The notes beneath the pieces were generated by a model, which was given only the letters and a program-made list of their open reading frames with translations, ran no database searches and was not told the origin of the DNA. A stretch of DNA of 64,000 bases. Origin: Amoebidium appalachense (taxonomy: Eukaryota > Protista > Ichthyosporea). The stretch's first letter is position 1. The number at the start of each line of letters is the position of its first letter. The position numbers were made by a program, and so were the translations under genes. Of the stretch, positions 1 to 64,000 are shown in pieces. The stretch covers positions 10,627,172-10,691,171 of the forward strand of contig CAVNZM010000008.1 in assembly GCA_963693365.1 (NCBI GenBank), read 5' to 3'.

Positions 1-8
1 GAAAAGGA

Positions 9-50
<42 letters not shown>

Positions 51-1499
51 GGGGCAAGGGGGAGGGGGGGGGGGGGGGGATGAAAAGGCTAGTGGGATAT
101 CGAATTATCACTGTGAACCATAAATCTAAGCCCCTTGAAAACAACACCGCGCGCATGCACGAAGACCAGGATGGGTAAACGTAAATTGACATGCCACAAA
201 GACAACCTGCAATAAACAGAGCATGTTTTTTGTTCAATCCGAGGCATCGATCTCCAATACTATGAGGCATCATTTCAAGTTGTTATCCAGTCAGACAAAC
301 ATGCACATTGACAGGGGACTTTTGTATCATACTGTAAAGACACCGCGAGTCGACAATGTGTGTCCGGGTGGTGGTGGTGATGGTGGGGTGTTTATGTGGT
401 GTGTGTGTGGAGGGGGGAAGGGGGGAAATAGGGGTTCAATTTGGGGTTTGGTGCATAAAGAAAGGCCCCCTAGATCAATTGAATGAATCACTCCGGGTCT
501 AAGATAAAATGAGCCATGGGGGGCCCAAGTGATCTTTGGTGCGTAGCTATAAGTGTTGGTTGGTTGGTTGGGTGGGGGGCGGGGGTGCAACCGTTGTTAT
601 AAGGCCTGCCTGCGTCTGAATGATTGATGAGCCTCAGGGGCAAATGCCTTGTGTACTTGACAGATACGTGTGAGGAGAAAAAAATGTGTAAGCAAAAGTG
701 CAAAACACGTTCTGACGCCCAAAAAATACCGTGAAACCACAAAACGTTTTTTGAAATCACACTACAACTTGCTACACGACACCTCAACGAAGAGCACAAC
801 ACAATATACCAATGCAGTATGGGCAGAGCCCGTTCTTCACGTGTGTTCCACAAACCGCAGGGGAGGAAGAGAGGAATCTGCACGCAGCCGGGGGGGGGGG
901 GGGGGGATGATGCGAGACAGTTATGAAGCACACACACGACGGATAACATCATGCATATTGCAGAACACTGGGGATGTTTAGGACAGTGCAGCACCTGATA
1001 TTCAGAGGTTTGTGTGGTTGGAAAGGTCTGGGGGACAGCCGCCAGGTCTCGGCAGGCAAGTGAACTTTATCAAGAATACAGCCTGGCTCCCAGAGCACAC
1101 TTACGGCCCATACACAGCCCTTTCAGCAATATTCTTACACCCACTAGTAGCCCTGTCCCGTACCGGCCATAGTGGTCTTGCAAAAAACTGGACACACACA
1201 CACACACACACAGAAACACACCCTACATATTGCGGTGGATGATCTTATTCCCTTTCGTTGTCACTAACGTTACACCTTCGCACAACATGTGGTAGCATCA
1301 TATCAAATCGACAGATCGGTCGGTCCTAAAATAGTTTTAAGTGATTTGGAACAGCCGTGGTCATACTTGAGAGAGAGGTACATACAACATTTGCAAGGGA
1401 CAAATCAACACCCGATTCATACATGTAAATGATAACTGGGTCTGAGATGTCATCTGCACCTGGAGCCAAGCAGGCTGACACTGCTTTTGAACGGAACGT

Positions 1500-2259
1500 C
1501 TATTGTTGGTTGCGCATGGCATCAAGACGGTTGACAATGAAGAAGGTGGTGTCCAAGAAACGCTCGACACAGTTGGTCAAGCATGCCTGTTCCTTGTTGG
1601 ACAGAGAGTTGCCCGGGGTGCCTGCAGGCAACAGAATCAGCACCGACGCAATCAAACTCAAGGTACCTTCACCATTAAGGGATGACACACAAAGTGCAAC
1701 TTGCTCGACCAAACTCTGATCCCGTGTCCAAAGCCCCCCCCCCCCCCCCCCAAAAAAAAACCCCCTTTCATCGCCTGCAACTCAAAGCCCACCTGCAGAG
1801 TTCCCACCTGCATTCTATAATAACACAAGGACAAGTCTGATGCACAGTGCATAGCATACACTTATGTACAGATGCTCACCGAGACTATGGGATCAACAAG
1901 ACAAATAGCAGCAATACCGGCAAGAGCCCTTTTCGACAGCCCTACCTCCCCCTCCTATCAAGTGGACATAATGACCAAGCCCCCCCCCCCCCCCCAACCA
2001 CAACCAAACACCCCACCCTTTAAAAAGAGCTTCTTTTCATTTAGAAAATATAAAGCCCAACAAAACAATAACAGCTCACTAATATTAACAGGCCTTCTTT
2101 GTTGTAACGTTAACACCCATTTTCTCACTCACCGATACACTTCTCCCAGCACTCGTCGGTGAAAGTGTGAACCATCTGCTGGAAGCGAGCCTTCTGGTTC
2201 TCAATCTCAAGGAACTGCTGGAGCTCAGCCTTGGAAGCGGCATCAAGTTCGCCAGACAT
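1500..2259 (-). CDS. TIM8: Small Tim mitochondrial intermembrane-space chaperone Tim8 (twin CX3C), 82 aa; exons 2259-2133, 1621-1500
   Basis: Spliced product MSGELDAASKAELQQFLEIENQKARFQQMVHTFTDECWEKCIG-TPGNSLSNKEQACLTNCVERFLDTTFFIVNRLDAMRNQQ*. Twin CX3C (CWEKC, CLTNC) and CVERFLDT motif. GT-AG intron in phase 1. ATG is preceded by CAG, a probable 5'UTR intron acceptor. Confidence 0.93.
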
Positions 2260-3502
2260 CTGTATAGTACGTTGGTTAGAAAACCAAAACACATGGACAC
2301 AAGCAACATGAGGCAGACAACAACAAAAGCAGGCAGTAACAGTAACAGTAACCTGACGCCTTGAAAGGTGGTGCAAAACAGGGGTGCAAAAAGCCTCGGC
2401 AGAGAAGCTTGATGTAGAAATCCGGTGCAGTATAACGTGAAGGAAAGGCAGATGCTAGAAACAGAATTTCCCAAGACCAAAGACAAGCAAGCCCACAAAG
2501 AGGGAATGCCGGTGAGTAGGCTTGGTGTTACTTTCGTTTGGGTGAAAATTGAACTTCGTCCTTGCACAGGCTCGAAGCACAGAGTGTACCAAACAACCAC
2601 ACGCCTAAAAATACCGTTTTTACTGACGGGAAAAAAAGAGGCCTCCGCTACGAGAAGTAACAAGATTCTGACCCCTGAAAGTTTCTCAAATCTTCCTGTT
2701 CTCCTGCCTTCCGTCGCCGATCCTTCGCCTCCAGTCCTCTATTTATCCTGTTACCTAAACTTTTTTCCCAATAGCCTTTCTTTTAAATGCACACTGACCT
2801 TAGCAAGTTTAAAGCGCCGAGGCGAAAGATTAAAAATAGTAGTTTTTCAGTTTCACGTTTCGTGGATGTGTGTCTGTGCCTCGTGGTGTCATGCACACAC
2901 GAAAAAAGGGCAGCTCTGGCTCCGCAGCATGCGTGAGCCTGGGAAGCCGTTACCCTAATTAGGTAATAGACTCAAACCCGTAAACAACAGCTAATCAACA
3001 CGACGTATCTGTTACTTATTTTGGAAAGACGATTGGAAGGAGGTAAAGAAAAGTGGATGTGGCCGTTGGAAGCACTTGGACACTTGGGCCACTTGGCCTA
3101 GGCCTTCAACTGTTCAGAAAGGACTCGGTCGGTCAGTTCGGAAGTAGGATGCCATGTTTTGATAAGGTTTATGGAATGGGATTAATATTTTGTCAGGTCC
3201 GAGCCTTCTATTGAGAGTAACAGACGAATAGTTTCTAATACACTGACAGGTACACGCACACACACGCTCTCACCATACAATCATAAGGCTGAAACGTGTA
3301 GCCCATTCGCTTCTTTCAAGCTGGAAAGCTATGTAGGAGAGGATTCGACATTCTCTCAGAGCGTAGCCTAGAAATATTCCTGCTAGCATAGATTGGCGTT
3401 GCGAGCCGTATAGTGCTATCATGAACTAAACACGTTCCAGCTTTGTCTAAGGAAAGTAATTTAACGTGATGCCACTGGTAGCGTTACATAGCACCAGATA
3501 AG

Positions 3503-4093
3503 ATGGAGCTCTATGACTTGCCAGATGAAGTGCTAAAGCTTGTGTTTCACTGTCTGACACCATACGACTTGGCTCGTGTGGCGCGAACATGTCGCAGGTG
3601 GGTTTACCTTGCAGTGTTTGCCACCACGGGCATGCAAGTATGCAGTCAAAGGGAAATAAACGACTGCGTGAGCGCAGGAAGCAAAACCGAATCTCTGCGT
3701 AACGTGATGTTTTCTGTGATTTAAAAAGTGCCTCGTACACTACAGGGTCCACTGTCGAATGCTCACAATTTTGCCCTTACCCTGTCTTTGAGGGATCCTC
3801 GTCTTGTGTTTCCCCAACTGCCTCTCTCTGGCTCCTTCCCTCCCTCCCTCCCTCCCTCCCTCTCTCCTCCCCCTCTCTCTCCCCCTCTCCCTCTATCTCC
3901 CCCCTTCCCCGCCCTCCTCTCCCCCCCCCCCCCCCTCCAGTCCTCCCCCCCCATCTCTCTCCCCCTCCCTCACCTCCCCCCCCCCCCCCCTTCCCCCCCC
4001 CCCCCCCCCCCGCGCCCTGCATCCACGCCGCCGCTATCTCCCCAACCCATTTACCTGTTTCGCAGTTCTGCACTCTCTTCTCCCTCCCTCTCA

Positions 4094-4125
<32 letters not shown>

Positions 4126-4335
4126 GCTTCCCCACACACACCCATACCCACACACCTAAATCCTCCGTCCTTCCCGCTTCCCCCTCTCTCTTCCCCCCTT
4201 AGCGTTTTGGATGGCCCTTCCTTCCTCTCTAGACACCCTTTTACCTCCCGAGGCTTGCTTACGGGCTCTTGTACATATTGGTAAAACGTGCTTTCTATCA
4301 TCCTTTCCAATACTCCACCACATTTCCCTACCTCC

Positions 4336-4366
<31 letters not shown>

Positions 4367-4605
4367 GAAGAAAAAAAAATAGGGGGGGGGGGGGGGGGGG
4401 GGGGGAGGGGAGACAAAGAATAGCCATTCTGTTACATCTTCTTATCGTGCTCTCTGGTTGGCCCGCTTCTCGTCCCTCCCCCCCCCCCCTCTCCCCTCTC
4501 CCGGTCCCCCGGTTGCCCGTTTCCCGTTTCCCTCTGTCTCGCCCTTCCCCCCTCCTGCCCCACTCCTACCTCTCTACCAAGCTGGTTCATTTACCCCTTT
4601 TGTAG

Positions 4606-4640
<35 letters not shown>

Positions 4641-5741
4641 ACGCCGGGCTCTTTCTTCCCTTCATAACTTACGATCCGTGGTTCTCCCTCCCTCCGTTTG
4701 GTGGAGGGAATCCTTTGATGGGTTTGTTGTAAGTATTTTTTGCCTGCTCACTTGCTTGGTTTCCACTTTCTTGTGTTTTTCTTTTCGCCACATCTGTGCA
4801 CTCGTTAAACTTTTCTTTCCTACCCGCCATCCCCCTGCTTCTGCTTACTGCTGCAACTTTAACCCCCGGCCTTTCCCACTGCCCTTGCCTGCATAAGCAA
4901 CCCTGCTCGTCTCTGATCAAGACGGGTGACCTACCCATGTTCAAGTGAAACAGTATCTGAGTTGGGTTTCGTTAACGAGGGGAATAGGTCGAAACTCGGG
5001 TACTGTGGATGACGTGGGCCCCCCCTGAGGATGGGCTCTGCTTATTATGCATACTCTTTATGTATGGCTTGCATTCTGCATCGTGTTATCCGTTTGTTCT
5101 TGTGTACTTCGTACTTTTTAACGCATTCAAACCCCCCCCCCCCCCCCCCCCCCCCCACCCCACCCCTCCCCCTTCCCTTCCTCTTCTTACCGCCCTACCC
5201 CATTCCTCCTCCATTGCCACCACCCATCCACCCACCCAATCCCATCCCCTCCGCCTCCCGGCCTAAATATGTACATAGAGTTTAGATGATAAAACAACAA
5301 ATGACACCCACAAGCACACCCGCCTGCACGCGAGTGTATCAACACACACGTGTACGCGTACGCAAGCAAGCGCGCGCACACACACATACACACAAGATAC
5401 ACACACATGCACACACCCTACCGTGCACACATATCGGTGCGGGCTGATACATACACACACTTACACACACACAACGTATACATACATCCACACACAAATA
5501 CAAGCACACACTGTATCCCTCTCACCCATATGCTGACTCAAAAATCCAACCCTTCACGGGCTTGTGGGACCTCAATACACACGTGATACATCAACTTATT
5601 CAACCATCACATCACACTGACAGGCACACCTTTACCCTTGTCATAATCTCCCCCCCCCCCCCCCCCCCCCACCTCTCTCTCTCCCCCGCCCACATCCTGA
5701 CTGACCATTCCCTGCTCGCTTGTTCTTTTCGTTATCTGGAA

Positions 5742-5785
<44 letters not shown>

Positions 5786-7113
5786 TTCCTTGCAATGGAC
5801 TGTTTACCTACATTAGGCTGCATCTGTCCGAGTCTCACTCCCCCCCCCCCCCCCCCCCTCCCCCCCCCCCGGGGTCCTTCTTTCCCTTACGCCATGCTGC
5901 GCACAATCATTTCAATTGTCTTCTGTTGGACAATTTGTACGCAAACCCCCCTTAATTCGTTTTATGGATTACAGCACATACTTATTCCTCCTCCTAACCC
6001 CCCTTAATTCGTTTTATGGATTACAGCACATACTTATTCGTCCTCCCCCCTCCCCCCGCTCCACCCCAAAGCACCCTTTTCCCCTCCCCTGCCTTCCTTC
6101 CCTTCCTCCCCCCCATCCCCCCCCCCTCACGCACCCGCCACACACCCACCCCCCCCCCCTCCCCGGCTCTCGTGCACCCCCCGTCATCCCCCCCCCCCCC
6201 CCCCCGCTTCCCCTTCACTTTCCTTTTCTCCTCCCCCCCCCCCCCCTGCCCCCCCCCTTCCCCCCCCCCCCCCCCCCCCCTCCGCCCTTCGTTTCCATCC
6301 ACACAGATTCAAGGCGCTTCTCCACGACCACCTATTCAGTGGGTACCAGGGATTATGTCTGCAGCACTGCCTGAGTGCTTATGGGAGGGTGCCCAGATGG
6401 TTGGTCTTAAACGTGCACCACTGGGCAATCATGCGGCAGGACCACCTTCCTGTGTTAAGATACCTCGCTGATACCTTGCTCAAGCGGGTATGTGTGTGTG
6501 TAAGGGAGGGGGATGGGGGGAGGGGAGGGTGGGGGGGGTGGGGCAGTGGAAGAAGAGAGGCGGAGGGGGAGAGGGTAGAGCGCGCGGGGGGAGTAGGGGG
6601 CAGGGTGGAGGGAGGGATGGATTTAACATGGAGATGGGAGGAGAGAGAGTGGGAGCAGGATGGGGTTGTAAAGGAATGGTGTAGTGGTGGTGGTGTTGGG
6701 GGGGGGGGGGGGGGAGGGATGGCCGGGGGCAGGGGGGGGGGGGGGGAGGAGAGGAGGGGGAGGGAGGGGGGGGGGGGGGGGGAGGGAAGAAGGGAGGAGG
6801 GTAGGCTGCTGAAGGTTTGTATGGGATTCGGGGGGAGAGGGGGGAAAGGGGGAACTGGACAAGCATGGGTGCAGGGCTGTAAGGGTTTTTCTTTTTTTGC
6901 TTTAACCCATCTATATTTTTTGTTCTTTATTTTCTTCTTCTTATCTCATCATTCTTCTTCTTTCTCTTCTTATTGTGATCCCCCCCCCCCCTCCCCCTCT
7001 CCCCCACACACCCATAAGCACCAGGCCCGACCACCTCCGTTATGCAACGATCCACCCACTTGGCTTAATCGTTTCCCCGTTCTCTCATTTCCTCTCCACA
7101 TACCCCCTCACAT

Positions 7114-7148
<35 letters not shown>

Positions 7149-7172
7149 ACACACGCACGCACACACACACAC

Positions 7173-7211
<39 letters not shown>

Positions 7212-8279
7212 GCATGCAAACACATACACACACACACGTACCCCCCCCCCCCCCCACACACACACACATGCAGGGTCGTGAGATGAAGTTAGAGTCTTTA
7301 AGTCTTGGGCGGGAATGCCAACCTCATGACAGCAACATTTATGATGTGGCCAGAATGGGGCCACTTCTGCACCTGACCGTAAAGGACTGCAGAAGAATAT
7401 CCCCTTCTGGTGCGTGATATCCCCCTTAACAACTAAACCGGAATATCTCGATATTTCCTTTGTGTGGTGGATCATGATGCTCCACAAGAATAATGTTATA
7501 TATATGGACAAAGAAAACCATTGGGTTAATTGTTACGTAATATCTTTCTTAAACGACTGATCCGGATTTTCTAGATATTTTTTGTGGCGATATTTTTCTG
7601 TGTGGTGAATACTGATGCCCGAAAAGAATAACACACGCACGGACAAACATTCACACATGTTCTTAGTTACATAAATCTTGATGTGTAAGTGGATGGACTT
7701 GCATACTTGTGTAAAGTTGCATACACATATGCCCATGGCCCACATGTGCGCTCCATGCACCCATGCACGCGCACAAATGTTCACAAACATTCACACATGG
7801 GTGCCTATCCGTACAATGTTCTGTGCAGGTTAGTAAGGAGCGGGATGTGTGAGCTTTTGTGTGTGCTACTGTGTGCGTTTGTAAGTGCACCTTGGCACAT
7901 ATGGACACACACACATTACACCCACACATGAGCACAGACACATACACATATTCACAACCGCTGCGCGTGCACCCAGATCTTTTAATACCCACACTTCGAC
8001 ACACCCATTTAAACTATCACATATATTATTGATGTGCATGGGCCCTTTTTTTGGTTAGCTTGCTTCCCTTATCCCCCCCCTCCCCCCCCCCCCCCCCCTC
8101 CCCACACACACACGCACACACGCACTCACCACTACAACACACGTTCCCACCTTACCGCCCATCCTCCCACCTTCCTTCCATCTCCTTCTCCTCTCACATG
8201 CATTTACGCAACCACCACATCGCCCATCTCCCAACCACACACTCCTTCTTCTTTGTATTTATTTTAAAATTTTGATTTC

Positions 8280-8334
<55 letters not shown>

Positions 8335-8799
8335 TTATTTTAGGATATGCGCACCTGGGTTAACTCTCTCGTTTCCAAAGTCTTTCTCTAACCAATACTC
8401 CTTTTTTTATTTTTTATTTTTTATATTAAAGAATATGCACACCTGGGTCAACTCTCTCGTCTCCGGAGTCTTTTTCTTACCAACACTCCTTCTCTTTTGA
8501 TTGCTTTACTTTTAATGTAAATATTTTTTAGGATTGGGGCACCTGGGTAACTCTCTCTTCTCCAGAGTCTTTCTCTTACCAACGCTCCATTTTTTTTATT
8601 TTTTTTTCCAGGGTTTGTGAATCTGGGTCAGCTCTCTCGTCTCCAGAGTCTTTCTCTTACCAACGTGCAGTGTGGAGACATGCCCCTATGGACCACTCTC
8701 ACCTCACTTACCTCTGTGTTTATCGACCACTCAAACACTCTGGTCGATGCCTCATTTATTGCTGCCCTTCCGGTACTTGAACAGGCGAGTTTTGCCTCT

Positions 8800-8830
<31 letters not shown>

Positions 8831-8928
8831 TTCCCCGCCGGGGGCCTGGGCTGACCACCACCACCAACCAAATACACTAACAAATAACAAATACACACAC
8901 ACACACAGTATCTCCCAGGGACCAGGGG

Positions 8929-8984
<56 letters not shown>

Positions 8985-9205
8985 GGGGGGAGGGTTTAAG
9001 GCTAAGGTTAAGGTTGAGGGACGGGGACCTCACGCCACTTTTAAAAGGGTACGTTCTAGAGAGGGGGGGAAGACATTTTATGCATGTCCATATATGGTAG
9101 TGCTGTTGTCTAGTGGGTGGGAGGGCTTTCCCTCTTTAGAACTTGTGATGTGTCTAGTGGGGGAGGACCATTTCTAGACCCTTACCCTCCCCCCCCCCTC
9201 CCCCC

Positions 9206-9242
<37 letters not shown>

Positions 9243-9838
9243 CATTGGTTATTAATGTCTTTTTTGGTTTTGTGCTAAATTATGTGTTAAGAAATCTTTG
9301 CTTCCCATGCCACCCACCCTGAATGCAAACATCCCCCCTCCCCCCTTACTCCCCTCCCTCCCTCCTCCCATCTCCTCCCCTCCCCTCTATTCCCCTCACG
9401 AGTTCCCTATCCTGCTCCCTCCTTCCCCTCACCCTCCCTCTCCCACTTTCTGCCCGGTCACCCCCCCCCCCCCCCTTGCCCCTCTTACCTTATCCCTTAC
9501 TCATTTCTTCTTAACCCCTTGTAGAATTCGGAAAAATATTTTGGTGTTATGATATGCAGACAATAGACAACTGATGTTTTGTTTTGCCACAGGTTGCCCT
9601 CTCGCACTGTCCTATGCTCGCCCACATCACCCTCACTTCTCCGCTTGAACGATTGCAAAGAGTCTCCCTCGGGGGATGCCGAAGAGTGGATGACTCGACA
9701 CTTGAGTTTTTGGCGTGTTGCCCTGGTCTGGTGGAGTTGGATTTGACGGATTGCTTTGCCGTAACAGGTGTGTGTGATGGTTCCTTTTTTCTTTCGTTTA
9801 TTTTCTTTCTGTTTTTGGGGGGGGGGGGGGGGGGGGGG

Positions 9839-9921
<83 letters not shown>

Positions 9922-10284
9922 CGCGCGCGCGCGCGCGCGTCTGTGTGCCGGTGCGTGTGCGTGTGCGTGTATGTTTTTTTGGAGGTGAGAGGGAAGAGGA
10001 TGTAAGTGTGTGGGTGTGTGTGGGTGTGTGTGTGGGTGGGGGGGGGGGGAAGGATGGGGGAGGGTTGGACATGTAGGTACGTGTTTGGGTTTGTTCCCGG
10101 GAAAGTGCAAGTCGGTAAGTGCACGTGCACACGTTCATAATCCCCTCTCCCCCCCCCCTCCCCCCCCCCCCCCCCCCCCCCCCCCCAGTACGCACACATA
10201 TGCAAACACATGCACATACACGCCTGTGCAGGCGCATGCGCAGAGACATGCACACCTGCACACACACGCGCGCGCGCGCGCACG

Positions 10285-10320
<36 letters not shown>

Positions 10321-10447
10321 GGCACGGGTCTTCAGCCAGTGATGCTGCCCAAAATCGAAATTCTGTCCGTTGCCCAGTGTCCCTTTTTGGCTGACGTGGC
10401 CCTTGCAAACGTTGCACGGTTGACTACCCTAGTCGAGGTAAGGCCCC

Positions 10448-10478
<31 letters not shown>

Positions 10479-10830
10479 GTTCTTTTTGCTCTTTTGCTTT
10501 TTGAGCACACAAACACAAGATACATGGTCAGTGGGGGCAAAAGAGCCTAATATTAGGTTTAGGGTAGGTTTTGTGTTGTACATAGGGTGGTCAGCACATG
10601 ATTTTATCGAACCAACGGTATTTCATAAACTTAGTCTGTCCCCCCCCCCCCCCCCCAAATAAATACAGTTATGACATGAAGATTAAGAAATGAATGGATG
10701 GAGTAAAAAGAAATAAATATCAGCTCGTTTCTAATTCCGCGCTCGTACATTGCCCCCCCCCCTCCCCCCTCCCCTTTTCCTACCCCGATTCCTCCTTCCA
10801 TCCATCGTTCTCTCGCCTCTTCCCCCTCTT

Positions 10831-10880
<50 letters not shown>

Positions 10881-11759
10881 AACAAAAAACAAAAAAAACA
10901 AAAAAAAAAACATCTTGGCCCCATCTCCACCCTAACAGCCACCCCTATCCACAGCTAGACCTTGAGGTTACCCCGGACACTGCCAGGTCTCCAGCCACCT
11001 TCGAGAAAGCACTTTCGAAGTTGGCTGCCTTGGCTCGCTTGGAATCTTTGGTATATGCATCCCCCCCCCCCCCCCCCGTTTGGAGCCCCCCTGAGGATGG
11101 GCTCTGCATATACTATGCATACTCTTTATGTGTGGTTTGCACTCTGCATTGTGTTGTGCGTTGTTTATGTGTACTTAGCACTTAATGACGAAATCTACCC
11201 CCCCCCCCCCCCCCCCCAAACACACACCCCCCCAACCCACCCCCCTTCCTCCCTCCCCTCTTCCCCCCCTTCTCAGGCCTCGCCGCCAAAAAGTGGTGTT
11301 TGATGCTCCTGTGTGTTCCTTGACATGTTATTGTGTATCACACAGCTTTGTTTGTTGTGTTACTTTGTATCCTGTAATGAACGGTATAGTGTTATGTGCA
11401 CTCTTGACCCCCCCCCCCCCCCCCCCCCCCCCCTCCTCATCCTCTGTTAGGCTTAGCCCCTCCTCCATTCTGCGAACACTTCAGCACTCGCATTGAAATG
11501 TAAGGTTTATTTGGCGCATTTATTTTATGGTCTATGTGCAAGATCAAACAAAAAAGAAGAAAAAAACGGTGAATTAGATAGTGATACACATGTAAACATA
11601 TCCCCAAATCAAAAGCACCAATCCTTACATAAATTTCAGAACTTGAGTGGCCGTCTTGTATCCAAGACTCTGCCCGAATTTTCGTTCATATCTGCCCTGA
11701 CTGCACTTCAGTCACTCACGCTGGTGGATTGTGCATTGACTGGTAGGTCTTTCGAGGAT

Positions 11760-11790
<31 letters not shown>

Positions 11791-11853
11791 GTGGTGATAG
11801 TGGTGTCATCTTTTAGTTTTTCCCCTCTGATAATACCTACCCTCGTATTTATC

Positions 11854-11884
<31 letters not shown>

Positions 11885-12209
11885 AAAAAATTAAAATAAA
11901 TAAAACAAAAAAACACACACACACACATACACACACACAGGCGCGCGCGCACACACACGCACGCGCGCGCCTGGATAAGTTGGTGCTTAACCCTGAGACT
12001 TTTGCATCAGTTTCGAAAATAAATGCATCGACGGCCATTGAAATTAAATAGCGCCTGTAACAGTTGCGTAATAGTCATGACGCCAGGAATTTTTGTTTAA
12101 TTTAGGATATGTTTTCTACTTTCGAAAAACACCAAGAACACCGGGTTTGACTATGTTTTTCTGTTTCTAGTGGGTGTTCTGTCAAACAGCGTCTATATTT
12201 TCATCGAGC

Positions 12210-12240
<31 letters not shown>

Positions 12241-12782
12241 TTTTTATTTTAGGCTGGCGGCAAGAGGATGCGCGGGATTCACGGATTCTAACCCTGGAAT
12301 CGATCATCGGATAAGTGCTCCAATCCGATTTGCTGTGACTCTTACGGGGATTTATATTACCTAACTCTCTCGATAGAAACCCCGCCGCGGCCGTCAAAAT
12401 CGACACAAATCACGTGTTCATAACACGTGCGGATGCATAGGAACACGCCGTTTTTTTTTTTTATGGCACACAAATAAAGACAAATATACATGTGCTTGTT
12501 GCAGTTTTGTCCACTTGGGCCGTTTTTAATGATTTTTTCTATTATTCAAATCTGGTCGATTTTGGCTTCCGGCCGATTGGCTCGGGGTTAAACGGAACCT
12601 TGGGGTTTCTGGATGTGTTGAAGGGGCTCCTTTATGATACTTACCCTTTGTGTATGCTCTCTTCTAAAAAATTCTGCACTTATGATTTTGGAGGCCTGTC
12701 GTGAATGTGTCCAGGTAACACATTCTAACCCCCCCAACCCTTAGCACACACAACACGCCCGCACGTGCGCGCACACACACAC

Positions 12783-12818
<36 letters not shown>

Positions 12819-12956
12819 CCGGGCACTGTGGGCATCTGAGGCGTCTACCTGCGCTTGTCCGTCTGGATGTGTCTGGGTGCCGCTATGTGGACAATGAGTG
12901 TCTGCGATCATTCGGCACACTGCCAAAACTTCAAGACATAAACATCGTTGGTATGA

Positions 12957-12987
<31 letters not shown>

Positions 12988-13466
12988 ACAAACAAACAAA
13001 TAAAAAACTAAAAAAAATTAAAGAAGAAAAGAAAAGAAAGAAAGAAAGAAAAAATAAAGAAAGAAAGAAATGAATAAAGAAAGAAAAGGAACTATAAAAT
13101 AAAACAGTTGATGGAAAAAGAGTGAGTGGTAAGACAACCGACCATACTGTAGAGAGAGTTCCTACTCCCCCCCCCCCCCCCCCCCCCCGAGAGAGTTCCT
13201 ACTCCCCCCCCCCCCCCCCCCTTTTTTTTTTTTTTTCCTTTCTTTCCTTTCTTTCTTTCTTTCTTTCTTTTTTTTTTTTTTTTTGCTCCACTCATTCGGG
13301 TCGGGCTGGGCCAGGGTGTGTGCCTGTGACCAATCAGGGACTGGCCCATCTAGCCCACTGTAGGCACCTGCGGCGTATTGCCCTGCGGCCACATGCCCGA
13401 CTGAGCAGATCAGCATTCAAGGCAATCAATCCGCGGGTAGCCGTGCTGGAGTATGGTGCACGGTGA
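3503..13466 (+). CDS. F-box/leucine-rich repeat protein (FBXL-like), ~452 aa; exons 3503-3597, 6307-6487, 7274-7409, 8612-8784, 9593-9767, 10322-10437, 10955-11050, 11640-11742, 12819-12950, 13315-13466
   Basis: N-terminal F-box (LYDLPDEVLKLVFHCLTPYDLARVARTCRRF) followed by cysteine-containing LRRs (LQRVSLGGCRRVDD, LVELDLTDCFAVT, LVRLDVSGCRYVDN). All ten exons join in phase. Intron 4 uses a GC donor. Confidence 0.88.
4836..5131 (+). mobile_element. Poly-C-associated non-coding retroelement terminal repeat, subfamily A copy A1 (in intron 1 of the F-box gene)
   Basis: Near-identical to 54041-54336 and 52624-52881. Ends GCATTCAAA then poly-C; a short C run precedes the start. Confidence 0.85.
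4892..5045 (+). ncRNA. Putative permuted/split hammerhead ribozyme (subfamily A); predicted cleavage after 4963
   Basis: Core elements: GAAAC 4991-4995, CTGAGGA 5025-5031, GTT 4961-4963. Stem II GACCTA(4928-33)/TAGGTC(4985-90); stem III TATCTGAGT/ACTCGGGTA; stem I GGG(4964-66)/CCC(5022-24). Covaries with subfamily B. Confidence 0.7.
8341..8665 (+). repeat. Four degenerate tandem copies (~90 bp) of the intron 3' end plus exon-4 start of the F-box gene
   Basis: Repeated (t)n..AG-G...CTGGGTCA(A/G)CTCTCTCGTCTCC(A/G)GAGTCTTTCTCTTACCAAC. Only the last copy continues as the exon. Confidence 0.85.
11078..11197 (+). mobile_element. Diverged, 5'-truncated copy of the poly-C-associated element
   Basis: CCCCCCTGAGGATGGGCTCTGC...ATGCATACTCTTTATG..., flanked on both sides by poly-C. 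Confidence 0.7.
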
Positions 13467-13575
13467 GGGGATGGCGTTGTGTTGTGTTTGTGGGGTTGTT
13501 GGGGCGGTGGTGTGATATGCGTGGGTTGGTTTTTGGTGGTGGTGGTGGTTAAAAGAGGAGGGGGGGGGGGGGGGG

Positions 13576-13972
13576 TTTGAATGCGGAACACAGTACGAAG
13601 TACGCATACACGATGAGAAGCATGGTGCAGGACACATGCAAAGGCAAACATTCAAGTATGCAGCATCAGCCATGCGCACAGTATGCGTCATAAGCAGAGC
13701 CCATCCTCAGGGAGGGCCCAAGTCATCAATTGCGTCTGAGTTTCGACCCCTTAGCCCGCGTATATACGACGCTCCAACTCAGACAGCAGCATCAACTGAA
13801 CTTGGGTGGGTCAACCCGTCTTGATCAAAGACGAGCAGGGTTGCTTATGCAAGCAAGGTGAGCAAAACGGTGAAGATGTGTGTGCAAACTAATGCAGTGC
13901 AGCGACAAACGCGTGTGCTTACAGATGCACGACACAGAGCAACCATGCCCGGTTGCATGGAAGTAAAGATGT
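13576..13972 (-). mobile_element. Poly-C-associated element, subfamily B copy B1, with putative ribozyme at 13689-13849 (-)
   Basis: Reverse complement of 49024-49422. Flanked by G tracts on the + strand; 3' end CATTCAAA-poly-C on the - strand. Confidence 0.85.
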
Positions 13973-15180
13973 CTGGGGGGGGCGTCGGTGGTGCTGGTGG
14001 TGGGGAAGGGATGGTGTTGTGGAGAGAGAGAGGGGGGGGGGAGGAGGAGGGGGGGCAGCAGGGGCTTTAATTTTTTTTTTGGTCCAAGACGTGGATATTG
14101 GTGCATCTGTCTGTTTTTTTTTGTTTTTTTTTCTTAGTTTTTGTGTTTGTTTGTTTGTTGGTCTTTATTTGTATGTTTGTGGTTGGGTCGGGGGGTGGGG
14201 TGGGGTAAGTGGGGGGGAGGATCATCTTCTTTTTCTTTTCTTTTCTTTTTTTTTTGTGGCGGGGGAGGGGTTTACACACTTTTTATTGCGTGGACACTGC
14301 CGGAGGCCCAGCCACATTCGACGGCCTACTGCGTTTTCCAGCACAGCAATCAAATGCAGCCAGTGACATATGTACATGCTAGGCAACAATGAGCGCCATC
14401 GTAGTGTATGACACCCCTATTACATTTTATGGGTAAGCAGAGGCTAGCATCGCGGGGGAGGGGGGGGGGGGGGGGGGGGGGAGTTTCACCCTATGATTTT
14501 GAGAAAATCGATGCAAGCTAAGCCAATTCAGGCTGCTTGGGGGTAACACGTAACACCGTGGGTTCTATTTGAATGCTGTAAATATGTGAATGCTGTAACT
14601 ATGTGAATGCTGTAATGTATGACTCGAGGCTGTTATTCAAGCAGCATTTAGATGTAACACTTTTTTTTTTCTCTTCTTTTTTTTTTTTTTTTCTGCGTGT
14701 GTGTGCGTGTGTGTGTGTGTGTGTGGGGGGGGGGGGGGGTAAGAGGCTCCGGCTTGTAATTGTGAAGGAGCATTTGCTAGGTGGGAACTGTTCAGTTACA
14801 GTACTGTTTGGACTAGTCGACTGGGAATGAATGCAAACAAGAGTCCTGCATTGTTCAATTCGTTTGTTTGTATAACAATTATTATTTGTATATTAATTAT
14901 TAACAATTATTCCTGCTCTTCCCAGTCACGTACTTAGCCTGTTCACGCCTATCTCGCCCCCGCGTACTTGGGGACCGCCTGGGGCCCCATACGCCAGGAA
15001 CCATAACTGTCTTCCTATTGGCTAGTACATAATCCTGATCTATCCTGAGAGACTATCTGTAATCCTGTTGGACGATGTATTTGCGGACTGGCATCCGCGC
15101 AGGTATATAAAGCAGCCGGACCATCCTCAGATGGTACCGGAGGATCCGAGATCTCAAACCACTTCCTGCGAACCTCTCCT

Positions 15181-15453
15181 CTACTCTCGATCCGCTATGT
15201 AGAAGTGATTGTCTCTTACAGAGGTCACAGGACCGAATCCTGCATCTGCTCCACATTTTTCTGTAGGAGGGAAGGGAGAGAGAACAAAGAAAAGAGTGAG
15301 AGAGAGAGAGGGAGGAGGGGGGAGGGGGGGGGGAGGGGAGGGGGGGGGGGGGGGGGGGGGGGGGGGACGACACACACACACAGAAAGAGAGAGAGATAAA
15401 AACTTGACGAGGCTGGGTTGGAGGGGGGAGAGGAGGGGAAGGCGGGCGGTGGA

Positions 15454-15487
<34 letters not shown>

Positions 15488-15935
15488 AGAGAGGGGGGTA
15501 TGTGTTAGCGGTTTGGAAATATGGAGGAGACAACAAAGAGCAACAGCAACGTCACAAAAATGAGAAGTGTGTAGGCAGAAGACAGTTGAACAGAGCCCAT
15601 TATCCGGGGGGAGGGGGGGGGGGGGAGGGGGAAGGGGAGGAGGAGACGGGGAAGAAGGAGAGGCGAGTGCATGTGTGCATGTGCACCTGTGTCTTACTCT
15701 GCTCCACTTCAGCAGTCAGAACGTTGTTTCTATGCAAAAGAGCCTGCATTTGCTATCTATAGAAAGGGGGGCTGTGCCCAGGCTTGTTGATGTAAAAAAC
15801 ACAATTAAGTTGCGCACTTTCATTTGTGAGGGTACCCGTGACCTCGTACCGATCACGAGTGTGTAGAGAAAAGTTTGAAACAACCACAAGGGCCAGAAGA
15901 GAGAGACTGTGTGTTAGTGTGTGGTCGTGGTGCAC

Positions 15936-15976
<41 letters not shown>

Positions 15977-18010
15977 CACACGTGAGTGTGGCCGCATATG
16001 CTTGTGTGCTCCTTGCAATATTCGGCATGGCAGAAGGGTTGTGGAGGGATAGGGGGGGGGGGGGGGGGGGCATACCATTGCCCAGTCAAGGGCCTCTGTA
16101 TAGCATCTGTCAGCTCTTGGATCCTTTCGATTTCCTCAACGGTCCGAGGGGGCCAAATTTCCTCGGCAACAGATCGAGACATAAATCTGGGACACGTTGC
16201 AAGGGCAGTAAGGTCCATATTAGGAAAATGAATGATCACTCAGGAAGAGACGCTCGGGTGGCCCCTTAAAGCGTCGAGGCTGCACAAGGACTCCAAGCCA
16301 TTTAACTCGAGTTTCTTACAGGCGGTAGCACCCACCAGAGCGCTAATGTCGGTCAATTTGGAACAATGGGAAATGATTACCGTATTTAGCATGGGTGCGC
16401 GCATGGGCACGTGACCGAGAGAAACAAGGTCGTTTGATTGGACGATCACTAACGTACTTAAGTTGGGGTGATGAATTTCAGACAGCGTGTCCCAAGCAAC
16501 ACCTATAAGATCGACAACGGAAGGCGGCACCTGGACCGTGGCGGCTGTTTCGGACACCTCGAAATTGAGACGCTTTTCACCATGTTGCATTTTGAAATTC
16601 CTCCGAAATCACGCAGCGCCGCGCAATCATGGACCCCAACTTTCTGCATGTGCCTGTGCGTGTACGTCGCCGAAATGTGCGTAATTTCCTTGTTGTTTTC
16701 GATTTTCAGCTCGCAAAGCAACGGCATTTCGTCCAACGTAATTGCTACATTGACCCCTTGCTCCCCGTCATCTACCAAAACCCAGCAGCCGATTGTAAGC
16801 GCGGCAAATTGGGCTAGCCAGCCCATGGAAAATGCGACGTAGTGAAGGGAAAGCTCTCTCATCGTCTTGGCGGATTCATCCAGAAACTTTGCGGGCATTC
16901 CCATATGCACCGCACGCTGAAAGGCGGCTCTCGTGGATTCGACGCTCATGAAATACGACTCCAGTTTTTTCGTTTCGAAATCCGGAAGCGTACCGTGGAT
17001 AGCGTAGCACTCGATAGCGATTTTGCGCAAATTCGGGCACGTTCCGATCGCTGACACATCCACCGTTCCCTTACACTCAACCTCGAGTACCTCCAAATTA
17101 GGAAGGTGGGGAAGCACTAGGAGACGGCCGTGCCGGGACGATTCTGTAGATACCGACAGACGTTTTAAACATTTGCACACCTCAAGAGCGTCTAAACGGA
17201 ACGTCGTAGAATGCAGGTGGCCCTGAATGTCGATCTCAATATCAGTCATGTTTGGGAACACCCGGGATAACGCTGGCAACATTGCACACTCCCTAACGTC
17301 TACAAGTGCAAACTTGAGTATTTTCAAATTCGGTTTGCTCTGCGTGGTCGACGTTTGGTCCAGACGGCCAAGGAGGCCAATGAAAGGAAGAAATGGTCTC
17401 TGCAGACACAGGCTTTCCACAGCCGGACATTTGTTCCATACCGTCCGTAAATATTCGTTTGGTGTATTCAATGGACCGGACCATCTCATAAAGGCAACGG
17501 TTTTTAGTCTATCCCCGACCGATCCGAGCGCCACATCCACGAGCTCGCACAGAAATTTCTCATCCGCATCTTGCATGGCCCTTACGTGTGAGACTTCCAC
17601 CGTGTCCACGTTAGAAAGATCGGCCAATTAGGGACAAAACTGGAGTGTAAGCTGCCTCTGTGTGTCGTCCATTTCGACATGATCCCCTTGTAACACGAAC
17701 CTTACCGCTCCAATCGCCGTATGCCACGGTTTGAATTCGCTCAAACTACATAACGTAAACTCGCCCCCCTTCTGAGACTCTGAATCCTCTTCTTCAACCT
17801 CCGCTGAATCATTTTCCCCCGTTTCCGACAAACAATTGGAATCCTGGTCCGGAAATCGGAAAGCGTCGATTGCGATTAGGCCTGCCTGGGGGGAACGTGC
17901 TAGAGAGCAGCAACGACTGGAAACGAGGGGAAACGATAGACGGCAATCAAGTGACAAATAGCGCAAAATCTTGAAGAGGATCTCGTTGGGAAGGCAGAGT
18001 TAGGGGGCAT
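15181..18010 (-). pseudogene. F-box/LRR pseudogene (large exon ~18010-16076 plus degraded 3' exons)
   Basis: F-box LCLPNEILFKILRYLSLDCRL is out of frame with ATG 18010 (in-frame TAA just upstream). In-frame TAA at 17628-30, frameshift near 16560-16590, in-frame TGA at 16240-42. LRRs LPNLEVLEVEC, CPNLRKIAIEC, LNTVIISHCSKLTDISAL. Boundaries of the 3' exons are uncertain. Confidence 0.75.
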
Positions 18011-18759
18011 CTGTGTGTGCAAATAGTCAATACGGTGATAACTAATTTAGAGGGTAACGGTGGAACCCTATTAATTGCTTTATACTATTAGTAACAGAAG
18101 GCCGATAGATAAGAGTAGATGATCCTAGCCAAATCAGATTGGGCCACCACTACTTGAACAAGTGCAAAAGGGACATTGAGTTTTAACAGAAACGTAGGGT
18201 GTTGCTAATATCAGGAAAATAGTAATATCCCTTTTCTCGAGGGTTGGATTAGTCGCTATGATCAAGCAGGCACCTAGGTGATCACATGTACACACGTGCA
18301 CGAACAGCTGGACAATTACTGTATGCAGTACAGTTGCAGGCACACAGGCACCATTTGTGCATGGCACACACACACACACACATTTGCATCAACATGCCCA
18401 GACATATGGTATATAATACAGAGGTGGGCTATGTAAGCAAAAAGCTAGCGTGCCAAGTGCTAAACAGAATTACTTTACGACGCTTATGTAGGCAGATAGG
18501 CGGATAAATCAAGGTGTTGGTATGCATTCGGATGATAGATTTTCTGTGTTCTTTTTTTCCTTACGAGTGCCCTAACTCGTGAAAAAAATGCTATGCACCC
18601 AGGAAGGGGTGTATTCATGCAGCTATAAAACTTTGATTGTGTTTGTTGTATGTGTGTGTGTGCACGTGTGTGTTTCTGTCATGATGTCATTTGCGTGTGC
18701 ATGCCTGCCTGCCTGCCTGCCTGTGTGTGTGTGTGTGTCTGTGTGTGTGTGTCTGTGCA

Positions 18760-18790
<31 letters not shown>

Positions 18791-18812
18791 GCACGCGCGC
18801 GCGGGCGCGCCT

Positions 18813-18890
<78 letters not shown>

Positions 18891-20696
18891 ACGTGCGCGT
18901 TTGCGTGTTTTTGACAATGTGAGCATCCGCGCGAGTGTGTGTGTGTGTGTGTCTGTGTGTGTTTGTGTGTGCATGTGTGTGTACCATGTGTCCGTGTGTA
19001 TGTGTGTGACTGTGTACACGCGTGGGCACGACATGACGCACGCATGCAGGCGCGTGTGCACAACTCTCACGTGTGCGTAGCACTGCAGAAAGGGAGAGAA
19101 TACCGGGTGGAAGGGTGAGCGGGCAGGAGGGAGAGAACGACTCAGACGGAGAGATGCAGGGAGGAAAAAAAGGAGGGAAGGGGGGGCGGGAGCGGGAGGG
19201 TGTGGGAGGTGGGGAGGGAAGGAGGGGAGGAGGGTGGGTGGGGGGGAGGGTGGGTGGGTGCTTGGGAGGGAGAAAGAGACGGAGGGAGAACTGGAGAGAG
19301 GGAGGGTGGGAGAGGGGAGAGTGAGAGAGTGACTGTATGTATGGCACTATGTCTGAAGAGAGAGGGGGACGGGGGGGGGGAGGGGAAGGGGGGCGGAGAT
19401 GGTGCCGGCCAGGATCCTGACAGAAATACATAAAAAAAGCTACATGAACAAAGGAATACATGGACAACACGCAGATAATTGCAGAGGTAGCGGGGCTTTA
19501 CAGGGGAGGCAAAACCTGCAAAAGCAACAGCAGGGCGGCAGCTGCAGAATGTTCTCACATAGCAAAAGCCCCCGGATGCCATCAACCATGCTTCATTCAC
19601 TGTCCATGAAAAGCAAATAATGTTTGTTTGCACTGAGCATGCAGACTTTTTACACATACCTTGTGTACCAGTGTTGGGACTCGGCTCCAAGACACCACTG
19701 TTTTTACTCCTGTCCCCCATGATTGATGCCGGCCTTGAGAAGACGAGCCTCGCTCCCACGCAAGCGGGGCCGTGTCAACCGCAAAATATAACCCAAACAC
19801 CAAAAATTATCACAAAGAAAAAGAGAAGAGAAAGCCTTGAAGCATGAAAGAAAAGCAAACAAAATGGCAGGAACCCGAGGCACCTTAACAAAACTGGCTG
19901 TGGCTGGTTCTATTATCTCACGGTCCACAGGCGAGGCACGTAAACGAACGCTCTGTCAGTGACCCGTATATATACTCGGCCTGCCCCGCAAGGTTTTTTT
20001 TGGAAAACAAGACTGTCCAGAAGACACGTGTGTGCAAGAGGCTCATCATTTCCGGCTTCGATCACTATCAGTCGTAACAAAAAACTATGAAATTTAAGTA
20101 TATGCTATTTGCTATTGTTAACTAATTTGATGTGCTTGACCCCTTTTTCTCATTTTTATTGATATTTGAATCCCAGCCATCCAAAATTTGATATTTGCGA
20201 GAAATGGCTGGGTGCGTACTTAACCAATCACAGAGGGTTGCGACCTTCAAGTCCTCTCTGCGTCTTACACTTTGGTGCCTCGAGTTAGCCCATGTTTACG
20301 CACATTGAGATAGTTTTGTGGCATACTTATGAAGAGGCACACTTACAGATGTTATATAAGATATGGTACACAAGAGAGATACGATAATCCAGCATACATA
20401 CGCACACTTGAACGTTAGCGCTCTGACTGAAACACAGATCTGTCCTGCTGATCTTGGACACATACAATCTATTGGCCGCAGACGTTAAACTATCAAGACA
20501 GTGTATATATTTTTAGAACATTTGCAGCAGTTTCTTTTTACAGGTATTGACAGACCACCCATATGGGCGCATCTGCACTCCACTTCTGTCCACCCGTATT
20601 CACACTTACATTTCCAACCAAAACCACGAAAGTATTCACAACCTCAACATCACCTTAGTTCAATCATACGTACTGAATACACCACCAAACATTGCC

Positions 20697-27846
<7,150 letters not shown>

Positions 27847-28446
27847 CACGTGCTTGTTTCTCCCCCCCCCCCCCCCCCCCCTATTTTTTTTCTTTTTGTT
27901 TCATTTTTTTTTTGGCACCTCTTTTGTTTTCCCGAGGTTTCTTTTTCTTCAGTGCATGTGCACCAGCCTGAAGCGGATCGCGCTTTCCCTCGCATCATCC
28001 CCGTTCTTTATTCTATTCCTATGTTCTATATACATTGGTGGGTACACCGTTTTTTCCAGATTTTCATGTGCTTTCTTGAATATGCAACAATTGCATTTAG
28101 ACATCCCAGACCTGCTGCACAAATCTTTTTTTGCCCCGTTCCCATTGTGGTATTACGACTATAACTATACGGTTCTGACGGTATGCATTCCTGATGTGGT
28201 TAATGAAGTCAGTTTATGGACTCCTAGTTGGGTTAAATAACTCAGCCTTGTGATTGGCTGCGGGTAAGGGCTGTGTATGCACGGCCTGTGGGCCCCATGG
28301 GATTATAGTAGGGTGAAAGGCTTTGTGTACTACCGTAGTCTTGCAGTTGAGTTGCAAATAGAATATTGGATATTTTTTTTGATGGAGTCGGGTGCGGGGT
28401 GCCTGGGGGGGGAAGGGGGGGGGGGGGGGGGGGGGGGGGGGTGGGA

Positions 28447-28480
<34 letters not shown>

Positions 28481-28696
28481 GGGGAGGGGGATATTTAGGC
28501 TTAAGTTCTTCGACTATGGGACGGAATCCCGGAAAGTCCTCTTCCTGGCTAAACGAATTAACCCGTAATGGATAATCATCTGTAATCCGTAGAGTGCTTC
28601 ATAATGGCACGGAGTGTCAGATAGGGAATTACTATTGTGATGATGGTGATACCATGTGTTCATTGCGTAACACGCATCATGCGAGTGACCCCCACA

Positions 28697-28734
<38 letters not shown>

Positions 28735-28908
28735 TCCCGCGCGGACACCCACCCACTCCCCACCACTACCACGTACATACGCTACTCCACCTCTAGAGAC
28801 ACACACCCACGCTGTCATACGCATGTGCACGTGCACACATAAACCATGCCCATGTGCACGCGTACACATGCTGACTCCTGGACCACGCGGGGAGCGGGGA
28901 GGGGGGAG

Positions 28909-29060
28909 GTTAGGGAGCCGTTACTGACGGAGCAAAAGTACGCATTTAGACGGATAATCCAGTCCGGAGTGCAAAGCAAACAAAAAGAGTATACACAATA
29001 AGCAGAGCTCATGATCCTCAGGGCGAGCCCACGCGTCATCCACAGTACCCGAGTTTCGAC
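28909..29060 (-). mobile_element. Diverged, 5'-truncated subfamily A-like copy
   Basis: Minus strand GTCGAAACTCGGGTACTGTGGATGACGCGTGGGCTCGCCCTGAGGATCATGAGCTCTGCTTATTG..., ending CTAAC followed by a C-rich tract. Confidence 0.75.
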
Positions 29061-29120
29061 GCATCCACGGTGGTGGGGTGGGTGGTGTGTGCATGCGTGT
29101 GTGAGTGTGTACACACGTGT

Positions 29121-29151
<31 letters not shown>

Positions 29152-29164
29152 GGGTGGTGGTGGT

Positions 29165-29232
<68 letters not shown>

Positions 29233-30218
29233 GCTCTTGGCTCTTCTACACACGGATGAGTCCTTCACCAGGGAGCGCGATTTGAGTGACGGGAACATAA
29301 TATGGCGGTTTCAATATCGATGTACGCGTACCACACCAACATACTACGGGTACACAGGCACTTGATAGTAGTGGTGTGTCTATAATAGAATAGATTCAAC
29401 CTGTCATGCCCATGCATATCGTACATATTAATCGTTTCCACCCAAATACGGGTGAGAAGCCACAGAGCACATCATTCAACGAAAGCGGGACACTCCCTAC
29501 TATTTTCTTCCTTACGTCAACCTGATTTGTTATTAGCGGAATCAAAAACCACGTTGCAGATGGTACGTAACGATTCGGGCAAACTGAAATGTGCATACAT
29601 ACATGCTATTTCATTAGCGCCCAAAGGATCCACATGCACCCACCTTAAGTCATTCGCATTCTTTTTGTTCCTTTAGAGTTGGTTCTGCACCCTTTCAGAA
29701 AAACAACCCACCCACGACATACATAACTCCCACGCAAACACCCAGCTTGACTATGTTTTGCGTTTGTGGGTAACCACTCAGTAGATCTACGTGCTTCAAC
29801 ATTCTATTCATGTGTATGCGTGTGCCTCTGTATGGATGCACATGCCTTTGTGTGTAGATATCACCATAATTTCATCAACAATACATAACACTACCCAATA
29901 AGAGCACTCGGACCGTCGTATAACCACCAGCCTTCCCGCCTCAGCAACCACCAACCGGTCATACCCATGCCTCTCATAACTGTGTGTTTTACGGGTATCA
30001 CACGTTTCCTTGTCCATACATCCAACAGCACAACCCCAACACACTCAGCAAAGCACACAATCACCCACCCACCTTCCGTGCTTATATTATTCCCTAGACG
30101 ACATCCCTCCCCCCTTCCCCCCCCCCCCCCCCCCCCCCCTCGCCCCTTCTCCTCTCCCAAACCTCTCTCCTTCACCATCACACCCAGGATAAACCCAGGA
30201 TAAACCCAGGATAAACCC

Positions 30219-30889
30219 TCAATCCCCCTTCATCGCCACCACCTCCCCCTCCACCGCACCATCACTCTCCCCCAAACCTGACCTCTGTGTTGATGACATA
30301 TTCCTCCCGGACAATCTCCGTGCGATTCGCGCCACGAACGCAGGTGAAGACCTACTCCTCTTGATCGTCGAATCAGCGACTGAGGGCCTCCCAAGCTCCA
30401 AATCCGCAGGGTTGCCCTGTGTGTGTCTCCTCGTAGGAGGGGTTGCACCCGCGTCGGCGCGGTTTCTCTCCCCCGATGTTTTCTCACCGAAATGGATGTA
30501 TTCCTGTTGAAGCCTTTGCATGATTCTCTTCATCTCCCGCCTCGAAGGCGTAACCTCTATCCCCCGCGCGCGCGAACCAAACCCATCCTCGTTCCCTACA
30601 ATCCCTCCTGAACCTGAACCCATTGCACCCAAGAGGAACCCCGAACTGCGTGGTTTCACCCTGAGTGATGGTGTGTGCACGTCCAGGTGTGCGGATGCTG
30701 GGGCCCTGCCTGCCGTGTATTGCTGCACGTATGGCTGTAACTTCTCCTCCACCTCCTTTTGTACCCTCACTAGAAGTGTCTGTACACTCTCCGGCCCGAT
30801 TTTGTGCCGCTCTTGGCCCAGTCCGTTCAAGCCGTTGGAGCTGCAAGAGGAGGGGGGAAGGGGGGTTTGAATGCGTCATACAGTACGAA

Positions 30890-30924
<35 letters not shown>

Positions 30925-30985
30925 GGGGGGTTAGAATGTGTTACGGCGTACAAAAGTACACATCGGCAGAGATGCGGGGCGGGGG

Positions 30986-31016
<31 letters not shown>

Positions 31017-31910
31017 ATACCCTGAATGCTAATTGCCCAGTGACAATCGTGATGCATCCTAACCCCCCCCCCCCCCCCCCCCCCAACCCGCCTCCGTCCC
31101 ACTTGTTTCAACCCGCCCCCCTACACCCATCCCAAACCCTCCACGCCCGGCTCCCCCCCGCCCCCCCCCCCCCCCCAAAAAAAAAAGCACACGGGGGCTG
31201 CGAGAGGGGTGGAGGGGGTGTTCGTGGGTGGGACGGGTTGCTGAGGTGCGCCTGTCGGCGACTTGACGAGGGGGGAAGGGCAAGGGGGGGGGGAGGAGGG
31301 GGGGGGGGGGGGATGCAATATGATGTGTGTTTTTTTAGGTGCGGATTGTATCATAGAGCATACTGGTACGTGTTGTGGCTGCCAACACATCCCCTCCCCC
31401 CCCTTCCCCCAACCCCACATACACACACATCCGTGTGGTGCACAGGCGCGCGCATGCGTACAGGCATGCACACAAGCAAGCAAAGCCACACGGAATGTGT
31501 TGCAAATAAAATAAACACACTACCGATTCACACAGGCACCAAACAGAACCCTCCCTCCTCCTCTCCTCACCCCACTTCCGCCCTTGCTCCGAGGCCCCCG
31601 GTGTTATACAACTTTTCATCTCTGCCCATCCATTCATTCATCCCTTCTTCCCGTTTCATTCATCTCTGCCCTCCAAAAAGGAGGATTATATGTTCCCTGA
31701 TTCATTATTTGACAAAGGAGTGACAACAAACAAACACACCCAGGCGTCCTCACCACACTTCCATCCCTTACACACACACACACACACAAACACACACACG
31801 CGCACACACACCAGCAGGCATGTACATGAGCACACTCGCACCCACCCACACACACACTCGAAATGTCTTCATGCAATTGTATAGCTGTAGCTGTTGTGCG
31901 CAAGCGCACG

Positions 31911-31947
<37 letters not shown>

Positions 31948-32026
31948 GGTGTGTGTATGTGCATAAGTGCAAGTGCGCCTGTGTGTGTGTATGTGCATGT
32001 GTGTGTATGCATGTGTGTGCGCGCAC

Positions 32027-32067
<41 letters not shown>

Positions 32068-32910
32068 ACTGCGGATTGTAAAGATCCGGCACATCTAAAC
32101 CAAGAGGCATGAACTTCAAAAGGGGCCATAACAACATAAAAAAAAAAAAAGTAAAAATGGAACACTCACCCAAAGAGCAAAAGGCCGTCAACATCCTGGG
32201 AGAGTTCAAGACCGAGCCCAATACTATGGGGAGAGTCGGGGCCGAGGTAGGTCTGATAGACTTTTTCGCATCGGGAAAGATATTCAATGTCAATGCTGTC
32301 CGCTGGTTGTGATTTTCCTGCTACCAGGTCTTCTATTCCCTCCCACAGTAACACCAGTTCCTCTGCGTATTCATGTTTCAGGAACGTTACGAATGAGGCA
32401 TGGTGCTCACTGTTGTCTTGAAGGAAGCGCCTAACACCGACTGTGCCTGGTCTGCCTGGGAAAGGGAAGTATTGCGTTAGAAGGGCAGAATGACACCAAG
32501 AAGAAGAAAGGCCTTATGGTTACTTGGTCAGGCTCAGGCCGAATGCAAGAAATAACGTGAACACAGACAAGATGCATATTAGAATATTTATTCTTATCAT
32601 GCACCACAAAAATATACGGTCCACACTCATAGAAGATCATACCTGATAGTAAGAGGTCCGAGTTCGAGGTTTGAGGCGAGGGTCCCACAAAGCTGGAGCT
32701 AGAGATAGTGCTTGCCGAGTTACTACCCGTGCTAGAAATAGTGAACTTGCTCATGAGTTTTCTCTTCATCATAGCAGCCGCTCGGCCTGGCCCTGCCATG
32801 TTCGTGCCTGATATTTTCTGTTGGCTGTCGATTTGGGAGGTGAATATTGTCCACTTCCTTGAGATGCTGGTGGTGGACTCTGTGCTTGGTGGGTCATCCA
32901 CTTGCGCCAT
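30219..32910 (-). CDS. RGS (regulator of G-protein signalling) domain protein, ~391 aa; exons 32910-32643, 32455-32170, 30840-30219
   Basis: [36 protein letters not shown]...[19 protein letters not shown]...[20 protein letters not shown] matches the RGS helical pattern (F..FL..EY.EE.L.FW...E; IY..YI...AP..VN). Introns are in phase 1 and 2. Confidence 0.8.
30866..30975 (-). mobile_element. Two very short 3'-end stubs of the poly-C-associated elements (30866-30890 A/B type; 30931-30975 C type)
   Basis: Minus strand CTTCGTACTGTATGACGCATTCAAA-CCCC and ...GTAACACATTCTAA-CCCC, each embedded in poly-C. Confidence 0.65.
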
Positions 32911-33287
32911 TTTTCGCTCGTGTTATTTCACAAGACTGGACTTGTTGCTAATCTCTCCGGTGACTGTGCTTAGACGAGTGTGTGTGGTAGAATTTAGCTT
33001 AATCAGTTATTCATTATTCATTTCCCATCTTTCTGTAAATAATTTTGTAATGAAGGGTCTACAAGTAAACCCTATATTTGATAAAAGGAAACCCTTTTCT
33101 GCAGTCCCCGTGTCGGCCAAAAGATGGTTTAACACTTCACCGTTGTCCGCTACGTTAGCTGCCTCTTGATCAACATGCCTCCAACTACGACCAAGCCATC
33201 CACACAAAAAATTGTATTAGTATGCTCGAAGCTATCTTCAAAACTCTATATATCACTAAGATTCTTTGATAAGATTACGTTTACTTA

Positions 33288-35400
33288 GTGCCCCTTCTCA
33301 ACAGAGTGTCCATGTCTCAGTTCCTTCAATGTTCAAGTGTGTCCTGGTGCGAATCTCCCCAAACGTGTGACCAGGCCACACGATTTTCCATATATCCAGG
33401 GGGAGCCATGAAGGAATTTCGTAAAAAGTTTACACTGGAAACTTCTCTCACAGATGTAAGAGCGTACCTTGCCCTCCGTATAGTACAAGAAAGGTAAAGA
33501 AAAAACAAAAAAGGGTTTCAAGGCTTCTGTTTTCCATAGTCACCTGCCTAACACACATGTTTTCCAAAAAGTCAATAAAATAAATTCCTATGACCACGTG
33601 AAGTAGTACTACATGGCATTGGACATGCTACAACAGGAAGTCTGGAGGGATCTACGGTGCGTTCTAATAGCCAATCAAAAACCATTACAGATTCTGATTG
33701 GTTAAAAGGCTCAAGTTGCAATTTTCAAAAAACGACCTAAAAGGAAAGGACACTACGAGAGGTTATAAATGAAGTAGAGAGAAAACGAAAACATACCTAT
33801 AAATTTCAGTTAGAGTCAAGCTCTGATATTAATGGTGTAAATGTGTTGATATATTGTGACGTTGAGAATGAGATGAATACATTTTACCGTCATCACTCGT
33901 GTGTACCAAAGGCGCTTTGGAATGTGATGTGCGCTCGGCCAATCAAATCCCACGTTATTATTAGCCTTGCACAGGCGGTTGAAAAAAAACTGAAGCCTTT
34001 TTCTTGCCAACTTGGCGAGCGCCGGGCCCGTGCTCTGTCCCGGCCGCCATACCAGCATGTATGGCTGCAAGCTGTATGAATGTGTCCTTGGAACATGCAT
34101 ATGAAGCCTGGGGTGTTGACATATTGGCTTGAGGGTGCGGGCAATAAACGCGGTATGATGTCGTTCAAACTTTGAAATACATGTACATCGCGAACTTACG
34201 AGCAGAGACTGTCGGACAACCGACGGGCACCGACTTAGGTGGAGTGAAAATGCCTGTCGGTTGGCAAGTGACAAGAGGAAATGGCATATGGCGTGACTTC
34301 AACTATGCAAAATAGCAGGTTCGTGTATGGGATAAGAATATTCAGCAAAAATGGGAAGTTGGGCCTAGGGTCTACTAGGATATATTGTGGATCCAGGTGA
34401 CGAGGCCGATTTTCAGATCTACATATGTAGAGAGACAGTCTCAGTGAAAGATCAACTGCCCTCCTAGTATACCGTAACGTACGTCGTAGTATGTGCCGTG
34501 ATCACCAGCACGCAGAGCACGTGCCGCTACACCGCTACGTCCAGGCGTTTGCCGTGAAAACCAATTATTGTGACGGCCCCCACGCTTCCACACGGCAGTA
34601 AAGTTCCAGGGAACTAATTAGCTCAATGTGCATCGATGAACGGTTGCAGGGTGCTCAAGAGGGTAACCAGTCCAGAAATAATTATTACTCGGGATGTGAA
34701 GACTCGGTGATGCCCAGTGTATGGACTCGCGTAAGTCAGTGGCTCCCCTCCCCTCCTGCATCCCCCTATACCGAGATCTTCGACCAAAATTTTCTTTCTC
34801 ATTCTCAGATGAACATGCATATTCAGGTAGCTTATATCCAGGTTTAAAACTCTTATATATTACAGTATCAGGCCTCTCTGGGGACACATCTTCCTAGCAG
34901 GTATGAGCGACACGTGTACTATGAGGTATCTGAGGTCCGGCCAAAAATTGTGCACCATATATGGCATCTACAAACTTGCAATGACCACTCGGAAACGCAG
35001 TAAAGAATCTTTGCCCTATATCGTGGGTATATATTTGGTGTGCAGGACGTAAATTTCGAACTTCCCGCTCCCTCAACCAGGTCACCACCAAAAAAGAGGC
35101 GACGTACAGGCCTGCGCACATCCACACACCACGTGACCCGCATCTGTGACTCATGCATGTGTACCGCACACACTTTGCACATGTTGCAACACGAATGGAA
35201 ACCAATGCTTACGTGCATTGCACAGACAAACATCAGAACAGAATGCTATGCAGAGTTCAGAATGCCCACGTTCTGAAGGTACGTGCCCCCTACCAGCGCA
35301 CGATCACTGACAAGTCGGCCCTGGCTACCACCTCAAAAGGTAGCTGCCAGAATTCGGATCTACAGCTGTTCGGCAACCTGGTAAACGAAGTGAGAAAGGG
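33288..35400 (+). other. Possible fragmentary or diverged gene (exon-like pieces; first resembles a UBX/ubiquitin-like segment)
   Basis: TRFSIYPGGAMKEFRKKFTLETSLTDVRAYLAL followed by a GTAAAG donor at 33494. Further AG...GT-bounded segments near 34670-34730, 34810-34826 and 35226-35278. No consistent model could be built. Confidence 0.2.
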
Positions 35401-35712
35401 GGTTCCGTTTATTGCTACAATTAGTATACCAGTACATACATTCTTCGTGGTGTTGGCTATAGTGTAACTATGAGATATCCCGTGAACGCACTATCCCTTA
35501 TCCCCTCCACTCTACCCACGAGCACATGCGTGTTCAACCCGACTACCAATGTATCTTCTCATATGTAGGCCATTAAAAGAAACATCTGAATGTTTTTTTG
35601 GAGCGACTTCATGTGTTAGTCTACTCTGTGTATCCAACCAACAACAGTGATATTCATAGAGCGCGAAACAAGGTATCAAAGTGAATAAAGTATAGAAGAT
35701 GTGATGTAGATC

Positions 35713-42169
<6,457 letters not shown>

Positions 42170-44095
42170 TTTCACCACGTCCCCTTCCGGACAGCTGAAG
42201 TAGAGAGCGTATCTTTTTTTTCCAACCCCCCTAGTTTCTTGAGGTTCAAACGTCCAGAAGAAGCAGCTCACGCCCGTCACCCACAAAACAACGCTCGAAA
42301 CCCTCGCACTTATCTCGTAGAATCATACGCTTCAAATTTTTCTGGAAGAATGAAAACGGTACAAAAATGAATACAAAAAATAAAGATGTTTCACTGGAAA
42401 AACGGAACACGCTAGCGCTGTTGTGAGGCTCACTTCGCTCGGACGGATAAATCCCCAGCCAAGGCCCCCTGGGGTGTAGCTGGCTGCTTGTGTGCGTGAT
42501 ATTTAGCGAATGATCTCATGTTCTTATCTTATGATCGAAATCATAGGAATTTCGTTCCTTTCTGCTAATGTGTATACTCATTTGAAAACCATTTTAAGGG
42601 TTAGTTTTTAGTTTCAACAGTAAAACTAGCAGTTCTTGAGAGGTTTTTGGCCAACAAATATAATTTACTTTTTCGTTTTCATATGCTATATGAATCGGCC
42701 TACCAGTCAGGAACAAGACCGTAGTTATCTGACGTAAAAACAAACCAACGAAAGAGCACCAAAAAAACATTCCAAGTGCCAGGTTGACGACGCTTCGTCC
42801 GCCCACCGCCAGATTTCCTCAAAGCCTTCCTTTACTAACCTGCATCATAACCCAGCACCACTTCAACCATGATGCCTCATGGCCATGGCTTTCCTTTCAT
42901 TTTCTACGTCTAGGGCATTTGACTTAGCAACACCTTAATTTCGTTTTGTAACAAAGGCTTTGGCTGTTTCCCTCTCCTTCTACTCCTCACGTCTCATCCA
43001 CTTGAGCTACAACTTCTGCCAGTCCGCTTCATGGCATGGGATGCCACATTCATACTCATTCCTACTTTTTTGCTCGTTTTCAGTGAGATTCGACATCCAC
43101 ACGTGACTTCTATGCCGTCTACGCCTGGTAATTGAAGAAACATGGGGAAACGCAACAGGCAATTAGGAAGTATATAGACTGTGTGTATAATTTCTTCTGT
43201 TTGATTTCTGAAGACTGCCGTCGACTTGACTTTTCAGTTTGTGGTCACTAAAGTTTTTCCATCATCCGAACCGCCTTTTGCGCTTTTTTTCTTGTTAATT
43301 TTTTTGTATTTACATTGGCAGCCTAATGCTTTCAGCTACTGGTTCCTATGAGTCTAAGTCCTCCCCCCCCCCCCCCCCCCCCCCCCCCCTCCCCTTCACA
43401 CACACATATTGTATCATATTTCTGCACCTTGCTGTAAATACACCTAGATGCGCTGGAGCCAACCTCCCCCCCCCCCCCCCCCCCCCCCCCCCCCTTCCCC
43501 CTTCCTCCCTCCCTTTCCCCACCCCACACAGTAAAGACAAAAACAACAACTTGATAAAAAATGAATTTAGTAAACCTAACCTGGTACCTGCAGCCGAGTT
43601 CTTTGGTTCGGGAGGCTGATCTTTGCTTGTTCTGGATGTTTAAAACTTCTGGTGTGTGTTTCTTCTGCATGGCATAGTATGGCGTGCTATTGCTGTGTGT
43701 TCTTGTACCTGGTCTTGTTTTGACCTGATATTTATTGGAACGTGTGTGATAGTATGCACAGCAAACAGCTGTTGGATATAGATGCATACCACATGTCACT
43801 GTAAAAAGGCGACCTGTGTGTGCCTTTTTTTAAGCAAATGAAAAAAGATTCAGCAAACGATCCACCACAGATGGCTTGAAAACCGGGGGCACTTCACCTG
43901 GTGGCTTCACCTTCATCCCCCCCCTCCCCCCTCCCCCCCACTCGAGGCCTCCCTCCGGGGCGCACCTCCCTCTGCCCGTCCCTCCCCTCTCCCCCCTCCC
44001 CATTTCTTCTTGCAACGGCCATTCCCGTGACCCAACCTCCCTCCCCCCCCCCCCTCCCCCCCCCCCTCCCCCCTTCCTCTCCCCCCCCAACTCCC

Positions 44096-44266
44096 AGGCC
44101 TAGGCAACCTCTTTAAAAAGTCCCCCGAACTTGTTATTGTGTGTATGTGTACATGTGTGGTCGGGAAATGTGATGTGACTAGTGGTGGTAGCTACTCTGC
44201 ACCATTGCAATGCGCCCGCGCGGGTGTGTGTGTGTGTGTGTGTGTGTGTGTACATGTGTAAGAGTG

Positions 44267-44318
<52 letters not shown>

Positions 44319-44420
44319 GGAGGGGGGACGGTCGTTACTGGCACACAATTTTCTTGCACTCATCTGGGCGTCCAGTGACTGTTAGGGGGATTTTTTTTGC
44401 TGGCCGGTGTGCTAGGCCTC
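44096..44420. mobile_element. Possible MITE (imperfect terminal inverted repeats)
   Basis: GGCCTAG...AAAAAGTCCCCCGAAC at the left end versus GTTAGGGGGATTTTTT...CTAGGCC at the right end. No clear TSD. Confidence 0.25.
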
Positions 44421-44710
44421 GGCCAAGAAAAAGGCCTCATAAATAACACAATAAAGAGATGAGTGTCTGTGAAAGCTCACATCAGACTACAATACTCAAG
44501 GAGTCGATTTATATTGTTTTTGGGAGGCTCAGCATATGCAGGGACCCGTGCTTGGCACTATAGTTGGTGTATGGTGTCAAATTGCAACTGGGCTCTGTGT
44601 GAGGGTGTGGTTGCTCTGCATGGGTCGGTGGGCTGTAGCAGGTGTGTGTGTGTGTGTATGGGTGGGTGGGTGGGTGGGTGGATAGGTGGGTGGGTGCACG
44701 TGCGCATGTG

Positions 44711-44977
<267 letters not shown>

Positions 44978-46520
44978 GAGAAGGAGAGGGGGCGTTGGCC
45001 ACCACTGAGGGGACCGCCGGGGATGGGGGGGAGGGGGAGAGGGGGGGGGGGGGGGGGAGGGGGCGGGGGAGTATGGGGAAGAGATAAATCTAGTTTTCGA
45101 ATCCCCATCATCCGCAAGCTCCCCCGTTATAGCGGGCTAAGCTTAGGGCTCTCATAATTTTCCTTCTTTCTTTTCTTGAATCCAAGTATGTGGTTGGCAA
45201 GGCGTCATGTCTGAGAGGTTGAAAGGGGGTAAGTTGTAGCTCCCAGAGTCCCCCTACACCAAAGTGCTTATGACCAATACCCGGCATATTGAAATGTGAC
45301 CAAATCATTCTTTCCCGATATGTTTTAACTTGTCAGTTGTTCAATGATGATGGGATAATAGAATGTGCACACGTTTAACATTTATTTAATGTGCTTTAAG
45401 GCTTCTAATATCTGTTTAAAAATTTGCCGGATACGTTACAGCTGCTTTACATGGCCAATCAACTCAGCTACAATAGTCAAAGGAGAATACAAAATTACAC
45501 ACAGTATATCTAACAAACCTCTTTTTTTGTACTGAGCTGCTGGTAGCAAGGCAGCCAAAAATAATTAGAAACTATGGTTTAGATATGGCTAGCAAAAGAT
45601 TTTAATTAGTAGTATAAAAAAATTCTACTGAATCTTGTGCTATCGCTAGCTCTAGCCAGCAGATATCCAATCCCAAGATAGTGCTATATCACTGCTGAAT
45701 TGTTGGAATATCTTGCTTTTCCGTGGCTCAGTGGCGCGAAGATAAAGGCACACCTCACGCCCCTTCCGTGACACAGTCACTCGATTTTCTCGAGTTTTGA
45801 CCTGTTCCTTCTACACTTTTTGCGTAAAGCAACGCTTAAACATTACCCAAGGGGGGGTTTGTTGTTGCTATAACGTTGTTAGCAATCCATAAATATAACA
45901 GCTCAGATGAAGAGTGAGAGTTTCTTGGTTGCATATAGCTTTGAGTTAATCAAAACTAATCACCCATGTTTCGGTGAAGTCACAACAGATGCTGTTTTGG
46001 TGCTGGTTGTGAAGTGTTCACTGTGAAGAAAAGTCAGATTCATAGCGGCAAAAATATCCCCAGGAGCATTTAATAGTTTGTGAAGCGCCTATATTGTACG
46101 CATAGGTGCCATTTTATTAGCAATTCACAAAAACAACAGTGAGAATTACTTCCAGCCCTGCAGTGGGGTCCAGCTTTCCTGCAAAATAAGGATTTCTTGC
46201 GAAATATCGAACTGGGACACTAAGAACAAGGTAGGAAACAAGGATAAGGCGCGGATATGTGTTTTCCATACTTGTGGTTTTTACACTTTCCAACTTTTTT
46301 GTGTGTGTTTTGCACCTGCTTTTGCACGGGTGCATTGTCCGTTGAAGACTGTGTTTTTTGTTTGTTATTTGCACTTGCGTGTGTGTTGGTCGTGCTTTTC
46401 GTTTTTGTGACTGTCATTCCAACCACATAGGTGAAATGGGCGCCGGTTCAATAACAAACTACTTGTGCTGACATTTGTGTTCGTTTGCTCTTATTGTCTG
46501 CACACATGTACTCGTGGATT

Positions 46521-46662
<142 letters not shown>

Positions 46663-47320
46663 GTGTGCGTGTGCTTAAAGTGTGTGTGTGTGTGTGCTTG
46701 TGTGCATACGTGTGCGTGTGCATGTGTGTGTGTGTGTGAAACACGTGTGTGTGCGTCGCCTGCGTAAACGCTTGTGCAAATGCCTGTTGTATGTCTGCGT
46801 GGTTATCTCTCTCTGTGTGTGTTTTTTGGTGTACGTGGTCCTTTTTGAGTTTATGTGCTTGACTATGTGTGCTATACCATGAAGGCATATTTGGGTACTT
46901 GTATGCTTGTGTGTGTGCCGTATCTAACTCACTGTTGTTTTCCTGCGTTTTAGTTATTTATTTGGTGGCTTGCTGGTTTTTTGAGCGCGCGTCTCTGACA
47001 CACTCTACTTTTTTTTTATTCCGTGAGAGTATGCCAGTGTAGTCTATGTCGTGTGCAACCTTGGCTGGGCTACTGTGTGTGTTGCCCCCGAAACTCTTTT
47101 TATGCAATATTGTTTGCTTACCTGTGTGACTTGGTTTTTTCTAGCCATCTTTGTGCTAAGTAACGTCTAGTATTTGTGAATTTGGTTTGTGTGTGAATGT
47201 ATGTAACGTAAATCTAGATGTTTCCCTCCCTATCCGAGTTTATGGTTTTCGATGTTGCTGTCTCCCGCAGTGTGACATGGTGTGTTTTGTTGTGTTCCAA
47301 GAAAGGACGTTGAGGGGGAA

Positions 47321-47360
<40 letters not shown>

Positions 47361-47889
47361 GGGAGGGGGGACGTAAGTGACCTGTGGGCGGTAGTTGTAT
47401 GTTCATGGCAGGGAGTAAGTTTCTGTTTGTCTGGGGGGTGGGCAAGGGGTGCAGGCGTGGGAATTGAAAGCGAGGCTGGTTGGGGGAGGGAATGGGGGAT
47501 GGGAAGAGATGGTGTCTGTGTGTGCGTGTGTGTTTGTGTGTGTGTGGAGGGGGGGAGGGGGGGGGGGGGGGGGGGGGGGAGGGTTTAGGACACGTTCACG
47601 CACACACACAGCAAAACAAACACACATCGAGAGACAGAGTGGAGGGGGAGAGTGAGATGGGGTATCGTGTGACCCTTTTTTTCGTTTTTCCTTCCTAAGC
47701 TAAGGTTGTAAAGAGGATAAATGTGGCCGTGTTGTACATGTGCTCCCTTGTTGGGGTATTGCGGGGTTTTCTGAAGGCTGCCTGTGTTAGCCGAGTTGAA
47801 AGATTGAGGAAGGACAAGGAGTGAGACGGTGGGGTAGAGGAGACTAGTGATCTCACACTTACTGTGGAAAGTTGGGGAAAGAAGGGGGG

Positions 47890-47923
<34 letters not shown>

Positions 47924-48042
47924 CTGGGGGGGGAATGGGGGGCTGGGGTTGTAATTTTGCATTCTGCTATGCCCGATGGATCAAAAATCTGACCTACCTT
48001 CCTCCCCATCTTCCCCCCCTCCCCCTCCCCTCGTCCGCCCTG

Positions 48043-48118
<76 letters not shown>

Positions 48119-49023
48119 CCCCCCCCCTCCCCCCCCCCCTTCCCCCCCCCCCCCCCCCCCCCCGCCGCCGCCGCCCTGCGTGCTCCCCTCCCTTATTTCT
48201 TATCCCTCCCACAATCTCGCACTTTTTCTCTAAACGGCATCAAACACATCTCCCCGCACCGAACATCACCCATATTCTTTCCGCGTCTGCAAAACCGCAG
48301 TGTCGTTTGTCAGGAGGGTCCGGTGCAGCCAGCATAAGTCTTTTCAAGGGGGAGGGGGCGATAGAAACGCCAGCACCCGAGTGTGACACGACATTGTTAT
48401 TTGTGCTCTTGTGACGGGAACTCGAGAGCGTATTTTGCGTATTGATGCCGGAGGGAGGAAACCACATGGATTGAGAGTGGTGGTTCGGGGTATGTGTTGC
48501 TGATAGCATTGAGCGTGAGGGGACTCTTGAACATTTTGTTTCTTTTCTTTTCTTTTCTTTCCCGTTAAGAACAGAGCACAGAGGTGTAGCGACAGATTTG
48601 CACCTAACTGCTCGTAACTATCAGTGGAAACGGCGTTTTCTGACGACAGAGCGTAAATTGTTCGTGAACGACAGTGGTCTTCAGTTGGGAATTTTCCGTA
48701 GAAAAAGGAGTTAAATTTCCGTATTATTGAGGGCGGATGCGTGTTTGCATGATGGCACCACCCCCGCAGGGTAGGCGGTCACGGTCAAACTCCTTTCGGG
48801 GGGAAAGTTATGCACGAAGAGATAAGGGGGGAATGTGAGGTTGTAGGGAGCACGAGCGAGGGAACGGGGGATGCGAAAGCGGAGAATTGGGGGGAGGGAG
48901 GGGAGGCAAAGGGTGTGCGGGCGGTTGGACCACGGAGGAACCAACCGGAGATATTGCAGAGAAGGGTAGGTTTTTGACATGGGTTGGGGAATAACCCCCC
49001 TGCCCCCCCCCCCCCCCACACAC

Positions 49024-49422
49024 ACATCTTTACTTCCATGCAACCGGGCATGGTTGCTCTGTGTCGTGCATCTGTAAGCACATACGCGTTTTTCGCTGCA
49101 CTGCATTAGTTTGCACACACATCTTCACCGTTCTGCTCACCTTGCTTGCATAAGCAACCCTGCTCGTCTTTGATCAAGACGGGTTGACCCACCCAAGTTC
49201 AGTTGATGCTGCTGTCTGAGTTGGAGCGTCGTATATACGCGGGCTAAGGGGTCGAAACTCAGACGCAATTGATGACTTGGGCCCTCCCTGAGGATGGGCT
49301 CTGCTTATGACGCATACTGTGCGCATGGCTGATGTTGCACACTTGAATGTTTGCCTTTGCATGTGTCCTGCACCATGCTTCTCATCGTGTATGTGTACTT
49401 CGTACTGTGTTCCGCATTCAAA
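49024..49422 (+). mobile_element. Poly-C-associated element, subfamily B copy B3
   Basis: Near-identical to the reverse complement of 13576-13972. Preceded by poly-C/CA; ends CATTCAAA-poly-C. Confidence 0.85.
49149..49309 (+). ncRNA. Putative permuted/split hammerhead ribozyme (subfamily B); predicted cleavage after 49222
   Basis: GTT 49220-22; stem I GGAG(49223-26)/CTCC(49284-87); CTGAGGA 49288-94; stem II GACCC(49186-90)/GGGTC(49249-53); GAAAC 49254-58; stem III GTCTGAGT/ACTCAGAC. Confidence 0.7.
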
Positions 49423-50423
49423 CCCCCCCCCACACACACCACCACCACCACCACCCTCACCCCCTTCCTCCACGCACACAAATACGCACAAACACACACG
49501 CACACACACGCACACACACACACACACACACGGAGATAGACACACATGCGTGCAAGGACACACACACACACAACACACGTATCCCACCCTCCCCCCTGTT
49601 TCTCGGGCTGTACACGGGAACGGTAACGGAGCTACATGCATTTTCACCCTCCACATGACACGCACGCGCACACACGCACACACACACGCACACACACACG
49701 CACATACACGATGACAAACAATGACACATGCACACGAATGGGCACCTGCTCATCTACATCCTGGCACACACACGCACATGCCACAACAGCCCACACCGAA
49801 CTAAATTCATTTCTTTACCTTTCTCTCATTCTCTTTATTTTTCTCATTTTTAGGCTTTGCTGCACTTTCTTTGTTTCTTTGTGGCTTCTGATCCTTGTAA
49901 ACAACCCCCCTACGCACACGCACGCGTGAACACCACCCGCACATCCACCACCCTCTACCCCCCCCCCCCCCCCCCCCTCCCTCCCTCCCACCCTCTCTCC
50001 CTCTCTCTCTCTCCCTCTCCCTCTCCCTCCCTCCATCCCTCCCTCCCTCTCTCTCTCTTTCTCTTTCGCTCGCTCGCTCGTTCTCTGTCTCCCTCTCTCT
50101 CCCCCCCTCTCTCCCTCTCCCCCTCCCTCCCCCTCTCTCCCCCCTCCCCCTCCCCTTCCCCCCTCTCTCCCCCCGCTCCCTTTCCCAAACAATTCCCCCG
50201 CTGTTCTTCTTTCTCAGCCGGCTAGGTTTTTGGGTTGCCTGGTAAGTTTTGAAATGGGGCTCTCGTCTCTGATCTGTCCACCACAGGGTTTCTTTCTTTT
50301 TTTTTTTTTTTTTTTTTTTTTATATTATAATTCTTCTCCCCCCCCCCCCCCCCCTTTCCCCCTCCCTCCCTCCCCTCCCTTCACCCTTCGCCCTTCCCCG
50401 GCCTACTCCCCCCCCCCCCCCCC

Positions 50424-50754
50424 TTCGCTGCACTGCATTAGTTTGCACACACATCTGCACCGTTTTGCTCACCTTGCTTGCATAAGCAACCCTGCTCGTC
50501 TTTGATCAAGACGGGTTGACCCGCCCAAGTTCAGTTGATGCTGCTGTCTGAGTTGGAGCGTCGTATATACGCGGGCTAAGGGGTCGAAACTCAGACTCAA
50601 TTGATGACTTGGGTCCTCCCTGAGGATGGGCTCTGCTTATGACGCATACTGTGCACATGGCTGATGTTGCATACTTGATTGTTTGCCTTTGCATGTGTCC
50701 TGCACCATGCTTCTCGTCGTGTATGCGTACTTCGTACCGTGTTCCGCATTCAAA
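50424..50754 (+). mobile_element. Subfamily B copy B4 (5'-truncated), putative ribozyme at 50481-50641
   Basis: Matches B3 from TTCGCTGCACTGC onward. Poly-C on both sides. Confidence 0.85.
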
Positions 50755-50838
50755 CCCCCCCTCCCCCCCCCCCCCTTCCCCTCCTACCTTCTTTCCCCCC
50801 CCCCCCCCCCCCCCCCCTGGCCAAACCCTGTATACACT

Positions 50839-51815
50839 CTTCTCATCAGCAGGTCTCTAACCCACTCTGCAGAACGTTTTACGCATTTCTCCCCTTGGAG
50901 AACTTGGTCGTTGGTGCGTTTTTGTCTGATATCTAACGCCTTTCCAGGGTCCCCTGAGACTACTGACACTCTAACATTCCCTCCCCTCTCTTAATCCCCC
51001 CCCCCCCCCCCCCCCCCCCTCCCCCCCCCCTCCTCCTTCCCCTCCCATTTTCCCTGCACACTCAACAGGCCTTAACCAGCTCTGCACATCGTTAGTCACA
51101 ATCTTCTCTTATATATGAGAGAATGATCGTATTGGTACGATTTGTCTAATATCTGACGATTCTGCAGCATCCCTAAGACCCCCCCCCCCCCCCCTCCCTC
51201 CCCCCCCCTTTTCTCTCTCTCTCTCTTTTTTTTTTTTTTTTTTTTTTTTGGCGCCTGTTGTTTTGCTTGTCATTTGTTGTTCTGGTTGATTACCTGTAAC
51301 CTTCGCTTATTTATGTGTGTGTGTGTGTGTGTGTTGTGCGGGGTTGCACACACCGGTGTCTACTTTTCTTCCTACTTTTTTTCTCTCCACACACTTCATC
51401 TGTCCACTTCTGCATACCCCATTTCATAGCTATAGACACACTTCACACATTGCGTTACGCGCACGCATGCACACACCGCTCTGTTGGCGACAGCTCCCTT
51501 GGAACCCATGTGGCATGTTACCCGCCGGCGTAACATAACTCGGACTATCGATTTGGCTTTTTTCAAGCCCCTCCCCTCCCCCCTCCCCCTCGTGTTTCCG
51601 AATCACTTTTGCCTTCTATCGTACCCCCAGTGAAACAGTATCTGAGTTGGGTTTCGTTAACGAGGGGAATAGGTCGAAACTCGGGTACTGTGGATGACGT
51701 GGGCCCCCCCTGAGGATGGGCTCTGCTTATTATGCATACTCTTTATGTATGGCTTGCATTCTGCATCGTGTTATCCGTTTGTTCTTGTGTACTTCGTACT
51801 TTTTGACGCATTCAA

Positions 51816-51817
<2 letters not shown>
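50839..51817 (+). mobile_element. Deleted copy of the subfamily A monomer: internal region 50839-51570 plus truncated terminal repeat A2 51629-51817
   Basis: 50839-51570 is near-identical to 52896-53770. 51629-51817 matches the 3' part of A1/A4. Confidence 0.8.
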
Positions 51818-51863
<46 letters not shown>

Positions 51864-52076
51864 ACCACCACCACCACTGTAGTGATACATACACACATCC
51901 GCCCGCACACACACACACACACGCACACACGTGCGCGCGCGCTTGCATACAAACACAAACACATGGCCTTGCACGCATGTGTGGGCACACACACACACAT
52001 ATGCGTGTGGGCGCGTACAGGCACAAGCACGATCACCCGCAGTCACGCACATTCACACACAGTCGCACAACACGCG

Positions 52077-52127
<51 letters not shown>

Positions 52128-52586
52128 CACACACACACATGCGCGGGCATACACACAAACACAAACACATGCCTTTGCACACATGTGTGTGCGCACACAC
52201 ACACACATATACGTGTGGGCGCGTACAGGCACAAGCACAATCACCGGCAGTCTCGTACAATCACACACACAGTCGCAAAACACACACACACACACACACA
52301 AATACACCCGGCAGAAGACACACATACGGGTACACGGCACATCATGCATTGCCCAAAACAAGCACGTGCATACACGCATAGCACATATCCCCCCCTCCCT
52401 CCCCCCTCCCCCTCCCCCCCACACAAACACACACACACCCATTTTGCTCTTTCCTCTCCACCCGGGCGTACCCACTAACCATTTTCCTGTCCCCGCAGTT
52501 ATCCTGTCGACCACAATTGGGACGGTACAAATCCACACTGACCATACGCCAAACCATAGAAAAGAAGTTGGAGGAAATGTATGGAG

Positions 52587-52623
<37 letters not shown>

Positions 52624-52626
<3 letters not shown>

Positions 52627-53310
52627 ACTGCCCGTGCCTGCATAAGCAACCCTGCTCGTCTCTGATCAAGACGGGTGACCTACCCATGTTCAAGTGAAAC
52701 AGTATCTGAGTTGGGTTTCGTTAACGAGGGGAATAGGTCGAAACTCGGGTACTGTGGATGACGTGGGCCCCCCCTAAGGATGGGCTCTGCTTATTATGCA
52801 TACTCTTTATGTATGGCTTGCATTCTGCATCGTGTTATCCGTTTGTTCTTGTGTACTTCGTACTTTTTGATGCATTCAACACCCCCCCCCCCCCTTCTCA
52901 TCAGCAGGTCTCTAACCCACTCTGCAGAACGTTTTACGCATTTCTCCCCTCGGAGAACTTGGTCGTTGGTGCGTTTTTGTCTGACATCTAACGACTCTGC
53001 AGGGTCCCCTGAGACTACTGACACTCTAACATTCCCTCCCCTCTCTTACTTCCCCCCCCCCCCCCTCCCCCTTTCCCTCCTCCTTCCCCTCCCATTTTCT
53101 CTGCACACCCAACAGGTCTTAACCAGATCTGCACATCGTTAGTCACAATCTTCTCACATATATGAGAGAATGATCGTATTGGTACGATTTGTCTAATATC
53201 TGACGATTCTGCAGCATCCCTAAGACCCCCCTCCCCCTCCCCTCCCCCTCCCCCCCCCCCCCCCCCCCACCTTCTCTCTCTCTCTCTCTCCCTCTCTCCC
53301 TCTCTCTCTC

Positions 53311-53399
<89 letters not shown>

Positions 53400-53404
53400 T
53401 TCCT

Positions 53405-53439
<35 letters not shown>

Positions 53440-53500
53440 GCGCCTGTTGTTTTGCTTGTCATTTGTTGTTCTGGTTGATTACCTGTAATCTTCGCTTATT

Positions 53501-53535
<35 letters not shown>

Positions 53536-54336
53536 TGTGCGGGGTTGCACATACCGGTGTCTACTTTTCTTCTTACTGTTTTTCTCTCCACACACTTCAT
53601 CTGTCCACTTCTGCATACCCCCTTTCATAGCTATAGACACACTTCACACATTGCGTTACGCGCACGCATGCACACACCGCTCTGTTGGCGACAGCTCCCT
53701 TGGAACCCATGCGGCATGTTACCCGCCGGCGTAACATAACTCGGACTATCGGTTTGGCTTTTTTCAAGCCCAAAGCAATGGGTGATACCATATTTCCGGC
53801 TGACGTCCGGGGGCATAGCTTTCCGTTCGAAGACGATAAAGTTCCGCCCTAGTAAGCGTGTTACTACCCTGCGGCGTGGGTCAAATCTCATATTTTCCCC
53901 TCTGATTACGAATTCTGTGGCCTTCGGGACTTAATTCTTTTCAGCTGGTGTAGTATGTTAGCCAGGGAAGTATCGACTTAGGTATCGACGGGGGAGCTTC
54001 CTAGAAGCCCCGTCTCCTGAGTTCCTATCTATATTTTTCTTGCTTCTGCTTACTGCTGCAACTTTAACCCCCGGCCTTTCCCACTGCCCTTGCCTGCATA
54101 AGCAACCCTGCTCGTCTCTGATCAAGACGGGTGACCTACTCATGTTCAAGTGAAACAGTATCTGAGTTGGGTTTCGTTAACGAGGGGAATAGGTCGAAAC
54201 TCGGGTACTGTGGATGACGTGGGCCCCCCCTGAGGATGGGCTCTGCTTATTATGCATACTCTTTATGTATGGCTTGCATTCTGCATCGTGTTATCCGTTT
54301 GTTCTTGTGTACTTCGTACTTTTTGACGCATTCAAA
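52624..54336 (+). mobile_element. Retrozyme/non-autonomous Penelope-like unit: terminal repeat A3 (52624-52881), non-coding internal region, terminal repeat A4 (54041-54336)
   Basis: Direct repeats 1456 bp apart, each carrying the putative ribozyme (52641-52794, 54097-54250). The upstream repeat is 5'-truncated into poly-C. No credible ORF inside. Confidence 0.75.
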
Positions 54337-55378
54337 CCCCCCCCCCCCCCCCCCCCCCCTCTCCCCATCCCTCCCTCCCTCCCACCCATGTGTCCTTGTG
54401 AAGCTTCATGCACGTACTATTACCCCCCTCCCCCTCCCCCCTCCTCTTGAGGATGGGCTTTACTTTTGGTGTGGGTGCTGTGTCTCCTTTATTGCACATG
54501 GGCATTAATTTGCTCGTTGTGAGTTTGTACTTCATTCTGTCCTCCGGGTTGCGCTTCAACACGTACACATACACGATGGCTTCTCAGTTCTGCATTACAG
54601 TTTGGTTTTGACCCTCTCAATACACTCATACCCCTCTTCCCCCCTCCCCTCCCGCCCCCACCTCGGGCGCTTCTGCCCGCTCCCCTCACTCTCTCTCCCC
54701 TTTCACCTCTCTCACTCGTTCAATTGCAACACTCACATGCTCATGCACCCCGTTCACACTCGTGCTTACACTTCTTACACTCGCACTCGTGCGCATTCAA
54801 AGACACAGGCGCGCGCTTGCACACACCTTCATGCACATGCCGACCACCTGTTGCCTTATGACCACCCCCCCACACAAGGTATGTGTTCGTTCACTGCAAA
54901 TAGATGGCTTTTGGTGATGGGTGCTAAGCATCGTCACGGGAAGGGGGACCCCCCCCCCCCCTCCCCCCCCCCCCCCCACTACACACACAACGGTTTCTAG
55001 GCTCACCTTATGAAATAGTTGCTTTTCCGTTTCTGACCCGTTGTGCCCACAGAAAGCAGCGCGAAGACCTTGCACAGCTGGGCTTTGTGCCAAGGTGTGT
55101 GCACGTGTGTGTGTGTGTGTGTGTGTCTTTGGGGAAGGGGAGGAAAGTGGGGGGGGGGGGGGGGGGGGGGGGGGATCAGATTGGTGTTTTATGCGTGCCC
55201 GTGTGCGTGGGTGTGTGCGTGTGTGTTTGTGTGTGTGTGTGTGTACCTGCGCGTGCGTGTGCATCCGTGTGTCCATGCGTCCGTGCGTCCGTGAATGATT
55301 CTGGCCTGGATGTTTGGTTGGTGTGGGTGTGAGCATTAGTGCACGTTATGTCCATGGGGCCTGTCTATGGCGGGGGCC

Positions 55379-55426
<48 letters not shown>

Positions 55427-55588
55427 TGATTTTGCAGTTTTTTTGCTGGACGTTTTCTAACTTTCCCTCCGTTCCGTCTCCTTGCCCAATCCCCCCCCCC
55501 CCCCCTTCCCCCCCCCCCTCTCCTGCCCCCGCCCTCCTACCCCCCATCCCCCCTATCACACACACACGCGCGCGTGCGCGCACACACG

Positions 55589-55635
<47 letters not shown>

Positions 55636-55637
55636 AG

Positions 55638-55847
55638 CAAGACCACGGGGGGGCTAGTGAGTCGGCGGCCCAGCAACGGGGAGCTTGAGGAGTTCAAGCT
55701 GCTGGTGCATAAGTTGGACTGTGTGGACCCTAAGGCATTCGACAAATTTCGGTACTTGGACCCCACTCTCCCCCCCCCCCAAAAAAAGAGAGAGAGAGAA
55801 GGAGAGAAAGAGAGAGAGAGGAAGAAAGAAACACACACACATACCTT

Positions 55848-55878
<31 letters not shown>

Positions 55879-55980
55879 GCAAATACAGACCCGCCTGGCG
55901 ATTGGTTCTGTTCAAATGTCCTCTGTCTGCGCGTTTTCCCCCTTCTTCTCCTTCTTCTTTTGCTTCCTTTTTTTTTTTTT

Positions 55981-56022
<42 letters not shown>

Positions 56023-57097
56023 ACATGTCGAATGCAAGGTCGAGCAAAACGGAAAGATTTGGGGTTTGTGAAGGAGAGAGATTGGCGTGAATTTGTAAGG
56101 GATTTGGGTTCCGAGGGTGGATGGTGGTGTATGTGTTTGGTGGTGGTTAAGGTGGTGGTGTGGGGATGGGTGGGAGTTTTGTGGGGGTGATGGGGGTGAT
56201 GGGGGGGGGATGGATAAAAGAGGAAAGGGTTGTGGGTGGAGGAATTGGCAGAGCAAGTGTTAAAAGGAACACATCAAGTATACCCGTGCTTACTCTTATA
56301 CACTTGGTCCCATTATTCGGCACTTCCCTGTTCTATCCTGACTAACACACACACGTACACATCCTTATCCACACAACAGGAGCACGGCACACCCAGAAGA
56401 CATCCAAATGCTCGAACGCATGGCCATGCGTCTCTTTGTCTATTTCGAAGGCAAGGAGAAGGACCACGCACGACTCACCACCGCCGATTTTGAGCTGAAA
56501 AGCACAGTCGATGACGTCATAGTACGCCTTTTCGGGTCGGAGGCCCCGGCGGAAACGGAGCAACTACCCCCGGGAGCGCCAAATACGCCCGCTCCGCCAA
56601 CACAAATTTCGCAAATTTCGCAAATTTCGCATATTTCGCAGGGTTCGGGTGGTGAGGGTGTGGGGGGTTGGAGCCCAACGAGCCAACCACAATCGCTACA
56701 GCCTGATACCCCTGTGCCGGTGTTGTCGGTTGCGCAGAGCTCGTGTGTGGCGAGTAGTGACGCGACACCAACGAAAACGCTTTCGCAGACTAGAAGAGAC
56801 GCAAAGGGGGAGGATTATGGCGGGGAAGAACCCCCCCATGAAAATACGCATCCGCTTCCTGGACCCCCCGAAGTTGACTATCATAAGATGAAATTGTTTG
56901 GGCATAGATCACCGATTGAAGCGCCGAATTCGCCGCCTGTTCGGGTGGCGAGATATGCGGGGACGGATGACGGGGGGTCTGGGGGTGTTGGGGAGGTTGG
57001 CGATGTAGGAGGGAGGGGTCTGACTGCGAGAGAGAAGAGGGAGTGTACGGTAAGGCGGAAACTAGAGTTGAAGGTTGACCCGGAGAGTGAAGACTAG
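55638..57097 (+). CDS. 3' exons of an uncharacterised protein (55638-55751, 56380-57097); 5' exons not identified
   Basis: In-phase join KTTGGLVSRRPSNGELEEFKLLVHKLDCVDPKAFDKFR-STAHPEDIQMLERMAMRLFVYFEGKEK..., then a long S/P-rich disordered tail ending RRKLELKVDPESED*. Confidence 0.65.
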
Positions 57098-57100
57098 AGG

Positions 57101-57137
<37 letters not shown>

Positions 57138-58892
57138 GGCTATGTTGCTTTGTGATTAGAAGCGTAGTGTTTCTGGGGTTGTTTTAGATGTGGCTAGACG
57201 CAGGATTTAACGCTTAGTGTGAAGCAACTGTGTTTTTTGTTGTTGTTGTGGTTGGGGGAGGGGGGGATGGTGCTATGCTTACATGATGGGTGTGTGTTCA
57301 TATTCAAGAGAGCAAGGGAGGGGTTTGCTCTGATGAACTGCTGAAGGTGAACGTTCAAAATAGTGGATATCTTATTATATAGTGGCTGGATAGTCTATTG
57401 GTCCACACGTGTGCGCAGGTTTTAGATAACCAGTACTGTGATAGTCGATATGTGAATAAGCAATTCCACTGCAATGGTTAGCGATATGATCATTTTAAAA
57501 AGGGGCACGTGATCGTTATTATATATGGACATTTTTGTTTCTAATATTAGTGTATCTAGCACTGCTGTTGTGGGGCAATGTTTAAAGCGTCGTATATCTC
57601 TCTATGTTTCCTGATCCGAATATTTTCTTTTCTTAGCGTCTAAATTACTGTTAGATATCTGTTACCGTTTATGCATAAGTTGGGATGTGCACGTGCACAC
57701 GGGATTTCTATCCATCTTCTGATGCTGGCTGCCAGACTCTTGAGACCGCTTCAATTATGATAAATGAGATATATCTGCTTTAATTTTTGCTTGGTGTCAA
57801 GGCCCGGAACGAATATATCCCCCCTCCCCCTCCCCCCCCTTCCCTACCCCCGAGGGCCCCCCTGTATCAAGGCAGCACGATCATAGGGCCAGATGTGTAG
57901 TATTGGCAGCTAGGAACTGTTTATGTTATTAAGGTGACCTTAAGGCGCATGCGTCATGCAGGCACGAGGTTTGATCCATCCGAAGAGGCCAGATCCATCG
58001 TGGCATATATAATACGTGTGCAATGCCGTGTGACACAATTTGGCCACCCGCATGCGTTAGCGCGACCAGAAATTAATGGATGTCAAGCTTTCAGTGATGT
58101 AAGAAGGGGGGGGGGGGGGAAGGGATTCGCAGCATATTTACATGTCTACTGTAACAGTATACTATTAGAGCTTGTAGGACTAGCTGATTGGGCCGGGTCG
58201 CGAAAAGACTCGGCATTACCAACACTTCGAAGCTGGGAAACCGTTCAACTTCAGATACTCTTGAGCTAGAAATGGGACACTGTGCTCTAGGGCTTTAAGG
58301 GCGTTGTGGGGTCACAAGACATGACATTTTGGGGTTTTTGCTCATTTTTTCGTATTTTTCTACATGTACCAGTTCGCAGTCTGGTATTTCAGCTGCACAG
58401 AATAATGCAGTACAAATACAGGCACCGCCCCCACACAAGCTCACCGTGTTCCGGTTTACATATGTATCATCTAAGGTACCTCAAAACTCAACCTAAAAAA
58501 AATCACGTTAATTTACAGATCAGTATTCCCCCCCCCCCCCCCCCCCCCCCCCTTTTTGGAAAAGGGGGACCAGAGACCAGAAAGATAAGGGTGAAGGAAA
58601 AAAAGTGAAAAAAAAAAGGATGGCGTGTGTGTTTAACCTCTCCCATACATAATTTATGCATCCGCCCATCCCTCGCGCGTGTATTTGTATGCACACCCAT
58701 AATGCATAATCATTCGTCATTTCAAATTACACGCGCCAGCTCTTCACTGCAGCGAGCAAGGTGGAGAACAACACAACAAAAACTTATTCCAAAAACCAAA
58801 TATCTTTCCCCCGGGAGTGGTGACCTCTAGCTTAGTATCAGGATGGAGAAAAACCAGAGGGAGCGAATTATTTCATTGTCATTGTCCCTGTG

Positions 58893-59115
58893 CTGTAACA
58901 TATCAAACTTGGGGGAAACAAAACCACCTTTTACGGTGAAAAAAAATCGTCTCAGATCGAGATTTCATATTCTCATGAATGCCAACTTATCAGAGTGGAA
59001 GAAAAAACCCCACTCAAACCTGTTTTTTCAAGTCGAGTATTCTTAGACTCAAAAGCTGTAACATATCAGAGTGGCAGGAAAAAAACACCCACCCAAACTT
59101 GCTCTTTTTCAAATT
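58893..59115. repeat. Degenerate ~80 bp tandem repeat just downstream of the RING gene stop
   Basis: (CTGTAACA)TATCAGAGTGG..GAAAAAA..CCCAC.CAAAC.TG...TTTTCAA recurs 2-3 times. Confidence 0.55.
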
Positions 59116-59121
59116 GAAATT

Positions 59122-62967
<3,846 letters not shown>

Positions 62968-62990
62968 CTGTGTGTGGGGGGGAGGGGTGT

Positions 62991-63021
<31 letters not shown>

Positions 63022-63039
63022 GGGGGGGGGGGGAGGCGT

Positions 63040-63070
<31 letters not shown>

Positions 63071-63090
63071 GGGAGGGGGATGTGTCTGTG

Positions 63091-63146
<56 letters not shown>

Positions 63147-63196
63147 GCGTGTGTGCGTGTGTGTGTGTGTGTGTATGTATGTGCGTGTGTGCGTGT

Positions 63197-63227
<31 letters not shown>

Positions 63228-63268
63228 GGGGGGAGGGTTGTGTGTGTGTGTGGGGGGGGGAGGGGGAT

Positions 63269-63334
<66 letters not shown>

Positions 63335-63569
63335 GCGTGTGTGCGTGTGTGTGTGTGTGTGTATGTATGTGCGTGTGTGCGTGTGTGTGTGTGTGTGTGT
63401 GGGGGGGGGGGGGGGAGGGTTGTGTGTGTGTGTGTGGGGGGGGGGGGGTTGTGTTTGTGTGTGTTTGTGTGTGTGTGTGTGTGTGTTTTTGTGTGCGTGC
63501 GTATGCGTGTGTTCGTGTTCTTTGTGTGTGTGTGTGTTGTGGGGGGGAAGGGGGGGGGGGGGGGGGGGG

Positions 63570-63707
63570 TTAGAATGTGTTACTGAGTGCTAAGCACAAA
63601 TTCATGACAGACAACATCATGCAGATTTTCCAACGCACACACAAAGAGTATGTACCATCAGTAGGGTCTATGGCCATCATTAGGGGTAGTCCGTAAGACC
63701 ACAACGA
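63570..63707 (-). mobile_element. Diverged subfamily C copy of the poly-C-associated element
   Basis: Minus strand CCC-CTAATGA-TGG...CATACTCTTTGTGTG...TCTGCAT...GTAACACATTCTAA-poly-C. The same 3' end occurs at 12698-12728 and 30931-30975. Confidence 0.55.
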
Positions 63708-64000
63708 CCCCCCCCCCCCCCCCCAAAAAAAAAAAAAAAAAAAAAAAAAAGAAGAAGAAAAAAGTAAGGAAAAAGAAACAGGAAAAAGTCAAGCGCTTGT
63801 GCCTGTACTTAAGGCTCTTCTCAGGTTTCTTTAGCATTTCAAGTAGCTCCAACTTCCAAGCAGCCCCCCCCCCCCCCCCCCCCCTGCTCTTATTCAAGCG
63901 CACCCCCCCCCCCTCCCCCACCCTTCCTCCGCTCTTATTCAGGCAAACCAACCGCCCCTCCTTGAGCTCTTATCAAACAAGCACATGCTGTTTTAGTTCT

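Follow-up and report, generated by a model that had tools for sequence, protein, structure and literature searches.

The window (the whole 64,000-nt stretch of Amoebidium appalachense DNA that was analysed) comes from an ichthyosporean, as Amoebidium species are. Six full copies of a ∼155-nt motif lie in it, in two subfamilies: A (motifs at 4892, 52641 and 54097) and B (13849 on the reverse strand, 49149 and 50481), with ∼81% identity between A and B. The six sites are the sole matches, on both strands of the window, of a descriptor that accepts the hammerhead blocks in any order, and together with BLAST they bear out the number, positions and grouping of the copies given in the original prediction. 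BLAST of the window also returned six clear partial copies plus one doubtful copy. The parts of the copy at 4892, followed by the other copies, are given below with their strand and, in brackets, the evidence used.

4836–5131 (+), subfamily A copy with the motif at 4892–5045 and a C-run at its 3′ end (extent common with the copy at 54041)
4893–4903 (+), 5′ strand of the closing helix P1, 4893–4899 pairing with 5039–5045 and 4901–4903 with 5033–5035 (pair table, alignment)
4905–4927 (+), hairpin P2, abutting G10.1 on its 5′ side, with a 6-nt palindrome in the loop (folds, pair table)
4928–4933 (+), 5′ strand of stem II (10.1–10.6), split from A9, pairing with 4985–4990 (pair table, alignment)
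4934–4943 (+), 5′ strand of the I–II interaction helix, which is also the C helix of the k-turn, pairing with 5010–5018 with one bulged U (pair table)
4944–4949 (+), bulge strand of the k-turn consensus, a 3-nt loop and then G·A and A·G with 5007–5009 (pair table)
4950–4963 (+), 16.x strand of stem III with U16.1 (4962) and U17 (4963), 13 bp with 4994–5006; predicted cut 3′ of 4963 (descriptor, pair table)
4964–4966 (+), 1.x strand of stem I, pairing with 5022–5024 (pair table)
4967–4984 (+), linker with a self-complementary 10-mer at 4969–4978; another self-complementary 10-mer stands here in B (sequence)
4985–5006 (+), 3′ strand of stem II, GAAA core (G12 at 4991) and 15.x strand of stem III (descriptor, pair table)
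5022–5032 (+), 2.x strand of stem I, CUGAGGA core (C3 at 5025, A9 at 5031) and the U at 9.1 (descriptor)
13576–13970 (−), subfamily B copy of ∼395 nt with the motif at 13849–13689 (BLAST, 3′ end)
49026–49422 (+), subfamily B copy whose 5′ start matches that of the 13970 copy; motif at 49149–49309, predicted cut after 49222
50424–50754 (+), subfamily B copy, 5′-truncated upstream of the motif, with a C·U mismatch in outer stem III
52624–52881 (+), subfamily A copy with a G5A core (descriptor)
54041–54336 (+), subfamily A copy (BLAST, 3′ end)
51629–51817 (+), partial A copy, 5′-truncated, beginning at the k-turn bulge
60436–60560 (−), partial A copy, 5′-truncated
39421–39562 (−), partial B copy, 5′-truncated, beginning at the C-run that precedes the core
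11080–11197 (+), divergent copy, 5′-truncated
28950–29060 (−), A-like copy, decayed and 5′-truncated
40236–40364 (−), copy of a third subfamily, decayed, with an internal deletion (BLAST)

Read 5′ to 3′, the motif at 4892 starts with P1, P2, the 10.x strand (4928–4933), the I–II helix, the k-turn bulge, the stem III strand that carries GUU (4961–4963) and the 1.x strand. It continues through the hairpin linker, 11.x, GAAA (4991), stem III, the k-turn partner strand and the I–II helix, and it ends with the 2.x strand, CUGAGGA (5025–5031), a U and P1. The linear order of the core blocks is therefore S-G-C (UH, GAAA, CUGANGA) in all six copies, as had been proposed. The proposed upstream 5′ strand of stem II also stands, with 6 bp in A and 5 bp in B, vs. 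2 bp for the contiguous partner that follows CUGAGGA-U. Stem I has 3 bp in A and 4 bp in B. Stem III has 8–9 bp in B and 13 bp in A, the latter longer than first thought. In A, G10.1 sits 103 nt upstream of A9, outside the rule of the hammerhead class that allows at most two inserted bases. In both A and B the MFE fold corresponds to the nested scaffold, in which the 10.x strand remains unpaired; the outer 7 bp of P1 appear in both MFE folds and the inner 3 bp solely in that of B. Relative to shuffles, fold stability gave z = −1.1 for A and −2.8 for B, so the A fold is no stabler than shuffled A. In the modelled fold, stems I and II are two pseudoknots that run from the terminal loop to the junction.

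The core positions are nearly invariant. G12-A13-A14, A15.1-U16.1, H17 and G10.1-C11.1 are kept in 6/6 copies, and CUGAGGA (C3-U4-G5-A6-N7-G8-A9) is intact in 5/6. The copy at 52641 reads CTAAGGA (G5A) and is predicted to be inactive as a donor of the CUGAGGA block. The claimed invariance of GTT and GAAA thus held in all six copies, and that of CTGAGGA failed in one. The descriptor places U17 at 4963 and 49222, the two cut positions predicted originally. The decayed third-subfamily copy retains the 10.x strand, the 5′ strand of the I–II helix and the bulge strand of the k-turn, and its U16.1 is changed to C.

With the same descriptor, no canonical hammerhead was found on either strand of the window, and none of its cores has a canonical arrangement 220 nt or less away. 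A search of the window with model R1, whose inner closing helix is one column off (affecting 3 of its 34 pairs), yielded no additional full copies. No hammerhead family was among 150 of the 151 Rfam matches at E ≤ 1, which were of low-complexity microRNA and snoRNA type only, and none lay over the copies, in line with the expectation that standard motif searches would miss the motif.

The split pattern was obtained in 0 of 20,000 dinucleotide shuffles of A and 0 of 20,000 of B. When the core motifs were fixed and the remainder was shuffled, a looser pattern arose in 140 of 20,000 sequences for A and in 141 of 20,000 for B (0.7%); the real helices are longer than those of the passing shuffles and are accompanied by three extra helices. 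In 23 metagenome loci (223,120 bases, both strands) there were no split hits, and none of these loci belongs to the family (no BLAST match; 0 model R1 hits); the descriptor recovered canonical type II hammerheads in 3 of the 23. A pattern scan of viral contigs gave 0 matches.

In the alignment, 205/205 cells were paired, with double changes at 3/41 pairs, and slid controls were 28–46% paired with no double changes. The double-change count was equalled by 160/500 shuffles, and covariation in the window amounts to roughly a single A-vs.-B split, read on a structure drawn from the same sequences. Stems I, II and III each carry at least one double change between A and B, which represents few independent events. 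Pair 3 of stem I is G-C in A and A-U in B, and a fourth pair is present only in B; MAFFT misaligned the third pair, which the coordinate-based pair table adds. Pair 5 of stem II is U-A in A and C-G in B, and the I–II helix (9 bp) has one double change (U·G vs. A-U). Compensatory change between the subfamilies in all three stems and in the I–II helix, part of the original prediction, is visible in the pair table and the alignment taken together. P1 and the P2 stem do not change between A and B, so that P1 and P2 show no covariation inside the window.

Variants were also collected from public contigs, which lend the fold some support, in tables that are affected by cross-mapping between the subfamilies. 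Run X1 contributed 13,874 contigs to the B stretch and 6,478 to the A stretch, and runs X9 and X10 just 3 and 2; contig counts were used, as summed contig depth is not copy number. Four of the variable sites of B (49170, 49191, 49227 and 49282) fall in predicted loops or linkers. At pair 5 of stem II, the partner changes 4932 T>C and 4986 A>G were present at matched levels of 3–5% in three of four runs (X1, X4 and X8), and these matched variants may partly reflect cross-mapping from B or from the third subfamily. The change 4935 C>T preserves a U·G pair in the I–II helix. G>A changes in P2 were mostly unmatched in run X4 (10% and 16%), and the A-copy site 4924 reached ∼10% of depth. Within 5022–5032, variants at ≥1% of depth occurred at 5022, 5025 and 5026 alone, the two core ones at <2%. 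G5–A9, G12–A15.1 and U16.1–U17 had no variant at ≥1% of depth, and most other positions likewise had none.

The order SGC differs from those of the canonical types I, II and III (CGS, GSC and SCG). RNAs of type SGC (HRIMA-1 and variants) and type CSG cleave in vitro, during transcription (Eckert et al., 2023, PMC10085705). The passages of that paper used here report these non-circular permutations from metatranscriptomes, metagenomes and one bacterium; its main text contains the word Xenopus 0 times, so the statement that such permutations came from Xenopus did not hold. The Amoebidium motif has the linear order of type SGC and a helix that joins stems I and II at their far ends, and its block C is interrupted. 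Its linker between 1.x and 11.x, 18 nt in A and 22 nt in B, bears a hairpin and is longer than the 3 nt typical of type SGC. Its cyclic order is that of type CSG, with block C opened inside. It is not of type I and forms no head-to-tail tandem units, which sets it apart from non-LTR retrozymes. Block C is assumed in PMC10085705 to tolerate at most one or two inserted bases, and a split core therefore lies outside the ground tested there. With an SGC order and an interrupted block C, the motif fits neither types I–III nor membership of SGC/CSG; judged from its sequence, it is best classed as a predicted hammerhead of the CSG/SGC class opened at 9/10. In the literature searched, with few subscription papers, no description was found of the split form, of a Naiad ribozyme or of Amoebidium PLEs, nor any paper that joins hammerhead, k-turn and retrotransposon; the supplements of PMC10085705 could bear on the former. 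The passages found of Forgia et al. (2023, PMC10162972) contain no extra-helix or permuted hammerhead.

The motif is carried by a dispersed repeat. All ten copies inspected share one 3′ end, followed by a C-run, and many are 5′-truncated, so that the fixed 3′ end, the 5′ truncation and the microsatellite target of Naiad and Chlamys elements are all present. Two of the B copies, each of ∼395 nt, begin at the same 5′ point. Partial tandems that form pLTRs around an ORF are a trait of Naiad and Chlamys elements; in the window, four copies are clustered at 50424–54336 around a duplicated spacer, with no ORF there; copies are dispersed or parted by unrelated spacers and do not form head-to-tail units. 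The predicted cut site is not the start of any partial copy, and hence the truncations give that site no support. Naiad and Chlamys elements carry an ORF for an RT with an N-terminal GIY-YIG endonuclease; no RT or GIY-YIG domain was detected by Pfam in the longest 150 of 205 high-complexity ORFs or by a motif scan of the window, and a homology search with an LRR ORF gave no match. An RGS exon at 32169–32513 matches a EukProt protein of Amoebidium parasiticum with 100% identity across 83% of the exon. Probably, the repeat corresponds to the 3′ terminus of a Penelope-like retroelement (PLE) of Naiad type, or derives from one in shortened form. As to the clade of the carrier, the architecture suggests Naiad and the C-run target suggests Chlamys.

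Canonical hammerheads are reported to be missing from Naiad elements and from most Chlamys elements (Craig et al., 2021, PMC8557442), as the original prediction had stated. The excerpts of that source describe 5′-truncated Naiad and Chlamys copies, list (C)n and (CA)n as Chlamys targets, and flag 'HHR_core' or 'HHR_half_core' in some records without assigning a fold. We searched the Naiad consensus 3′ UTRs of its File S5 with strings of 7–12 nt and read the structures by eye. The same six-helix split order is present, by eye, in at least 9 of 54 consensus 3′ UTRs (Naiad_Bfor, Naiad-3_Chem, Naiad_Amil, Naiad_Anas, Naiad-2_Movir, Naiad_Plae, Naiad_Obim, Naiad_Ovul and the record before Naiad_Ppla), and Naiad_Aacu has the split order with mismatches. 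Intact type CSG with the same I–II helix was found in at least seven more (Ppac, assigned by file order, Parc, Nbra-1, -2 and -3, one of Hcon/Hpol, and Smim). The total of at least 16/54 is a lower bound among the matches listed, and line breaks conceal some. By eye, an NUH triplet stands at the predicted site in all 16 records, and stem I of Naiad_Bfor is only 2 bp. In the split records a hairpin lies directly before G10.1 and the closing helix, weak in octopus, comes right after A9; stem II finds its partner upstream, and the nucleotides that follow the core pair with the upstream closing strand. The hairpin-linker insert of Amoebidium is absent from the Naiad records examined. Among the matches listed, we assigned no fold in the Naiad excerpts of Darwinula, Limulus, Parasteatoda, hemichordate and bivalve, and none in the Chlamys excerpts. 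By eye, the Naiad sequences are unrelated to those of the window, and their shared architecture, which upholds the proposed topology with a closing stem, is therefore the strongest covariation evidence. It is rather unlikely that the carrier is not Naiad, that is, that a Chlamys-like or unrelated element acquired the motif, a matter independent of the chemistry. That possibility would suit the C-run target, since PMC8557442 lists C-runs for Chlamys and (TA)n for Naiad, as well as its Naiad table, which as excerpted holds animals only, and the window, in which no RT was found. It is opposed by the split architecture, seen solely in Naiad records among the supplement matches listed.

The loop between the I–II helix (CCCAWG) and stem III fits the k-turn consensus in 6/6 copies, with a 3-nt bulge, G1b·A1n and A2b·G2n (as defined in passages of PMC5061560 and PMC4382518); 3b·3n is A·G in A and U·U in B. 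The original prediction had not noted this feature. For k-turns with 3n = G, folding in metal ions has been described (PMC4382518). Stem III together with the non-canonical pairs makes 16 levels in both A and B. The arm from the k-turn to the end of stem II has ∼24–25 stacked levels (∼67–70 Å), and the I–II helix, which is 9 bp (∼25 Å) long, is linked to stem II by 0–1 nt. A crude two-rod estimate with the k-turn at 50° leaves a closure gap of 55–57 Å, which is too wide for one molecule even when helix width is allowed for; two molecules would close as a parallelogram. The model suggests that a monomer would be unable to close if the k-turn folds, and in the Amoebidium family a head-to-tail dimer appears somewhat likelier than a monomer. 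The dimer is favoured only this far because a monomer could close with ∼5 levels open and because several Naiad lengths suit a monomer: by eye, arm lengths suited to a monomer, or long linkers, occur in the excerpted Naiad forms of Bfor, Chem-3, octopus and nematode. RNAcofold homodimers gain ∼11–12 kcal/mol via palindromes and strand swaps, a gain that was not counted, as loop–junction contacts are outside that model.

Nearly half of the weight that we give to a self-cleaving RNA goes to the same split core cutting as a monomer, with the loop between the I–II helix and stem III open and flexible. In B all five levels beside the C helix are non-Watson-Crick, and the four Naiad forms just named have matched arms or long linkers. 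The SGC/CSG RNAs were cleaved during transcription, and the word dimer occurs in PMC10085705 only in the reference list. A permanently open loop is harder to reconcile with the exact 3-nt bulge and G·A/A·G pairs in A and B, the persistence of the bulge strand in the third subfamily, the 3n = G of A, which matches the kind that folds in metal ions (PMC4382518, in part), and an arm of 16 levels in both subfamilies.

These data suggest that (i) the motif is very probably a real, selected RNA fold; and (ii) with a probability of ∼0.7, it is a split-core, non-circular hammerhead, predicted to be self-cleaving, within an Amoebidium repeat that is likely derived from a Naiad-type PLE. According to the mechanism that we propose, P1 and P2 would stack and hold A9 next to G10.1, where PLE hammerheads accept an extra base, and the loop with the cut site and GAAA would dock, through stems I and II, on the junction that bears CUGAGGA. 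Cleavage would take place after GUU (4963 and 49222), as in the tested SGC/CSG forms. In a head-to-tail dimer, each site would consist of the loop of one copy and the junction of the other. The RNA may serve to excise a unit-length RNA from a two-copy transcript, after the cut, ligate and circularise role proposed for PLE hammerheads (Cervera and de la Peña, 2014, PMC4209133). The cut halves would remain paired via P1, the I–II helix and stem III, and this would favour re-ligation to a circular template. Internal priming on the circle, which has been demonstrated for another PLE in the passages seen of PMC11167929, could then produce copies that span the cut site. Activity is a prediction; the GUU triplet, a stem I of 3–4 bp, the G5A copy and the possible need for a dimer weigh against taking it for granted.

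GUU is a weaker cleavage triplet than GUC. This triplet, the short stem I, the strained geometry and the G5A change in 1/6 copies would all suit an inherited Naiad-type fold that performs no useful cutting now and is kept as a structural or protein handle for the RT or an L7Ae-family protein. Full copies span the cut site and none is truncated there, and minimal PLE hammerheads are poor in vitro (PMC4209133, in part), which also fits. We regard such a handle as improbable, roughly a one-in-five prospect at best, because two subfamilies that differ by ∼19% retain all of the catalytic positions and the two pseudoknot stems; the lack of variants at ≥1% at G5–A9, G12–A15.1 and U16.1–U17 points the same way, yet most other positions are the same in this respect. 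The motif might instead be an ordinary type-SGC hammerhead, with stem II formed by the bases after CUGAGGA-U and an incidental upstream match. The linear order S-G-C and the G after U9.1, as in intact forms, agree with it. It is very improbable, however, given the 2 contiguous pairs vs. 5–6 upstream, the upstream strand that changes together with 11.5, and the split Naiad records, in whose excerpts stem II has an upstream partner and the post-core bases pair with the closing strand. Hammerhead-like words that coincide by chance in a structured repeat, or else a canonical hammerhead that arises only across neighbouring copies, would be compatible with the absence of Rfam support and with the common ancestry of high-copy repeats. 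The 0/40,000 shuffles, the lack of canonical arrangements up to 220 nt from the cores of the window and the recurrence of the architecture in unrelated Naiad sequences (excerpts) make this the least credible reading of all.

If the self-cleaving split hammerhead is what the motif encodes, cleavage would break the rule that the CUGANGA block is uninterruptible and add topologies beyond the six thought possible. Non-circular permutations would move from rare environmental contigs to very high-copy eukaryotic repeats. It would also account for Naiad elements, reported to be hammerhead-free and yet thriving, the observation from which the possible dispensability of ribozymes was inferred. Naiad elements were previously thought to be animal-only and ribozyme-free, and the present data extend a motif of Naiad type to a non-animal host. 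For the geometric puzzle of type SGC, and for how PLEs form partial tandems, the dimer model is relevant. A bolder picture, which we consider doubtful, is that of an obligate two-copy ring, bent by k-turns and closed head-to-tail with shared sites, that would act as an end-sensing switch and cut and circularise the retroelement RNA solely upon transcription of both repeats; elements of Naiad type would then hold a CSG-class series (intact, split, monomer and dimer), and their presence in a unicellular relative of animals would stem from old descent or from a jump.

Compared with the RNAs of types SGC and CSG (PMC10085705, in part), the Amoebidium motif shares the non-circular block order, the full core and the helix that links stems I and II at their distal ends. 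It differs in that a closing helix and a hairpin interrupt block C at 9/10 and the 10.x strand comes first, and it has in addition the k-turn consensus, a hairpin linker of 18–22 nt and a length of ∼155 nt vs. ∼80 nt. It is a eukaryotic nuclear repeat, whereas the SGC/CSG RNAs come from metatranscriptomes and metagenomes. In some SGC members the I–II helix is joined directly to stem III, an arrangement described there as hard to fit to the crystal structure. The bulge and the G·A/A·G pairs are those of a standard k-turn (excerpts of PMC5061560, PMC4382518 and PMC5689011), with folding of the Amoebidium element predicted.

In passages of PMC4209133, PLE hammerheads are described as carrying, between positions 9 and 10.1, an additional base that is conserved, and those of metazoans as acting as dimers, the minimal ones cleaving poorly in vitro. 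With such minimal type I hammerheads of PLEs and retrozymes (PMC4209133; bioRxiv 10.64898/2026.07.22.740005; both in part), the Amoebidium RNA shares the PLE setting, the base at 9.1 and G10.1-C11.1. Dimer-dependent activity and a cut-and-circularise role are features of those elements that are inferred or proposed for the Amoebidium RNA. The type I forms have the canonical order and swap via stem III, whereas the Amoebidium motif is non-circular and any swap would go via stems I and II; retrozyme units are head-to-tail and Amoebidium copies dispersed. On the Naiad excerpts of PMC8557442, the Amoebidium repeat has in common with Naiad elements the split architecture (by eye), 5′ truncation, a fixed 3′ end, microsatellite targeting and a very high copy number. 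It differs from them in its ichthyosporean host, in its (C)n target, in that no ORF was found for it and in a stem III arm longer than most, and its k-turn is, by eye, oriented opposite to that of the octopus Naiad records.

Two subfamily A copies of the ribozyme repeat have their 5′ boundary in common (4836 and 54041). The sequences lying 5′ of these copies (4640–4835 and 53772–54040) are single-copy and unrelated to each other, and both are candidate 3′ UTRs of longer parent elements.

A further subfamily was represented by one contig each from the public sequencing runs X1 and X8, aligned to window positions 4931–5028. In these contigs the stem III strand differs, the k-turn strand is identical, and the upstream 5′ strand of stem II (10.x) almost directly abuts its downstream 3′ strand (11.x). 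The deletion between the paired strands could be a reverse-transcriptase jump. Within the window, the segment at 54441–54570 gave a weak, distant match (E ∼0.3) to the repeat's 3′ half, and is perhaps an old subfamily.

The spacer between ribozyme copies is locally duplicated (50839–51570 vs. 52894–53771, ∼730–880 nt), and both duplicates start directly 3′ of the C-run of a ribozyme repeat. Each contains a pair of units.

Spacer units in the window
50855–50965 and 51070–51180, a pair of units of ∼110 nt each, diverged from one another
52900–53012 and 53115–53225, duplicates of these units

In a single folding run, the two ∼110-nt units apparently adopted one multibranch fold, with a closing helix and two hairpins, despite their differing sequences. 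On this predicted fold, the units are possibly another structured repeat.

The window also contains host exons.

Host exons in the window, with encoded domain
3482–3721, + strand, F-box
16506–17627, − strand, LRR-like, scoring under the Pfam threshold; a homology search at E ≤ 1e-5 returned no homolog
32169–32513, − strand, RGS
59125–59283, − strand, RING

The match sites at metagenome contig loci L008, L012, L017, L018 and L022 are type II hammerheads with a loop I–stem II pseudoknot (three by the descriptor, two judged by eye). They are unrelated to the Amoebidium repeat family.

Among the Naiad Penelope-like element consensus sequences (PMC8557442 File S5; Craig et al., 2021), the Darwinula 3′ UTRs, compared by eye in the excerpts examined, possibly represent a different variant, with a helix inserted after A9 and another block order. 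The bivalve and hemichordate 3′ UTRs in that file have a different structured motif in common, which lacks a hammerhead core in their own excerpts; this motif might be another ribozyme or an RT-binding RNA.
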